NCBI GenBank assembly: GCA_965224485.1
Contig: CBDCZH010000001.1
Location: 32,001 to 96,000, forward strand
DNA: 64,000 nt
Reading direction: 5' to 3'
DNA from: Arcobacteraceae bacterium
Lineage (GTDB): Bacteria > Campylobacterota > Campylobacteria > Campylobacterales > Arcobacteraceae
The notes under the pieces were generated by a model that had not been told where the DNA came from, searched no databases, and saw only the letters and a list, made by a program, of their open reading frames with translations. Positions 1-64,000 of this stretch are shown one piece after another (position 1 is the first letter of the stretch; each line of letters starts with the position of its first letter). The position numbers and the translations under genes are program-made.

Positions 1-31
1 AAGAATTAAGAAAAGATCAAAAACAAAAAAA

Positions 32-796
32 ATGAAAACTTTTTCAATTTTAGGTTGTGGTTTTTTAGGCTTAGGTTTAGTTAAACAATTACAAAAAAGT
101 TATATCATAAATATAGCAACAAGAAGTAAACTAAAAGCAAAAGAGTTTTCTTCTTGTGGTTTTAATTCTTATGTCTTATTTTTAAATAATTATCAGTATT
201 TGAAAGAGTTTTTAGATTGCGATATTTTATTTATATCTTTACCTCCTAAAGATGAAAACTATATATTTTTTTTAGAACATATTTATAAAAATATATTAAA
301 TAAAACTAAGGTAATATTTATCTCTTCTACTTCGATTTATCCACAAAAAGATTTGATTTTTACTGAAAGTTTTTATATTAAAAATGATGATTTTTCTTTA
401 GTAAATAAAGCAGAAAGAGTTGTTAAAAAAAGATCAAATATAATTTTTAGATCTGCTGGTTTAATGGGTGAAAATAGAATTCCTGGAAAGTATTTTTCAA
501 ATAAAGAAGTTAAAAACTATATGCAAAAAGTAAATTATGTACATAAAGATGACCTTATTTCAGTTATTGTTTTTGCCTTAGATAAAAATCTTGAAGGCAT
601 TTACAATGTTTGTGCTTTAGAACATCCAAGAAAGAAAGAAATATATACAAAAAATGCTAAGAAATATAATTTTAAAGAGCCAATTTTTAATTCTTCTTCT
701 AATGAAAATAAAAATATAAATAGAATAATTTCTTCTTCTAAGCTATGCAAAGAAGGCTTTGAATATATTTATTCAAAGCCTTTATTTCTTAAATAA
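32..796 (+). CDS. NAD(P)-binding atypical SDR / epimerase-dehydratase (YeeZ-like)
   Basis: N-terminal Rossmann motif ILGCGFLG, FISSTSIY, NYVHKDD. Confidence 0.75.
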   Translation: MKTFSILGCGFLGLGLVKQLQKSYIINIATRSKLKAKEFSSCGFNSYVLFLNNYQYLKEFLDCDILFISLPPKDENYIFFLEHIYKNILNKTKVIFISSTSIYPQKDLIFTESFYIKNDDFSLVNKAERVVKKRSNIIFRSAGLMGENRIPGKYFSNKEVKNYMQKVNYVHKDDLISVIVFALDKNLEGIYNVCALEHPRKKEIYTKNAKKYNFKEPIFNSSSNENKNINRIISSSKLCKEGFEYIYSKPLFLK

Positions 797-806
797 TTAA
801 AAGCTT

Positions 807-1430
807 TTAATCATTTGTATTAAAAGCTCTATCTCCTGCATCACCAAGACCTGGTCTGATGTAATCATTTTCATCAAGTCTTTCATCTATTTGAGCAATA
901 TAAATATCAACATCAGGATGTATTTCTTGCACTTTTTTTATTCCCTCAGGTGAACCTAAAACATTTAAAGAAATAATTCTTTTAGGATTCTTTTTCTTTA
1001 AAAAAGCAATTCCATCTATTAGTGAACCCCCAGTTGCCACCATTGGGTCAAGAAGTAATACTGTTCTTCCTTCTAAGTTTGGAATGTTTTCATAAAAAAG
1101 TTTAGATAAAGAAGTTTCTTCATCTCTTTTCATTGCTAAAAATCCAGATTTTGCATAAGGTAAGGTTTTTAAAATACCTGTAAGCATTGGCTCACCAGCT
1201 CTTAAAATAGGAACTAAGACTAACTTTTGCACTTCTATCATTTGTACATCTAAAGGACCTTGCCAAGTATTTATGTTTTGTGTTACTGTTTCAAAGTTTT
1301 CTAGGGCTTCTGAGGCAATTATTCTTGATATCTCTTCAATAGTCATTCTAAATTCATTTGAAGCTGTTCTTGTATCTCTTAATCTATTTACTAAATGTTT
1401 TACTACTACGTTTTTACTCTCTTTATACAT
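807..1430 (-). CDS. upp: uracil phosphoribosyltransferase
   Basis: VPILRAG, PRPP motif LLLDPMVATGGS, C-terminal YIRPGLGDAGDR; divergent from uracil permease. Confidence 0.97.
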   Translation of the reverse strand: MYKESKNVVVKHLVNRLRDTRTASNEFRMTIEEISRIIASEALENFETVTQNINTWQGPLDVQMIEVQKLVLVPILRAGEPMLTGILKTLPYAKSGFLAMKRDEETSLSKLFYENIPNLEGRTVLLLDPMVATGGSLIDGIAFLKKKNPKRIISLNVLGSPEGIKKVQEIHPDVDIYIAQIDERLDENDYIRPGLGDAGDRAFNTND

Positions 1431-1542
1431 ATGTTTTCCTAAGTTTTAATGTAGGAGTATAACTAAAAATGACTTTAAGATAATTAACAAGCTATTAATT
1501 GCAAAGGCTGTATAATCGAAAAATTTTAATAATGAGGTTTAT

Positions 1543-2784
1543 ATGAAAAATACTACGTACAATTTTAGAATCAAAGATTCTATTGTTGGTCTTCAATTCT
1601 TATTTGTAGCTTTTGGAGCTTTAGTTTTAGTTCCTCTTCTAACTGGACTTGATGCTAATGTTGCTTTGTTTACAGCTGGACTTGGTACTTTAGTTTTCCA
1701 GTTAATTAATAGAAAAAATGTTCCTCCAATTTTTTTAGCATCTTCTTTTGCTTTTATAGCTCCTATTTCTTATGGGGTTAAAACATGGGGAATTGCGGCA
1801 ACTATGTCAGGGCTTGTTGCTGCTGGTTTGTTTTATGTTCTTCTTAGTTTTGTAATTAGACTAAAAGGAAGTGATTTTTTGCATAAAATTCTTCCAGCTG
1901 TTGTAGTTGGACCTGTTATTATGTCTATTGGACTTATTTTAGCACCTGTTGCTGTTAATATGGCTATGGGTAAAACAGGAGATGGCGCAATACAGTTAGT
2001 GCCCCAAGATCAAGCAATGGTTATTTCTATGGTTGCTTTATTAGTTACCGTTTTTGCCTCACTTACACAAAAGGGAATTTTTAAATTAATTCCTATTTTA
2101 CTTGGAATAATTGTAGGTTACATTATCTCTTTAATGTATGGAGTTGTTGATTTCTCTTCAATTTCAAATGCTTCTTGGTTTGCAATGCCAAACTTTGTTG
2201 CTCCTGTATTTCATTGGGAAGCTATTATTTTTATTCTTCCAATTGCAATTGCCCCTGCTATTGAGCATATTGGTGATATGTTAGCTATTTCAAATATCAC
2301 AAAAGAAGATTATTTAAAAAACCCAGGTTTAAAAAATACTCTTTTAGGTGATGGAATTGCAACTTCTTTGGCTTCACTTTTTGGTGGTCCTCCTAATACC
2401 ACTTATTCTGAAGTAACTGGTGCTGTTTCTGTTACAAAAGCTTTTAATCCAGCAATTATGACATGGGCTGCTATTTTTGCTATTGTTTTAGCTTTTGTAG
2501 GAAAAGTTGGTGGTTTCTTAGGAACTATTCCAGTTCCTGTTATGGGTGGGATTATGTTACTATTATTTGGAATTATTGCTTCAATTGGAATAGGAACACT
2601 TGTAAAAGAAAAAGTAGATTTAACTTGTACAAGAAATATGGCAATAGTATCAATGATTTTAGTATTCTCTATTGGTGGAATGACTTTTAACTTTGGTGCA
2701 GTTGCTTTTTCTGGTATTGGACTTGGTGCAATTGTTGGAATTGTATTAAATTTAATTTTGCCAAAAGTTAAAGAAGCAAAATAA
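1543..2784 (+). CDS. uraA: uracil/xanthine permease (NCS2 family)
   Basis: QFLFVAFGALVLVP, EHIGD, GGPPNTTYSE signature; many TM segments; adjacent to upp. Confidence 0.93.
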   Translation: MKNTTYNFRIKDSIVGLQFLFVAFGALVLVPLLTGLDANVALFTAGLGTLVFQLINRKNVPPIFLASSFAFIAPISYGVKTWGIAATMSGLVAAGLFYVLLSFVIRLKGSDFLHKILPAVVVGPVIMSIGLILAPVAVNMAMGKTGDGAIQLVPQDQAMVISMVALLVTVFASLTQKGIFKLIPILLGIIVGYIISLMYGVVDFSSISNASWFAMPNFVAPVFHWEAIIFILPIAIAPAIEHIGDMLAISNITKEDYLKNPGLKNTLLGDGIATSLASLFGGPPNTTYSEVTGAVSVTKAFNPAIMTWAAIFAIVLAFVGKVGGFLGTIPVPVMGGIMLLLFGIIASIGIGTLVKEKVDLTCTRNMAIVSMILVFSIGGMTFNFGAVAFSGIGLGAIVGIVLNLILPKVKEAK

Positions 2785-2806
2785 AATACTTTAAATAATA
2801 AAACTA

Positions 2807-2844
2807 AGATATGACTATATTTTTTAAGTCATATCTCTTTTTTT
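2807..2844 (+). terminator. intrinsic terminator after uraA
   Basis: agatatgact / agtcatatct stem followed by a T-run. Confidence 0.7.
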
Positions 2845-2963
2845 ACTCGCATAGTTAAAATCTGTACATCTTTAGAAAAAATGCTAATTCACATCTAAAA
2901 ACAATAGCTTTAATACTTATAATATATTAAATCTCTTATAATATAAAAAATAAAAGGATATAC

Positions 2964-3461
2964 ATGGCAAAAGAACATCAATTTGATATTTCGGCAAAAC
3001 TTGATTTCCAAGAACTAAAAAATGCAATAGTACAAGCACAAAAAGAGTGTGATACTAGATATGATTTTAAAGGTATTGAAAAAGAGATTAATTTTAATGA
3101 GGGAGCTAAAACTATTAGTATTAACTCTGCAAGTGATAATAAAATAGATGCAATTTATGATATTTTAATTTCAAAGCTAAATAAAAGAGGTATTCCTATT
3201 AATTCTTTAGATGAACCTAAACAAGAGAACAGTTCAGGAGCTAATAGAAAATATACTTATCCTTTAATTGATTCAATTCAAAAAGATGAAGCTAAAACAA
3301 TTCAGACTGAAATTAAATCTTTAAAACTAAAAGTGAAATCAGTCAATCAAGGCGATGAAATTAGAGTTACGGGGAAGAATTTAGATGATTTACAAATTGT
3401 TATGAGACATTTAAAAACATTAGATTTAAAATCTCCTTTAGTATTTGATAACTTTAGATAA
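2964..3461 (+). CDS. yajQ: YajQ family nucleotide (c-di-GMP) binding protein
   Basis: FDIS, RYDFKG, QGDEIRVTGK..DDLQ, C-terminal FDNFR. Confidence 0.95.
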   Translation: MAKEHQFDISAKLDFQELKNAIVQAQKECDTRYDFKGIEKEINFNEGAKTISINSASDNKIDAIYDILISKLNKRGIPINSLDEPKQENSSGANRKYTYPLIDSIQKDEAKTIQTEIKSLKLKVKSVNQGDEIRVTGKNLDDLQIVMRHLKTLDLKSPLVFDNFR

Positions 3462-3487
3462 AAATAGAAAGATTTCTTTCTATTTTT
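3461..3487. terminator. bidirectional terminator between yajQ and the MCP gene
   Basis: aaaatagaaag-attt-ctttctatttt palindrome between convergent genes. Confidence 0.65.
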
Positions 3488-3508
3488 ACCCTAGTTTAGA
3501 CTTTTTAC

Positions 3509-5746
3509 TTAAAGTACAATAGAGTCTTTACCTTCAAAAATCTTTTCATCAGCATTTTGAACAATCTTTTTGGCTATTTGACTTGTTTCATTAGCAATAG
3601 TAGAAGTATGAGCTGCAACTTGTGCATTTTTTTGAGTTTGTTGATCTAGTGTTGATACTGCATCATTAATCTGATGTATTCCTTCTTGTTGCTCTTTTGA
3701 AGCAAAGGTAACATCTTGAATTAGCTCAATTGTTTTTGAAATTCCTTCATTTAGATTTGTATAACCATCTATCATTTGATCTGCTATTGTTTTTCCATCA
3801 TTTGCTTTTAGCGTTGCTTGTTCAACTAAATCTTTAATATCTTTAGCTGCTTGTGCTGACCTTGAGGCAAGGTTTCTTACTTCTTGGGCAACTACTGCAA
3901 AACCTTTTCCAGCTTCACCTGCTGTTGCTGCTTCTACTGCTGCATTAAGTGAAAGAATATTTGTTTGAAAAGCAATTTGATCAATTAAAGAAATTGAATC
4001 ATTTATTGCTAAAACTTGCTCATTTATTTCATCCATTGCAGTTGTAGTTTGATTTGCTAATACTTGACCTTTATTAACAGAACTAGTTACTTCTTTTGCT
4101 ATTTCAGACATAGTTATAATATTATGTGTATTTTGTGTAATGCTTGCTGTTATCTCTTCTAAGGCTGCTGATGTTTCTTCTAGTGATGCTGCTGCTTCAT
4201 TTGAAGAGTGATTTAAAATATCAACATTTTTCAATAATTCATTTGTACTTTTATTAATAGTTAAACCATCTCTTTTATTATCTTGTAACATTGTTGTAAC
4301 AATTTGTCCAACATGTAAGATTGATTTTTCTACTTTAGCATGAGCATCATGTATATTATTTGTAAAATCAAGATTTGAATAAGAATTTAGAACTTCAGTA
4401 ATTTCATTTATATTTCCACCAATAGTATTATTAAGAACCTCAAGCATTTGATTTATTTCGGCTTTTAAGTCTTGTAAATTTGGACTTTTTGTTTTATATT
4501 CTAATCTTTGATTTAAATAACCAGTTTTAATTTTGGAAACAATATTTTTAACTTCTTCCATAAATTTAATATCATCAAGAATAATTTCTTTTGAAATAAG
4601 AATATTAGAGTTTACTTTTTTTGACATTTGTCCAATTACATCAACTCTGTTTTCATCAATTGTAATTAAGTTACAATCTTTACTCTCTTTATTTAAAAAT
4701 TTGAAAAAACCATCTAATCCTTGAGCTAGAGTTGTAACCCCATCTTCAATATTAGAACTTATTATTTTCCCTAAAAAAAGACTAAGTAAAACAATTAAAC
4801 AAGATAAAACAATAAAAATTATCATCCAAAGTTTTGCTTCATGTGATAACTCTTTTGCGCTTTGTATAAGTTCCCTAGCAATTTCATCATCTATTTGTTT
4901 TAACATATTTATTTTTTTAGTAATTGTTTTAAACCAGTGGAAAGAATCAATATTAAAGTTTTTTTCATCTTTTGCATTAAGTGCAATGTTTCTCATATTA
5001 TTAACATCTTTAATAATAGGACCACTTAAGACTTTTTTATAAAATAAATAAGCTTTTTTATTAGCTAGTTTTTCAAAAGAATTTAAATAAGCATTTTGTT
5101 CAGAAATAAGTCTATTGAACTTAAGTTTTGCTCCTATGGCAAAATGGTCATTTGCAAAACTAACAGCTCCAACTGCTCTTTCAATTCCAGCTCTCTCTTT
5201 TGCTAGTAAAAAGTTAGTATAAGATGTAAGCTGTATTGTCATTTCATTTTTAATAGAAAAAGAAGCCGTTTTTCTTACAAGTTCTAAAAAAGAAGTATTC
5301 ATTTTTGTATAATATGAAATTGCATTTTTACCACTTATTTTAAAATTCATTATATCTTTTCTAATTTTTTTAATGTTTTCAAGTTTATTTTGTGCTGTAT
5401 ATAAAAGATCAGAAAAATCTTTTTTATAATATACTAATGTTATTTCTTTTAAATTATTTTCAAAATCATGGATCTTTTGATCTGTTAATTCTCTTTGCCT
5501 AGGGAGTTTATTAGTAAAATTTTTACCATTTGATGCTAGGAAACCAGCTGTCATTCCTCTTTCTTTTTGTAACTCATGAACTAATGATGTTACTTTTGTT
5601 GATAAGAGTACAACTTTGTTTAACATATCAAAATTAACATAACGCTGGTATCTTTCATAAGATATAAGCCCAGCAACAATAAATAAGCCAATTAATGGGC
5701 TTAATAGTAATAATCGAAGTTTTGTTTTAATTTTAAATCTATTCAC
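3509..5746 (-). CDS. methyl-accepting chemotaxis protein with NIT (nitrate/nitrite-sensing) domain
   Basis: [10 protein letters not shown] and [12 protein letters not shown] motifs between two TM helices; MCP hairpin [34 protein letters not shown]. Confidence 0.93.
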
Positions 5747-6226
5747 AGTTTTCTTTTCCTTAATAAATATAAAAAATATATAAAAATTATTTAAATAGTT
5801 TTGATTTTAGTTAAATATAAATTTACTTTAGATTAAAAAGTAAAAAGATTTTTTAATTTTGTTTTAATTTTTTAGATTCTAAAGATTATTACTAAATTAA
5901 TAGTGATATTCATTATTTTTATTTTTATTTTTTACTATATCTATCTTAAAATTACTACTAGTATAAAATTGTGAATATTACAAAAAAGACTTTATTGTTT
6001 TTTATTCAAAAATAAGAATTTATATATGAAGATAAAAGTTGAAAAATGAAAAGCATTGTTTATGTGAATATATTTATAAAAGAGTAGATAAAACCTTATA
6101 TAAAGCAAAGCATATAGGAGGCAATAAAGTAGTATATGATATAAAATAAAGATAGAGTGTATATTAAATTTAGTATAATTTATTTTAGAGATTAATTTAG
6201 ATAAAACTAAATAAAATGGAATTATA

Positions 6227-6880
6227 ATGCATATATCAAAAGAAGAAAGAGACGCTGTTTATAAAACAATTTTTAATAGACGTGATACTAGAAGTGAGTT
6301 TTTAGATGAGAGTTTAGATGATGAAATAATTACAAGATTATTAAAAGCAGCTCACCATGCTCCTAGCGTTGGTTTTATGCAACCTTGGGACTTTTTAGTA
6401 GTGAAAGACAAGAAAATTAAACTTAAGATAAAAGAAGCTTTTGTAGAAGCTAGAAATAAAGAAAAAGAGTTCTTTTTTGATGAAAAAAGAGACTTATATG
6501 ATAGCTTAAAATTAGAAGGAATTACCCAAGCTTCTATTGGAGTTTGTATTACTTGTGATAGAAGTAGAACTGGTGAAATAGTTCTTGGTAGGACGCAAAA
6601 CAAACAAATGGATTTATATTCAAGTGTTTGTGCTGTTCAAAATCTTTGGTTAGCCTCAAGAGCTGAAAACTTAGGTCTTGGTTGGGTTAGTATAATTTCT
6701 CATGAAAAACTAAAAGAGATTTTAAATATACCCTCGCATATCGAAATTATTGCTTATGTTTGTATAGGAAAGGTTAAGTTCTTTCATGAAAAACCAGAAC
6801 TTGAAAAAGTATCTTGGTTAAAAAGAAATCCTTTAGAAGATATTGTCCATTATGATACTTGGAATAATAAAAAAAACTAA
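6227..6880 (+). CDS. bluB: 5,6-dimethylbenzimidazole synthase (nitroreductase fold)
   Basis: RRDTR, AAHHAPSVGFMQPWDF, LKLEGI, MDLYSSVCAVQNLWLASRAENLGLGWVS. Confidence 0.92.
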   Translation: MHISKEERDAVYKTIFNRRDTRSEFLDESLDDEIITRLLKAAHHAPSVGFMQPWDFLVVKDKKIKLKIKEAFVEARNKEKEFFFDEKRDLYDSLKLEGITQASIGVCITCDRSRTGEIVLGRTQNKQMDLYSSVCAVQNLWLASRAENLGLGWVSIISHEKLKEILNIPSHIEIIAYVCIGKVKFFHEKPELEKVSWLKRNPLEDIVHYDTWNNKKN

Positions 6881-6937
6881 TACACGAAGAATAAACAAAA
6901 GTTTTGTATAATTAATACTTAAATAATAAGGATTAAT

Positions 6938-7603
6938 ATGAAAGTATTATTATTAGAAGATGACCTAGCTTTAAGTGATATTTTATATGAGCATTTAAAA
7001 TATAGAGATTTTGACGTCACCTTAGCTTTTAATGGAGAAGATGCTCTAGAAGCTCTAATTGAAGAGGTTTATGATTTTGCAATCTTAGATATAAATACAC
7101 CAAAACTTTCTGGGTTAGAGGTGTTAAAAACACTTAGAAGTGAGTATAAAAACCAAACACCTATAATAGTTGTAACTGCTTACCAAGATACAAAACATTT
7201 AAAAGAATCTTTTGAAAATGGTGTTGATGATTATATTAAAAAACCTTTTGATTTAGTAGAGTTAGATCAAAGAATAAATAAATTATGTAGACATTTCTCT
7301 TTAGAGCAAGAAGGTGAGTTAAAATTAGATGATAATATATCTTTATATCTTGAATCTTGTGAAGTTGTAATTAATAATAAATCAATTTCTATTGCACAAA
7401 AAGAGAGAGATATACTTAAATATTTTGTAACACATAAAAATAGAGTCATTTCTAGTGATGAGTTATTACAAAATATGTGGAATTATGATGAACAACCAAC
7501 GGATGCAACTATTAGAGTTTATATAAAAAACTTAAGAGAGTTATTGGGACGTGAAAAAATTGTAACAATAAGAGGAATAGGGTACAAATTTGAACAAAAA
7601 TGA
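6938..7603 (+). CDS. OmpR-family response regulator
   Basis: LLLEDD, ILDINTP receiver Asp, KPF, winged helix TIRVYIKNLR..TIRGIGY. Confidence 0.93.
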   Translation: MKVLLLEDDLALSDILYEHLKYRDFDVTLAFNGEDALEALIEEVYDFAILDINTPKLSGLEVLKTLRSEYKNQTPIIVVTAYQDTKHLKESFENGVDDYIKKPFDLVELDQRINKLCRHFSLEQEGELKLDDNISLYLESCEVVINNKSISIAQKERDILKYFVTHKNRVISSDELLQNMWNYDEQPTDATIRVYIKNLRELLGREKIVTIRGIGYKFEQK

Positions 7604-8762
7604 AAAAAAAGCAGTTATTAGTTTTCTATTTATCTATGTAGGTTCAACAGCACTTTTTTTAGGTGTAATGTTATATATTTATTATGTAAATGAGCTAAAA
7701 ATGTATAATGCACACTGTTCAATGCAAATGTCACGAGCAGCCCAAGAAATAAGAGCTGATATTTTAAAATCATATATGGACAAAAAAACTTTTATTCCTA
7801 AGAAGTTAAAAGAAGAAGCTTTATCTTATGGACTTTTTTCAAAAGATAAAGAAAAAATCTATTCTAGTTTGTCAAATAAAACGAGTATAGATTTTGAACA
7901 AATATCATATGTGAAAAACTCATTTTCTTATCATATAACCAAAATAGATGAAAAATATGAAGAAATAGAGACAAAATATATTGTATTAGAAACAAAACAG
8001 GCTTTTATGGATAAAAGAGACTTACAGGTTTTTGTTCTTTTTGTATTGCTATTTGGAATAATATTTGTCTCTTTTATTGGTTATTTTTTAGTAAAACTTT
8101 TATTAAAACCAGTTAGAGAAAAAATAAAACATATGGATGATTTTATAAAAGATTCTGCTCATGAATTAAATACTCCGGTTGCTGTTTTATTAACTTCTGT
8201 TTCAACACTAAAAAAAGGCATAAATTCTGAAAAAATGCTTAAATATATTTTAAGTTCTTCTAAGCAAATTTCTGAAATTTATAACGATATTCATTTTTCA
8301 GCTTTTAATGAAATAAATGAAAATGTTGAAGAAGAGCTTGATTTAGATGTATTAATTAAAGAAAGTGTATATTTTTTAAGTGATATTGCTAATGCTAAGA
8401 GCATAACAATATCGAGTGTACTTTCTGATACTAAAATTTATATGGATAGAACAAAAACAAGAAAACTTGTAAATAATCTTATTTCAAATGCTATAAAATA
8501 TTCACATAAAGATTCAATTATTGAAGTTGCTCTAAAAGAGTATAAGTTTTGTGTAAAAGATTATGGAATAGGAATATCTTCAAAAGATCAAAAAGACATT
8601 TTTACAAGATATAAAAGGGGACAAAACAATGAAGGTGGTTTTGGAATTGGTTTAGATATAGTTTCAAAAATTAATTATGAATATAATTTAAAACTATCTC
8701 TAAACTCAAAACTTAATGTTGGTTCAGAGTTTTGTATAGACTTTGCAAATATTAAAAGATAG
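7590..8762 (+). CDS. sensor histidine kinase
   Basis: two TM segments, H-box HELNTP, N-box NNLISNAIKY, DYGIG and GGFGIGL. Confidence 0.93.
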   Translation: MNKNEKKAVISFLFIYVGSTALFLGVMLYIYYVNELKMYNAHCSMQMSRAAQEIRADILKSYMDKKTFIPKKLKEEALSYGLFSKDKEKIYSSLSNKTSIDFEQISYVKNSFSYHITKIDEKYEEIETKYIVLETKQAFMDKRDLQVFVLFVLLFGIIFVSFIGYFLVKLLLKPVREKIKHMDDFIKDSAHELNTPVAVLLTSVSTLKKGINSEKMLKYILSSSKQISEIYNDIHFSAFNEINENVEEELDLDVLIKESVYFLSDIANAKSITISSVLSDTKIYMDRTKTRKLVNNLISNAIKYSHKDSIIEVALKEYKFCVKDYGIGISSKDQKDIFTRYKRGQNNEGGFGIGLDIVSKINYEYNLKLSLNSKLNVGSEFCIDFANIKR

Positions 8763-9354
8763 TATTTATTTGCAAAGTAATAGTAAGGTCTTCTTGTTTA
8801 TCATATGTTCGTAAAGAAGAGCTAATGGATTTTTTATTGTAATTTGATAATTTTGCTTGAATACTTTGTAAAATATGCCAGAATTTTTCATTAAAAGGTG
8901 TATTTACTTCTTTGATTTTATTCTTAAGGATTTTATCAACTATTATTTCTATTAAATGCTCATAAAAAAGTTTATTTGTTCTTCTTTGTTTTCTATATGG
9001 TTTCATAATAATTAAATTATTTCTATATACTTTTAACTCTTCTTCATTTAAGTTTTTATTAGAAAGATTTTCTATTTCTTGATCTAAAAAACTGTCTATC
9101 TCAGCTGTTTCTTTAGCCCATACGTCTTTTAAAGAGGGTTTTAACTCTAAAATAGTATCACATGTTATTTTATCTTCATGTTGTAAGTCTTTTATATCAT
9201 AGTGGTATATTATCTCTTTTTTATAATCATGTGATATTGCTTTATAAATCTGCATACAGTGATTTATATAAATATATTTATCCTCTTTGCCTGTTTTAAA
9301 AGATACTCCAATAGGAGAAATAATTGCTTTTGGTCCAACATATTTAAGTTTCAT
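8752..9354 (-). CDS. hypothetical protein
   Basis: 200-aa ORF with aagg RBS upstream; no motif recognised. Confidence 0.75.
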   Translation of the reverse strand: MKLKYVGPKAIISPIGVSFKTGKEDKYIYINHCMQIYKAISHDYKKEIIYHYDIKDLQHEDKITCDTILELKPSLKDVWAKETAEIDSFLDQEIENLSNKNLNEEELKVYRNNLIIMKPYRKQRRTNKLFYEHLIEIIVDKILKNKIKEVNTPFNEKFWHILQSIQAKLSNYNKKSISSSLRTYDKQEDLTITLQINTIF

Positions 9355-9404
9355 AATAAGCCTTTTTTATATATAATTAAATTATAATATATAAAAGGTT
9401 TAAA

Positions 9405-9986
9405 ATGAATAATATAATAGAAAATTTTAAAACAAAAGAGTTAAAAGATACAAAATTTGTACATCCTTTTTCCATATCTTATACTCAAAATGGAATAAAT
9501 AAAACTTGGGAAGCTGTAAAAAGCTTTGATAGTGTTGCAATTTTATTATTTCACGAAGAAAAAAACTCATTTTTACTAGTAAAACAATTTAGACCTCCTG
9601 TTTATTTAAATGATAAAAGCAAGCTTTACACTTATGAGTTATGTGCAGGAATAATTGATAAAAAGACTTCATTAAAACAAATTGTAAAAGAAGAAATAGA
9701 AGAAGAGTGTGGTTATGATGTATCTTTAAATGAGATAGAAAAGATTACTTCTTTTTATACAAATGTAGGAGTAAGTGGTGCTTTACAACACTTGTATTAT
9801 GCAAAAATAGATAAAAACATGAAAGTACATGAAGGAGGGGGTATTCATAGTGAACAAATTGATTTATTTTATTTACCCCTGTCTAAAGTAGAAGAGTTTA
9901 TGTATGATGAAAATATAGCTAAAACACCTGGTTTGATGTTTTCTTTTTATTGGTTTCAAAAAAAGATTTTAAAAAAACTTTTTTAA
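9405..9986 (+). CDS. NUDIX hydrolase (nucleoside-diphosphate-sugar pyrophosphatase type)
   Basis: KQFRPPVY; Nudix box ELCAGIID...EEIEEECGY. Confidence 0.9.
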   Translation: MNNIIENFKTKELKDTKFVHPFSISYTQNGINKTWEAVKSFDSVAILLFHEEKNSFLLVKQFRPPVYLNDKSKLYTYELCAGIIDKKTSLKQIVKEEIEEECGYDVSLNEIEKITSFYTNVGVSGALQHLYYAKIDKNMKVHEGGGIHSEQIDLFYLPLSKVEEFMYDENIAKTPGLMFSFYWFQKKILKKLF

Positions 9987-10034
9987 GTTTTTTTATATCT
10001 TTTACTACTCTTCTAAATATTTTTAAAGCTTGTT

Positions 10035-11006
10035 TTATCTTGATAAACTAATTCCAAAAGAAAACCTACTAATGCTTTTATCATAATCAATTAAACTATC
10101 TCCATATCCATTTGAAATTTGAACATAAGCAAAAGTATCTTTTGAAGAGAACAATGGAAAGGTATAATCTATTTGGGCATAAGATTTGTTTTTATCATTA
10201 AACCTTAAGTTATTTCTAAATAAAAGTTTAAATACATGTTTTTTAAAAGGAAGTAAAAAAGTAATATCTCCATAACCTAAATAATTCTCAATATCTTTAT
10301 TATCATCATCTTTTTTATCTTCCCTTAATCTATACCATATTTTTGGAACAATAAAAAGATTTGATACTTGAAAATAACTCTCTAAGTAAATTCTATTCCA
10401 AGAGCGTGAGTTTTCATCTTTTCTTCCATTTGACTCATGTAAAAGACCTATTTTAAAGGCTTTTAATGAGGTTTTGTCTTTTTTCCCATAAGGAATATTT
10501 ACAAAAATCTCAGGAGCGTAATTTGTTTCTCTAAAAGGAGCAGAAGGAGAATATATTTGCCACCAAGAAGTTTGAGTATAAGCAAAATAGAAACTTTCAT
10601 TTAAATTAAAAAAGTTTTTAATAATTGGTTTTTTTATACTAAGTTGAAATTTAGCTTCATTTATATTTCTATCTTTTATCTTAGTACTTGTATGAGAAAA
10701 AGGAAGAAAATAATTCTCTTTATAAGGATAAATATTAAAAGATGAACTAAGAACTTGCTCAATTGTTTTAACAGTTTGTTCATCTTGTACTTCATTAAGT
10801 ATTAATTTTGAAGCTTGAATAATATCTTCTTGTTCTTTATTTATATATCTAAGTTCTAGTTTTTTAGATGCAATTTGTTTATATAAAAGCATAGCTTCTT
10901 TATAATTATGTTTATTTTGTGCTTCTTGTGCTTTTTCATATAAATTATCAAAGTTTAAACTAAAAGCAAAGATAGAAATAAAGCATAGTAGAAATATTTT
11001 TAGCAT
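10035..11006 (-). CDS. pldA: outer membrane phospholipase A
   Basis: EAKFQLS, SAPFRETNYAPE, catalytic HESNG...SRSWNR, GYGDSLIDY; signal peptide. Confidence 0.93.
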   Translation of the reverse strand: MLKIFLLCFISIFAFSLNFDNLYEKAQEAQNKHNYKEAMLLYKQIASKKLELRYINKEQEDIIQASKLILNEVQDEQTVKTIEQVLSSSFNIYPYKENYFLPFSHTSTKIKDRNINEAKFQLSIKKPIIKNFFNLNESFYFAYTQTSWWQIYSPSAPFRETNYAPEIFVNIPYGKKDKTSLKAFKIGLLHESNGRKDENSRSWNRIYLESYFQVSNLFIVPKIWYRLREDKKDDDNKDIENYLGYGDITFLLPFKKHVFKLLFRNNLRFNDKNKSYAQIDYTFPLFSSKDTFAYVQISNGYGDSLIDYDKSISRFSFGISLSR

Positions 11007-11079
11007 AATATTTACGACTCCTTTTAGGTTTTGCTAATTTTACTGCTTTGTAGCTTTATATATCTTTTTCTAATTTATT

Positions 11080-11112
11080 TGCAAGCTATGTGAAAGATTT
11101 TTTTGTTAAAAT
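11080..11112 (+). promoter_or_regulatory. putative TctD-type direct-repeat site plus extended -10 upstream of usp-tctDE
   Basis: TGCAAG-N5-TGAAAG-N7-TG-t-TAAAAT; same motif and spacing upstream of tctC. Confidence 0.6.
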
Positions 11113-11135
11113 AGAAAAAAATACAGGGGCATATC

Positions 11136-11984
11136 TTGACTTATAAAAAAATGTTTTTTCCAATTGGTGGAGGAGAAGAGTTAGAATCTAGGTTATGTGG
11201 TGCAATATTAGTTGCAAAATATTTTAAAACTAATTTAGAAATATTAAAATGTGAATCTAATCCTAATAGTACTTTAGCAAAAAAATTAAATTTGCCAAAA
11301 CATATACAAAAAGAGATTGATGATGTTTTGTCTTCTCAAATAGATAGTGAGCATAAACTTTTTGAAGAGTTTTTTTCAAAAATTGCTAAAAAAATGGATA
11401 TTACTATTTCAAAAGATTTATTAGAAAATAAAGCGAGTGTTTATATAAATACAAAAAATGGATATAGAAGTAAAGTTGTAGAACAGGCTTCTAAATTTTG
11501 TGACTTAGTAATTGCAGCAGCTCCTCCTTTAGGTGTTTCAACAGCTACATTTGAGGCTGCTGTTTTAACAAGTGGAAAGCCTGTTTTGATGATTCCTAGA
11601 GTTTTAGAAACATTTGATACTAAAAATATAATAATTGGTTGGAACAACTCCCCTGAAGTTTCAAGAGCTGTGACTTCTTCTATTGAGATTTTAAAAGAAG
11701 CACAAAAAGTACATATTGTTTCGTCATCTCAGTATTCAAAAAATAATTCAAGTATAAATGATTTATTAGCTTATTTAAAATATCATAATATTAATGCTAG
11801 TTATGAAATAGTAAAAACTACAAAAACACCAGGACAAGCCTTATTAACTTCTGCTTTAAATGGAAACTTTGATTTAATTATTGCAGGTGCTTATGGACAT
11901 AGAGGTTTAAAAGAGCTGATGTTTGGTGGAGCTACTAGGTATTTACTAGAAAAATCTAGCTTACCTGTTTTTATGTCACATTAG
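11136..11984 (+). CDS. universal stress protein (tandem USP domains)
   Basis: SGKPVLMIP, IIIGWNNSPEVSRA, DLIIAGAYGH...MFGGATRYLL..PVFMSH. Confidence 0.88.
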   Translation: MTYKKMFFPIGGGEELESRLCGAILVAKYFKTNLEILKCESNPNSTLAKKLNLPKHIQKEIDDVLSSQIDSEHKLFEEFFSKIAKKMDITISKDLLENKASVYINTKNGYRSKVVEQASKFCDLVIAAAPPLGVSTATFEAAVLTSGKPVLMIPRVLETFDTKNIIIGWNNSPEVSRAVTSSIEILKEAQKVHIVSSSQYSKNNSSINDLLAYLKYHNINASYEIVKTTKTPGQALLTSALNGNFDLIIAGAYGHRGLKELMFGGATRYLLEKSSLPVFMSH

Positions 11985-12002
11985 TTTAAAAAAAGTAAAA
12001 AT

Positions 12003-12665
12003 ATGAAAATATTACTTTTAGAAGATAATAAAACTCTTAGTTCTGGTATTTATAAAAGATTAAAAGAACATAATTTTATAGTAGATTGTTTTAGTGATGG
12101 GGCAGAAGGATTATATGCTTTAGAAACTTTTTCATATGACCTTTTGATTTTAGACCTAGGTCTTCCTTCTTTAGATGGAATAGAAATTATAAAAAAACTA
12201 AGAAATTCTAAAGAATATATACCTATTTTAATCATTTCAGCAAGGGATAAATTAGATCAAAGAATTTTAGGTCTTGATGTTGGAGCTGATGATTATTTAT
12301 GTAAACCTTTTGAACTTGAAGAAATTATTGCAAGAGTTCAAGCTTTGTTAAGACGAAGTAAAAATTTAATATCAAAAGTAATTACATATAAAGATTTGCA
12401 CTTTGATTCTGTTAATAAAACTCTTAGTAGAAATGAACAGTATATAGATTTAAGTAAAAGAGAATTAAGTATTTTTGAATATCTTTTATTAAATGTGAAC
12501 AAAGTTGTAAGTAAGGAAAATATTGTTAATAATATTACCTCTTTTGATGATGATTTTAATCCTCGTGCGGTTGAAACATATATCTCAAGATTAAGAAAAA
12601 AACTTGGTACTTCAATAAATCTAAATACTGTTCGCGGTTTAGGTTATATTTTACATTCATTATGA
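12003..12665 (+). CDS. tctD: OmpR-family response regulator, TctD-like
   Basis: ILDLGLPSLDG, KPF, AVETYISRLRKKL, TVRGLGY; symbol based on adjacency to tctABC. Confidence 0.8.
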   Translation: MKILLLEDNKTLSSGIYKRLKEHNFIVDCFSDGAEGLYALETFSYDLLILDLGLPSLDGIEIIKKLRNSKEYIPILIISARDKLDQRILGLDVGADDYLCKPFELEEIIARVQALLRRSKNLISKVITYKDLHFDSVNKTLSRNEQYIDLSKRELSIFEYLLLNVNKVVSKENIVNNITSFDDDFNPRAVETYISRLRKKLGTSINLNTVRGLGYILHSL

Positions 12666-14047
12666 AAAAAAATAGTAGCAAAACACAATCAATAAAATCT
12701 AGACTCTTAATTTGGTTAACCATTCCTTTAACTATTTCTATGATTATTTTATTTGTGTATATTTATTTTCTAGTAAATACAAAAGTAAATAATTTCTTTG
12801 ATAAAACTCTTTATGCTAGTGCTAAAAGTATGGAAAATAGTATTGGTGTTAAACATGGCTCTTTAAGCGTTGATTTGGTTTATTTCGCCCTTGATTTATT
12901 ATCTTCAAATACAGAAGGTTTAATATTTTATTCTATTGTAGATGAGAGAAACAAACTTTTAGTTGGATATAAAGATTTACTAAAAAAAGATTTATTAAAA
13001 AATAGAGATAAACTTTTTTATAATACTGTTTATTTGCAAGAGTCCTTAAGAGCTGTATCTTTTAAAACATCAATAATAAGTGCAGGCAAGACTCATATTG
13101 CGATTATTACAATTGCAGAGAGTACTGAAGGGCGTTTATCTACTATAAATGACATCTTAACTAATTTATTTATTATTATGAGTATTGTAATACTTTTTAC
13201 AATAATCATATCTCTTATTGCTGTTTCTAAAGGTTTAGCACCTTTATATTTTTTACGAAAACTAATACAAAAAAGAGATTCAAGAGATTTAAAACCAGTT
13301 AGTTTTGATGCTCCTAAAGAAGTTGAAGAAATAGTAAATAGTATAAACTTATTGCTTAAAAGAAGTAGGGAAAACATAGAATATATTGAACATTTTAATT
13401 CTGATGTTTCTCATCAATTAAGAACACCTTTAGCTGAGTTAAAAATGAAACTTGAACTATCTTATGATAAAGCAGATAAAGAGTATATCTCTTTAGTAAA
13501 ACTTGTTAATTCAATGATTCATATAACAGAACAACTTCTTTTATATGCAAAAACAAATCCTAATACCTTAAATCTTAATCACTTTAAAAAGTTAAACTTA
13601 AATAAAATGTGTAAAGAATATTGTATAAAAACTGCACCTAGAGTTTATGCAAAAGGTTTTGAGTTTGCTTATGAGGGTTTAGAGGAAGATGTTTTTATTA
13701 GCTCTGATTGTATTATTTTAGAATCAATGTTAGATAATATTATAAATAACTCTTTATTTTATGCAATTAATGAAAATAACCATGCAATGGGAACTATTAC
13801 TCTTAGTTTAAAAAGACATAATAATACTATTTGGTTAAGTGTTAAAGATGAAGGTTATGGTTTAGCTAAAAATGATTTAATAAATATTTTTGATAGATTT
13901 TATAGAGTAGATTCCAATTCAAGTGGTAGTGGTTTAGGGCTTAGTATAGTTAAACAAATTGCACTTTTACATAAAGCTAGTGTAGAAGCTAGAAATAATA
14001 ATGGTTTAGAAATTTCAATTATTTTTACTAATTATACAAAAATATAA
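12662..14047 (+). CDS. tctE: sensor histidine kinase, TctE-like
   Basis: S-x-K-x-RLL N-terminus, FDKTL periplasmic start, H-box SHQLRTPLA, GSGLGLSIV; next to tctABC. Confidence 0.8.
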   Translation: MKKNSSKTQSIKSRLLIWLTIPLTISMIILFVYIYFLVNTKVNNFFDKTLYASAKSMENSIGVKHGSLSVDLVYFALDLLSSNTEGLIFYSIVDERNKLLVGYKDLLKKDLLKNRDKLFYNTVYLQESLRAVSFKTSIISAGKTHIAIITIAESTEGRLSTINDILTNLFIIMSIVILFTIIISLIAVSKGLAPLYFLRKLIQKRDSRDLKPVSFDAPKEVEEIVNSINLLLKRSRENIEYIEHFNSDVSHQLRTPLAELKMKLELSYDKADKEYISLVKLVNSMIHITEQLLLYAKTNPNTLNLNHFKKLNLNKMCKEYCIKTAPRVYAKGFEFAYEGLEEDVFISSDCIILESMLDNIINNSLFYAINENNHAMGTITLSLKRHNNTIWLSVKDEGYGLAKNDLINIFDRFYRVDSNSSGSGLGLSIVKQIALLHKASVEARNNNGLEISIIFTNYTKI

Positions 14048-14070
14048 ATACTAAAAAGTTTAAAAGAAGA

Positions 14071-14100
14071 ATAAACAAGTAGAAAACTCTACTTGTTTAT
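14071..14100. terminator. bidirectional terminator between tctE and tctA
   Basis: ataaacaagtag / ctacttgtttat 12-bp stem between convergent genes. Confidence 0.75.
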
Positions 14101-14104
14101 ATAG

Positions 14105-15598
14105 TTATTTTGTTATAGCTTTTATTATCTTAGATCCAAATAGTGAGAATAATAATAGTGCTAGAATTACTAGTGCTATTGGACGTTCAAGTAAATAAGA
14201 TATATTTCCACCAGATATTTGTAAGGTTTGAACTAAAGAACTCTCAGCCATAGAACCTAATAACATTCCAATAACAGCTGCTGGAACTGAGAAGTTATAT
14301 CTTCTAAATACCCAACCAATTATTGCAAAAACTAGAACCGTAATTGGCCCAGACATATTACCAGTTAATCCAAAAGCTCCTGAAACTGCAAGAACTAAAA
14401 CAGAAGGTACTAAATATGTCATTTTTACTTTTATAATAGATGCCAAAACTGGAATTAATAATAAACCTAAAATTATAAGTAAAAATACTTGTCCGAAGTT
14501 TGCAAAAATAATTGCATAAACAATATCCATCTCTTCTCTAATAAATTGAGGACCACCTGTAATATTATGCATAGCAAAAGCTGCTAACATAACAGCAGTT
14601 GCACCTCCTCCTGGAATTCCAAGTGCTAAAAGTGTTGCCATTGAACCAGCTTCAGAGGTTGAATTAGCAGCTTCTGAGGCTACTACACCTTTTGGATTAC
14701 CCTTACCAAAAGAATCAGGATCTTTATCTCTTCTTTTAGTTTCGATATAAGATAATAGATTTGATACAGAAGAACCAACTCCTGGAACTGCTCCTATTAA
14801 AACTCCAATTAAACTTCCACGTATTAAAATAACAGGATAAGAAAAAGCTTGTCTAAAACCTTTTAGTATTTCAGATATTCTAACTTGTCTTTTACTTTCA
14901 TCTTCAACTAAAAACTCAGATTTAACAAGTTTAAAGAGCTCAGATGCTGCAAACATTCCCATCATTGCAGGAATTACAGGAATTCCATCTGCAAGAAGTT
15001 CTATATCCATAGTTCCTCTCATAACTCCAGCCTCACTAAAACCAATAGTTCCAATTAAAAGACCAAAAAGACCAGCAATTAAACCTTTTACTACATGTTT
15101 ACCAGTTAAAGAAGCGATTAGCGTTAAACCCCAAAAAATAACCATAAACATCTCAGCAGGTCCTAGTTTTAAAACAAATAAAGACATTGGTTTAATTAAA
15201 AAGAATAATAAAACATATCCAATTAAAACACCAAAAGTAGATGATCCTAAAGCTAAACCTAAGGCTTCATTATGTCTTCCTTGTTTTGCCATAGGATAAC
15301 CATCAAAAGCTGTAGCAATTGCGGAAGAAGTTCCTGGTATATTCATCAAAATTGCAGGCACTCCTGCTCCAAATCCACCACCTGTAAAAATAGCTGTTAA
15401 AAATAACATTGCTTGTAAAAAATCCATATACAAAGTCATTGGTAAGAAAATAGCCATTGCCATAGATGTTTGTAAACCAGGTGTTGCTCCAAAAAATAAA
15501 CCAATCATAATTCCAGGAATTACAACTAACCAATATTGAGGTTCTGAAAAAAGTAAAGTAAGCGCATCTTGCGCTGCATTTATATCAATTATATTCAT
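14105..15598 (-). CDS. tctA: tripartite tricarboxylate transporter large permease
   Basis: PAILMNIPGT..ATAFDGYPMAKQG, GVVASEAANS, LALGIPG. Confidence 0.93.
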   Translation of the reverse strand: MNIIDINAAQDALTLLFSEPQYWLVVIPGIMIGLFFGATPGLQTSMAMAIFLPMTLYMDFLQAMLFLTAIFTGGGFGAGVPAILMNIPGTSSAIATAFDGYPMAKQGRHNEALGLALGSSTFGVLIGYVLLFFLIKPMSLFVLKLGPAEMFMVIFWGLTLIASLTGKHVVKGLIAGLFGLLIGTIGFSEAGVMRGTMDIELLADGIPVIPAMMGMFAASELFKLVKSEFLVEDESKRQVRISEILKGFRQAFSYPVILIRGSLIGVLIGAVPGVGSSVSNLLSYIETKRRDKDPDSFGKGNPKGVVASEAANSTSEAGSMATLLALGIPGGGATAVMLAAFAMHNITGGPQFIREEMDIVYAIIFANFGQVFLLIILGLLLIPVLASIIKVKMTYLVPSVLVLAVSGAFGLTGNMSGPITVLVFAIIGWVFRRYNFSVPAAVIGMLLGSMAESSLVQTLQISGGNISYLLERPIALVILALLLFSLFGSKIIKAITK

Positions 15599-15607
15599 TA
15601 TATAGTC

Positions 15608-16060
15608 CTAATAATCAGTTGGAAAAATAAGCATAGGCATAGGGTATGGTAACATTAGTGAAAAAAAGTATGATATTAAAAATCCATATACTAAACTATA
15701 TCCAAGTATCCAAGTCCATCTAGTTTCACCATGAAAGAATAAGAATAGTGCAATAAATATTACTGTTCCAATATCAAAACCTAAAATTTCTAAAGTAAAA
15801 ACGTAAAGTGTAAATAAAATAATTACAGGTAAAACAGTTGTAATATCTTCTTTTTTATCTTTGTCATCTTCTATTTCATCTTTATGGGTAAAAAAATCAT
15901 ATAAACATAAGCATAAAGTTATTGCAGTTATTGGAAGAATCAGTATCATGTTTTCTAAACTACTTGAAGCTCTATGTGCATCAAGTGCATACCATATTAC
16001 AAAAGAAGCTAAGCATAGGATTACTATGCTATTAGCCACTCTTTGTTTTGAAAAAGTCAT
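15608..16060 (-). CDS. tctB: tripartite tricarboxylate transporter small membrane subunit
   Basis: 150-aa multi-TM protein between tctC and tctA. Confidence 0.85.
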   Translation of the reverse strand: MTFSKQRVANSIVILCLASFVIWYALDAHRASSSLENMILILPITAITLCLCLYDFFTHKDEIEDDKDKKEDITTVLPVIILFTLYVFTLEILGFDIGTVIFIALFLFFHGETRWTWILGYSLVYGFLISYFFSLMLPYPMPMLIFPTDY

Positions 16061-16070
16061 TTATCTAACT

Positions 16071-17069
16071 CTATTTTTTTAATAAATAACTATATGATTT
16101 AAAAATATCAAATGATTTTAAAATTAACTCATTTGATTTTTCAGGACCAGTCCATGTATATCCAATATTACTTTTTTTAAGAAACTTTTGAACACCTTTT
16201 GTTGCAAGAGTTCTTTTTATTGCATCTTTTAAAGTATTAAATCTTTGGGGATATTTATTTTTAAACTTAGTAGATACTGCAAATCCTCTCATAGAACCTG
16301 GAAATACTGGAAGTTCAAATCCTAAAGGTTTAATTGCTTCATTTAACGTAGGAGCATCCCATTGTTTCATTCTTTTATCTTTAACTATTGCTAAAGGACG
16401 AATAAATTCTCTAATACTTTCACTTCCTTGAGCTGAAATTGCGATTAAATCAACTTGCCCACCAGCAACTGCTGTTCTAGCTTTTCCACCAGAACTATAA
16501 GTAACTAAGTTTAAGTTTTCTTGAGGAATATTATATTTTTCTAATAATAGTTTTAAAATTAAATGTCCACCACTTCCTTGAACAACTGCTGCTTTAACTG
16601 TTTTTGGTTTGTTTTTAATTTCATTTAAAAGTTCAACCATAGTTTTAAATTTTGTGTCTTTATTAACAGCTAATAATTCAAAGTCAAACCATTGAATATT
16701 TATAAATGAGAAATCATTCATACTATATTTAGCTCCACCTGTTAAGATAGTATTTGCTAAGTATGGTGAGAATGTTGATGCAAAAACTGTATATCCATTT
16801 GCTGGTTTTTTAAGTACATAATTTGCTGCAATTTGAGTTCCTGCACCTTTTTTATTTACTATTTTAATTCTTTGTCCTATTTCATCTGAAAGAAAAGTTG
16901 ACATTGTTCTTGTCATTCTATCAGCACTTCCTCCAATACCAAATCCAACTACAACATTTATAGTTTTACTTGGGTATGAGTCTGCTTGAATATTGCTTGT
17001 TAAAAGCCCTAAACCTATTATTGAAAGGCTTGCAATTTTTATTGCTGATTTCATCATTGTTTTATACAT
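16071..17069 (-). CDS. tctC: tripartite tricarboxylate transporter periplasmic binding protein (Bug/TctC)
   Basis: signal peptide, YPSKTINVVVGFGIGGSAD, NKKGAG, GG..AVAGGQVD. Confidence 0.92.
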   Translation of the reverse strand: MYKTMMKSAIKIASLSIIGLGLLTSNIQADSYPSKTINVVVGFGIGGSADRMTRTMSTFLSDEIGQRIKIVNKKGAGTQIAANYVLKKPANGYTVFASTFSPYLANTILTGGAKYSMNDFSFINIQWFDFELLAVNKDTKFKTMVELLNEIKNKPKTVKAAVVQGSGGHLILKLLLEKYNIPQENLNLVTYSSGGKARTAVAGGQVDLIAISAQGSESIREFIRPLAIVKDKRMKQWDAPTLNEAIKPLGFELPVFPGSMRGFAVSTKFKNKYPQRFNTLKDAIKRTLATKGVQKFLKKSNIGYTWTGPEKSNELILKSFDIFKSYSYLLKK

Positions 17070-17095
17070 TCTATCTCCTTTAAATTTATAAATTC

Positions 17096-17128
17096 ACTTT
17101 ATCATACAAATCTGTCGCCTAGCTTGCA
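17096..17128 (-). promoter_or_regulatory. putative TctD-type direct-repeat site plus extended -10 of tctCBA
   Basis: minus strand TGCAAG-N5-CGACAG-N7-TG-a-TAAAGT. Confidence 0.6.
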
Positions 17129-17342
17129 TATTAAATATATAAATAATTAAAGTCTTGATATTTTAAGGCTTAAAAAAAATAAAGTGGAATCTTGATAAAA
17201 ATTAATTTATAGAAGAGGGTTTTAAATAGTATCTTCGCACTATGTATCAGCTGATACAAGTGCTAAAATTGAAAGTTTTGTTTATATTCTATTTTTAGAA
17301 ATACTTTATATAACTGTATAAAAGTGTAATTGATATATGAGT

Positions 17343-18626
17343 CTAATTCTCATATTTAACCCCTGTTGAATACTCTAATATTGCTATACTGCTCTTATAT
17401 GAATAATATGAATGTACTAAATCATTTTTAGAAGTAATAAAATCTAATTTTGCATTATTTAACTCTACAATATCATTTAATCCATTTTTATATCTCTCTT
17501 GGGCTAGATATAAATTCTGTTTTGCTAAGTTGATACTTAAACGTGATATTTCTACTATTTCAATGCTTTGTTTTAAATCATAATAAGCAGATGTTAGCTC
17601 TTCTATTATGATTAACTCTTCTTGTTTTAACTTCTCTTTAGCACTTATAATTGAGCTAAAAGCTTGTTTGCTTTTAGCTTGTGTTTTAAAACCAGAGAAA
17701 AACTCCCATTTTAAAAATACTCCAATATTACCTTGTTCTGAATCTTGCGAACTTATATCATTAGAACTACTATTTGTATAAGAGGCTTGTGCATTAAGAG
17801 TGGGGTAAAAATTAGCCTTAGAAGCTCTATGCTTTTCTTTATTTTCTTCTACTAATAATTTGTATAAAACAAGTTCTACTCTTGTATTTAAAGCTTTATT
17901 TATTAGCTCATTTAAGTTCTTTTTATCTATTTTGATATTTTTTACTAAAGCTAACATATCTTCATTTTTAGGTTTTATACTTATTAGTTTTTTTTCTCCT
18001 AAAATAACAATTAGTTTAGTTTGTGCTTTTTTAAAACTATAGTTTGCTTTTACTAAACTAAGTTTTGAGTTTGATAATTGAAGTTTTGCATTAGTAAGAT
18101 CGATTTTTGTTTTAATACCTGCATCAAAATATGCTTGTACTTGTACTACTTGCAAGTTATCTATTTTAATAGACTCTTTTGCTACTTTTATTAAATGATA
18201 TTTACTTAAAATATCAAAATATGCTTTTTTTACATTTAATACAGTTTTGGCCTTTGATATAATTAAATCACTTAGTGCTGCTTGATAACTCTTTTTTAAA
18301 GCACTTATAATATTAGAAGTTTTCCCAAAATCATAAAGTAATTGATTTGCACTAAGTGTATAAGCTTTTGATGAACCATCAGCTCTTACACCTTGGCTTT
18401 TCGTATTATGTCTACTTGTATTGGCACCTAAAGATAAACTTGGTAAATAAGATGCTTTTTTTTCTTTTATTACAGCTTTTTTACTTATAATAGTTGCTTT
18501 TTTTATTAAAATATTACTATTATTACTTAATGCGATATCTATTAGTTTGTTTAATTCATTTGTATTATTTACATCACTTGCAAATAAAGAAATTGAAAAA
18601 AAACTTAGTGCAATTATTCTTCTCAT
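17343..18626 (-). CDS. TolC-family outer membrane efflux protein
   Basis: signal peptide, two OEP repeats (YLPSL, FYPTL, AQERYKNG); last gene of RND operon. Confidence 0.92.
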   Translation of the reverse strand: MRRIIALSFFSISLFASDVNNTNELNKLIDIALSNNSNILIKKATIISKKAVIKEKKASYLPSLSLGANTSRHNTKSQGVRADGSSKAYTLSANQLLYDFGKTSNIISALKKSYQAALSDLIISKAKTVLNVKKAYFDILSKYHLIKVAKESIKIDNLQVVQVQAYFDAGIKTKIDLTNAKLQLSNSKLSLVKANYSFKKAQTKLIVILGEKKLISIKPKNEDMLALVKNIKIDKKNLNELINKALNTRVELVLYKLLVEENKEKHRASKANFYPTLNAQASYTNSSSNDISSQDSEQGNIGVFLKWEFFSGFKTQAKSKQAFSSIISAKEKLKQEELIIIEELTSAYYDLKQSIEIVEISRLSINLAKQNLYLAQERYKNGLNDIVELNNAKLDFITSKNDLVHSYYSYKSSIAILEYSTGVKYEN

Positions 18627-21600
18627 ACCTTATCCTTTGTATTTTTTCTCTCTCTTACTCTTTGTAAAACAACAAATAATAAAGGGGTAAAAAGAAGAGT
18701 TAAAATTGTTGATATTACCATTCCACCAAAAACAGCGGTACCTAAAGAAGCTCTTGAAGCAGCTCCTGCCCCAGAAGCAAAAACAAGAGGTAAAATTCCT
18801 AAAAGAAAAGAGAATACTGTCATTAATATTGCTCTTAGTCTTAAAATTGATGCTTGAATTGCAGCTTCAATAATAGAATAACCTTCTTGCCTTAACTCTT
18901 TAGCAAACTCTATTATTAAAATAGCACTTTTTGAAGACATTCCTATTAATAATACAAGACCAATTTGTGTATATATATTATTTAATAAACCAGCCAACAT
19001 ATTAGCACTTAATGCACCAAACATTACAACTGGAATTGGAAGCATAATCATTAAAGGCATCATCCATGATTCATATTGAGCAGCTAAAAATAAAAATACC
19101 ATTAATAAAGATAAAATAAATATAAATAAAGCTGCATTTCCTGCCTCTTTTTCTTGCAAACTAAGACCAGAAAATTCATATGATACTGAAGAAGGCAGTG
19201 TAGCTTGGGCTATTTTTTCTATACTTTTAAGTGCATCTCCTGAGCTATAACCTTCTTTAATATTATGAACTCCATTTATAGCTATACTTTGATAAGAGTT
19301 AAAATGAGTAATAGTATTAGCTCCACTTGTTTGAGTAATACTAACAACAGTACTTAAAGGAATCATCTCATCTTTAGAATTTTTTACAAAATATTGGGAA
19401 ATAGCATTTTTGTTTGCTCTAAAGTTTTGATCTGCTTGTAAGAAAACTCTATAGTTTTTACCAAATTTCTCAAAATCATTTACATAAATTGAACCTAGAT
19501 ATGCTTGCAAAGTAGAGAAAACATCATTTAAATTTAAACCTAAAGAGTATACTTTATCTCTATTTACATCAAGAAAATATTGTGGATATGAAGAGTTAAA
19601 TGAAGTATAAGCCATCATAATTGTTTTATCTTTATTTAAATTTTTTATAAACTCTTTTGCATAAGATTCAAACTCTTTTAAAGGAAGGTTTTGTTTATTT
19701 TGGAGTTTTACTTCAAAACCTCCAACAGCAGATAATCCAGGAATAGAAGGCATATTAAAAACTCTTACACTAGCAGAGTTTATCTCTTTATTTGTCTTTT
19801 TAGTAATTGCACTTATAATACCTTCAATAGATGTACTTTTGTCTTTTCTCTTATTCCAATCTTCTAAAACTATAAAAATAGTTGCAGTTGAAGAGTCAAG
19901 TGCTCCAGAAATAACAGAAAAACCACTTATACTTAAAACATCAGAAATACCTTTTGTATTTTGTATAATAGAAGTCACTTTTTTAGTTATTTCACTTGTG
20001 TTTTTTAAAGTAGTTCCTGCTTCTAAAGTAATTGAGGCAAGAAGTGTTCCTTGATCTTCATTTGGAATAAAACCAGTAGGAAGAATTTTAAATATACCAT
20101 AAGTTAAAGCTAATAATATTGTGTAAATAATTATAGAAACATACCAAAACTTGATAAGCTTTCGCAATACTTTTTCATATACTATTTTAAAAGATTCAAT
20201 ACCTTCATCAAATTTTTTAAAAAATATATTTTTATCTTTTTGTTTTTTTCTTCGTAAAATTGTAGCACATAAAGCAGGTGAGAGACTTAGAGCACAAAGT
20301 GATGAAATTATAACAGCAAATGCTATAGTAGTTGCAAATTGCTGATATAGGGCTCCTGAAATTCCTGGTATAAAAGTAACAGGAACAAAAACAGCTAAAA
20401 GAACTAAAGTAGTTGAAATAATAGGTGCAAATACTTCTTTCATAGCTTTTATAGTGGCTTCCTTTAAACTTATATCTGGATTCTTCTCTAGGTTTGCTTC
20501 TACATTTTCAACAACAATAATAGCATCATCAACAACAATACCAATGGCTAAAATTAAACCAAATAAAGTAAGAGTATTAATAGAAAAATTTACAGCCATT
20601 AAAAGAGCAAATGTTCCTACAAGTGAAACAGGAATAGCAATGGCTGGAATAATAGTACTTCTAAATGATTGTAAAAATATATATACTACTAATAAAACTA
20701 AAAATAAAGCTTGAATTAAGGTTATAATAACCTCTTTTATTGATGCTTCAACAAACTTAGTTGTATCATATGTTGCTTCAATACTTAAACCTTTTGGAAA
20801 TCTTTTCTCCAAATCTTTTAGTTTACTTTTAACTTTTTTTGCAACATCAAGTGCATTTGAACCAGGAAGTTGGTAAATTCCTAATAAAGCTGTTGCTTTA
20901 TTATTTAAAGTAGCTGCCCAAGCATAAGATTCAGCTCCAAGCTCGATTCTTGCTACATTTTTTAATCTAATTTTACTTCCGTCTTTATTCTCTTTTACAA
21001 TAATGTCTTCAAATTCTTTTACTGTACTTAATTTTGTATTTGACGTAAGAGTAAATTGAAACTTATTATTTGAAGTATTAGGACTCTGCCCAATTGTTCC
21101 AAGAGCAGCTTGTAAGTTTTGTGCTTTTATTGCTTGTGTAATTTGACTAATGCTTAGATTATAATTAGCTAGTTTATTAGGGTTTATCCATACTCTCATT
21201 GAGTATTTTCTCTCACCTAAATTAGAAACATCACCAACTCCTTTAATTCTTTTTAGCTCTTCTACTATATTTAAACTTGCAAAGTTTGATAAAAATAGAG
21301 CATCATGTAAATCATTAGTAGATTTAAGTGCTAAAATTTGAAGCATAGAGGTAGATTTTTTCTTAGTTATTACTCCTTTTTGTTTAACTGATTCAGGTAA
21401 AGTAGGAAGTGCTAAAGAGACTCTATTTTGAACATCAATAGCAGCCACATCTAAATCATAAGAAGATTCAAAATATAAATTAATATTAGACTTACCATCA
21501 GATGATGAGGTAGAATCCATATAAATAAGACCCTGCATTCCATTTAACTGCTCTTCTAAGGGTTTAGTAAGCGAAGTCTCAACAACTTGTGCACTTCCAC

Positions 21601-21754
21601 CTGTATACGTGGCACTTACAGAAATAGTAGGAGGAGTTATTTGTGGAAACTGAGCAACGGGAAGAGAATAGAGTGCAATAAAACCAACAATTATTATAAA
21701 AATAGAGATTACTTTTGCAAAAATTTGTCTATGTATAAAAAATATTGAAAACAT
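18623..21754 (-). CDS. RND efflux permease (HAE1, AcrB/CmeB-like)
   Basis: 1043 aa; LPVAQFPQITPP, IGIVVDDAIIVVENV, RLRAILMT. Confidence 0.96.
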   Translation of the reverse strand: MFSIFFIHRQIFAKVISIFIIIVGFIALYSLPVAQFPQITPPTISVSATYTGGSAQVVETSLTKPLEEQLNGMQGLIYMDSTSSSDGKSNINLYFESSYDLDVAAIDVQNRVSLALPTLPESVKQKGVITKKKSTSMLQILALKSTNDLHDALFLSNFASLNIVEELKRIKGVGDVSNLGERKYSMRVWINPNKLANYNLSISQITQAIKAQNLQAALGTIGQSPNTSNNKFQFTLTSNTKLSTVKEFEDIIVKENKDGSKIRLKNVARIELGAESYAWAATLNNKATALLGIYQLPGSNALDVAKKVKSKLKDLEKRFPKGLSIEATYDTTKFVEASIKEVIITLIQALFLVLLVVYIFLQSFRSTIIPAIAIPVSLVGTFALLMAVNFSINTLTLFGLILAIGIVVDDAIIVVENVEANLEKNPDISLKEATIKAMKEVFAPIISTTLVLLAVFVPVTFIPGISGALYQQFATTIAFAVIISSLCALSLSPALCATILRRKKQKDKNIFFKKFDEGIESFKIVYEKVLRKLIKFWYVSIIIYTILLALTYGIFKILPTGFIPNEDQGTLLASITLEAGTTLKNTSEITKKVTSIIQNTKGISDVLSISGFSVISGALDSSTATIFIVLEDWNKRKDKSTSIEGIISAITKKTNKEINSASVRVFNMPSIPGLSAVGGFEVKLQNKQNLPLKEFESYAKEFIKNLNKDKTIMMAYTSFNSSYPQYFLDVNRDKVYSLGLNLNDVFSTLQAYLGSIYVNDFEKFGKNYRVFLQADQNFRANKNAISQYFVKNSKDEMIPLSTVVSITQTSGANTITHFNSYQSIAINGVHNIKEGYSSGDALKSIEKIAQATLPSSVSYEFSGLSLQEKEAGNAALFIFILSLLMVFLFLAAQYESWMMPLMIMLPIPVVMFGALSANMLAGLLNNIYTQIGLVLLIGMSSKSAILIIEFAKELRQEGYSIIEAAIQASILRLRAILMTVFSFLLGILPLVFASGAGAASRASLGTAVFGGMVISTILTLLFTPLLFVVLQRVRERKNTKDKV

Positions 21755-21762
21755 ATTATATC

Positions 21763-22896
21763 CTAGTCATTAAGAGGGTTTTTTACTTCATTTACTTTAA
21801 CTTCTTGATCTTCTTTAAGTTTAGTGATACTACTTAAAATAACTCTATCTCCTTGTTTTAATCCACTTTTGATAATTGCAAGTGTTTTATTGCTATAACT
21901 TACTTTTATTTGTCTTGTTTGTATTTTATTTTTATCATTTACAAGTAAAACATATGAACCTAATTGATTTTGTGAAATATTATTAGGATGTAAGGCAAAA
22001 AACTCTATTTTGTCACTAATAAAAAGTTTTATATTAACAAAAGTTCCAGGAAATAATAAATTTTCTTTATTTTCTATTTTTGCTCTCATTGCAACTGTTC
22101 CTGTTGACTCATTACTTGTATTATCAATAAAATCAATATGTCCAGCTAAGCTTAAACTTTGATTTTTATCTCCAGCTTCTATTATGACTTTTTGATTTTT
22201 ACTAGAGCTATATTTTTTTATCAAACTAACTTCATTTGCACTTGGATTAAAATTTACATATAGTATTTTTGCATTAATAATATTTGCTAAAGTAGTTTTT
22301 GAAGCACTTATAATATTTCCAACATCAACTAAAGCTTTTCCAATTTGCCCATTTATACTTGCTTTTACACTTGTAAAGTCTAAGTCTATTTGCGCTTGTT
22401 TAATTGCTTCTTTGTCTGCTTTAACTATTGCTTCATTTTGTTTTTGTACCGCTTGTAGTTCTTCAAGTTTTTCTTTTGGAGCTAGGCCTTTATTTACAAG
22501 AGGCGTATATCTTTTAACACTTGATATTGCTAGATTTAGACTTGCTTTATTTTTTGCTAAAGATGCTTGTTTTTGAGCAAGAACTGATTTTATTTCTCTA
22601 TCATCAATTTTAAATAAAATATCACCTTTTTTAACTTCATTTCCTGCTTTAAATAAAATCTCTTTTAATTCTCCACTTGCTCTTGCTAACAATTCTACTT
22701 TTTCATAAGCTTGAGTTTTACCTGTAAAATCAATCCATAAGGGGTAGGCTTGTTTTTTTATTGAAATAGTATCAACTACTATGACTTGTACTTTTTCTTG
22801 GTTTTTTTCTTCTTTATTCTTATTATCACAAGAACTAAATGTTAGTAGTGCAAAAAGAATAAGGCTAAAAGTTATTGATATTTTCTTAAAATTCAA
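21763..22896 (-). CDS. RND periplasmic adaptor (membrane fusion lipoprotein)
   Basis: lipobox-like FSSC, GNEVKKGDILFKID, TGTVAMRA, LFPGTFV. Confidence 0.93.
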   Translation of the reverse strand: MNFKKISITFSLILFALLTFSSCDNKNKEEKNQEKVQVIVVDTISIKKQAYPLWIDFTGKTQAYEKVELLARASGELKEILFKAGNEVKKGDILFKIDDREIKSVLAQKQASLAKNKASLNLAISSVKRYTPLVNKGLAPKEKLEELQAVQKQNEAIVKADKEAIKQAQIDLDFTSVKASINGQIGKALVDVGNIISASKTTLANIINAKILYVNFNPSANEVSLIKKYSSSKNQKVIIEAGDKNQSLSLAGHIDFIDNTSNESTGTVAMRAKIENKENLLFPGTFVNIKLFISDKIEFFALHPNNISQNQLGSYVLLVNDKNKIQTRQIKVSYSNKTLAIIKSGLKQGDRVILSSITKLKEDQEVKVNEVKNPLND

Positions 22897-23050
22897 AGTT
22901 TGTCCTTTTTTATTAGTGCAAATATAATAGCTAAAATTATTACTCTAATAACTTAGATTTATCAGTAAGTTTTATTTAATTAGAATATTTTTTTACTTGA
23001 TATTAGAGAAAAAATGATATAATCGCGATATTAAATTAAAAAGGTTTTAT

Positions 23051-23692
23051 ATGTTAGTAGCTCCTTCTATACTTTCTGCTGATTTTGGAAAGTTAAACGA
23101 AGATATAATTGCAATTTGTGAGGCGGGATGTGACTTAATTCATGTTGATGTAATGGATGGGCATTTTGTTCCAAATATGACGATAGGGCCTGTTGTTGTA
23201 AATGCAGTTGCAAAAATAGCTTCTAAACCTTTAGATATACATCTTATGGTTGAAGATAATAACTTCTTTATTGATCTATTCTCACATTTAAAACCCCAGT
23301 ATATATCTTTTCATATAGAGAGCGAAAATCATCCCCATAGAGTTATTCAAAAACTAAGAGCTTTAGGAATTAAACCAGCTATTGTACTTAACCCTCATAC
23401 TGCACCTTCTTCTATTGAGTATTTATTGCAAGACTTAGATATGGTACTTTTAATGAGTGTTAATCCAGGCTTTGGTGGTCAAAAGTTCATAGAAAATGTA
23501 CTTGAGCGAGCTAGTAGCTTAAAAAAATTAATTCAAAAAAGAAACCCTTCTTGTTTAATACAAGTTGATGGTGGAGTTAATGATAAAAATATTGATGCTT
23601 TGAAAGAAGCTGGTGTTGATGTTGTTGTTGCTGGTTCTTATGTTTATGGTTCAAATGATTATAAAAAAGCTATAAAAAGTTTACAAGTTTAA
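23051..23692 (+). CDS. rpe: ribulose-phosphate 3-epimerase
   Basis: APSILSADF, HVDVMDGHFVPN, MSVNPGFGGQ, VDGG. Confidence 0.98.
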   Translation: MLVAPSILSADFGKLNEDIIAICEAGCDLIHVDVMDGHFVPNMTIGPVVVNAVAKIASKPLDIHLMVEDNNFFIDLFSHLKPQYISFHIESENHPHRVIQKLRALGIKPAIVLNPHTAPSSIEYLLQDLDMVLLMSVNPGFGGQKFIENVLERASSLKKLIQKRNPSCLIQVDGGVNDKNIDALKEAGVDVVVAGSYVYGSNDYKKAIKSLQV

Positions 23693-23694
23693 AC

Positions 23695-24285
23695 GTGAGA
23701 GTTAAAATCTGTGGAATAACAAACTTAAAAGATGCTCTTGATGCAATAGATGCAGGAGCTGATGCTTTAGGTTTTGTATTTTATGAAAAAAGCCCTAGGT
23801 ATATTGAGCCCCTTGAAGCTAAAAAAATAGCTGAAGCCTTACCTCCTTTTGTTCAAACAGCAGGACTTTTTGTAAATGAAAGTGCTATACAAATAAATAA
23901 TATTTGTAAAATAGCTAAAATGAACTTAGCTCAGATTATTGATGATGAAAATACCTGTAAACTTGATACTTTAGAGTATAAGTATATTCTAGTTGCTAGA
24001 ATCAAATCAAAACAAGACTTAATTAAAGTACAAAATGAATTTATTTTAGTTGATGCTTTTGTTGAGGGTTTTGGTGGTCATGGTAAACAAATCAATAAGT
24101 CTTTTTTTGAAGGTATAAATACCTCAAAAATGATAATAGCAGGTGGTTTAAGTGCTTTAAATCTAAAAGATTTAAAAGAGTTTGATTTCTACGGTTTTGA
24201 TGTAAGTTCAGGTGTTGAAAAATCAAAGGGTAAAAAAGATAAAAATAAAATGATAGATTTTATAAAAGCAGCAAATGAAACTTAA
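23695..24285 (+). CDS. trpF: phosphoribosylanthranilate isomerase
   Basis: VKICGIT, GADALGFVF..SPR, AGGL, DVSSGVE. Confidence 0.95.
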   Translation: MRVKICGITNLKDALDAIDAGADALGFVFYEKSPRYIEPLEAKKIAEALPPFVQTAGLFVNESAIQINNICKIAKMNLAQIIDDENTCKLDTLEYKYILVARIKSKQDLIKVQNEFILVDAFVEGFGGHGKQINKSFFEGINTSKMIIAGGLSALNLKDLKEFDFYGFDVSSGVEKSKGKKDKNKMIDFIKAANET

Positions 24286-25141
24286 AAATAGAAAAAGACT
24301 TCAAAAAATTCCAAACAATGAAAAACTTGTAAAGAGATTAAAATCTAAGGATTTATTACTTTGTGAGTGTTTAGAAATAATAGATAGTTTTGATGATAAT
24401 TTCTTTGATAGCTCTTCTTTAGAGCTAGAACTTTTAATATCAAATGGTTTTCCACTTGATGTACAAGAAGATAAAGTATTACTAAAAACAGCAAGAACTC
24501 CTTTACATAATCAAACTTTTTGTATAGTTGATATAGAAACAAATGGTTCTGATATTACAAAAGGACAAATTATTGAACTTGGTGCTGTTAAGTATAGAAA
24601 TGGAAAAATCATTGATAAATATGACTCCTTAGTATATGCTAAAACTATTCCTCCTTATATTCAAGAAGTTACAAATATTACTCCTTTGATGTTAGAAGAT
24701 GCTCCTATTATAAATAAGGTTTTAGAAGAGTTTAAAATATTTTTAGAAGATGATGTTTTTGTAGCTCATGATATAAAGTTTGATTATAAATTTGTTTCAG
24801 ACTCTTTTGAAAAATATGACCTAGGAAAATTAGAAAATAGAAAACTTTGTACTATTGATTTATCAAAAAGAACAATTGCTGCAAAGAGATATGGTTTAGA
24901 TTTTTTAAAAACTTTATTAGACATAGATATAAAAAATCAACATAGAGCTTATAGTGATGCTTTAAGTACTTCTTATATCTTAAAAAAGGCTTTTAATCTT
25001 TTACCTTCTTGTGTTCAAACAGCAGAAGATTTAATAGAATTTTCTAAATCAAATAATATAATAAATGCCACTATTCCTAGAAATATGAAAAAAGATAAAA
25101 ACAAAAATGGAAATGAAAAAATGAAGGAAAAAAATGTTTGA
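24275..25141 (+). CDS. DEDDh 3'-5' exonuclease (DNA polymerase III epsilon-like)
   Basis: ExoI VDIETNG, ExoII AHDIKFD, ExoIII HRAYSDA. Confidence 0.9.
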   Translation: MKLKNRKRLQKIPNNEKLVKRLKSKDLLLCECLEIIDSFDDNFFDSSSLELELLISNGFPLDVQEDKVLLKTARTPLHNQTFCIVDIETNGSDITKGQIIELGAVKYRNGKIIDKYDSLVYAKTIPPYIQEVTNITPLMLEDAPIINKVLEEFKIFLEDDVFVAHDIKFDYKFVSDSFEKYDLGKLENRKLCTIDLSKRTIAAKRYGLDFLKTLLDIDIKNQHRAYSDALSTSYILKKAFNLLPSCVQTAEDLIEFSKSNNIINATIPRNMKKDKNKNGNEKMKEKNV

Positions 25142-25667
25142 TCAAGATAAATATTTAAAAGCAATAAATTTTGCACAAAAAGCTTATGAAAATCATGAAA
25201 ACAAAGAATCAATGATAACATATTTAAGCAGCGTTGCTATGGAAGTTATACATGCTACAATTGAGTCAAAATTTGATCAAAGAGATGCGAATATTGCTAT
25301 TACTTGTGCTTTATTACATAATATATTTGATAATACTTCTGTTAGTTTTGATGAAGTTTTAGAAGAATTTGATGAAGATATTTCAAATGGAGTTGAAGCT
25401 TTAAGTAATAATAAACAAATGAATGCTAAAGATCAATTAGGAGATAGTGTTAATAAACTCTTGGGTGAATCATATAATGTTCAAATAGTAAAAATAGCAA
25501 GTACTATAATATCTTTACAAAAACCAAAAGAGAATAGTGATTCACTAGAAATATTCAATAAACATAAAGAAGCTAGATTTATCCTTTCTTGTTTTAAAAA
25601 TGCAAATATGTATATAGCAAAAAGATTAGAAGAAAAAATAGCTTTATATCGGACTTATATTAAGTAG
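25134..25667 (+). CDS. HD-fold (RelA/SpoT-hydrolase, Mesh1/SAH-like) protein with degenerate catalytic residues
   Basis: pattern KAINFA..A, CALLHNIFDNT, EEFDEDISNGVEALS, IVKIAS matches the SAH fold, but the H, HD..ED and KxADR residues are replaced. Confidence 0.65.
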   Translation: MFDQDKYLKAINFAQKAYENHENKESMITYLSSVAMEVIHATIESKFDQRDANIAITCALLHNIFDNTSVSFDEVLEEFDEDISNGVEALSNNKQMNAKDQLGDSVNKLLGESYNVQIVKIASTIISLQKPKENSDSLEIFNKHKEARFILSCFKNANMYIAKRLEEKIALYRTYIK

Positions 25668-25779
25668 TTGTAGCTATTAAGTTGTATGTTGTAGGTACTT
25701 TGATTTATTGATAATTCTGTTGAAAATCTTGTGAAAACATAGGTTTTTACTTGACAAAGTAGTCTATTTTGGACAAAAT

Positions 25780-25931
25780 ACCTACAAACCTACAAACCTA
25801 CAAACCTACAAACCTACAAACCTACAAACCTACAAACCTACAAACCTACAAACCTACAAACCTACAAACCTACAAACCTACAAACCTACAAACCTACAAA
25901 CCTACAAACCTACAAACCTACAAACCTACAA
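25780..25931. repeat. perfect 8-bp tandem repeat (ACCTACAA)x19
   Basis: counted directly; overlaps the last codons and TAG stop of oorC. Confidence 0.97.
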
Positions 25932-26478
25932 CTCTCTTAGCATACTCTATTCCTAAATCAAAAGCTTTTTCATTTATATCATGAACTTTTTTAGGAACTT
26001 TACTTAACATAGTTGCTCTTAGAATTTCTGGATCAACTGTATTGTTTGTCATATAATTAGCAATAGATAAAGCAAGTACACTTTGTGTAATTACATTTCC
26101 TACTTCTTCTTTTGCAATTGTAATAATAGGAATCTCATATATCACCCATTTTTTCTTATCTTCTTCACTAGGTTTTACTAAATTAGGTTCAATTACAATA
26201 ATCCCACCTTCTTTAACACCTTTTTTAAAAGAATCATATGAAACTTGTGCAACAGATAACATAAAATCAATTTCACCATCATTTGCATAAGGGTATAAAA
26301 TTTCGCCATCTTCTAAAGTAATATCAACAACAGTAGGTCCACCTCTTACTTGTGAAGTATATGTTGATGTTTTTAACCCATTTCCACCTGCATTAATCTT
26401 AGCAGCTGCAAAGATAGAACCTGCAAGAAGAACACCTTGTCCACCAACACCTGTAAATCTCATTAATGTTTTTGCCAT
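25918..26478 (-). CDS. oorC: 2-oxoglutarate:acceptor oxidoreductase gamma subunit
   Basis: FTGVGGQGV, YTSQVRGG; operon context. Confidence 0.95.
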   Translation of the reverse strand: MAKTLMRFTGVGGQGVLLAGSIFAAAKINAGGNGLKTSTYTSQVRGGPTVVDITLEDGEILYPYANDGEIDFMLSVAQVSYDSFKKGVKEGGIIVIEPNLVKPSEEDKKKWVIYEIPIITIAKEEVGNVITQSVLALSIANYMTNNTVDPEILRATMLSKVPKKVHDINEKAFDLGIEYAKRVVGL

Positions 26479-26487
26479 TGTTTCTCC

Positions 26488-27321
26488 TTATAGTTCTACC
26501 ATAGTATTATTTTGATGTGCTAGTTTTACTTTTTCATATGAATCTGTATATTCAGCAGCATCTTTATCTTGTTTTAAAATTCCAGTAGGAAATAAACCTT
26601 TTTGTTCTGCTGGTTCTAATTTATCAAATTTCATTTTTGCCATAGAAATAGAATCAATCCATTCTAAGTTAGCCATAGCAGAACCCATTTTATTTTTTCT
26701 TCCTAAGTTTACATGACAGTTTGAAAAAATATCAAAGAAAGAGTATCCATTGTGTTGAAACCCTTTTACAAAAACTCGCTCTAGTTTTTTAGGATCTAAC
26801 ATAGTTTCTCTTGCTACAAATGAAGCTCCTGCTCCTATTGCTAAGTTACAAGCATCAAAAGTAGGGTCAATATTCCCTCTTTTCATAGTTACAGTCCACA
26901 TACCTTGAGGAGTTGTTGGGCTTGTTTGAGAGTTTGTTAAACCATAAATGAAGTTATTAATTACAATATGATTAATATCAATATTTCTTCTACATCCATG
27001 AATTGTATGATTTCCCCCAATAGCTAGACCATCTCCATCTCCTGTGATACAAAAAACTTTTTTCTCAGGATTTGCTAGTTTTATTCCTGTTGCATAAGCA
27101 ATTGTTCGTCCATGAGTTGTATGAACTGTATTACAGTTTATATAAGAAGAGAATCTTCCAGAACATCCAATACCTGATACAACACACATATCATCCATTT
27201 TCCATTCAAGTTTATCAATTGCTCTAATAAATGCTTTTAAAATTACACCATCACCACATCCCCAACACCAAAGTGTTGGCATTTTATTAGTTCTTAAATA
27301 TTCATCATAATTAAAAGCCAT
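26488..27321 (-). CDS. oorB: 2-oxoglutarate:acceptor oxidoreductase beta subunit
   Basis: WCWGCGD, SGIGCS, TPP motif GDGDGLAIGGNH. Confidence 0.96.
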   Translation of the reverse strand: MAFNYDEYLRTNKMPTLWCWGCGDGVILKAFIRAIDKLEWKMDDMCVVSGIGCSGRFSSYINCNTVHTTHGRTIAYATGIKLANPEKKVFCITGDGDGLAIGGNHTIHGCRRNIDINHIVINNFIYGLTNSQTSPTTPQGMWTVTMKRGNIDPTFDACNLAIGAGASFVARETMLDPKKLERVFVKGFQHNGYSFFDIFSNCHVNLGRKNKMGSAMANLEWIDSISMAKMKFDKLEPAEQKGLFPTGILKQDKDAAEYTDSYEKVKLAHQNNTMVEL

Positions 27322-27322
27322 A

Positions 27323-28453
27323 TTACATTCCTCTCACTTTTTGCACAATTTCTAAAGGTGCAATTGGTCTACCATTTGCTTTTAATAATGTTTCAAAATC
27401 TCTTCTACTACTAACTCTTTCTATTTCTTCAAGATATTGACCTAAATTTAACTCAGTTACTAAAACTTTTTTAAATTTATCAGTTAATTCTTTGATTCTT
27501 TTTGCTGGACTTGGCCATAAAGTAATAGGTCTAAACATACCAACTTTAATTCCCTCAGCTCTTAATCTATTAATAGCTTCTTTAACTGACAAAGACATAG
27601 AACCATAAGCAATAATTAAAATATCAGCATCTTCTATTTTATACTCTTCATTTAATTCAATTTCATCTATATAGTTATCAACTTTTCTAAATAATCTTTT
27701 GATTAAATCATCACATTTTTGCTCATCTTCTGTAGGATGACCACTTTCATCATGATGTAAACCAGTAAAGTGATATCTATAACCTTCAAACATAGGATTC
27801 AATACTGCTGGTTGATCATTTTCGCAAGCGTAAGGTTTATAATCTTTTTTATCGCCTGTAAAAACCTTTCTTGGAACTATTGCTTCTTTAACTTCTTGTT
27901 CTGTAGGAATAACCGCTTTTCCACTCATATGCCCAATTGTTTCATCGAATAAAACAAAAACAGGAGTCATAAATCTATCTGCTAAATTAAATGCTCTTAC
28001 TGTCTCAGTATAACACTCAGAAAGTGTTCCTGCACATAAAGTAATTGATTTAAAATCTCCATGTGTTGGAGTTTTTGCTTGATTTACATCACCTTGTGCA
28101 ACTCTTGTAGGTAGACCAGTAGAAGGTCCACCTCTCATTACATTGATAATTACAATAGGAACTTCTGATATAAAAGCAAGTCCTATATTTTCAGCCTTTA
28201 GTGATATTCCAGGTCCTGATGTTGCTGTTAAAGCACGTTTACCAGACATAGCTGCACCAATAGTACAGCAAATTCCTGCTATTTCATCTTCCATTTGAAT
28301 AGCAGCTCCTCCAACAGAAGGTAATAAGTCTGAAATTGTATGCATTATTTCACTTGAGGGGGTTAAAGGATAACCACCAAAAAACCTACACCCAGCATCT
28401 ACTGATGCTATTGCTGCTAAATCATTACCAGTTGATATTATTTCTCTAGCCAT
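27323..28453 (-). CDS. oorA: 2-oxoglutarate:acceptor oxidoreductase alpha subunit
   Basis: GYPLTPSSE, QMEDE, TSGPG, RGGPSTGLPT. Confidence 0.96.
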   Translation of the reverse strand: MAREIISTGNDLAAIASVDAGCRFFGGYPLTPSSEIMHTISDLLPSVGGAAIQMEDEIAGICCTIGAAMSGKRALTATSGPGISLKAENIGLAFISEVPIVIINVMRGGPSTGLPTRVAQGDVNQAKTPTHGDFKSITLCAGTLSECYTETVRAFNLADRFMTPVFVLFDETIGHMSGKAVIPTEQEVKEAIVPRKVFTGDKKDYKPYACENDQPAVLNPMFEGYRYHFTGLHHDESGHPTEDEQKCDDLIKRLFRKVDNYIDEIELNEEYKIEDADILIIAYGSMSLSVKEAINRLRAEGIKVGMFRPITLWPSPAKRIKELTDKFKKVLVTELNLGQYLEEIERVSSRRDFETLLKANGRPIAPLEIVQKVRGM

Positions 28454-28462
28454 TAATACTCC

Positions 28463-28780
28463 TTAAACGCCTAATGCTCTATATTTATTATTTGCGATAG
28501 CTTCTGCTCTGCTTTTCGCCTCATCACTTAGTTTTGCAAACTTAAATTCTTTTTTATCTGCAACGAAAATTGCGAAATCTGGACAAGATAGTTCACAATC
28601 GTTGCAGCCAATACATGATTCTGGATTTTGTACACTAATCATAGCACCCAGTGTTGAAGTAGGCTCTGGTATCATAGCTATTACTCCAGCTGGACATACA
28701 GATACACAAACATCACAAGCTTTACAATTATTAGTATTTACCCATACAGGAGTATTACTTGGAGCTTCCATTATTGCCAT
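28463..28780 (-). CDS. oorD: 2-oxoglutarate:acceptor oxidoreductase delta (2x4Fe-4S) subunit
   Basis: CKACDVCVSVCP and CIGCNDCELSCPDFAI. Confidence 0.95.
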   Translation of the reverse strand: MAIMEAPSNTPVWVNTNNCKACDVCVSVCPAGVIAMIPEPTSTLGAMISVQNPESCIGCNDCELSCPDFAIFVADKKEFKFAKLSDEAKSRAEAIANNKYRALGV

Positions 28781-29059
28781 TGTTTCCCCTTTTACTTTTA
28801 TAAAAATATTTTATTAAGATATGTTATATTTCTGCTGAAATGATAACAAATATCTAAGTATAATTTTGTTTATGTATTACTAAACTAATTATCTAATTTT
28901 AGCTTTGTTACTTATTGCAACAAATTATATTAAAATTTAAATCTTATCTTAAGTTTAAAAAAAATTTGAACTTAATTATAGACGAAAGTATACTCTTTTT
29001 TCATAAGTGAATAATAAAGAATTGGATATAATTGCCATAATTTACAAAAAGGATTATAT

Positions 29060-29770
29060 TTGCTTCTTTATCAGCCTGATAATGGTTATTGTTACAATAG
29101 TGATACTCATTTTTTACATAATTTTATATTAAAAAACTTGGAGAAATATAAGAATGTAAAAGGGGAACTTTTAGACATAGGAAGTGGTAGTGGAATATTA
29201 GGACTTTTGACTTCAAGAGATAAAAAAAATCTAAATTTACACCAGTGTGAAATCCAAAAAAGTTTTATAAACTTGTCTTGTATTAATGCCCGAATTAATA
29301 AAATAAGTGCTTTTATGTATGAAGGAAAATATCAAGATATTGTTTTTGATAAAAAGTTTGATATTTGTGTTTCAAATCCTCCTTTTTATCACAATAATGT
29401 AATAAAAAGTGAAAATGAATCTTTAAGAATTGCTAGATATAACGACTCTTTATCTTTAGAAGACTTTATAAGTAAAACAGCAAAGATTTTAAATAACAAA
29501 GGCAAGTTTTTCTTTTGTTATGACGTTAAGCAGATAAATGATATTATCTTCTTATTACGTAAATACAAGTTTAATATAGAATGTTTACAATTTGTTCATC
29601 CTAAAAAAGACAAAGATGCAAGTCTTATTTTAGTTTATGCAAGACGTGATTCTAAGTCTTTAAATAGAGTTCTTCCAGCTTTAGTAGTATTTGAAGAAAA
29701 TGAGTTTACACAAGAAGTTCAAGATATTTATAAAGTATCCTCAACACATAGTATAAAAGTACAAATATAA
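29060..29770 (+). CDS. tRNA1(Val) A37 N6-methyltransferase family
   Basis: LDIGSGSG, SNPPFY, IARY, QFVH. Confidence 0.85.
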   Translation: MLLYQPDNGYCYNSDTHFLHNFILKNLEKYKNVKGELLDIGSGSGILGLLTSRDKKNLNLHQCEIQKSFINLSCINARINKISAFMYEGKYQDIVFDKKFDICVSNPPFYHNNVIKSENESLRIARYNDSLSLEDFISKTAKILNNKGKFFFCYDVKQINDIIFLLRKYKFNIECLQFVHPKKDKDASLILVYARRDSKSLNRVLPALVVFEENEFTQEVQDIYKVSSTHSIKVQI

Positions 29771-30150
29771 TGAATATTTTAAAAAAAGAAGGTTTCTCTT
29801 TTGCTTTTAAGTCAAGTGCTTGTGATACATGTTCTGGAAATTGCTGTATAGGGGAGAGTGGTTATATTTGGATTAATAGCTTAGAGATTCAAAAACTAGC
29901 AAAACATTTAGTTTTAAGTGTTGATGAACTTTCTTTGAAGTATTTAAGAAAAGTAGGGTATAAGTATTCAATAAAAGAGAATAAACTCCAAGAGAATAAT
30001 TATGCCTGTATGTTCTTTGATTTAGAAAAAAAACAGTGTTCCATTTACGAGGCACGTCCAATACAGTGCAAAACGTTCCCTTTTTGGGACTACTTTAAGA
30101 GTAATATACAAGAGGTGAAAAACGAGTGTCCAGCTATAATCGAATTGTAA
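29770..30150 (+). CDS. YkgJ-family cysteine-cluster protein
   Basis: CxxCxGxCC, C.FFD...CSIYEARPIQCKTFPFW. Confidence 0.9.
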   Translation: MNILKKEGFSFAFKSSACDTCSGNCCIGESGYIWINSLEIQKLAKHLVLSVDELSLKYLRKVGYKYSIKENKLQENNYACMFFDLEKKQCSIYEARPIQCKTFPFWDYFKSNIQEVKNECPAIIEL

Positions 30151-31394
30151 TAATCTTATCTCTTTTTGTTTGTATATCTTTTGCAAATGAAAATTCATAT
30201 AAAAAACTTCATGTAAAAGAAGATTTATATATAGTTTTTGCCCTAGAGTATGAAAAAAGCTCTAATTTCAATGCATCACGTGAACTTTTTTTAAAACTTT
30301 ATACCTTAACAAATAAATATGAATACCTCTTAAAGTATCTTCGAACTTCTTTATCTTTAAAAAAATTCAAAGATGTAAATAAATATGCTTCAAAAAATTT
30401 AAAAGAAAATGAAAAAGAGTATGAAATAGTATTAAGAATTTACTGTATCTCTTTATTAAATACAAAAGAGGTAAATAAAGCTTTTTTAATTGCAAGTACC
30501 TTAATTAAAAAATTTAATAATGCAATAAACTATGAACTAATGGCAAATGTTTATTTTGTAAAAGAAGATTTTAATAATGCAAAGAAGTATTATGAGAGTG
30601 CTTATGTTATGAGTAAAAAACCTTCTAATTTATTTAATCTTGTAAATATTTTATATGCTTATTTAGATAAAAAAGAACAAGCTATCTCATACTTAGAAAC
30701 ATATGTTCGTTTATATGGTTGTACTTCTATAGTATGCAATAAACTTTTATCAATTTATCAAGAACAAAATAATATAGATGGTTCAATTTCAATTTTAAAA
30801 AGATCATATTTTGAGTTTAAAGAAAAAAAGCAAAATGCAAATGCTATAAAAGTATATAAACTTCTAATAGCATATTTAGAGAAAAAAGATATAAAAGAAG
30901 CAATTAAGTTTTTAGAAGAAAATCCCCATGACTCTTATAAGTTAATATCTTTATATAAAAGAACAAATCAAAATAAAAAAGCTTTAGTTTTAGTAAAAAA
31001 ACTTTATGAAGAAACTGGAAATATAGACTTACTTGCACAAATTGCAATTTTAGAATTTGAAAGTGCAAAGAATAAAGAAATTGTTATAAAATCTGTTATA
31101 AAAAAGTTTGAATCAGTTTTAGTAGTTTTAAATAACCATGTTTATCAAAACTATCTTGCTTATATTTTAATTGATTTTGAAATAGATGTAAAAAAAGGTT
31201 TAGCTTTAGTTAAAAAAGCACTAGAACAAGCTCCTAATAATATAGCATATTTAGACTCCCTTGCTTGGGGTTTATATAAAGATAATAAATGCAGCGATGC
31301 TTATAGTATTATGCAAAAAATAGTAGATGAGGTTGGTTTAAGTGATAATGAAATAAAACATCATTGGAAAAAAATTAAAGGTTGTAAAAAATAA
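30126..31394 (+). CDS. TPR-repeat exported protein
   Basis: signal peptide; helical repeats ending NYLAYILID...[11 protein letters not shown]. Confidence 0.8.
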
Positions 31395-32185
31395 TGATAT
31401 TAGATGAGATTAATAAAAGAACATTAGAAGACGTAGAAAAAAGACAAAAAGATTATTCTCTTGATTGGTTAGGACGAAGTTTAAGTGCAAATCCTTTTCC
31501 TCCAAGAGATGTTAAACCTTTTTTAATATCAACAAAAGAAGAACCTATTAGAATTATTGCAGAAGTAAAAAAAGCAAGTCCTTCTAAGGGACTTATAAAA
31601 GAAGATTTTGATCCTTTAAAAATAGCACAAGCTTATAGTAAAAGTGGAGCAAATGCAATTTCTGTACTAACAGAACCTCATTATTTTCAAGGTAACTTAG
31701 AATACCTAACACAAATTAGACGTTATGTACCAACACCACTTCTAAGAAAAGATTTTATCTTAACTAAGTATCAAATTGTAGAAGCTGTAGTTTATGGAGC
31801 TGATTTTATACTGTTAATTGCAAAAAGTCTAAGTACTAAAGCTTTAAAAGAGTTATATGAATATGCCTTACATTTAGGATTGGAAATATTAGTAGAAATA
31901 CATGATAAAGAAGACCTTACAAAAGCCCTGCGTTGTGGGGCTAATATAATTGGAATAAACCATAGAAACCTAGAAACAATGGAAATGGATATGACTATGT
32001 GTGATCAGTTAATTCCCCTTATTCCAAATGGTAAGATAATTGTGGCAGAATCAGGAATTAATGATGTAGAAACTATTAAAAGACTAAGTGGTATAGGAGC
32101 AGATGCTTTTTTAATAGGGGAGCATTTTATGAGACAAGAGAGTATCGAAGACGAGTTGTCTCGATTCAAAAATGCGCTTGTATAA
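31394..32185 (+). CDS. trpC: indole-3-glycerol phosphate synthase
   Basis: [32 protein letters not shown]. Confidence 0.97.
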
Positions 32186-32316
32186 CTGCATCTTTTTGCA
32201 AATTTCGGCGTCAGGTAATTAAACTATCTACTCATTGACTTATCGTCAAATCCTACGATAGTTTAATCACCTTCCTTGAACTTCACTAAAAAGCTACAAT
32301 TCTACAAGCGAATTTG
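32170..32316. repeat. ~145-bp imperfect palindromic element overlapping the trpC stop
   Basis: nested inverted pairs cgcttgta/tacaagcg, aggtaattaaactatc/gatagtttaatcacct, ttgac/gtcaa. Confidence 0.75.
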
Positions 32317-32332
32317 GCTTATGGTAAAATAG
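32312..32332 (+). repeat. 21-bp direct repeat, copy 1
   Basis: atttggcttatggtaaaatag, identical at 33183-33203. Confidence 0.9.
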
Positions 32333-32357
32333 CTTTTGACTTATTTTAAAAGCTAAA

Positions 32358-32510
32358 TTATATTTTAGATGATACTTTGATGTTATATTTTTTTCTAATA
32401 ACTTTAGTCTCTTTTAAAACTTGTATTGAAGCTTCATTATATCCTTCAATTCTTTGAGTGTTTTTTATGACTTTTTTTAAAACATTTTGATTTAATCTCT
32501 TTTTAGTCAT
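32358..32510 (-). CDS. 50-aa basic protein, possible Fic (VbhA/Fti-like) antitoxin
   Basis: start reassigned to ATG at 32510 with aagg RBS; TQRIEG matches (S/T)xxxE(G/N). Confidence 0.5.
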   Translation of the reverse strand: MTKKRLNQNVLKKVIKNTQRIEGYNEASIQVLKETKVIRKKYNIKVSSKI

Positions 32511-32529
32511 TTTATTAACCTTACTTTCT

Positions 32530-32802
32530 TTATTTTTTAAACAAAGAAGAGTGAGAGCCAACTCTTGTAAGTGCAAGTTCCAAAATGTTATTATTAATTC
32601 TATAAATTAAAAGTAAATCAGGTTTGATATGACACTCTCTACAGTTGTTAAAGTTTCCTATTAGTTGGTGATCTTTGTATTTTTTATTTAGGTCTTCATT
32701 ATTGGCAAGTATTGTAATTATTTCTTTTAAAAGTTGTTTATCTTTGTTAGTTAATTTTTTATAATCTTTTTTAAAACTATTCGTTTTAAATATATTTAAC
32801 AC
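32530..32802 (-). CDS. yafQ: YafQ-family (RelE superfamily) mRNA interferase toxin
   Basis: FKKDYKK, YKDHQL.G, RECHIKPDLLLIY, RVGSHSSLF. Confidence 0.93.
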   Translation of the reverse strand: MLNIFKTNSFKKDYKKLTNKDKQLLKEIITILANNEDLNKKYKDHQLIGNFNNCRECHIKPDLLLIYRINNNILELALTRVGSHSSLFKK

Positions 32803-33054
32803 TTATGAATCCAAGTCTTTAAATAAATCCTCGACACTATTATGAGTTGTTCCTTTTCTCTGTTTTAGTTCATTTAAAGCTTTTTGTGTCTCTTTAGTAG
32901 GAACTTTAACATCAAAGGGTAAACCATTATTTAAAACAATCATATTATTAAACACAGAAATAGCTTGAGAATAAGTAAGTCCAAGTTTTTTTAAAATATC
33001 CTTAGCTTCAAAATAGTTTTCTTCATCAACTCTAATTGTTGTTTGAGTTTTCAT
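32803..33054 (-). CDS. RelB/DinJ-family antitoxin
   Basis: start reassigned to ATG at 33054 (aaagga RBS); TIRVD...A..IL..LGLT.SQAI, GLPFDV, DLFKDL; abuts yafQ. Confidence 0.9.
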   Translation of the reverse strand: MKTQTTIRVDEENYFEAKDILKKLGLTYSQAISVFNNMIVLNNGLPFDVKVPTKETQKALNELKQRKGTTHNSVEDLFKDLDS

Positions 33055-33182
33055 ATTTATTCCTTTAATATTTCTATTATATCCCAAAATGAATACAAAA
33101 TCAAATGAAAACACTATTTATTATTTTAAACTATTCTTGATTTTTTATCAATAGTAGTTTAATTATATTCAGCTTGAATAGC

Positions 33183-33203
33183 ATTTGGCTTATGGTAAAA
33201 TAG
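33183..33203 (+). repeat. 21-bp direct repeat, copy 2
   Basis: identical to 32312-32332. Confidence 0.9.
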
Positions 33204-33236
33204 ATTTTTGAATTTTATAAGTGAACTAATAATATG

Positions 33237-33344
33237 TTAATTAGTTTTTTCACTATCTATATGAGTGAGAGCATAAACGCTGTAAACTATCACAGCTGTA
33301 AATAGTACACCAATAAAAATGATTGATAATTGTGCAAAATCCAT
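33237..33344 (-). CDS. 35-aa single-TM microprotein (not in ORF track)
   Basis: MDFAQLSIIFIGVLFTAVIVYSVYALTHIDSEKTN with AAGGAG RBS. Confidence 0.6.
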   Translation of the reverse strand: MDFAQLSIIFIGVLFTAVIVYSVYALTHIDSEKTN

Positions 33345-33345
33345 T

Positions 33346-33570
33346 TTATAACTCCTTTATATCATTTATTAGTTTTATTATATATTTTATAATAAAAGGC
33401 AATATACATATAAATATTATATCTAAAAATATACCAATTACAAATATCAAATCAATATTATCTTTATAGTACATATTTAACAAACCTGCACTTATTGTCA
33501 ATACAACTGCAACAATAATTCCAAATCCAGCTTTAACAAGTGCAGGATCAATGTATTCTAACTCAGTTTG
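33346..33570 (-). pseudogene. two-TM small membrane protein lacking an obvious start codon
   Basis: open frame ..ALVKAGFGIIVAVVLTISAGLLNMYYKDNIDLIFVIGIFLDIIFICILPFIIKYIIKLINDIKEL*; preceded by an in-frame TAA. Confidence 0.45.
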
Positions 33571-33581
33571 TTCTTAATTGA

Positions 33582-34489
33582 TTAAAAACTCTTTATTTCA
33601 TCATTGTTATTGTTTTTTAATTCATCAACTAGTTCATCTTTTGTATGTAAATATAATTTATACTGACTTGCGAAAATATGTTCATTATCTTGAGGCAAAG
33701 AATATTGAACTACTTTTTCATTTTTATCATTACAAAGTAGTATTCCTATTGTTTTATTGTCATCACTATTTTTTATCTCTCTATCAAAATAATTTACATA
33801 CATTTGCAATTGACCTAAATCTTGGTGTTTAATTTTCTAGTTTTAAGCTCAATAATTACATAACACTTTAAAGGAATATTATAAAATACCAAATCAGCAA
33901 AATAACTATCTTCACTTAATGTCAAACGATATTGTCTTTTTACAAATGCAAAACCACGACCAAGTTCTAGTAAAAACTTTTCAAGATGTTCAATTAGTCT
34001 GTCTTTTAAAACTTTTTCATTGTTATTTGTGATTTCATCAAGTCCAAAAAACCCAATATATAAGGGTCTTTTATAATATCTTTTGGTTTCCTTTGAGCTG
34101 TTGTTTCTAACTCTTTTTTTTTCTTTAATTCTTAATATCGTATTGTTTTGTATCTCTTTTTGCAGTTGCCGTACTGTTAGGTTTTGCTCAATTGCATACT
34201 TTTCATAAAACTTCATTTCATTATTATCAAGTCTCATAAGATAAGTATAGTGTGTAAAAGATAGTTTAAATGTAGATTCGCCAGTCAATGACTGGCTTTT
34301 TTGCAAATCCAATTCTCCCGTCATTGACTGGAGTTTTTTATAAAACTATCTGCAATCTTTTATAGTAGAAACAGAAAAACCTTTTCCATATTTTAAAGTA
34401 AGTTTTTTAGATAAGTTTTGAATATTTCCAATCTTACTTTTAGCATCTTCTATTTCATTATATTGAGCTATTAATAAATCTTTTATCAT
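33582..34489 (-). pseudogene. YhcG/DUF1016 PD-(D/E)xK nuclease, disrupted
   Basis: LSKKLTLKYGKGFS..*FY (TAG at 34346-34348), LSFTHY, FLLELGRGFAFV.RQ, DLVFY, IELK, QMYVNY, IGILLC; several frameshifts. Confidence 0.88.
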
Positions 34490-34610
34490 AAAATACTTTT
34501 ATATTTTTTTATAAAAACTATCTTGTTTATGTTCATATCTTCTAAAAATAGCCCAAGAAATATAATTAACAATTTATAAGTTTACATTTGAAGGACTAGA
34601 ATGATGAAAA
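34490..34610 (-). pseudogene. remnant resembling the C-terminus of a DUF3800 protein
   Basis: translates FHHSSPSNVNL*IVNYISWAIFRRYE..FYKKI*, like the LQxxDYxxWAIFRKYE pattern. Confidence 0.45.
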
Positions 34611-34681
34611 TATCATATCTTATAAAATATCTTCTTAATTGTATCTCTAAAATTTCTTATATCTTGTTACGTAAAATTCCT

Positions 34682-36415
34682 TTATTCATATTCGGGTTTT
34701 GGTTCAGCTACCAAAATATTTTCATAATTATTTATCTTATGCTGTGGAATAAACTTTTTAAAATAGTTTTCTAAATTTTTATCATAACAGTATATATAGG
34801 TACCTTTTATTCCTCGATACATAATAGTTTTATAAATATTAATTATGTATTCATGTAGTTGAGTTAAATTAATTCCCGCTTTCCCATTTCTATCATAATA
34901 ATTTTCTTTTTTAGTTTCAATTAGTTTTGTTTTGTTATTGTAGATTATATCGCTTCCAAAGATAACTCCAGCGTAGTTTAAATCATAGCCTTGGGTAGTA
35001 TGTATACATCCCATTTCATTCATTTTACTTGTTGAATTAATCCAATCTTTATTTGTTCTATTCCAATATAAATCTACCCCATCAATTATAACATCTGGTT
35101 GTGCTGTTTTATTTGAAATCCATTTCCATGAATATCCAGAAATTGTTCTACATAATCCATGTTTTTTTTCTTTAATACTTAATTCTGTTATCATATCTTT
35201 CATTGAAGCAAAAAGTTTTAAATCATAATTCTTAGATTTCCATATATCTATTTTTTTGTTTGAAGATAAAAGGTTATTAATAAATTTAATATAATCTTCT
35301 CCTCCTTCAACTCTCATTTGAGATTTTAGTTCAATTGTTATGGAGTATGATTTTATTTTGTCAAATTCAGTTTGTTCCACATCTGAAGGTCTAATTGATT
35401 GCTTTTTATCATAAAAAAATAATTGATTATCACTTGAAAGTTGAATCCAATCTAGTTCATTACCTTTCACTTTATCTAAATTAAAAGATTTATTTGTTTT
35501 ATCGAATTCACCATAGCCAGTTATGTTTTTCCTTCTTTTTAATCTATGTGCTTCATCTACTATTAAAATATCATAATAATCATGTTTAACTTCATTTGGC
35601 CCAATTACTAATTTTTGAGATAATCCGTGAATACTTTTAAATACTTTTTGTAATGTTTTTCTTAAAGATGTCATAGGAATAACAAGTGCTATTTTTAACT
35701 CTTCTTTATTTCTTTTTAGTTTGTTTTTTACCTCTTGAGCTAATTCTATTAAGGAACTAACTTCAAAGTTATCTTCTAAGTCATCACTATTTATATCACT
35801 TAATAGAAGCTTGATAAGATATACTGCAAGTATAGTTTTTCCGGTTCCTGCACTACCTTGAATAAAAGTACTTGTTTCATTTTTTGAATTATTTAGTATA
35901 AAAAGATATTCTCTTATTGCATTATATTGATCTTCTGATAATTGCTTATATGGTGAGTATTTAAATAGGTCAGAATTTTGAATATTAAGAAGATCATTTT
36001 TTACTAGTTTTTCAAATTGTAAATTCTTCCAAATATTTTGAAAAGTATCTTCATATTTATTCTTTTGATAATATTGATGATTTGAAATACCATCATTTGC
36101 ATTTAGAAGTTTAAATTGATTATCTGCAAGCATATTTTGAATTAAACTTGATTCAATATCAAGAACAGAAGATTTATTAAAGTATTGGCTAAAAATAATT
36201 TTTATATTCTTTAGTTGCTTTTTTTCAGAATTGGATAAATGTTGCTTTACTCTATTTAAAATATTTGTTGTTTCTCCTATATACGCTTTTTTACTTTTTT
36301 TACAGTAAATGATATATACTGTTGGAAAAATATAATATGTTGGCATTTCTTCTTTTATCTGGTTAAATGAGGAATGATCAAAGATATAATCTTTTGTTAA
36401 GTATTCAAATGACAT
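34682..36415 (-). CDS. GIY-YIG nuclease fused to DUF2075 (Schlafen group-3-like) P-loop helicase
   Basis: VYII...AYIGET..R..QH; Walker A GSAGTGKT; Walker B VDEAHRL; LKSQMRV; CIHTTQGYDLNY; RGIKGTY. Confidence 0.88.
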   Translation of the reverse strand: MSFEYLTKDYIFDHSSFNQIKEEMPTYYIFPTVYIIYCKKSKKAYIGETTNILNRVKQHLSNSEKKQLKNIKIIFSQYFNKSSVLDIESSLIQNMLADNQFKLLNANDGISNHQYYQKNKYEDTFQNIWKNLQFEKLVKNDLLNIQNSDLFKYSPYKQLSEDQYNAIREYLFILNNSKNETSTFIQGSAGTGKTILAVYLIKLLLSDINSDDLEDNFEVSSLIELAQEVKNKLKRNKEELKIALVIPMTSLRKTLQKVFKSIHGLSQKLVIGPNEVKHDYYDILIVDEAHRLKRRKNITGYGEFDKTNKSFNLDKVKGNELDWIQLSSDNQLFFYDKKQSIRPSDVEQTEFDKIKSYSITIELKSQMRVEGGEDYIKFINNLLSSNKKIDIWKSKNYDLKLFASMKDMITELSIKEKKHGLCRTISGYSWKWISNKTAQPDVIIDGVDLYWNRTNKDWINSTSKMNEMGCIHTTQGYDLNYAGVIFGSDIIYNNKTKLIETKKENYYDRNGKAGINLTQLHEYIINIYKTIMYRGIKGTYIYCYDKNLENYFKKFIPQHKINNYENILVAEPKPEYE

Positions 36416-36759
36416 TAAATTTCTGTGTACTTTCTAAAGTTTCCTTTAATCTTTTCAATTGGATATTTTTTTTCATTTTTTTTCATCTTTTCTAATATTG
36501 CATCTTCTAAATTTATATCTAATTTCATACATAATTTAATCAGATAAATAGCGATATCTGCTATCTCATCTTTTGTATGAGCTTTATTTTCAATACTTAG
36601 ATTTTTAGATTCTTGCTCATCCATCCATTGAAATATTTCATTAAGTTCACCTATCTCCCCAGATAGAGCCATGATTAAATTTTTTGGAGAATGATATTTA
36701 TCCCATTCTCTTTCTTCAGAAAAGTTTTTAATTATGTGCTCTATATTTTTTAAGTTCAT
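36415..36759 (-). CDS. MazG-like nucleotide pyrophosphohydrolase
   Basis: EREWDKYHSPKNL..L..EIGEL.E.FQW, DEIAD, KM.KNE.KYP; 1-nt overlap with the helicase gene. Confidence 0.92.
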   Translation of the reverse strand: MNLKNIEHIIKNFSEEREWDKYHSPKNLIMALSGEIGELNEIFQWMDEQESKNLSIENKAHTKDEIADIAIYLIKLCMKLDINLEDAILEKMKKNEKKYPIEKIKGNFRKYTEI

Positions 36760-36866
36760 AAAGTATTCCTAATATAAATTATTATTAAATAATTTTACTA
36801 TAATTAATTAAATTTTTTGCTTATAGAAATTGTTATGATTAGTGAGAGTTTTTCATTTTATTGCAA

Positions 36867-36895
36867 TTGACTTAACTTAATATATCTGATATAAT
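36867..36895 (+). promoter_or_regulatory. sigma70 promoter antisense to PemK-like toxin 1
   Basis: TTGACT-17bp-TATAAT with extended TG. Confidence 0.8.
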
Positions 36896-36901
36896 ATTCG
36901 T

Positions 36902-36941
36902 ATAATTTCCTTCGGGACTGCCCTCTTAATTTTTAAGAGGG
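36902..36941 (+). ncRNA. putative small structured antisense RNA, copy 1 (3' end unknown)
   Basis: AUAAUU-UCC[UUCG]GGA-CUG-CCCUCUUAA[UUU]UUAAGAGGG, starting 7 nt after the -10; covaries with copy 2. Confidence 0.6.
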
Positions 36942-36947
36942 AGAAAA

Positions 36948-37334
36948 TCATAAATCTAATAGCTTTTTTAATTTTTTCCTTAAATTACTAAAATAAGCTT
37001 TATTTATTACTCCTACTTTTGTATCCAATCTTTTTACATCATAAATTTTAGCTTGTACTAATAGTGCATTACTTTGTATATTATTTAAGTTAAAGTTGTA
37101 GAAAAAACTTCCCTCTTTTATTTTTGTTGATAAGGGTACACCTAAAAATAAATCCCTATTCAATTTTTGAATTATTAATATAGGTCTTGAAAAATCCTTC
37201 CCTTTCCCATTTTGTTCAGAGCCAATATTTTCACCTATACTTGCCCAATAAATTTCCCTATTTTTTACGTTGATGGTATTTACTCTTTTATCTACTTGTT
37301 TTTTAACTTCATTCCATTCATCAAAATCTTTCAT
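36948..37334 (-). CDS. PemK/MazF-like toxin 1, no protein antitoxin
   Basis: MKDFDEWN, REIYWASIGENIGSEQ.GKG..F.RPILII, GVPLST, LVQAK..D.KRL. Confidence 0.85.
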   Translation of the reverse strand: MKDFDEWNEVKKQVDKRVNTINVKNREIYWASIGENIGSEQNGKGKDFSRPILIIQKLNRDLFLGVPLSTKIKEGSFFYNFNLNNIQSNALLVQAKIYDVKRLDTKVGVINKAYFSNLRKKLKKLLDL

Positions 37335-37990
37335 AATAATTCTTCTTCTTTAAAAGAGAAAAATCCATCTTTACTAAGTATTACATGGTCTAAAAATTCT
37401 ATTCCTAATATCTTTGCACTTGTTTGTAGTCTTTTTGTTATATTTATATCTTCACTACTTGGTTTTAGAATGGAAGAGGGGTGATTATGAGCAACTATTA
37501 TACTTGCACAGCGTTTTTGTATTGCATATGAGAATACTTCCCTTGGATGCACCAAGGATTGGTTTAATGTGCCTATACTTATTACTTTTGTAGCTACTAT
37601 ATTATTTGCTCCATCTAAATAGATACTTAAGAAGTATTCTTGTTTTTTATTATGATACTTTTTTAGGTGAATATATATATCTTTTGCTGTTTTGATTTGT
37701 ACTTTTGTTTTACTTAGGTATCTTTTTGATAATTCAAGGGCTGATAATATTTGGGAGGCTTTACTTAAACCTAAACCATGAATTGCTGTTAGTTTTTCTA
37801 AACTTAGGTTTTGAAAGTCTTTTTCAAAAAGTTTTATTATTTCTTTTGATAAATTCAAAACATCTTTTTGTTTTGTTCCACTTCCTAGAATGATTGAGAG
37901 AAGTTCATAATCTTTTAAAGAAGATATTCCATTTTTGATAAGTTTTTCTCTTGGTTTATCTATATTGTTTAAATTTTTGATTGTTTCCAT
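37331..37990 (-). CDS. radC: RadC-family JAB/MPN protein
   Basis: PREKL, ELLSIILGSG, HhH GLG, VHPREVF, AHNHPS...S.ED, LDHVI. Confidence 0.95.
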   Translation of the reverse strand: METIKNLNNIDKPREKLIKNGISSLKDYELLSIILGSGTKQKDVLNLSKEIIKLFEKDFQNLSLEKLTAIHGLGLSKASQILSALELSKRYLSKTKVQIKTAKDIYIHLKKYHNKKQEYFLSIYLDGANNIVATKVISIGTLNQSLVHPREVFSYAIQKRCASIIVAHNHPSSILKPSSEDINITKRLQTSAKILGIEFLDHVILSKDGFFSFKEEELL

Positions 37991-38000
37991 TTTCTCTCCT

Positions 38001-38029
38001 TTGACTTAATAGCCGTTATCTGATATAAT
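38001..38029 (+). promoter_or_regulatory. sigma70 promoter antisense to PemK-like toxin 2
   Basis: TTGACT-17bp-TATAAT with extended TG; shares tatctgatataata with copy 1. Confidence 0.8.
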
Positions 38030-38035
38030 ACATAC

Positions 38036-38074
38036 ATAATTCGCCTTCGGGCACACCCACTTTTTTCAAGTGGG
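38036..38074 (+). ncRNA. putative small structured antisense RNA, copy 2 (3' end unknown)
   Basis: AUAAUU-C-GCC[UUCG]GGC-ACA-CCCACUU[UUUUC]AAGUGGG; second hairpin overlaps the toxin stop codon. Confidence 0.6.
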
Positions 38075-38470
38075 GCTAATTATTCCTCGTAGTTTTAAAA
38101 TAATTTCTTCAAAATCTTTTTTATTTACTATTCCTATTTTGTTCATTAGTCTTTTTATACTAAAAACTTTTACTTGTAGTATCATTGCAGAATTTTTAGT
38201 TTCACCATTTTGTTTATTTGTATATGTAAACTTGTGAAAATAATCATTGTTTTTTATTGTACTGGTAATTTGAACCCCAATAAATAAATCGCTTGTAAGT
38301 TTTCTTATTATAATTATAGGTCTTGCAAAGTTTTTATCTTTGCCATATTCTTCGCTTCCAATATTCAAACCTATTTTTGCCCAAAATATTTCGCGAGATT
38401 TAATTCCTAGTTCTCTTTCATTTGTAGAACATTTCTTTTTTATTTCATTCCAATTATCGTAATCTTTCAT
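38066..38470 (-). CDS. PemK/MazF-like toxin 2, no protein antitoxin
   Basis: MKDYDNWN, REIFWAKIGLNIGSEEYGK...F.RPIIII, ILQVK.FS.KRL; paralogous to 36948-37334. Confidence 0.85.
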   Translation of the reverse strand: MKDYDNWNEIKKKCSTNERELGIKSREIFWAKIGLNIGSEEYGKDKNFARPIIIIRKLTSDLFIGVQITSTIKNNDYFHKFTYTNKQNGETKNSAMILQVKVFSIKRLMNKIGIVNKKDFEEIILKLRGIISPT

Positions 38471-38540
38471 AACTGTCCTTTATTAGAATAAAGTATAGTA
38501 TAAAATAATTAAAAAAGTAATTTAATTTGGAACTAAACTA

Positions 38541-39098
38541 TTAAAGGGAGCTTTTAATGGATTTTAAAATACTTTCTTGTCGATTTATTTTGGAATCACT
38601 TCTTAGAAAGATACTTGTTAAGTTCTTATCTATTACTTTTATATAAAACTTTTTAATATAGGGATAGCTATAAGTTTTATTCATAGTTTGAGTTGATAGT
38701 TTTTTTATTGGATAAATTTGCATTAAAATAAAAAGTACAAAAGAGATTACTAATATTGCTTCTAAAAAAGATATGATTTTTGCTAGTAGTATTTTTATTC
38801 TTGCACTTGAAATTAGGTAATTTAGTGCTTTAAGAATATATTTAAAACTATAAATTAAGATAAGTAAATTGATAAAAAAAGCTAATAATATAGCTATATA
38901 ATATGTATCAGCTCTTAAAATATTTACTTTTGATAAAAAAGTATAAGTTTCATAGGAGAAAGAAGAAGATAAAAATATAAATAAAAATATTTTTATATAA
39001 TCAAATACTTTTATATACGTTCTTTTTATATAATTAAAATACGAGAAAAAAACAATGGCTAGAAAAAATAACAAATCAATAATAAAGTAATACTTCAT
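38541..39098 (-). CDS. membrane protein, possibly CvpA-like
   Basis: about four TM segments, N-terminal IIDL; weak resemblance only. Confidence 0.5.
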   Translation of the reverse strand: MKYYFIIDLLFFLAIVFFSYFNYIKRTYIKVFDYIKIFLFIFLSSSFSYETYTFLSKVNILRADTYYIAILLAFFINLLILIYSFKYILKALNYLISSARIKILLAKIISFLEAILVISFVLFILMQIYPIKKLSTQTMNKTYSYPYIKKFYIKVIDKNLTSIFLRSDSKINRQESILKSIKSSL

Positions 39099-39271
39099 AA
39101 CTATCCTAATTAAAAGAGAATTATCTCATATTTTTGTATAAAATAATATAAATATAAGAAAAATATAAAAAAACTACTAACTTAAGGTAAACTTATTGAT
39201 ATTAATTATTAATATAAGTTAACTTTCAAGTAAAATTTAGTAAAATCTTTTAAATAAAAAAGGATTTATAT

Positions 39272-39826
39272 ATGAAAAAAATATTATTAACTGCTGTTTT
39301 AGCATTCGCTTTATTTACTAACTTAAATGCGTATGACTTAGATGGTGATTTAGGTTTAAAATGGACTGGTTTTAAATCAGCAAACAAAGTTGGAGTTGCT
39401 GGGACTTTTAAAAAAGTTACACTTGAAATGAAAAAAGCTGCTAAATTAGCTGATTTCTTAAAAAGTTCAAAAGTAGAAATTGATACGTCTAGTGTTAATA
39501 CAAAAATGGGATTTAGAGATAAAAACATTACTTCTACTCTTTTCAAGCTTGCAAGCTCTAAACTTATCAAAGGTTCAATCTCTTCTGTAAAAGGTGATGA
39601 TAAAAAAGGTTCATTAAGTTTAACACTTACTATGAATGAAGTTACTAAAGAAGTACCTATGACTTATGAAGTTAGTGCTAATAAAATTATTGTAAAAGGT
39701 AGTGTTGAAATATTAGACTTTGCTTTAAGTGAATCATTTGCAGCTTTTGCTAAAAAATGTAAAGCTTTTCACCAAAATAAAACATATTCTGATGTAGCTG
39801 TTGAGTTTACTATTCCTTTTAAATAA
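39272..39826 (+). CDS. YceI-family lipid/polyisoprenoid-binding protein
   Basis: signal peptide, WTGFK..GV.GTF, SVNT...RD, LTMNEVTKEV. Confidence 0.85.
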   Translation: MKKILLTAVLAFALFTNLNAYDLDGDLGLKWTGFKSANKVGVAGTFKKVTLEMKKAAKLADFLKSSKVEIDTSSVNTKMGFRDKNITSTLFKLASSKLIKGSISSVKGDDKKGSLSLTLTMNEVTKEVPMTYEVSANKIIVKGSVEILDFALSESFAAFAKKCKAFHQNKTYSDVAVEFTIPFK

Positions 39827-39840
39827 AAAGAAATAAGAAT

Positions 39841-39876
39841 AAAAAAAGGCTTCTATATAATATAGAAGCCTTTTTT
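39841..39876. terminator. bidirectional terminator
   Basis: A-run-ggcttctata / tatagaagcc-T-run between convergent genes. Confidence 0.85.
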
Positions 39877-39891
39877 ATTATATAAAATATC

Positions 39892-40569
39892 TTATTTAAA
39901 TAAAGACGAACCAACTCTAATCATATTCGAACCACTTGCGATTGCAAGTTCATAATCACTGCTCATACCCATTGAACAATATTTTGCTCCAAAAGGTACA
40001 ACTTTATCATAAATATCTTTTGTGATCTTAAAAGATTCTTTAATCTCTTCTCTAATCGTGCTATGTGCTCCTATGCTCATAACACCAAGAAGTTTAATAT
40101 TTGGACAGGTATCTAATATACTTTTATAAATATCAAAAGCTTCTTGTGCTTGTACTCCTGCTTTACTAGGCTCATTTGCAGAGTTTATTTGCAGTAAACA
40201 TTTCATAGTTTTATTTTTTGCTTCAAGTTTTTTATTTAATTCTTGGGCTAAACTAAGAGAATCAAGAGAGTGCATTAGTGTTGGATTTAAATCAATTAAA
40301 TTATTGATTTTATTTTTTTGTAGTGTTCCTATAAAGTGCCATTCTAAAGGAAGTTCATCTAAAGCTTCAGCTTTTTGCTTTAAATCTTGTACTTTATTTT
40401 CCCCATAAGCTCTTTGACCTGCTTCATATAAACTTGTGATATCTTCTTTGTTTGAATACTTAGAAACTGCTATTAGTTTAACTATATGATGCTCACTTAT
40501 AAAAAGCCTAGCACCTTCCATTTTACTAATAACTTTATTCAAGTTTAGTATTGCTTGTTCTTTATTCAT
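39892..40569 (-). CDS. yggS: PLP homeostasis protein YggS family
   Basis: LIAVSK, GENKVQ, WHFIG.LQKNK, SMGMSSD, RVGS. Confidence 0.95.
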   Translation of the reverse strand: MNKEQAILNLNKVISKMEGARLFISEHHIVKLIAVSKYSNKEDITSLYEAGQRAYGENKVQDLKQKAEALDELPLEWHFIGTLQKNKINNLIDLNPTLMHSLDSLSLAQELNKKLEAKNKTMKCLLQINSANEPSKAGVQAQEAFDIYKSILDTCPNIKLLGVMSIGAHSTIREEIKESFKITKDIYDKVVPFGAKYCSMGMSSDYELAIASGSNMIRVGSSLFK

Positions 40570-40583
40570 ATATCTTTATCCTT

Positions 40584-41636
40584 CTAGCCAAAAAATCTAT
40601 TAATATCATTGTAAATACCAAGAATCATAAGTGATCCTAATATTAGCCAACCAGCAATTGTTAAAAACATAAAAACTTTTTCACTTGGTTTTTTTCTTGT
40701 TATTATTTCATAAATATTAAACATAATATGTCCACCATCAAGGGCAGGAATTGGTAAAAGGTTTAGAACACCTAGGTTTACTGAGATTAAAGCTGTAATT
40801 GTAAGTAGGGCAATAATAGAAGACTGTGAAGCGTCTGAAATAACCTTACCAATAGTAATAACTCCACCAACTTCACTAGAAGGAATAACTCCAGAAATTA
40901 GTTTTTGAACACCTTTAAAAATTAAACTTGAGGACTCAATAGTTTTATCATAAGCATAAAGAAATGATTGTGATATAGATAAGTCAAGTTTGATTAAGAT
41001 TGGTGCTGGGGCAATTCCAATCATTCTTTTTTTAATTTTTTCTTTGAAAATATTTTGTGAGTCTGAAACTTTTGGTCTTATAACTTTAGCTTGAAGTTTA
41101 CCATCTCTTTTTATATAAAATTTTAATGCACCTTGAGTACTTGTTATATATTTTCCAATATCATTCCAAGTTTTAACCTCATGTTGGTTAATTCTTACAA
41201 TTTTATCATTTACTAATAATCCCGCTTTTTGTGCTGGTGAATTTTCAATAATCTTTCCAATTGTAGGACTTAGAGCTGTTGCTCCAATGTTTGCAATAAC
41301 AAAGTATAAAATTCCTGCTAATAAAAAGTTTGCAAAAGGACCTGCTAAAAGTATAATAATTCTTTGCCAAGGTTTTTTTGTATTATATGAATCATCACCA
41401 AGTTCTACTAAATTTGGTTTACTATCATCTTGACCTTTCATTTTTACATAACCACCTAAAGGGATTAATGAAAGTTGCCAAAGTGTATCTCCAAATTTTT
41501 TAGCAAAAATTTGTTTTCCAAAACCTATTGAAAAAACTTCTACTTTTACTTTAAAAAATCTAGCAGCGCTAAAGTGACCTAGTTCATGAAAAAAAACTAA
41601 AAATGATAAAACCAATAAAAATGTAATAGTACCCAA
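40584..41636 (-). CDS. rseP: RIP metalloprotease RseP
   Basis: HELGH, FSIGFG, PDZ domain, NLLPIPALDGG. Confidence 0.96.
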   Translation of the reverse strand: MGTITFLLVLSFLVFFHELGHFSAARFFKVKVEVFSIGFGKQIFAKKFGDTLWQLSLIPLGGYVKMKGQDDSKPNLVELGDDSYNTKKPWQRIIILLAGPFANFLLAGILYFVIANIGATALSPTIGKIIENSPAQKAGLLVNDKIVRINQHEVKTWNDIGKYITSTQGALKFYIKRDGKLQAKVIRPKVSDSQNIFKEKIKKRMIGIAPAPILIKLDLSISQSFLYAYDKTIESSSLIFKGVQKLISGVIPSSEVGGVITIGKVISDASQSSIIALLTITALISVNLGVLNLLPIPALDGGHIMFNIYEIITRKKPSEKVFMFLTIAGWLILGSLMILGIYNDINRFFG

Positions 41637-41652
41637 TGTAAATCTCCGATTT

Positions 41653-41710
41653 AAGTGAAAAGTGAAAAATGAATAGTTGAAATTTTAATTTTTCTTTTCA
41701 TCTTTTAGTT
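41653..41710. repeat. inverted heptamer repeat cluster (AAGTGAA-type)
   Basis: aagtgaa aagtgaa aaatgaa tagttga followed by degenerate complementary heptamers. Confidence 0.65.
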
Positions 41711-42250
41711 TTTGAAATAATCTCTTATATATTCATATCCTGAATATAGAGTTAAAAAAACTGCGAACCATAATAATTCAGCAGCATATGGCCAGTTCAT
41801 AATTAAAAAACCAATAGCTATCATTTGAACAACTGTTTTAGTTTTCCCGCTTAAAGAAGAAGCTATATCTTTGCCTTCAGCAACAGCAACTACTCTAAGA
41901 CCTGTTATAAAGAACTCTCTTGAAAGAATTAGAAAAATTGCCCAAACTGAGGCTCTATTAAGTGCTAATAGTCCCATAAAACCAGCTAACATTAACATCT
42001 TATCTGCAAGTGGGTCTAAAATACTTCCCATTTTTGTCATTTGATTCCAAGCTCTTGCTATAAAACCATCAAAAAAGTCTGTAACTGAAGCAATAACAAA
42101 AACTAATCCTGCAAAATAGTCCATCCAAGAAGGATGGAAACTTGCAAAAAGAGTATTGTTCCTATCAACTAAAAACCATAACATTAAAGGAGCTAGTGCT
42201 ATTCTTAAAACAGCTAGTAGATTTGGTAGATTTACTACTTTTTCTTTCAT
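41705..42250 (-). CDS. pgsA: CDP-diacylglycerol--glycerol-3-phosphate 3-phosphatidyltransferase
   Basis: NLPN, DFFDGFIAR...G..LDPLADK, GKTKT. Confidence 0.95.
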   Translation of the reverse strand: MKEKVVNLPNLLAVLRIALAPLMLWFLVDRNNTLFASFHPSWMDYFAGLVFVIASVTDFFDGFIARAWNQMTKMGSILDPLADKMLMLAGFMGLLALNRASVWAIFLILSREFFITGLRVVAVAEGKDIASSLSGKTKTVVQMIAIGFLIMNWPYAAELLWFAVFLTLYSGYEYIRDYFKN

Positions 42251-43026
42251 TATCTAAACGTTGTTCCACCATCTACTAATAGAGTCTGTGAAGTAACCCA
42301 AGATGCATCAGAAGTACATAAGAAATAACATGCACTAGCTAAATCATCAGGTTGACCAACTCTATTTAAAGCAGATAATTCAGCAGTTTTTTGCTTCACT
42401 TCTTCATAATTAGTAAATGCTTTTAAAGCATCAGTATCAATAGGACCACCTGAAACAGAATTTACTCTAATATTAAACTCACCTAATTCAGTTGCTGCAT
42501 ATTTAACCATAGTTTCAACAGCTGCTTTATTAGTACCATGACCTGCATAGTTTTCAATATAAACAAGATTTCCAGTAGAACTTAGTGAAACAATAGATCC
42601 ACCACCTGTTTTTTGCATTCTTTTAGCAGCTTGTTGAGCTCCACATACAAAAGCATTTACAGTTGCTGTATAAATATTATTAAGTCCTCTTGGTTTTAAA
42701 CGCATAAACTTACCATATCCACCAACAACAGCTCGACCATAAATCATTGCATTTGAGATGAAAAAATCAACTCTATCAAAGTCTTTATCAATTTCTAAAA
42801 AAACTTCTTTATATGTTTGTGGTTCTAAAATATTTAATGCATAACACTTACATTTTACCTTATATTTTTCTTCAACATCTTTACAGATTTCTTGAGCAAT
42901 CTCTTTATTTGAATTATAAGTAAAAGCAACATTTACACCATTTTGTGCAAACTTATAAACATTTGCTTTCCCTATTCCTTTAGTACCACCAGAAATAACT
43001 AGTGTTTTACCCTTCATATCAGACAT
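42250..43026 (-). CDS. SDR oxidoreductase (FabL/7-alpha-HSDH-like, annotated as enoyl-ACP reductase in relatives)
   Basis: SGGTKGIG, ISNA, HGTNK, VSGGPIDT; start moved to ATG at 43026 after ggaga RBS. Confidence 0.85.
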   Translation of the reverse strand: MSDMKGKTLVISGGTKGIGKANVYKFAQNGVNVAFTYNSNKEIAQEICKDVEEKYKVKCKCYALNILEPQTYKEVFLEIDKDFDRVDFFISNAMIYGRAVVGGYGKFMRLKPRGLNNIYTATVNAFVCGAQQAAKRMQKTGGGSIVSLSSTGNLVYIENYAGHGTNKAAVETMVKYAATELGEFNIRVNSVSGGPIDTDALKAFTNYEEVKQKTAELSALNRVGQPDDLASACYFLCTSDASWVTSQTLLVDGGTTFR

Positions 43027-43038
43027 ATTCTCTCCCAC

Positions 43039-43926
43039 TTATTTAATTATATTGTATTTTTGTATTACTTTTTCAAGTTTTTTCATTGTTTCAGCACTTG
43101 GAGCTGTTAGAGGTAATCTATATTCTAAAGTATCTAATAAACCTGCTAAATACATAGCTGCTTTAATAGGAACAGGATTTGCTTCTATAAAAAGTGTTTT
43201 ATTTAATTCATATAAATCATTATTTATCTCTCTCGCTTTATCATAATCGCCAGCCATTACACTATGAACTAATTGGCTTTTATAATTTGGTAAAAGATTT
43301 GAAGTTACTGAAATAATACCAGCTGCTCCATTTGCTAACATAGGAAAATCAATTGCATCATCTCCTGATATTACACAAAAATCTTTTCTTTGTGATAACA
43401 GTTCTACTGCACGCTCTAAAGAACCTGTTGCTTCTTTAATAGCATAAATATTTGATACATCATCAAATAATCTAATTGCTGTATTTGCTTCAATATCAAC
43501 ACCAGTTCGTCCAGGAACATTATAAAGCATAAAAGGAATCTCAACTGCTGATGCAATTGCTTTATAATGTTGATATAAACCTTCTTGTGTAGGTTTATTA
43601 TAATAAGGAGCAACAGATAATAAACCATGAGCACCAACATTTTGAGCGTGTTGAGCTATTTCTATTGCTTCTTTAGTTGCATTAGAACCAGCACCAGCAA
43701 TTACTTTTACATTCGTACCCTTACAAGTAGCAACTGCAATTTCTATACACTCTTTATGTTCAGGGTGAGTTAAAGTAGCACTTTCACCAGTTGTTCCAAC
43801 AGGAACTACTGCATCCATACCTTGTTGGATTTGTCGTTTTATTAGTGACTCATAAGCTTGTGTATCAATTTTACCATTTTTAAAAGGTGTAATTAATGCT
43901 GTCATTGCTCCAGTTATGTTGTTCAT
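43039..43926 (-). CDS. dapA: 4-hydroxy-tetrahydrodipicolinate synthase
   Basis: [31 protein letters not shown]. Confidence 0.97.
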
Positions 43927-43957
43927 GTTTTTCCTTGTGCTTTTTTATAGTTAATAT

Positions 43958-45283
43958 TTATTTTTTTTTCTTTAAAATTACTGTTGTTGAGTTATCTTCT
44001 ATTAAATATTTATTAGCTACTTTTATTATGTCTTTTAATTTTATTTTTTCTATATCTTCTTCATAAGAAAATAAAGGTTTAATATTTCCACGTACAAGAT
44101 ATGAACCGTAAAGATTTGCTAAAGAAGTTGAACTTTCTAAAGAAAAAACAAAATCAGCTTTTGTATTTATCTTTATTTTAGCCAAGTCTTTATTAGAAAT
44201 CTTAGCTTCTTTTACATCTTTTATAATTTTCAAGAACTCTTTTTCAACATCTTTTGCTTTAACACCTTCATTACAAACAGCTAAAAACATAAAAACACCT
44301 GGATCTTTAAGTTCCATATTATAAGCATAAACAGAGTTTACAAGTTTTTTCTCATCAACTAGAACTTTATGTAAAAGTGAACTTTTACCAGAACTTAATA
44401 ATTCAGATAAAGCAGATAAAGCAACTTGATCTTTATGTTCAAAATTAGGGATATGATAAGTAATAGCTATCATTTGCACGCTTGAGTCTTTATGAATAAT
44501 TACTCTTTTAGCCCCATCTTGCTTAGGTTCTATTGTATGAATCTTTTCTATTATTTCTTTTTTATTTTTAATGTCTTTAAAGTATTTTTCACTAGCTTCA
44601 AAAACTTTTTCTTTAGTAATATCACCAGTTACTAGAACAATTGCATTTTTTGGTTGATAATACGTTTCATGGAAATCCCTAATATCTTCAATTTTCCAGT
44701 TTTGTATATCTTCCATAAATCCAATAGGAGTCCAATGGTAAGGATGATAAGCATAAGCATAGTTAAAAAGTTTAAAATATAAATATCCTGTAGGATTATT
44801 ATCTGTTCTCCATCGTCTCTCTTCAGTTACCACATCACGTTCTGGTTGAAACTCTTCATCTTTTAGTGTTAAGTTCTCCATAAGTTCAGAAAATAACTCT
44901 AAAGATTTATCCATATTTTTAGAGCTTGATTTGATGTAATAATGTGTATAGTCAAAAGAAGTAGAAGCATTATTAACTCCTCCAAAACCTTTTACTATTT
45001 CATCAAATTCACCAGCTTTTAATTTCTTAGTTGATTTAAAATTTAAATGCTCTAACATATGGGCAATTCCACTTTTTCCCATAACTTCATTTCTTGAACC
45101 AACTTTATAAAAAATATCAGTTGAAATTACATTTGTATCATTTTCCATAGGAATGGCAACTATTTGTAAACCATTTTCTAAGGTTTTAGTATAATATTTT
45201 GGTAAGCTACTGCTCATTAAATCCCCTGTTAATAAAGTGAAAAGTGAAAAGTGAAAAGTGAACAATGCCACTTTTCTTATCAT
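43958..45283 (-). CDS. M16 (pitrilysin-family) zinc peptidase; start uncertain (45283 or 45217)
   Basis: inverted zincin HMLEH, NASTSFDYT, ERDVV.EERR. Confidence 0.92.
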   Translation of the reverse strand: MIRKVALFTFHFSLFTLLTGDLMSSSLPKYYTKTLENGLQIVAIPMENDTNVISTDIFYKVGSRNEVMGKSGIAHMLEHLNFKSTKKLKAGEFDEIVKGFGGVNNASTSFDYTHYYIKSSSKNMDKSLELFSELMENLTLKDEEFQPERDVVTEERRWRTDNNPTGYLYFKLFNYAYAYHPYHWTPIGFMEDIQNWKIEDIRDFHETYYQPKNAIVLVTGDITKEKVFEASEKYFKDIKNKKEIIEKIHTIEPKQDGAKRVIIHKDSSVQMIAITYHIPNFEHKDQVALSALSELLSSGKSSLLHKVLVDEKKLVNSVYAYNMELKDPGVFMFLAVCNEGVKAKDVEKEFLKIIKDVKEAKISNKDLAKIKINTKADFVFSLESSTSLANLYGSYLVRGNIKPLFSYEEDIEKIKLKDIIKVANKYLIEDNSTTVILKKKK

Positions 45284-45331
45284 TTTTCTTAAATATTTTA
45301 ATTTTTCACTTTTCATTTTTAATTTTTCACT
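45235..45331. repeat. inverted heptamer repeat cluster
   Basis: (AAGTGAA)x4 at 45235-45262 facing ttttaat-ttttcac-ttttcat-ttttaat-ttttcac at 45296-45330. Confidence 0.8.
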
Positions 45332-46388
45332 TTCTTAAGTCTTCACCAATTGCTTGGTTAATATTTGTATATCCGTCTTCTTTTAATAATTCAATTAGAC
45401 CTTCATTTATATTTTTAACCATTGAAGGGCCTTCAAAAATCATTCCTGAATAAGCTTGAACTAAAGAAGCTCCAGCTTTTATTCTTTTATATGCTTCTTT
45501 TGCATCGCTTATTCCACCAACTGAAATCAGTATAGTTTTTCCATATAACTCTTTGGCTAATTCTTTAAATAGTTCATATGATTTTTCTTTTAAACACTCA
45601 CCACTTAAACCACCAAAATCTTGTGCGTTATTAACTAAAGAATAATCAATAGTAGTATTCGTAGCAATAATCCCAGCAGCTCCTGCTTTTATAGCTGTTT
45701 TACATAAGTCCACAGCAGTTTTAGATTCCATATCTGGGGCTATTTTTAATAAAATTGGTTTTTTAGTAATCTTTTTTGCCATAACAAATAGTTCAGTAAT
45801 AAAGTCTTCATTTTGCAAATCTCTTAAATTAGGAGTATTTGGGCTTGAAATATTTATTACTAAATAATCACTTATATCTTTAAATCTATTTATTAAAATT
45901 TTATAATCACTTAAGGCAAACTCTTCAGGAGTTGTTTTATTCTTTCCTACATTTGCTCCAACAGGAATACAAAATGGAAATACCTTTCTTAAGTTTTTAG
46001 CAACTGCATATGAACCTTGGTTATTAAACCCCATAGCATTTTGAATAGATTTTTCACTTGGATATCTAAACATTCTAGGTTTAGGATTTCCCTCTTGTTC
46101 TTTAGGTGTCATTGTTCCAATTTCTGTATATCCAAAACCAAGTGCAGGCATAGCTTTAATCATAGTCGCATTTTTATCAAAACCAGCAGCAAGTCCCACA
46201 GGGTTTTCAAAAGTAATATTAAATAACTCTTGTTTTAAATAAGAGCTAGTAATAAAATTTCTTTTAATCATTTTATTATTTATTACTCTTAAACACGGTA
46301 GGGCTTTTAATGCATACTCACTAAGATTATGAGCAGTTTCAGGATTAAATAAAAATAGTATCTTTTTCAAATTTGAATAATTAAACAA
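45327..46388 (-). CDS. pyrD: quinone-dependent dihydroorotate dehydrogenase
   Basis: PETAH, GLAAGFDK, NAMGFNN, NISSPNTP, GGLSG. Confidence 0.97.
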   Translation of the reverse strand: MFNYSNLKKILFLFNPETAHNLSEYALKALPCLRVINNKMIKRNFITSSYLKQELFNITFENPVGLAAGFDKNATMIKAMPALGFGYTEIGTMTPKEQEGNPKPRMFRYPSEKSIQNAMGFNNQGSYAVAKNLRKVFPFCIPVGANVGKNKTTPEEFALSDYKILINRFKDISDYLVINISSPNTPNLRDLQNEDFITELFVMAKKITKKPILLKIAPDMESKTAVDLCKTAIKAGAAGIIATNTTIDYSLVNNAQDFGGLSGECLKEKSYELFKELAKELYGKTILISVGGISDAKEAYKRIKAGASLVQAYSGMIFEGPSMVKNINEGLIELLKEDGYTNINQAIGEDLRK

Positions 46389-46459
46389 GTTTCACCTTTA
46401 GTAAAATTTTGATATTTTATCTAAAATATAGTAAATATACATTTAGATAAGTTTTTATT

Positions 46460-48169
46460 TTAAATATTTGCTGAATTATGCAAACGTTTATACTCTGTAC
46501 AGGTTTCTAAAAGTTCTTTTTCATTACCTAAACAAACAATTTTTCCAGCTTTAAAAACTGCTATTTTATCAGCATTTCTAATAGTACTTAATCTATGTGC
46601 TATTACAAAGGTGATTCTATTTTTTGATATCTCATCTATTACTTCTGTAATAATCGATTCACTTTCATTGTCTAATGCTGATGTTGCTTCATCAAGAATT
46701 AAAATTTGTGGGTTTTTATATAAAGCTCTTGCAATTGCAATTCTTTGTCTCTGCCCTCCTGAAAGATTTGTTCCAAACTCATCTAAAATAGTATTAATTC
46801 CATTCTCTAAGCTTTGAATAAAAGTATAAGCATGAGCTTGTTTTAAAGCTGTTATTACTTTACTCTCATCAAACTCTTGTCCATAAGAGATATTATTTGC
46901 AACACTATCATTGAAAATATAAACTCTTTGAGTAACAACAGAAATATTGTTTCTTAAAGATGGAATATCTATATTTTTTAAATTCTGTTCATTTACTAAA
47001 ATATTTCCAGAATTAGTATCGTAAAATCTAATTATTAAATTTATTAAAGAAGATTTTCCTCCTCCACTATCTCCAACAAGAGCAATTTTTTCACCCTTGC
47101 TTACTTTTAAATTAATCTTATCAAGAGCTGTTACGTCATCATATTTTAAACTAACATCTTTAAATTCAATTGTTTGAATATCTTTAGGAAAAGCCTCTTT
47201 TCCTGTAAGAATATTAGCTTTTGTATGTAATAAATCATTTACTCTTTCATTTGCAGCTAAGGCACTTTGCATTTTATTATATAAAGAAGATAGTTTTTTC
47301 AAAGGAGTATATAACATAAATAAAGCTGTCATAAATGAGAAAAATGAACCAACAGACAGATCTCCATCAATTACTTGCTGACCTCCGTAAATAATAACAA
47401 TAGCAACAGCAAAAGATCCTAATATCTCCATAATAGGGGATACTAATTCATTTGTTTTAACAGCTTTTATTGAAATATTAAAAAATTTTTGATTATGGTC
47501 TTTAAACTTTGAAGTCTCTAAATACTCTGTTGAGTTTGCTTTAATTATCTCTATATTGTTAAATGTTTCACTTAAATGAGAAGTAATATCTGAAATAGAT
47601 TCTTGTGATTTAAAAGATAGCTTTTTCATCTTTTTAGCCAAAACTGTTAAAGGGTAAATAGCTAAAGGAAGTACAACTAAACCAAAAAAAGCAAGTTGTG
47701 GACTTTGATAAATAACCATAATAACAAGAGCAATAATAGTCATAGAATCTCTAATAAATTCTGCTATTTGGCTAGATACAGCTGATTGAATTTTGTTTAT
47801 ATCATTTGTAATTCTAGAAATTAACTCTCCACCATGTTTTTTCTGAAAAAAATCTATATCCAATGTAAGAGTATGAGCTAATAAAGAATCTCTTACTTTT
47901 CTAATAATATCTTGTCCTATATATGAAATATAATATGCTTGTATATATTTACCAAAACCCTTAGCAGAGTATAGGGCTATTACCATTAAAGGCAAAAGGT
48001 GTAACATGTTTTCGTCTTTTGCTATAAAAATATCATCTAATAAGGGTTTAATCACATAAGCAGTTCCGGCCGTTCCACCTGCTACTAAAACCATTCCTAT
48101 AAAAGCATAAGAAAACTTTAATTTATAATTTTTATAATAAGGTATATATTGTTTAAAAAAATCTAACAT
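46460..48169 (-). CDS. msbA: lipid A ABC exporter (permease + ATPase)
   Basis: 6 TM + GDSGGGKS, LSGGQRQR, DEATSALD; conserved position next to pyrD. Confidence 0.85.
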   Translation of the reverse strand: MLDFFKQYIPYYKNYKLKFSYAFIGMVLVAGGTAGTAYVIKPLLDDIFIAKDENMLHLLPLMVIALYSAKGFGKYIQAYYISYIGQDIIRKVRDSLLAHTLTLDIDFFQKKHGGELISRITNDINKIQSAVSSQIAEFIRDSMTIIALVIMVIYQSPQLAFFGLVVLPLAIYPLTVLAKKMKKLSFKSQESISDITSHLSETFNNIEIIKANSTEYLETSKFKDHNQKFFNISIKAVKTNELVSPIMEILGSFAVAIVIIYGGQQVIDGDLSVGSFFSFMTALFMLYTPLKKLSSLYNKMQSALAANERVNDLLHTKANILTGKEAFPKDIQTIEFKDVSLKYDDVTALDKINLKVSKGEKIALVGDSGGGKSSLINLIIRFYDTNSGNILVNEQNLKNIDIPSLRNNISVVTQRVYIFNDSVANNISYGQEFDESKVITALKQAHAYTFIQSLENGINTILDEFGTNLSGGQRQRIAIARALYKNPQILILDEATSALDNESESIITEVIDEISKNRITFVIAHRLSTIRNADKIAVFKAGKIVCLGNEKELLETCTEYKRLHNSANI

Positions 48170-48263
48170 TGAAATCCTAAAGTATGTTTATCTTAAGATA
48201 TAGATTATATCTAAATATTACTAAAAGCATATTTTAGGTTTTTTTATTTTACGTTAAACATCT

Positions 48264-49118
48264 TTATATAAAAGAATTTATCATTAATAAAATCATAGAA
48301 AATAATAAGTAAGAGTTAATAAGCATAAAGTTCATTAAGTACTTATGGTTTTTTCTTAATAAAAAAATAAAAACAACAGTAATTACATTTAAAATAAGTA
48401 ATAAAACTAATAAATATATAGGAAGAGGATAGAACACTAAAATCATAAACATTCCACAAATTACTGTTAATAATAACCATATAGAAGTAATGCGCTCTAG
48501 TCCTTCAACTCCAAATCTATCAATTACTGTAGGAAACTTAGCCTTTTTATACTGCTTATGATATTTAAGTGTTAAAAGCCAAAAATGAGGAATCTGCCAT
48601 ACAAAATAAAATAAAGCAATAGCTTGAAATCGTATATCATATATTTCTCCTCCTGCACTAACCCAACCAATTAAGGGTGGAATTACTCCTAAAACTGCTC
48701 CATAAACAGCTGCATAAATAGTTGTTTTTTTAGCATTTGTATAAAAAACATTGTATAAAATTACAACTAAAGCAAATAGGGCTAAACCAAAATAACTATT
48801 TGAGATATAGATTAAAGCAAATGCTAAAAATATCAATATAAAAGATATTACAGCTCCTTGTGTTGCAGTTACTCTCTTAGAAGCTATTGGTCTATTTTGT
48901 GTTCTTATCATTAAGGCATCTTCTTTATACTCTTGGACTTGATTTAAGCAAGAAACACCTAAAGCTAATAATAAAACAGCTAAAAAAGGAATAAATGAAT
49001 CTTTATTTAACTCTTGTGCATATAAAACAAAAGTAAACAAACAAGACAAACTAACTGCAAAAGATAGTTTGAACTTAGTTAAAATAAAAAAATCATTTAT
49101 GCTTATAATTTTTGTCAT
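48264..49118 (-). CDS. ctaB: protoheme IX farnesyltransferase (heme O synthase)
   Basis: LNQ..E...D..M.RT.NRP, YN.FYT, PPLIGW, WQIPHFW. Confidence 0.9.
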   Translation of the reverse strand: MTKIISINDFFILTKFKLSFAVSLSCLFTFVLYAQELNKDSFIPFLAVLLLALGVSCLNQVQEYKEDALMIRTQNRPIASKRVTATQGAVISFILIFLAFALIYISNSYFGLALFALVVILYNVFYTNAKKTTIYAAVYGAVLGVIPPLIGWVSAGGEIYDIRFQAIALFYFVWQIPHFWLLTLKYHKQYKKAKFPTVIDRFGVEGLERITSIWLLLTVICGMFMILVFYPLPIYLLVLLLILNVITVVFIFLLRKNHKYLMNFMLINSYLLFSMILLMINSFI

Positions 49119-49121
49119 TTT

Positions 49122-50390
49122 TTACTCCTTTTTATCTTTCATATCTAGTGTTTTTATATATTCAATTATTGCATCAACTTCTTCTTTGTTTAAAACATCT
49201 TTAAAAGCTGGCATCATATTTATATATCCCTCAACAATTTCATCTGCTGGGTTTAAAATGGCATTTATTATATATTTTTCATCTGCAATTATTTTTATAA
49301 TATTTCCATCTTTTTTTATTTTTGTTTCTCTATTAAAAAGATTTTTAAAACTAGGTCCTACTATTTTACTTCCATCAATACTATGACAACCAATACATCC
49401 ATTATTATTTAGAAGATCTTCTGCATTAATTTTAGATTTCTGTATAGTCTTTTTGCCTGTAAAATAATCAAGTACGATTTGAAGATCATCATTTGATATA
49501 ACATCTTTAAATCCTGGCATTAAATTTGCACTATAAGTTTCAACTATCTCTTTATTTGGATATAAAATTGCATTTTTTAGATATAACTCATCTCTTTTAA
49601 CAGTTTTACTAATACCATTTACTGTAATTTTCACCTCTTTATTATAAAGGTCTTTGAATCCTGGCCCAACTAACACAGTAGAATCTAAACTATGACAGCC
49701 TGTACAGCCTAAGTTTTGCATGATTTCTATAGCACTTGTTTTTGAAGAAGTATCTTTTTTAGCTTTTGGTTCTAACCAAGATATATAATCTTCTTGTGAA
49801 AGCACCTTTACAGAAGAGGTCATATATGAGTGTCTAGTTCCACAATACTCAGCACATAAAATATCATATGTACCTAAGGTAGTTGCATTAAACCAAAGTT
49901 TTGTTATTAATCCTGGAACAATATCTTCTTTTGCTCTAAAAGCTGGTACGAAAAAACTATGAAGAACATCATTTTCAGGTGCAGTCATTCTTAGCTTAAT
50001 ATCTTTATTTATAGGAACAATAAGTTTATTCGATTTTTTACCATTTTCATATTCAAAAGTCCAGAACCATCGTTGTGCTGTTACTTTTATATTTACAGCC
50101 ATATCATCTTTAGGCATGGTTCGCTGAACTCTTAAAGAGTCTAAACCATAATAAAATATAATACCCATCAAAATAGTTGGAATTATAGTCCAAGCTATTT
50201 CTAAAGGAGTATGATGTTTTATGTTTTTAGTATCTTCTCTTTTATGTTTGCTTTCTTGATACTTAAATACAAAATAAAGCATTGCTCCAATAGTTACTAC
50301 AAATAAAAATAAAGTTATAAGTGTTACAACTATAAAAGCCTGGTCTACATCTTGCGCATATGTTGATACGCCTTTAATTCCTTCTAACAT
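49122..50390 (-). CDS. coxB: cytochrome c oxidase subunit II with two fused cytochrome c domains
   Basis: LEIAWT, DVLHSF, CuA CAEYCGTRHSYM, CTGCH and CIGCH; start at 50390 after aaggag RBS. Confidence 0.93.
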   Translation of the reverse strand: MLEGIKGVSTYAQDVDQAFIVVTLITLFLFVVTIGAMLYFVFKYQESKHKREDTKNIKHHTPLEIAWTIIPTILMGIIFYYGLDSLRVQRTMPKDDMAVNIKVTAQRWFWTFEYENGKKSNKLIVPINKDIKLRMTAPENDVLHSFFVPAFRAKEDIVPGLITKLWFNATTLGTYDILCAEYCGTRHSYMTSSVKVLSQEDYISWLEPKAKKDTSSKTSAIEIMQNLGCTGCHSLDSTVLVGPGFKDLYNKEVKITVNGISKTVKRDELYLKNAILYPNKEIVETYSANLMPGFKDVISNDDLQIVLDYFTGKKTIQKSKINAEDLLNNNGCIGCHSIDGSKIVGPSFKNLFNRETKIKKDGNIIKIIADEKYIINAILNPADEIVEGYINMMPAFKDVLNKEEVDAIIEYIKTLDMKDKKE

Positions 50391-50391
50391 A

Positions 50392-50706
50392 TCAATCTCC
50401 TTGAAATAAATCAAATGTTTCATTTCTAAAAATAGCATCACTAGCAGTTATTATAAAAAATATTGCTAAAGTTCCTAGTGCCATTAAAACTATTAATTTA
50501 AAAAGTTTTGATTCATATTTTAAGTGCATATAATAAGAACCTATTAGAACTGTTTTTATACAAGCTATGAACATTTGTACCCATAAAGTATTACTAAGTT
50601 CCATACTTAATAAATATGGTTGTATAAATGTAAGTGATGTTAATAAAAACAAAGCTACAAAAACTTTTAAATATATCTCTTTTGTTAAATGTGTTGAAGC
50701 TTGCAT
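50392..50706 (-). CDS. coxD: cytochrome c oxidase subunit IV family
   Basis: three TM segments, K..L...YYMHLKYE. Confidence 0.85.
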   Translation of the reverse strand: MQASTHLTKEIYLKVFVALFLLTSLTFIQPYLLSMELSNTLWVQMFIACIKTVLIGSYYMHLKYESKLFKLIVLMALGTLAIFFIITASDAIFRNETFDLFQGD

Positions 50707-50707
50707 C

Positions 50708-51371
50708 TTAGGCTCCTATACCAATAATATAAAATAATGGGAATAAAAATACCCAGACCATATGTACTAAATCCCAATATAAACAGATATTTTCTAAAAT
50801 AACATATGACTCTTTGTTCACTGTTTCTTTTTTAATTAAAAACAAAACCCATAACATTAAAAAAATACCTATGATAATGTGAACACCATGTAGACCAGTC
50901 ATTGTAAAATAAAGTCCAAAAAATAGTATTTCTCCATTTGTTTGTGTATTTAATAAAACGGAATCAGGATAAATACCATGATTAATTTCTGCCATCCATT
51001 CAAAATATTTTACAAGTAAAAAAAACAGAGGCTAAAACTATAGTTATATATATTTTATTTTTAGCTTGTTGTTTTTCATCATTTTTTAAGTGCAATAAGG
51101 ACATACCCATAAAATATGTTGAGAAAAGTAAGATAAAGGTATTTATACCTCCTAAATATATATTAAGAGTTGTTGATGCTTTTACAAAATCACTAGTATT
51201 TGCATAAAAGAAAAACGTATAAACTAAAAACATTGTTCCAAATAACATAAGTTCTGTAAATAAAAATAGCCAAAAACCAAGTTTTGAACCTGTATAGTCA
51301 TTGTTAAAATCAACTATTTCATGCTCTTTGCCATTTTTATCTAAAATTGTTTCAGGAGTTATATTAGTCAT
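50708..51371 (-). pseudogene. coxC: cytochrome c oxidase subunit III, split by +1 frameshift in a T8 tract
   Basis: 5' part LGFWLFLFTELMLFG, 3' part MTGLHGVH...LYWDLV; removing one T at 51018-51025 gives ASVFLLVKYFEWMAE in one frame. Confidence 0.88.
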
Positions 51372-53040
51372 CTTCTTCTCCTTTTTTCTTATTTGAATGT
51401 ATTTCTTCATATAAGTTATATACAGGTTCACCTTTTTCATACTCATAAGGCTCAAAATCTATATAAGGAATGTTTTTAAAGTTCTCTAACGTAGGAGGAG
51501 AAGATATTTGCCATTCTAAAGTTGTTGCATTCCAAGGATTAGGCCCACATTTTTCTTCTGTTTTAAGAGATCTTAAAAGATTGTATAACATGTATAAAAT
51601 ACCTGCTATTGTAATAAATGCACCAATAGCAGCTATTTGATGATAAATAGTAAACTCAGGTAAATAATCAAAATAACGTCTAGGCATTCCTAATGCACCT
51701 GCTAGGAACATAGGGAACCAAAGAAGATTGAAACCTATAAAGATAAGGTAAAAAGCTACTTTTGCCTTTGTTTCGTTATACATAATACCTGTAAACTTTG
51801 GATACCAATAGTGCATTCCTGCAAAAAGCATAAATACAACACCACCAAAAATTGTATAGTGAAAATGAGCAACTACAAAGTATGTATCGTGTAAATGAAT
51901 ATCAACTCCAAGGGTAACTAATGTAATACCAGTTAATCCTCCAATAGCAAAAGTGATAATTGTTCCTAAAGCCCATAACATTGGAGTTTTTAAAACTATT
52001 GAACCTTTATACATGGTAGCAACCCAATCAAAGAACTTAATTCCTGTTGGAATAGATACAAAGAAGGTTAAAAAAGAAAAAATTATCTTAGTCCACTCGC
52101 TCATACCAGAAGTAAATAAATGATGTCCCCATACTAAATAACCAATAATTGCAATTAAAGCAGATGAAATAGCTATTGATCTATAACCAAAAATCGTACG
52201 TCTACAAAAAGTAGGAAGAATCTCAGACATAATTCCAAAAGCTGGTAAAATCATCAAATATACAGCTGGGTGAGAATAAATCCAAAAAAGATGCTGATAT
52301 AAAATAGGATCTCCACCCTTACTTGGATCAAAAATACCAATACCAAAGGTTTTTTCCAAAATTACTAAAACTAAGGTTATTCCAATAACAGGAGTTGCTA
52401 ATATTTGTATCCAAGCTGTTGAGTATAAACCCCAAACAAATAATGGCATCTTAAAAAAGTCCATACCAGGAGCTCTTAATCTATGAACAGTAACTACAAA
52501 ATTTATACCTGTTAAAATAGAAGCAAGTCCTAAAACATAAGCAGCACTTACAGCCATTATTACATTAGTATCTGTTTTAACACTATAAGGTGCATAAAAA
52601 GTCCAACCAGTATCAGCAAAACCTGCATCAAAGAAAAGTGAAAATAAAGCTAAGGCACAGCCAAGAAGATAAAACCACCAAGATAAAAGATTTAGCCTTG
52701 GAAAAGATACATCTCTAGCTCCTATTAATAAGGGAAGTAAAAAGTTACCAAAAACTGCTGGAATACCTGGAATTACAAATAAAAATATCATAATTGTTCC
52801 ATGTAAGGTAAAAGCTTGATTGTATTGATCTGGGCTTAGTATTTGCTCTCCTGGATAAAAAAGCTCTAACCTCATAGTAAGAGCAACAGACATAGCAATA
52901 ATGAAAAATATCATCATAACAAGTAAATATAAAAGTGCTATTCTTTTATGATCAATGGAAAAAATCCATTGCAATAATTTATTTTCATGATGTCCAAAAA
53001 CAGTATGTGTATTAGAGTAAAAACTATTTGTATTATCCAT
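51364..53040 (-). CDS. coxA: heme-copper oxidase subunit I, type A2
   Basis: DHKRI, HGTIM, GWTFY.P, WIYSHPAVY, WGHH, LHDTYFVVAHFHY, GMPRR. Confidence 0.96.
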   Translation of the reverse strand: MDNTNSFYSNTHTVFGHHENKLLQWIFSIDHKRIALLYLLVMMIFFIIAMSVALTMRLELFYPGEQILSPDQYNQAFTLHGTIMIFLFVIPGIPAVFGNFLLPLLIGARDVSFPRLNLLSWWFYLLGCALALFSLFFDAGFADTGWTFYAPYSVKTDTNVIMAVSAAYVLGLASILTGINFVVTVHRLRAPGMDFFKMPLFVWGLYSTAWIQILATPVIGITLVLVILEKTFGIGIFDPSKGGDPILYQHLFWIYSHPAVYLMILPAFGIMSEILPTFCRRTIFGYRSIAISSALIAIIGYLVWGHHLFTSGMSEWTKIIFSFLTFFVSIPTGIKFFDWVATMYKGSIVLKTPMLWALGTIITFAIGGLTGITLVTLGVDIHLHDTYFVVAHFHYTIFGGVVFMLFAGMHYWYPKFTGIMYNETKAKVAFYLIFIGFNLLWFPMFLAGALGMPRRYFDYLPEFTIYHQIAAIGAFITIAGILYMLYNLLRSLKTEEKCGPNPWNATTLEWQISSPPTLENFKNIPYIDFEPYEYEKGEPVYNLYEEIHSNKKKGEEDD

Positions 53041-53043
53041 CTT

Positions 53044-53823
53044 TTAATCCTTCTTCTTTTTGTTGTTTCGTCCTGTTTTAATTAAATATATAAAAAATAT
53101 TAAGATTAGTAAGAGCATAATAGTTCCTATAATCTTTTCTAGTTGAAAAACATAGGTTTTACTCTTGGCATCATAAGCAAAACAGTAAAGTAATGCTTTT
53201 GCAATAGTTGGACCTGTATTTTCTTTATTTGCTTCTAATAAGGCTAGTTTTAAATCAAATGGCAAAAAATCAATACCATTTAAATACCTAGAAATTTTTC
53301 CCTTAGGAGAAATAACCATAATAACTCCAGGGTGCAAATAATCAACAACTCCATCTTTCATTCTTTTTTCATATTTATAACCTAAAGAATCAGAAAGTTC
53401 ATCTATAATTTTTTGATTCTTAGTACTTAGAAAACTCCAAGTTTGAGGAGGAAATGATTTTTTGATTGTTTTAAGTATTGATTCTTTTTTCTTCATAGCA
53501 TCAAAAGGTGTATCTTGCGTTTCTATACTTACCGTTATTACTTTATAATCAGTATATGGTTTTAAATCTAGTTTATTTAATGTTGAAGCTAAGGCATAAA
53601 GCTGAGGTGAGCAAATACCAGGGCATTTAAAATAATTTAGTGTTAAAATTGTTGCTTTATTAGAAAAAGATTCTTTAAGAGATTTTTCTTGCTTATATTC
53701 ATTTGTAAAAAGAAGTTCTAAATTTATTTTTTCACCTAAATGCTCATAAACACCTATTTGTTTATTCCCATATATAAGTGAAGTGAAAAACAGAAGAAAA
53801 ATTAAAAGTTTTTTTACTAACAT
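53044..53823 (-). CDS. SCO family copper chaperone
   Basis: YFKCPGIC (CxxxC), conserved His (YLHP), GKISRYL, C-terminal TM. Confidence 0.9.
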   Translation of the reverse strand: MLVKKLLIFLLFFTSLIYGNKQIGVYEHLGEKINLELLFTNEYKQEKSLKESFSNKATILTLNYFKCPGICSPQLYALASTLNKLDLKPYTDYKVITVSIETQDTPFDAMKKKESILKTIKKSFPPQTWSFLSTKNQKIIDELSDSLGYKYEKRMKDGVVDYLHPGVIMVISPKGKISRYLNGIDFLPFDLKLALLEANKENTGPTIAKALLYCFAYDAKSKTYVFQLEKIIGTIMLLLILIFFIYLIKTGRNNKKKKD

Positions 53824-53908
53824 ATGTACTCCTATTTACTGTTACTTTAAAATTATTATAAAAATAATAACATAAGTTATTAAAGTAAACATAGGAATTA
53901 AAAATTAG

Positions 53909-55207
53909 TTAATTTATTAATAATTCTTTAAATTTTCTAAAACCAAAACTTTTAATAGTTAAAAAGAAAAGAATAAAACCACTTAAAGAAGAAGCTAAAG
54001 CAAGACCAGCAGCCCCATAAGGTTTAATTAAAATAAGAGAAAAAACTATATTAAAACTCAAAGAAATTATAGATATCTTAGCTGCTAAAAACTGTTTTTC
54101 GTGAGAATATAACCAAAGTGAAAAAATCTTAGCAATACCATAAGGAATAAGACCTAATAAATACATAGCTAAAATCAAGGCAGTACTTAATGTATCTTTT
54201 TGCAAAAAAGCACCTCTTTGAAATAATAGTTCAATAATAAACTCATTAAAAACAATACCTATAAATGTTGAAATAAGTAAAAAACTTGTAAGAATAAAAG
54301 TAGATTTCTTCATAAGTCTCAAGGCTTTTTTTTCATCTTTATTTTTTATACATCTTGCTACCATTGGAAATAAAGCCACTGTTGTTGCAATAGCAAATAA
54401 GGCAAGAGGTAATTGGAAAACTCTATTTGCATAATATATATAAGAAATACTTCCTGTTGCTAAAAAAGAAGCTAACCAAGTATCTAAAAAAGCTGATATA
54501 TTTGCAGTTGAACTACCTAAGGAAGCTGCTGCAAAGTTTTTATAAAATTTATTATTTGTAAAATCCATCTTTTTAAAAGTAAATATTTTTAATAAGTTTT
54601 TATTCTTCATAGCAATAATATGTACTAAAACTTGTAAAACACCACCTATAATTACAGCATAAGACATATAATAAGTAATAGTATATGCGTTCATATCTTT
54701 AGAGATTAATAGGGCTGTTATTAAAGAAAGATTTAATAAGGCAGTTGAAAAAGATGTTGTTGCAAAGTGATTTTTATATTGAAGTAGGGCAGCTATGAAA
54801 GTAACTATAAAAATCAAAGGTAAATAATAAAAATTTATAGCAACTAAAGGTGCTGCTAAAGCTATAGTGTCTTTATCAAAACCAAGAGCAATTATATGAG
54901 TAATAAAAGTAGATAATAAAGTAACTACAAGTGAAATAATCATAATAAAAACAATAAATTGTAAGAATATAGCGCTTGAAAATCTTATTTTATGTGTAGT
55001 TTTTGCATAAGCTGGTATAAAAGCTTGAGTAAAAGCACCTTCTGCAAAAATTCTTCTAAAAAGATTTGGTAATTTAAAAGCTACAAAGAAAATATCAGAA
55101 TATATATTAGCTCCTAAAATTGAAGCTGTTAGCAAATCTCTTATAAAACCTAAGACTCTTGAAAATAAAATACCAGAACTGTTTGTAAAAATTGATTTAA
55201 TTAACAT
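53909..55207 (-). CDS. murJ: lipid II flippase
   Basis: SRVLGFIRD, AFKLPNLFRRIFAEGAF, YYANRVFQLP, GLALASS. Confidence 0.96.
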   Translation of the reverse strand: MLIKSIFTNSSGILFSRVLGFIRDLLTASILGANIYSDIFFVAFKLPNLFRRIFAEGAFTQAFIPAYAKTTHKIRFSSAIFLQFIVFIMIISLVVTLLSTFITHIIALGFDKDTIALAAPLVAINFYYLPLIFIVTFIAALLQYKNHFATTSFSTALLNLSLITALLISKDMNAYTITYYMSYAVIIGGVLQVLVHIIAMKNKNLLKIFTFKKMDFTNNKFYKNFAAASLGSSTANISAFLDTWLASFLATGSISYIYYANRVFQLPLALFAIATTVALFPMVARCIKNKDEKKALRLMKKSTFILTSFLLISTFIGIVFNEFIIELLFQRGAFLQKDTLSTALILAMYLLGLIPYGIAKIFSLWLYSHEKQFLAAKISIISLSFNIVFSLILIKPYGAAGLALASSLSGFILFFLTIKSFGFRKFKELLIN

Positions 55208-56735
55208 TTATATCGCTTTTTTTATGAATTGTTATTTGCATTTTATCTTTATAAAAAGACAAATGAGCATTTATTATATTTACTTTTTGCCCATTTTTTG
55301 GTAAAAAACTCTTATTTCTTGAATAAACTCTTATTTTTCCATCTTTGAAGTAAAAATAATTATTTTTATATAAGGCTTTTTTATTAGTAATTATCTCATT
55401 TATATATTTTTTATTAAAAATATTTATATTCTTAGCATCTAAATATAGGTTTTTATATTTTTTATTAAAAGAATATTGTTTTATAACTTTTAGTTTTAAT
55501 ACTTCTTTTAAACCATTAAATTCAGCAATTTTCATAAGCTGTAAATCATAAGAAAAACCAAGCTTAAGATTATTTATATCTTTATACACAACAATAGCTC
55601 TATCTTTATACTTTTTTAAAATAACCAGGTTTTCACTTTTATATATTACACTTATATTTTTTAAGTTTATAGGATAGTTATAAGTGTTTTGTACATATAT
55701 CTCTCTTATATTGTTTATTTTATTTGTGTCTTTAATATATTCTTTACTTGAAAAACGTGCAATTATAGGTAAGTGATCTGAATATCCCTTTGCTTGATGT
55801 ACTTTGTTCTTCATTTTCCATCTATTTATTTTTCTTTTTTTTATTAGATAATTTGGAGTAAAAACTTTAAAAGAGTTATTTATATAAGAAATATTTTTAT
55901 TATCAAATAAAGAAGGAGCTAGTAAGATATTATCAGGGCTAGAGTTTCTTCCTCTATAAATATAAGAAAATCTGTTTTTATATAATAAATCTAACCATAA
56001 ATTATAATGAACTCTTTTTTTATAATCTAAGATAGAGTTTTTATTTACTAAAGTATTATTATAAGATGTATATATTACATCATTAATTGCAGTTAAATTT
56101 GAAGTATTGTTTAGCTTTTTATCATATAAAAAAGTTTCATTTTCATTATAGTTTGAATTAAAATCCCCTATAAGTACATAATCTATATCTTTTTGTATTT
56201 TTTTAATATGTTTATATAAAACAAGAGCATATTTAACTCTTATACTTTCTTTATTTCTTTTAGAAGGCCAGTGATTATTAAATACTATAAATTTTTTATT
56301 AAAAATCAAAACTGTGCTTTTAACTATTGCTCTATTAAATCTAGCATCTTTAATATTTAGAATTTCATTTTTTAGAATTTTATATTTTGAGAAAATACTT
56401 AATCCAATAGCTTGTTTTTTACTCTTATAAAAGTAGGAGTATTTATATTTTTTTAATCGTTTAAATAAGTCATTTGAGGCTTGTTGTGATTCGATTTCTT
56501 GTAAAAGTATAATATCAGCATCCAAATCAATTATAGTTTTAGATATATTTTTAAGTTTTGCCTGATAGCTTTTATAATTCCACTTAGATTTTGTATTTGG
56601 AATATACTCTTTATATTCACTTCTATCATGCTTTAAATCAAATAAATTTTCTACATTATAAGAAGCCAGAGTAAATTCTTGTGCAAAAGAAGATATAGTA
56701 AAAAAAAATAGTAATAAAATATATTTTAAAATCAT
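55197..56735 (-). CDS. secreted endonuclease/exonuclease/phosphatase family protein
   Basis: signal peptide, SYNVENLFD, LQEIE, NHWPS, GDFN, SDHLP. Confidence 0.9.
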   Translation of the reverse strand: MILKYILLLFFFTISSFAQEFTLASYNVENLFDLKHDRSEYKEYIPNTKSKWNYKSYQAKLKNISKTIIDLDADIILLQEIESQQASNDLFKRLKKYKYSYFYKSKKQAIGLSIFSKYKILKNEILNIKDARFNRAIVKSTVLIFNKKFIVFNNHWPSKRNKESIRVKYALVLYKHIKKIQKDIDYVLIGDFNSNYNENETFLYDKKLNNTSNLTAINDVIYTSYNNTLVNKNSILDYKKRVHYNLWLDLLYKNRFSYIYRGRNSSPDNILLAPSLFDNKNISYINNSFKVFTPNYLIKKRKINRWKMKNKVHQAKGYSDHLPIIARFSSKEYIKDTNKINNIREIYVQNTYNYPINLKNISVIYKSENLVILKKYKDRAIVVYKDINNLKLGFSYDLQLMKIAEFNGLKEVLKLKVIKQYSFNKKYKNLYLDAKNINIFNKKYINEIITNKKALYKNNYFYFKDGKIRVYSRNKSFLPKNGQKVNIINAHLSFYKDKMQITIHKKSDINVN

Positions 56736-56790
56736 ATGTCATTTTAGCAAATTATGGTTTGTTTAAGTATAAGAAAATCTAAGATAGTTT

Positions 56791-56820
56791 AAAAGCTGTA
56801 TGATTTCTCATACAGCTTAT
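56791..56820 (-). terminator. terminator after rubrerythrin gene
   Basis: aagctgtatga / tcatacagctt stem immediately after the stop. Confidence 0.7.
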
Positions 56821-56822
56821 TT

Positions 56823-57476
56823 TTATTTTTTAGAATTAAGTCTTGATTGATATTCTTGAGGGTGTTTACAAACTGGGCATACTTTAGGTGCTTTCTTTCC
56901 TCTGTGAATATGACCACAGACTTCACATAACCACTCTTCATCTTCATCTTCACTTATATGTTCCGCTCCATCTTCTAAGCGTTTTAATAACATTCTATAC
57001 ATGTTTTCATGTTCAATTTCTATTTTTCCAATTGCTGTTAAAATTCTAGCTTCTTCTTTATGTCCTTCTTCTTTAGCAATTGCAGCAAAATCTGGGTACA
57101 TAGTAATATTTTCATATGATTCCCCTTCTATAGCATAGATAAGATTTTCTCTAGTATCTCCAAACTCTTTACCTATAGTCATTTTATTATAAAATTTTAA
57201 TTCTAGTTTAGCATGCATTCTTTCATTTGTGGCAGCTCGTAAAAAATGTTCAGCTATATCTCTAAAACCTTCTTTTTGTGCAATTTTTGCAAAATACTCA
57301 TACTTGTTTCTAGCCATTGATTCACCAGCAAAAGCTTTCATCAAATTTACTTGTGTCAAATCTTTAGTAGTCATTTGCATAACTTGTCCACAGCATTGAA
57401 GCTCTCCACCACCAACATTTTGTACTTCTACTACATTCCCACATTTTTCACATGTATACGATTCATATAATCTCAT
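56823..57476 (-). CDS. rubrerythrin with N-terminal desulforedoxin-like domain (Rrc-like)
   Basis: CEKC..CC N-terminus, AFAGES.AR, ExxH di-iron motifs, C-terminal CEVC...CPVC. Confidence 0.92.
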   Translation of the reverse strand: MRLYESYTCEKCGNVVEVQNVGGGELQCCGQVMQMTTKDLTQVNLMKAFAGESMARNKYEYFAKIAQKEGFRDIAEHFLRAATNERMHAKLELKFYNKMTIGKEFGDTRENLIYAIEGESYENITMYPDFAAIAKEEGHKEEARILTAIGKIEIEHENMYRMLLKRLEDGAEHISEDEDEEWLCEVCGHIHRGKKAPKVCPVCKHPQEYQSRLNSKK

Positions 57477-57694
57477 TTTCTTTTCCTTTGTATAATTTTT
57501 ATTAAAAGATAATCTTTTTCCTTTGTAATTATATTCATTATTTCTTAAAGGAAAATTATTATCTATTGATAATATGTTTTTTTAACTAACAAAGTCAATA
57601 AATTTTGTAAACTTGTCTTAATTATTGTACTTTATAATATATTTTAAATAAATTATCAAGTATTATTATAGCATTTAAAAAAAAGGAGGCAATT

Positions 57695-58096
57695 ATGAAT
57701 TATGCCCATTTATTAAAAGAGTATAATTTAAAAGTTACACCTCAAAGATTAGCAATAGTAGAAGAGCTATATTACAAAGGTCATATGAATATAGATGATT
57801 TATATAAAACTTTATTAATAAAGTTTCCATCTATCTCTTTAGCAACAATATATAAAAATATTAACTCTATGTTAGAAAAAATTTTTTTAAATGAAGTTAA
57901 AATACCAAATAAAAAATCAGTTTATGAATTGAAAAAAGATGAACATTCTCATGTTATTTGTAAATCATGTAATAGTATAATTGATGTTACTTTAGATACT
58001 TCAACGCTTTCAGCTAAAGCAAGCGAGCTTACAAGTTATACTTTAGATCAAAGTTCAGTGATATTTTCAGGTCTTTGTTCTTCTTGTTCTAAATAA
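57695..58096 (+). CDS. perR: Fur-family regulator, PerR-like
   Basis: TPQR, SLATIYKN, HSHVICKSC, C-terminal CxxC; divergent from rubrerythrin. Confidence 0.8.
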   Translation: MNYAHLLKEYNLKVTPQRLAIVEELYYKGHMNIDDLYKTLLIKFPSISLATIYKNINSMLEKIFLNEVKIPNKKSVYELKKDEHSHVICKSCNSIIDVTLDTSTLSAKASELTSYTLDQSSVIFSGLCSSCSK

Positions 58097-58117
58097 TCAT
58101 TTGATTATTTAGAACAA
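58085..58117. terminator. hairpin between perR and the antiporter gene
   Basis: ttgttctaaataatca / tgattattttagaacaa imperfect stem. Confidence 0.55.
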
Positions 58118-58151
58118 TTCTTTAACCATAATTTTAAGTATTTATATACCC

Positions 58152-59069
58152 TTATAAGGCATTTTGAAAAAATAGTGCTAAAACAACTAATAAAACAATT
58201 CCTGCACTTTTATTATAAAGTTTATTAGCTGTTATAAAAACAAGCATTAGTGATAAAACAAAAGCTGTTGCAATATCAAAGAAATTTGCCGATAAATCTA
58301 CATTTAAAGGGTTAACAAGAGAACTAAGCCCTAAAACCATAGTGAAGTTTGCAACATTTGATCCAATAATATTTCCTATTGCCAAATCAGAGTTATTACT
58401 AAGAGCTGCTTTAATAGAAATAGTAAGTTCAGGTAAAGATGTTCCAAATGCTACTAAAAATAGTCCAATTAACCATTCACTAATTCCAAAGTCTCTTGCT
58501 ATATTTTCAGCACTTTGTATTGCAAAATCTGCACCTACAATAGTGAAAATAAAACCAACTAGTAATAACAATGCAGTTTTCTTCCACGCAAATTTATCTT
58601 TATCATCTTCTTCATCATTCTGTTCAACTTGATCAGAAGAGATTAAAAATATCAAATAAGCAAGCATTAAAACTAAGAATAAAAAACCATCAAAAGCTGA
58701 AAGTTCCCCATCAATAGACATTATTATAAAAATAAGAATTGGAAATAAAGACCAGGCTGAATCTTTAGCAAAAAGATCTCTTTTAGGAATTATTTTTTTA
58801 GAAATTATAAATACAACTGCTAAAACTAAAGAAATATTAAAAATTGTACTTCCTATTACATTAGCAACAGCAATATCTCCACTTCCTTGTAATGAAGCAG
58901 ATATTGATACAGCCATTTCTGGTAATGAAGTTCCAAGGGCTACTAAAGTAGCTCCTATTACAAAAGGTGAAATTTTATAATGAAGTGCAATTTTTTCACT
59001 TTGATTAATTATAAAATCAGCACCAAAAACAAGTGCAGCCATTGAAACTATGAAAATTAATAAATCCAT
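58152..59069 (-). CDS. calcium/sodium antiporter (YrbG-like)
   Basis: two alpha repeats GTSLPE...GS..N. Confidence 0.93.
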   Translation of the reverse strand: MDLLIFIVSMAALVFGADFIINQSEKIALHYKISPFVIGATLVALGTSLPEMAVSISASLQGSGDIAVANVIGSTIFNISLVLAVVFIISKKIIPKRDLFAKDSAWSLFPILIFIIMSIDGELSAFDGFLFLVLMLAYLIFLISSDQVEQNDEEDDKDKFAWKKTALLLLVGFIFTIVGADFAIQSAENIARDFGISEWLIGLFLVAFGTSLPELTISIKAALSNNSDLAIGNIIGSNVANFTMVLGLSSLVNPLNVDLSANFFDIATAFVLSLMLVFITANKLYNKSAGIVLLVVLALFFQNAL

Positions 59070-59070
59070 T

Positions 59071-59490
59071 TTATGTATTCCTTATTATTAAACTATTTGG
59101 CAAGTTAAACTTTTTTATTAACTCTTCTTCTTTACTTCTATGCTCACCTGTATCTATTTCATGGTCATATTTTAATAAATGCAATAAACCATGAATAAAA
59201 AGTAAACTTAGCTCTTCTTGTTTTGTATGTTTATACTCTTTTGCTTTTTGTTCTACAAATTCGTATGAAATAACTATAGAACCTAAAGGCATAGTAGGTA
59301 AGTCGAAATCTAGAGGAAATGATAAAACGTCAGTAGGAGAATTTTTTGCTCTATGCTCTTTATTTAAACCTTGAATTTCTTCATTTTTAGTGATAATTAA
59401 TTCAAGGTCTTTAGGGCTTAAAGACTTAAGTATATCTTCTAAGAGCGTAATATCTAAATCAAAACCATATTCATTATCTAAGTCAATCAA
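59071..59490 (-). CDS. ybeY: rRNA maturation endoribonuclease
   Basis: TDVLSFP, HGLLHLLKYDH. Confidence 0.95.
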   Translation of the reverse strand: MIDLDNEYGFDLDITLLEDILKSLSPKDLELIITKNEEIQGLNKEHRAKNSPTDVLSFPLDFDLPTMPLGSIVISYEFVEQKAKEYKHTKQEELSLLFIHGLLHLLKYDHEIDTGEHRSKEEELIKKFNLPNSLIIRNT

Positions 59491-59559
59491 GTTTATTTGC
59501 CTTTATTTTTGCGAATAATACCCAATAATACCCAATTAACTTATAAAAATAAAGACTAG

Positions 59560-60909
59560 TTAGAAGAGTTCAATCATTTTTGAAACTTCATCAACAACAA
59601 AAGTTTTGATTTTTAGTTTTATATTTGGTTTTTGTGCAATGATTGCCTTAGTTAAACCTTGTGCTTGTATCTCTTTTAGTCTTATATCCATAGAAAAAAC
59701 ATCTTTGATTTCACCAGTTAAAGAAACTTCGCCTATAAAAGCGGACTCTTTAGATATTGGTCTATCTCTAAAAGATGAAATAATAGCTGCAATTACTGCT
59801 AAATCAACAGAAGACTCTTTTATTTTAATTCCACCACTTATATTTATAAAAACATCATAGTTATTTAAAGGAAGGTCTAGTTTCTTCTCTAAAAGTGCTA
59901 AAAGCATGTTTAATCTATTTAAATCAAATCCAGTTGTACTTCTTTTAGGGTTTGGGTACGTACTTTCACTAACTAAGGCTTGAACTTCTAAAATAATAGC
60001 TCGTGTTCCTTCAATAGCAACAGTTAAAGCAGAACCAGCCTGTGCTTTACTTTTGTCAAAAAACTTTGAAGCTATATCTTTAGCACTAACTAATCCTTCA
60101 TTCGTCATCTCAAAAATACCTATTTCAGATGTTGCTCCAAATCTATTTTTAAAAGCTCTTAACATTCTAATCTCTTTATTAGACTCACCTTCAAAATATA
60201 AAACAACATCAACCATATGTTCTAGTACTCTAGGACCCGCAATTGAACCATCTTTTGTAATATGGCCTATTATAAACATAGCAATATTAGACTCTTTTGC
60301 TTTTCTCATAAGTTCAAAAGTTATCTCTCTTACTTGTGAGACTGAACCAGGTGAGCTTGTTAGGTTTGAGGAGTATATGGTTTGAATTGAATCAATAATT
60401 ACTACTTCATAATTTTGTCTTAAAAGTTCATCTTGAATTTCTTCTAATTTTATCTCTGAGAGTAAAAAAAGATTAGCACTATTTGAATCTAATCTATTTG
60501 ATCTTAGTTTTATCTGCCCCGCACTCTCTTCTCCTGAAACATATAATATTTTTTTACCAGCTTTTGCAATATTTCCTGCAATTTTAAGTAAAAGTGTTGA
60601 TTTTCCAACTCCAGGACTCCCTCCTATTAGTGTTAAACTACCAGGAACAATTCCTCCTCCTAAAACTAAATCAAACTCTTCATTATTACTTGAGAATCTT
60701 TGCACATCATCTTGTTTAACTTCAGTTATTGGTTTTGCTTTACTAGAACTTGAGCTTACTTTAGAAGTTTGTTTTAAAACTTCTTGTTGATCTTGATTTA
60801 ATTCCATAAATGAATCCCAAGAACCACAAGATGGACATTTTCCTAACCATTTTGCTGTTTGTTCTCCACATCCTTGACATTCAAATAGAGATGTTTTTTT
60901 CTTAGCCAT
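59560..60909 (-). CDS. radA: DNA repair protein RadA/Sms
   Basis: C4 zinc finger, GSPGVGKST, KNRFG. Confidence 0.97.
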   Translation of the reverse strand: MAKKKTSLFECQGCGEQTAKWLGKCPSCGSWDSFMELNQDQQEVLKQTSKVSSSSSKAKPITEVKQDDVQRFSSNNEEFDLVLGGGIVPGSLTLIGGSPGVGKSTLLLKIAGNIAKAGKKILYVSGEESAGQIKLRSNRLDSNSANLFLLSEIKLEEIQDELLRQNYEVVIIDSIQTIYSSNLTSSPGSVSQVREITFELMRKAKESNIAMFIIGHITKDGSIAGPRVLEHMVDVVLYFEGESNKEIRMLRAFKNRFGATSEIGIFEMTNEGLVSAKDIASKFFDKSKAQAGSALTVAIEGTRAIILEVQALVSESTYPNPKRSTTGFDLNRLNMLLALLEKKLDLPLNNYDVFINISGGIKIKESSVDLAVIAAIISSFRDRPISKESAFIGEVSLTGEIKDVFSMDIRLKEIQAQGLTKAIIAQKPNIKLKIKTFVVDEVSKMIELF

Positions 60910-61010
60910 TATAAACCTTTTATATTATTACTGTAATAATACAAGAACTTTTAAAAAAAAAGTAAAAATATTTCATTTTGTAAGAAATTTTTTTATTATT
61001 AGGATTTATT

Positions 61011-61568
61011 ATGATTATTTATATTCATGGTTTTGCATCTTCTGGACTGGGAGGAAAAGCAAAACTTTTCAAAGAAGAGTTTAAAGATGAAATTATTTTG
61101 CCTTCATTATCTTATGTTCCTAGTTTAGCTATTAATACTTTAGAGCAATTAATAGAGTCTTTTTTAAATTTAGATGAAAAAGTAAGTTTAATTGGCTCTT
61201 CTTTAGGAGGTTTCTATTGTCTTTATTTAGCAAGTAAGTATAATCTAAAAGCAGTTTTAATTAACCCTGCTATAAAACCTTATAAAACACTAGATAAAAT
61301 TGGTTTACAAACAAATTATTTTGATTTTAGTTCATTTGAAGTAAAAGAAGAGCACATGATTTTTTTAAAAACTATAAAAGTGAACATAAAAAATAGTATT
61401 AAAGAAGAAAACTTTTTACTCTTAGTGCAAAAAGCTGATGAAGTTTTAGATTATAAAGAAGCTCTAGATTTTTTACCAAAAGCTACTTTATTTTTAGAAG
61501 ATGGTGGAAATCATAGTTTTAAAAATATTAAAAGCCACTTTTTAAACATAAAAAACTTTTTACAATAG
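61011..61568 (+). CDS. YqiA/YcfP-family alpha/beta hydrolase
   Basis: YIHGFASS, GSSLGG, INPA, DEVLD, GGNHSF. Confidence 0.92.
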   Translation: MIIYIHGFASSGLGGKAKLFKEEFKDEIILPSLSYVPSLAINTLEQLIESFLNLDEKVSLIGSSLGGFYCLYLASKYNLKAVLINPAIKPYKTLDKIGLQTNYFDFSSFEVKEEHMIFLKTIKVNIKNSIKEENFLLLVQKADEVLDYKEALDFLPKATLFLEDGGNHSFKNIKSHFLNIKNFLQ

Positions 61569-61599
61569 TTTTTTATGCTTAATATTTTTTGTATCTTTA

Positions 61600-62553
61600 T
61601 TATTTTAAATAAATTCCATCTAATAAGGTATCAACAAATTTATCAGGAGAAAACTCAATTAAGTCTTCTTTCTTTTCTCCAATACCTATATAAAAAATAG
61701 GAAGTTCTAATTGATTTGAAATAGAAAATAAAGCTCCACCTTTAGCAGTTCCATCAAGTTTAGTAACAATAATACCATCAACTTTTACCATCTCATGAAA
61801 AGCTCTAGCTTGAGCAATTGCAGAGTTTCCTTGTGTTCCATCTAAAATAAGTAGTTTCTGATGAGGAGCATTTTCATAAGCTTTTGAACATACTTTTACT
61901 ATTTTTACTAATTCGTTATTTAAATTTGTTTGTGTTTGTAATCTTCCTGCTGTATCAATAATAACATTATCAATATCTCTTGCTAGGGCTGAAGAGATTG
62001 TATCATAGGCAACAGCAGAAGAGTCATGTCCTTGTTTAGTTTTAATAATAGGAACATTTAACTTGTCTGCCCATATACTTAACTGCTCAATAGCAGCAGC
62101 TCTAAATGTATCACCAGCCCCTAAAATAACGCTTTTATTTTTCTTTTTATACATGTGAGCTAATTTTGCTATTGTTGTAGTTTTTCCAGCTCCATTAACT
62201 CCAATGATTAGTTGAACAAAAGGTTTAGGTAAATTATTCATATTTACATCAGGTGCATGCTCAAAAAGCATAACTAACCTATGTCTTAAATCTTTTCGCT
62301 CAATTAAAGGAGGTAATCCATCCATTGCTTTTTCAATAATTTCATACTCAATATCAGCTTCTATTAAAATTTCTTCAATATCATCAAAAGGAATTTTTTC
62401 TTTTCCTTTAGGAATAATACTTGAAACATTTTCTAAAGTTTTTTCCAAAGCTTTTGAGAAAAAATTTTGCTCTTTTTGCTCTATTTCTTCTACTTTTAAT
62501 ACTTCTTCTTGTACTTCTTGTACTTTTTCTTTTTTACTAAATATATTAAACAC
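61600..62553 (-). CDS. ftsY: SRP receptor
   Basis: GVNGAGKTTT, DTFRAAA, DTAGR, TKLDGTAKGG. Confidence 0.97.
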   Translation of the reverse strand: MFNIFSKKEKVQEVQEEVLKVEEIEQKEQNFFSKALEKTLENVSSIIPKGKEKIPFDDIEEILIEADIEYEIIEKAMDGLPPLIERKDLRHRLVMLFEHAPDVNMNNLPKPFVQLIIGVNGAGKTTTIAKLAHMYKKKNKSVILGAGDTFRAAAIEQLSIWADKLNVPIIKTKQGHDSSAVAYDTISSALARDIDNVIIDTAGRLQTQTNLNNELVKIVKVCSKAYENAPHQKLLILDGTQGNSAIAQARAFHEMVKVDGIIVTKLDGTAKGGALFSISNQLELPIFYIGIGEKKEDLIEFSPDKFVDTLLDGIYLK

Positions 62554-63089
62554 TATTTAAGAGCCTTTTTTATGTCTATTTCCATCATTTCTTGAGGAAT
62601 TATTCCGACATATTTTTCTATTAATTTTCCATTTTTATTATACATAAACATTGTTGGAATTGATTTAATTCCTCCAAGTACTTTAGCTAGAATATAATTC
62701 TCATTCGAATTTGTAATAGGGTATTTTATATTATATTTCTTTATAAAATCTTTTAAATCTTGCGAAGTTTTCCCTTTTTCTAGTAAAATAGCAATAATTT
62801 CAAAATTATTTTTATATTTTTCTCTTAAATTATTTAAGTGTGGAATTTCGGCTTTACAAGGTTTACACCAGCTTGTAAAAAAATACACTAAAACTACTTT
62901 TTGTTTGAACTCTTCAAAGACTAAACCATCATCAATGACCTTAATATGTAGGGTTTGTGCTTTTGTTGTTGTTAATCGATATGTTTTTGCATCTTCTTGT
63001 TTTTTTTCTTCTTCACCGTCTTTTTGATTACATCCACTAAAGAGTAAAAGGGACAAGATTGTGAAAAATGCGATTTGTTTAAACTGCAT
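62553..63089 (-). CDS. TlpA/ResA-like thiol-disulfide lipoprotein
   Basis: lipobox FSGC, WCKPC, IPT. Confidence 0.9.
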   Translation of the reverse strand: MQFKQIAFFTILSLLLFSGCNQKDGEEEKKQEDAKTYRLTTTKAQTLHIKVIDDGLVFEEFKQKVVLVYFFTSWCKPCKAEIPHLNNLREKYKNNFEIIAILLEKGKTSQDLKDFIKKYNIKYPITNSNENYILAKVLGGIKSIPTMFMYNKNGKLIEKYVGIIPQEMMEIDIKKALK

Positions 63090-63151
63090 TTTAATTCCTT
63101 AAAGGTAAAATAATTTATTGGATATGGATTTTATCCAAGTAAGGCTTAAAT

Positions 63152-63688
63152 ATGTTAGAAAATCGTAAGCGTGAATTTAGAACTTCATGCATGAAAAGAT
63201 TAAAATTTGAAAGCCGTTTTTCAAAAGTAAAAAATGATAAAAAAATAGTAAACAATTTATATAAACTAATATTAAAATTAAAAGTAAGAAAGGTTTTGCT
63301 TTATGTTCCACTTTCTTTAGAAGTGGATGTTAACCCATTAATAAATAAACTAAGAAGAATCAAAAACATTGATGTTTATGTTCCTTTTATGTTTGAAGAT
63401 AGTTTTAAAATAGTTAAATATAGATTGCCATTAAAAAGAAAAAAATTTGGTATATATGAGCCTAACAACTCTTTTTTTAAAGGAAAAATTGATTTAGCAA
63501 TCGTACCTATTGTGGGCCTTGATGTTTTAAATAAACGAATAGGTTTTGGTAAAGGAATGTATGATCGGTTTTTTCATAGATTAAAATATAAACCTATTAC
63601 TGTTTTTACTCAAAGAAAACTTTGTAAAACTTCTGAAATTTTAAGTAATCATTACGATATTGAAGCTGATTATATTATTACAAAATAA
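63152..63688 (+). CDS. 5-formyltetrahydrofolate cyclo-ligase
   Basis: FGIYEP, IVP, RIGFGKGMYDR. Confidence 0.92.
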   Translation: MLENRKREFRTSCMKRLKFESRFSKVKNDKKIVNNLYKLILKLKVRKVLLYVPLSLEVDVNPLINKLRRIKNIDVYVPFMFEDSFKIVKYRLPLKRKKFGIYEPNNSFFKGKIDLAIVPIVGLDVLNKRIGFGKGMYDRFFHRLKYKPITVFTQRKLCKTSEILSNHYDIEADYIITK

Positions 63689-63704
63689 ATATTAAGGTTT
63701 AAAT

Positions 63705-64000
63705 ATGGAAGTATTATTAATAGAAGGGCTTATTGTTATTATTTTTTCATCAGCTATGACTGTTTTTGTAATGAAAAAATTTAATAAAGCTAAATTTGAT
63801 ATTTATATTGAACAAGCAAAAGCAAAAGCAAGAGTTATGGAGCATGAAGCAGAAGTAAGTCTAAGAGAAGCGAAAAACAATGCAAAAAGAGATTATGATA
63901 GAGAGTTTAGGAATGCACGTAAAGATTATGACAATATGCTTAATAAAATTGAAAAAAAAGAGCGAGAGTTAAACGAGCATTTAGAATCAGAACTTAAAAC
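63705..64000 (+). CDS. rny: ribonuclease Y, 5' part (runs off window)
   Basis: N-terminal TM then coiled coil (EQAKAKA..EHEAE); follows 5-FCL as in other Campylobacterota; KH/HD domains not in window. Confidence 0.75.
   Translation, partial: MEVLLIEGLIVIIFSSAMTVFVMKKFNKAKFDIYIEQAKAKARVMEHEAEVSLREAKNNAKRDYDREFRNARKDYDNMLNKIEKKERELNEHLESELK

Follow-up and report, generated by a model that had tools for sequence, protein, structure and literature searches.

The locus described here raises the question of what restrains two MazF/PemK-type toxins that have no protein antitoxin gene beside them, and whether the small RNA predicted to be transcribed towards the 3' end of each of them could take that role. 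The two genes lie in a 64,000-nucleotide stretch of the genome of an Arcobacteraceae bacterium (referred to throughout as the window), for which an initial annotation had proposed a candidate RNA-antitoxin system. We find it very probable that the convergent two-hairpin RNA serves as an antitoxin, of a kind that has been reported before, though little studied. In the reading that we hold most likely, with a probability of about one half, each unit would be a two-part module of a MazF-fold endoribonuclease toxin and an oppositely transcribed small RNA, and the RNA would act as a cis-antisense, type I-like antitoxin on the 3' end of the toxin mRNA.

The assignment of both proteins to the PemK/MazF toxins, made in the initial annotation, is borne out by the Pfam PemK_toxin model (PF02452), whose cut-off of 23.1 bits both exceed (Table 1). 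The two are 44% identical to one another (alignment A4) and, since they reach only 16 bits against the NCBIfam MazF equivalog, for which the cut-off is 120, their sequences place them in a distant MazF subfamily. A profile search of the PDB sequences found EndoA/MazF with an E-value of 1e-4, and the top PDB matches that Foldseek returned for an AlphaFold2 model of toxin 1 (pLDDT 83.8, pTM 0.79) are all MazF, EndoA or MoxT structures (probability 1.00, TM 0.64-0.78), the closest being S. aureus MazF and B. subtilis YdcE/EndoA (TM 0.68-0.78); as modelled, the toxin has the MazF/Kid fold. Among 44 sequences of the toxin family R50-P51 is invariant and S/T69-T70 is conserved, and these may correspond to the catalytic positions of MazF. 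Unlike the MazEF and PemIK toxins, the proteins carry an extra N-terminal helix with an invariant W7. PADLOC gave no match for either toxin, nor for the RadC or MazG-like proteins of the window.

Type II systems of the MazEF/PemIK kind share the fold and family of these toxins, which keep their Arg-Pro and Ser/Thr positions, but have an adjacent gene for a protein antitoxin, whereas the window toxins are without one. As the initial annotation had observed, no small open reading frame in the ORF list adjoins either toxin, radC standing upstream of toxin 1 and a spacer of 70 nt upstream of toxin 2. Nor did the window and 116 copies of the toxin reveal any conserved small ORF or MazE/PemI-type gene beside it: the 81 large ORFs found upstream belong to more than 35 unrelated groups, with RadC accounting for 27 ORFs and with methylases, helicases and housekeeping genes among the rest; downstream, too, the genes vary. 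Judged by gene content, the toxins are without a conserved protein partner and, because no MazE/PemI-type gene accompanies them, the 'type II' label that they bear in the databases is probably wrong. RadC itself is a frequent, not a universal, upstream neighbour: of 105 toxin copies with an ORF upstream, 27 have it there, and it lies downstream in 5 of 70. We propose no partner role for it. As a general protein antitoxin it was rejected on that upstream count and because the module is unchanged in its absence; a MazG-like gene, considered as a conserved partner, occurs in none of the 70 downstream ORFs.

These neighbourhoods bear on an explanation in which there is no RNA antitoxin at all, the hairpins being a bidirectional terminator or stabiliser of the toxin mRNA, or the protein an enzyme that processes the RNA and serves some other function, while the toxin is restrained by a protein such as RadC, or by nothing. 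No gene indeed precedes the toxin more often than radC, and in the window the two are translationally coupled; hairpin 2 lies against the stop codon, the place expected of a terminator. Given the minority of copies that have RadC, and the further evidence on promoter, strand and a plasmid homologue presented below, we consider this explanation very unlikely.

Table 1. Features of the two toxin units, in window coordinates
Feature	Position	Strand	Remarks
Promoter of RNA 1	36867-36895	+	TTGACT, 17 nt, TG-TATAAT; 11/12 consensus
Predicted small RNA 1	36902-36943	+	Ends predicted; 5' AUAAUU, linker CUG
RNA 1 hairpin 1	36908-36917	+	UCC/UUCG/GGA (cUUCGg)
RNA 1 hairpin 2	36921-36941	+	
Toxin 1 (tox1)	36948-37334	-	128 aa, MazF/PemK fold; PF02452 35.5 bits
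radC	37331-37990	-	UPF0758_N and RadC JAB domains; 4-nt overlap with tox1 start
Promoter of RNA 2	38001-38029	+	TTGACT, 17 nt, TG-TATAAT; 11/12 consensus
Predicted small RNA 2	38036-38076	+	Ends predicted; 5' AUAAUU, linker ACA
RNA 2 hairpin 1	38043-38052	+	GCC/UUCG/GGC
RNA 2 hairpin 2	38056-38074	+	Contains tox2 stop codon (38066-38068) and encodes the last residues of tox2
Toxin 2 (tox2)	38066-38470	-	134 aa, MazF/PemK fold; PF02452 33 bits

The promoters, the ATAATT element, both hairpins and the linkers that had been noted at each toxin 3' end are all present (Table 1). ATAATT begins at the seventh base past the -10 box in both copies, and each small RNA would be transcribed from its own near-consensus sigma-70 promoter, starting at this A (36902 or 38036), and would fold into two hairpins, one cUUCGg and one GC-rich, 3 nt apart in both cases, to end right at the toxin stop codon. 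Seven promoter-like sites are present between 36300 and 38700, and the two RNA promoters, which alone match 11 of the 12 consensus bases, are the best sigma-70-like sites of the region. A 25-nt pattern of promoter and start has two exact matches in the window, where shuffles, counted with up to three mismatches, lead one to expect 0.20. A promoter pattern searched for in the genome itself gave a single chance-like site with three mismatches and did not list the window copies; covariance model R1 is the better tool. The -35 box of the RNA 2 promoter lies just upstream of the ribosome-binding site of radC on the opposite strand.

Both RNAs fold with -14.4 kcal/mol (z -2.3 for RNA 1 and -3.4 for RNA 2) and score 55.5 and 66.1 bits, respectively, with model R1; Rfam has no covariance-model match on either window copy at E <= 10. 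Their 3' ends are placed by analogy with CJpv3, an RNA of the Campylobacter jejuni plasmid pVir that is considered in detail below and that finishes 2 nt past its last hairpin, which would make the window RNAs roughly 41-43 nt in length. No terminator-like run of U follows hairpin 2 in copy 1, and hairpin 2 of copy 2 scores as terminator-like. The initial annotation had also stated that no protein gene lies downstream of the promoters on the plus strand; ORFs do exist there (37212-37484, 90 aa, and 38070-38237, 55 aa), but they are antisense frames inside the toxin and radC genes with no support as genes, so that the claim stands for genes and fails for open reading frames.

Of 34 toxin homologues (40-85% identity, 30 loci), 33 are followed by the module, and the remaining one (L030) retains the hairpins, its promoter being masked. 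In a MAFFT alignment (A2), 99.3% of the cells are paired, against at most 58% in slid controls, and 6 of 10 pairs differ on both sides; none of 500 shuffles reached the covariation score. In alignment A5 the paired share is 98.4% and 9 of the 10 pairs covary, in agreement with the compensatory stem changes that had been seen between the two window copies. Wobble pairs of the GU/UG type number 29 against 4 of the AC/CA type, and of 84 distinct sequences, 65 have UUCG and 4 have UACG as the loop of hairpin 1. The wobble pairs and the UNCG loops together indicate that the functional RNA is read from the strand opposite the toxin mRNA, as the initial annotation had proposed, and this argues against a role of the hairpins as part of that mRNA. 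The facing promoter is likewise conserved: 72 of 82 copies match at least 9 of 12 consensus bases, a level reached at 5.1% of 2000 random places. Of the 82, 56 have a perfect -10 box and 69 a fixed distance from promoter to RNA. A terminator would have no need of a consensus promoter standing at a fixed 4 nt from the RNA.

The association with the toxin is as tight as it is widespread. In 151 genomes of the family, 67 of the 90 R1 matches at E <= 0.01 abut a toxin match, and all 67 are convergent with it. Across the phylum, 77 of 80 toxin loci have an R1 match at the toxin 3' end at E <= 1 (70 at E <= 0.01); the three exceptions comprise two divergent promoter-plus-two-hairpin modules and one contig end. 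What the initial annotation saw in two copies thus holds far more widely. Twenty further toxin loci, most from R1-scanned genomes that lacked an RNA match there and some from unscanned genomes, were inspected, and in most of them a two-hairpin module that has diverged stands at the toxin 3' end. Toxin matches were found in 46 of 401 sampled Campylobacterota genomes, representing 9 of 14 families, and in 64 of 184 genomes of the Arcobacteraceae. That the RNA adjoins the stop codon so strictly in different orders suggests that it has to be present in cis.

A measured counterpart of the predicted RNAs is available on pVir. Its protein pVir0047 (C. jejuni 81-176) belongs to the same subfamily as the window toxins, with 54% identity to toxin 1 over 102 residues (BLASTP, E 5e-31) that includes the N-terminal FDEWNEVKK motif, and hhalign aligns the two over 126 columns with a probability of 99.9%. 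From the sequence we predicted that an RNA on the minus strand of this locus would start at 31119. Table S12 of Dugar et al. 2013 (PMC3656092) lists CJpv3, detected by dRNA-seq and positive on Northern blots, as a minus-strand RNA of 77 nt from 31119 to 31043, its mapped start thus being exactly the predicted one. In Table S5 of the same work the step height at this start is 16164, and that at the toxin's own start, 30608, is 28; the signal of the RNA start site is some 580-fold that of the toxin, and the RNA at the homologous plasmid locus is strongly expressed.

CJpv3 is convergent with its toxin and has a promoter of the form TTGATT-17-TGATATAAT, an arrangement like that of the window, and its measured start falls on the seventh base past the -10 box, the geometry predicted from sequence for the window RNAs. 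As in these, a terminal GC-rich hairpin stands beside the toxin stop codon. The differences are that CJpv3 has 77 nt and three hairpins where the window RNAs have two hairpins and little more than half that length, that it lacks the cUUCGg hairpin which they possess, and that its locus is plasmid-borne whereas theirs is chromosomal. Model R1, run over the pVir locus, did not detect CJpv3 and gave its best score, 11.1 bits, elsewhere in the locus; Rfam likewise has no match on the pVir RNA. By these comparisons CJpv3 and the window RNAs are alike in architecture and show no evident homology as RNAs. A plasmid of H. suis carries a three-hairpin form and one of Nitratiruptor a two-hairpin form, so both forms, and intermediates, are present in the family.

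On the pVir record pVir0047 is the only annotated toxin. Shen et al. reportedly described, in 2016, a type I pair CjrA/CjpT on this plasmid. Passages of PMC10470494 and PMC7826846 refer to it as an RNA antitoxin paired with a protein toxin, the former calling it type I. By elimination, CJpv3/pVir0047 and CjrA/CjpT are probably the same pair. The other Northern-positive RNA of pVir, CJpv2, lies near a 41-aa hydrophobic ORF, and the same laboratory lists CJpv2 and CjrA separately. The name cjrA does not occur in the available part of the supplement of PMC7826846, nor do CjpT or cjrA in the available main text of T1TAdb (PMC8594479). CjrA, an antisense sRNA from the plasmid of a toxin homologue, is already cited as an RNA antitoxin (in the passage of PMC10470494 concerned), and if it is CJpv3, as we infer, this too speaks against a bare terminator or mRNA stabiliser.

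How, then, would the RNA act? By the antisense reading that we prefer, the RNA, present in large excess, would pair with the 3' end of the toxin mRNA and lower toxin synthesis, by having the duplex cleaved, by depriving the mRNA of its protective 3' hairpins, or in both ways. The 3'-overlapping pairs txpA/RatA and bsrG/SR4 of Bacillus work in such a way. Since its gene faces the 3' end of the toxin gene, the RNA would be fully complementary to the last codons and the 3' untranslated part of the toxin mRNA, and the hallmark of type I systems, an RNA gene that has a promoter of its own and complementarity to the toxin mRNA, is found here at the level of the DNA. Expression of the RNA in the Arcobacteraceae source organism, its 3' end, and the neutralisation of the toxin together with its mode are predictions. 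CJpv3 ends 5 nt before reaching the toxin stop codon and does not overlap the ORF, and an antisense action would thus need a toxin 3' UTR that runs through the RNA gene. For pairing in trans with the toxin translation start we found no enrichment over 81 pairs (mean z -0.16; two pairs with z < -2), the energies being -14.9 kcal/mol for cognate and -15.3 kcal/mol for non-cognate combinations.

Among the established type I pairs, txpA/RatA and bsrG/SR4 of Bacillus subtilis overlap at their 3' ends, and SymE/SymR and RalR/RalA have nuclease toxins. In these systems, as proposed here, an antisense RNA in excess is complementary to the toxin mRNA and some of the toxins are nucleases, but the toxins are unrelated to MazF and the RNAs are longer, with more overlap, than those of the window. 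RalR and SymE are cited in PMC8594479.

The chief alternative is direct binding of the small RNA to the MazF-fold protein, which it would inhibit or engage as a pseudo-substrate and which may itself trim it; its complementarity to the mRNA would then be incidental to compact gene packing. We regard this mode, akin to that of the type III systems covered by PMC3401426, as a tentative possibility. Across toxins that are only 40% identical, hairpin 1 and the 5' A(C/U)AAUU keep their very sequence and not just the pairing. Such constancy exceeds what antisense action needs and suits recognition by a protein, and neither a cUUCGg loop nor a U-rich loop is well suited to seed loop-loop pairing. A stem of 3 bp is, however, probably stable only as C(UUCG)G, and the constancy of hairpin 1 therefore need not mean contact with a protein. 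Similarly, the two RNA classes follow the two toxin clades (UCC..GGA with CUG/CGA for the tox1 type, GCC..GGC with ACA for the tox2 type), yet class and clade are inherited together, so that their correlation is not independent evidence. The lack of a U-tract terminator, and the end of CJpv3 2 nt past its last hairpin and outside the ORF, also fit direct binding, as does a size of some 43-77 nt, which resembles that of single type III antitoxin units.

In the type III systems ToxIN, CptIN and TenpIN a terminator separates the toxin from a tandem repeat RNA that precedes it on the same strand. They combine, as here, an endoribonuclease of Kid/MazF-like fold with a small structured RNA and no protein antitoxin; the window modules differ in having a single, convergent unit with its own promoter and a toxin that matches PemK and not ToxN. 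No tandem repeat array is present in 36300-38800, where only four low-complexity rows of period 10-13 were found, and the convergence of every toxin-abutting R1 match leaves no same-strand upstream RNA; the toxins match no ToxN-type family, and the pVir pair is called type I in print (PMC10470494, in the passage cited). Should direct binding apply nonetheless, we would tentatively regard the RNA as a single-unit convergent ligand, with the 5' A(C/U)AAUU and the cUUCGg hairpin as recognition elements. It would then represent a type III-like mode whose organisation has no parallel among the described type III families, and the toxins would be the first subfamily of MazF proper under the control of an RNA ligand.

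Modules that have outlived their toxin provide further evidence. Two of these, in the genome that holds the window (L033 and L035), have intact promoters and lie beside C-terminal toxin remnants, and the same type is found elsewhere (L036, L039, L040, L041, L044, L045, L047, L048, L052, L053 and L055). Such orphans beside toxin remnants present the pattern of decay expected of an antitoxin. Tandem extra copies of the RNA occur as well, and the persistence of orphan and tandem copies with intact promoters hints at action in trans, against the antisense reading and in favour of direct binding, in which case the orphans could confer a trans-acting immunity against incoming modules.

The same orphans bear on the proposal that the promoter simply fires into the toxin gene, where polymerase collision, or a long antisense transcript that spans the entire toxin mRNA, silences it, the short hairpin RNA being a stable 5' remnant left by 3' exonucleases. 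A promoter at consensus strength, a hairpin 2 without a terminator-like U run in copy 1, and an RNA end 2 nt past a stable hairpin, which is what exonuclease trimming leaves, are all compatible with it. A by-product would not, however, keep ten covarying pairs and a UNCG loop across orders; the orphan modules keep their hairpins after the toxin is lost, and hairpin 2 of copy 2 resembles a terminator. We consider silencing by transcription alone improbable.

With regard to novelty, the initial annotation is upheld in so far as no Rfam family describes the RNA, and must be qualified in that CJpv3 has been published at a homologous locus and CjrA/CjpT has been reported. A 'pemK RNA motif' is said to have been described by Weinberg et al. 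in 2017. In the literature searched we found no account of the RNA structure, or of an RNA partner for a MazF subfamily, apart from the citations of the pVir pair. The viral contigs searched contained no relative of the toxin and no match to a 21-nt pattern of the RNA, and thus offer nothing for carriage by phages or for a phage decoy, the annotation having suggested a possible part in phage defence. The present analysis would extend a single example on a C. jejuni plasmid to a phylum-wide family and gives its RNA a defined, covarying structure that is missing from Rfam. The system is also well suited to asking whether a MazF-fold nuclease is silenced via its mRNA or by direct binding of RNA. 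In the public databases, 1718 protein clusters like these are named 'type II PemK/MazF toxin'; on the evidence given here their partner would be a small RNA, of a kind that surveys of 'orphan' MazF toxins or of toxin-antitoxin types overlook.

The two MazF/PemK-like toxin genes of the window, tox1 and tox2 (see table), are paralogous, with 44% identity between their products, and at the 3' end of each, on the plus strand, stands the promoter TTGACT-17-TG-TATAAT, these being the only two 11/12 promoter matches in 36300-38700. In both modules ATAATT starts at the 7th base past the -10 box, and the RNA part consists of a 3-bp cUUCGg hairpin, a 3-nt linker and a GC-rich hairpin of 7-9 bp. Every detail given in the initial annotation, from the promoter and the ATAATT spacing to the second hairpin, was confirmed. 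Hairpin 2 ends 6 nt short of the tox1 stop codon in copy 1 and contains the tox2 stop codon in copy 2. Its 3' arm encodes the conserved C-terminus S/G-P-T of tox2-type toxins (38066-38078 in the window, and in the tox2-type loci), and the protein tail of these toxins appears to be dictated by RNA structure. The surroundings at 33815-36759 resemble a defence island (YhcG/DUF1016, GIY-YIG/Schlafen helicase, MazG-like).

Genes at and around the two toxin-RNA modules of the window
Feature	Position	Strand	Remarks
tox2	38066-38470	minus	134 aa; passes Pfam PemK_toxin
radC	37331-37990	minus	between tox2 and tox1; its end and the tox1 start share 4 nt
tox1	36948-37334	minus	128 aa; passes Pfam PemK_toxin
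MazG-like pyrophosphohydrolase gene	36415-36759		downstream of tox1
GIY-YIG + Schlafen-group-3 helicase gene	34682-36415		downstream of tox1; weak PADLOC PDC-S14, PDC-S41 and AbiO matches
truncated YhcG/DUF1016 nuclease ORF	33815-34324		

Toxin homologues (E <= 1e-5) are present in 64 of 184 genomes of the bacterium's own family. When the regions past their stop codons were compared in 30 loci, promoter, start motif and both hairpins recurred behind 33 of 34 homologues (40-85% identical); the 34th, L030 (G070:C49), has a run of N as its promoter region upstream of the RNA and hence lies outside the promoter scoring. A covariance model built from the RNA part alone (R1) gave 90 matches at E <= 0.01 in 151 family genomes, 67 of which abut a toxin match, all 67 convergently. 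The wider sample comprised 80 loci from the whole Campylobacterota (Sulfuricurvum, Sulfurimonas, Sulfurospirillum, Sulfurovum, Arcobacter and others), with R1 matches in 77 at E <= 1 and in 70 at E <= 0.01 (counted from the search table); apart from one weak stray match on the plus strand of locus L154, all of these lie on the strand opposite the toxin, mostly at its 3' end. One of the three loci lacking a match is a contig end; in the remaining two, a TTGAC-17-TATAAT promoter precedes two hairpins whose sequences are wholly different. Twenty extra toxin loci were inspected, most from scanned genomes with no RNA match there and some from genomes outside the R1 scan, and in most of them a diverged two-hairpin module occupies the usual position, the exceptions being mainly toxin domains fused to sugar cytidylyltransferase. 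In two such fusions (L062, 914-2062, minus; L061, 956-2146, plus) a toxin-like domain, at the C-terminus in one genome and at the N-terminus in the other, is in frame with a CMP-sugar cytidylyltransferase-like domain inside sugar-nucleotide gene clusters, and no RNA module lies behind either.

The compensatory changes reported for both stems were upheld. In a MAFFT alignment of 30 copies, 99.3% of the cells at 10 consensus pairs are paired, and both sides vary at six of these pairs; none of 500 shuffles attains as much covariation, and shifting the pairing by 1-3 columns leaves at most 58% paired. A wider alignment has 98.4% of its cells paired and covariation at 9 of 10 pairs; it was fitted to the model and is therefore biased toward the structure. 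That the RNA lies on the strand opposite the toxin is indicated by three independent lines: wobble pairs, with 29 GU/UG cells against 4 AC/CA cells on this strand; the hairpin-1 loop, which is UUCG in 65 and UACG in 4 of 84 distinct sequences, the UNCG class existing on this strand only; and the promoter, matching at least 9/12 of the consensus in 72 of 82 copies against 5.1% of 2000 random places, with a perfect -10 box in 56/82 and a fixed distance to the RNA in 69/82.

The toxins had been described as antitoxin-less, and the wider comparison agrees: no small ORF recurs upstream of 116 toxin copies from 109 loci (about 15 of these loci being the same place fetched twice), and no protein antitoxin was found among them. 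RadC is the upstream gene in 27 of the 105 copies with an upstream ORF, and the downstream gene in 5 of 70; elsewhere the toxin is preceded by a methylase or helicase gene or by a housekeeping gene (phosphoglycerate kinase, for example), and the 81 upstream ORFs of at least 90 aa fall into more than 35 unrelated groups. Downstream genes also vary. Toxin and RNA therefore behave as a self-contained cassette of ~500 bp that lands behind a wide variety of genes, frequently ones for restriction or defence. The MazG-like gene was rejected as a conserved partner (0/70 downstream ORFs). In the window and at L007, L019, L027 and L031, toxin-RNA modules adjoin radC on one side or on both, and the gene looks like a preferred landing site. 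On the C. coli plasmid pCH076-80 (L159, 688-1160) a shorter homologue has no RNA module, and after it, on its own strand, comes a 44-aa 'transcriptional regulator'; this may be a variant of the family with a protein antitoxin.

No toxin match neighbours 23 of the 90 R1 matches. Among 22 such orphans inspected, two of them from the bacterium's own genome, some have a more distant toxin alongside (L037, L038, L043), and many adjoin only a C-terminal toxin remnant, with promoter and hairpins intact; these include the own-genome pair on contig 15 as well as L036, L039, L040, L041, L044, L045, L047, L048, L052, L053 and L055. In L052 and L053 the likeness to other orphans is restricted to promoter and RNA. 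Survival of the RNA gene after loss of the toxin is the pattern expected of an antitoxin. The contig 15 modules (L033, ~1469-1556, 57.7 bits; L035, ~1470-1545, 30.2 bits) retain their promoters, and a canonical 108-aa PemK toxin is encoded near the former (L033, 388-714).

An AlphaFold2 model of the toxin (pLDDT 83.8) matches S. aureus MazF, B. subtilis YdcE/EndoA, MoxT and M. tuberculosis MazF (TM 0.64-0.78), and ToxN-type structures do not head the match list. Across 44 sequences Arg50-Pro51, which would correspond to the MazF catalytic loop, is invariant, as is Trp7 of an extra N-terminal helix, the adjacent Asn8 being nearly so.

When plasmids were searched at the protein level, pVir of C. 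jejuni 81-176 proved to carry a member of the subfamily (30634-31038, old tag pVir0047), with the annotation 'type II PemK/MazF family toxin'; over 102 residues, among them FDEWNEVKK, it shares 54% identity with tox1 (hhalign probability 99.9%). Past its stop codon, on the other strand, is TTGATT-17-TGATATAAT, with a predicted RNA start at 31119, exactly the start mapped for CJpv3 by Dugar et al. 2013 (PMC3656092), whose Table S12 gives this Northern blot-detected RNA as 77 nt, minus strand, 31119 to 31043. The plasmid counterpart is abundantly expressed; Table S5 of that paper gives a step height of 16164 for its start site and of 28 for the start of the toxin itself at 30608. The fold of CJpv3 has three hairpins, of which the third is GC-rich and ends 2 nt before the RNA 3' end, 7 nt from the stop codon; R1 does not detect this RNA. 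Behind homologous toxins a two-hairpin form occurs on a Nitratiruptor plasmid and a three-hairpin form on an H. suis plasmid, and both architectures therefore exist within one toxin family.

The pVir pair CjrA/CjpT of Shen et al. (2016) is classed as type I, according to the citing paper PMC10470494. CjpT is probably pVir0047, and CjrA CJpv3, because the plasmid record annotates no toxin but pVir0047 and the other Northern-positive RNA, CJpv2, is listed by the same laboratory as distinct from CjrA; the alternative candidate for CjpT is a 41-aa hydrophobic ORF near CJpv2, pVir0034. The window module is a chromosomal, two-hairpin member of a family of which the pVir locus is the single studied example. 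No Rfam family covers either RNA. The main text of T1TAdb does not list CjpT or cjrA, and in the literature we found no description of the RNA structure or of its phylum-wide spread. What the finding contributes is a correction to a widespread annotation, the definition of an RNA family and a sharply posed choice between type I and type III.

The toxin 3' end is tied to a conserved RNA gene that is structured and has a promoter of its own, with no protein partner; that the RNA neutralises the toxin, and in what manner, we infer. Unlike type II systems, the window module lacks the defining antitoxin gene, which was tested for, and unlike type III families it has no repeat array, is oppositely oriented and has a toxin of a different family; at the DNA level it fits type I. 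We favour a cis-antisense (type I-like) mode, in which the RNA would act on the 3' end of the toxin mRNA, because its position is invariant across orders, always convergent and always abutting or overlapping the stop codon, and because the pVir pair is classed as type I in print. Against this, CJpv3 stops short of the toxin ORF, neither hairpin 1 nor the 5' A(C/U)AAUU varies in sequence, and the existence of orphan and tandem copies hints at a trans-acting RNA. Loops of the UUCG and U-rich kinds, moreover, make poor pairing seeds. These points keep alive, as a rather unlikely alternative to cis-antisense action, a type III-like mode in which the RNA would bind the toxin protein. Tandem RNA modules behind a single toxin gene occur at G070:C49 (2409 and 2636), G119:C106 (11718 and 11945), G066:C5 (97078 and 97157) and L154 (1872-1925 and 1960-2009). 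Pairing of the RNA with the toxin translation start region is not enriched overall among 81 pairs; at the radC-linked tox2-type loci L146, L148 and L137, CACACCC of the RNA complements GGGUGUG at the toxin ribosome-binding region (7 nt), in duplexes of -23 to -30 kcal/mol.
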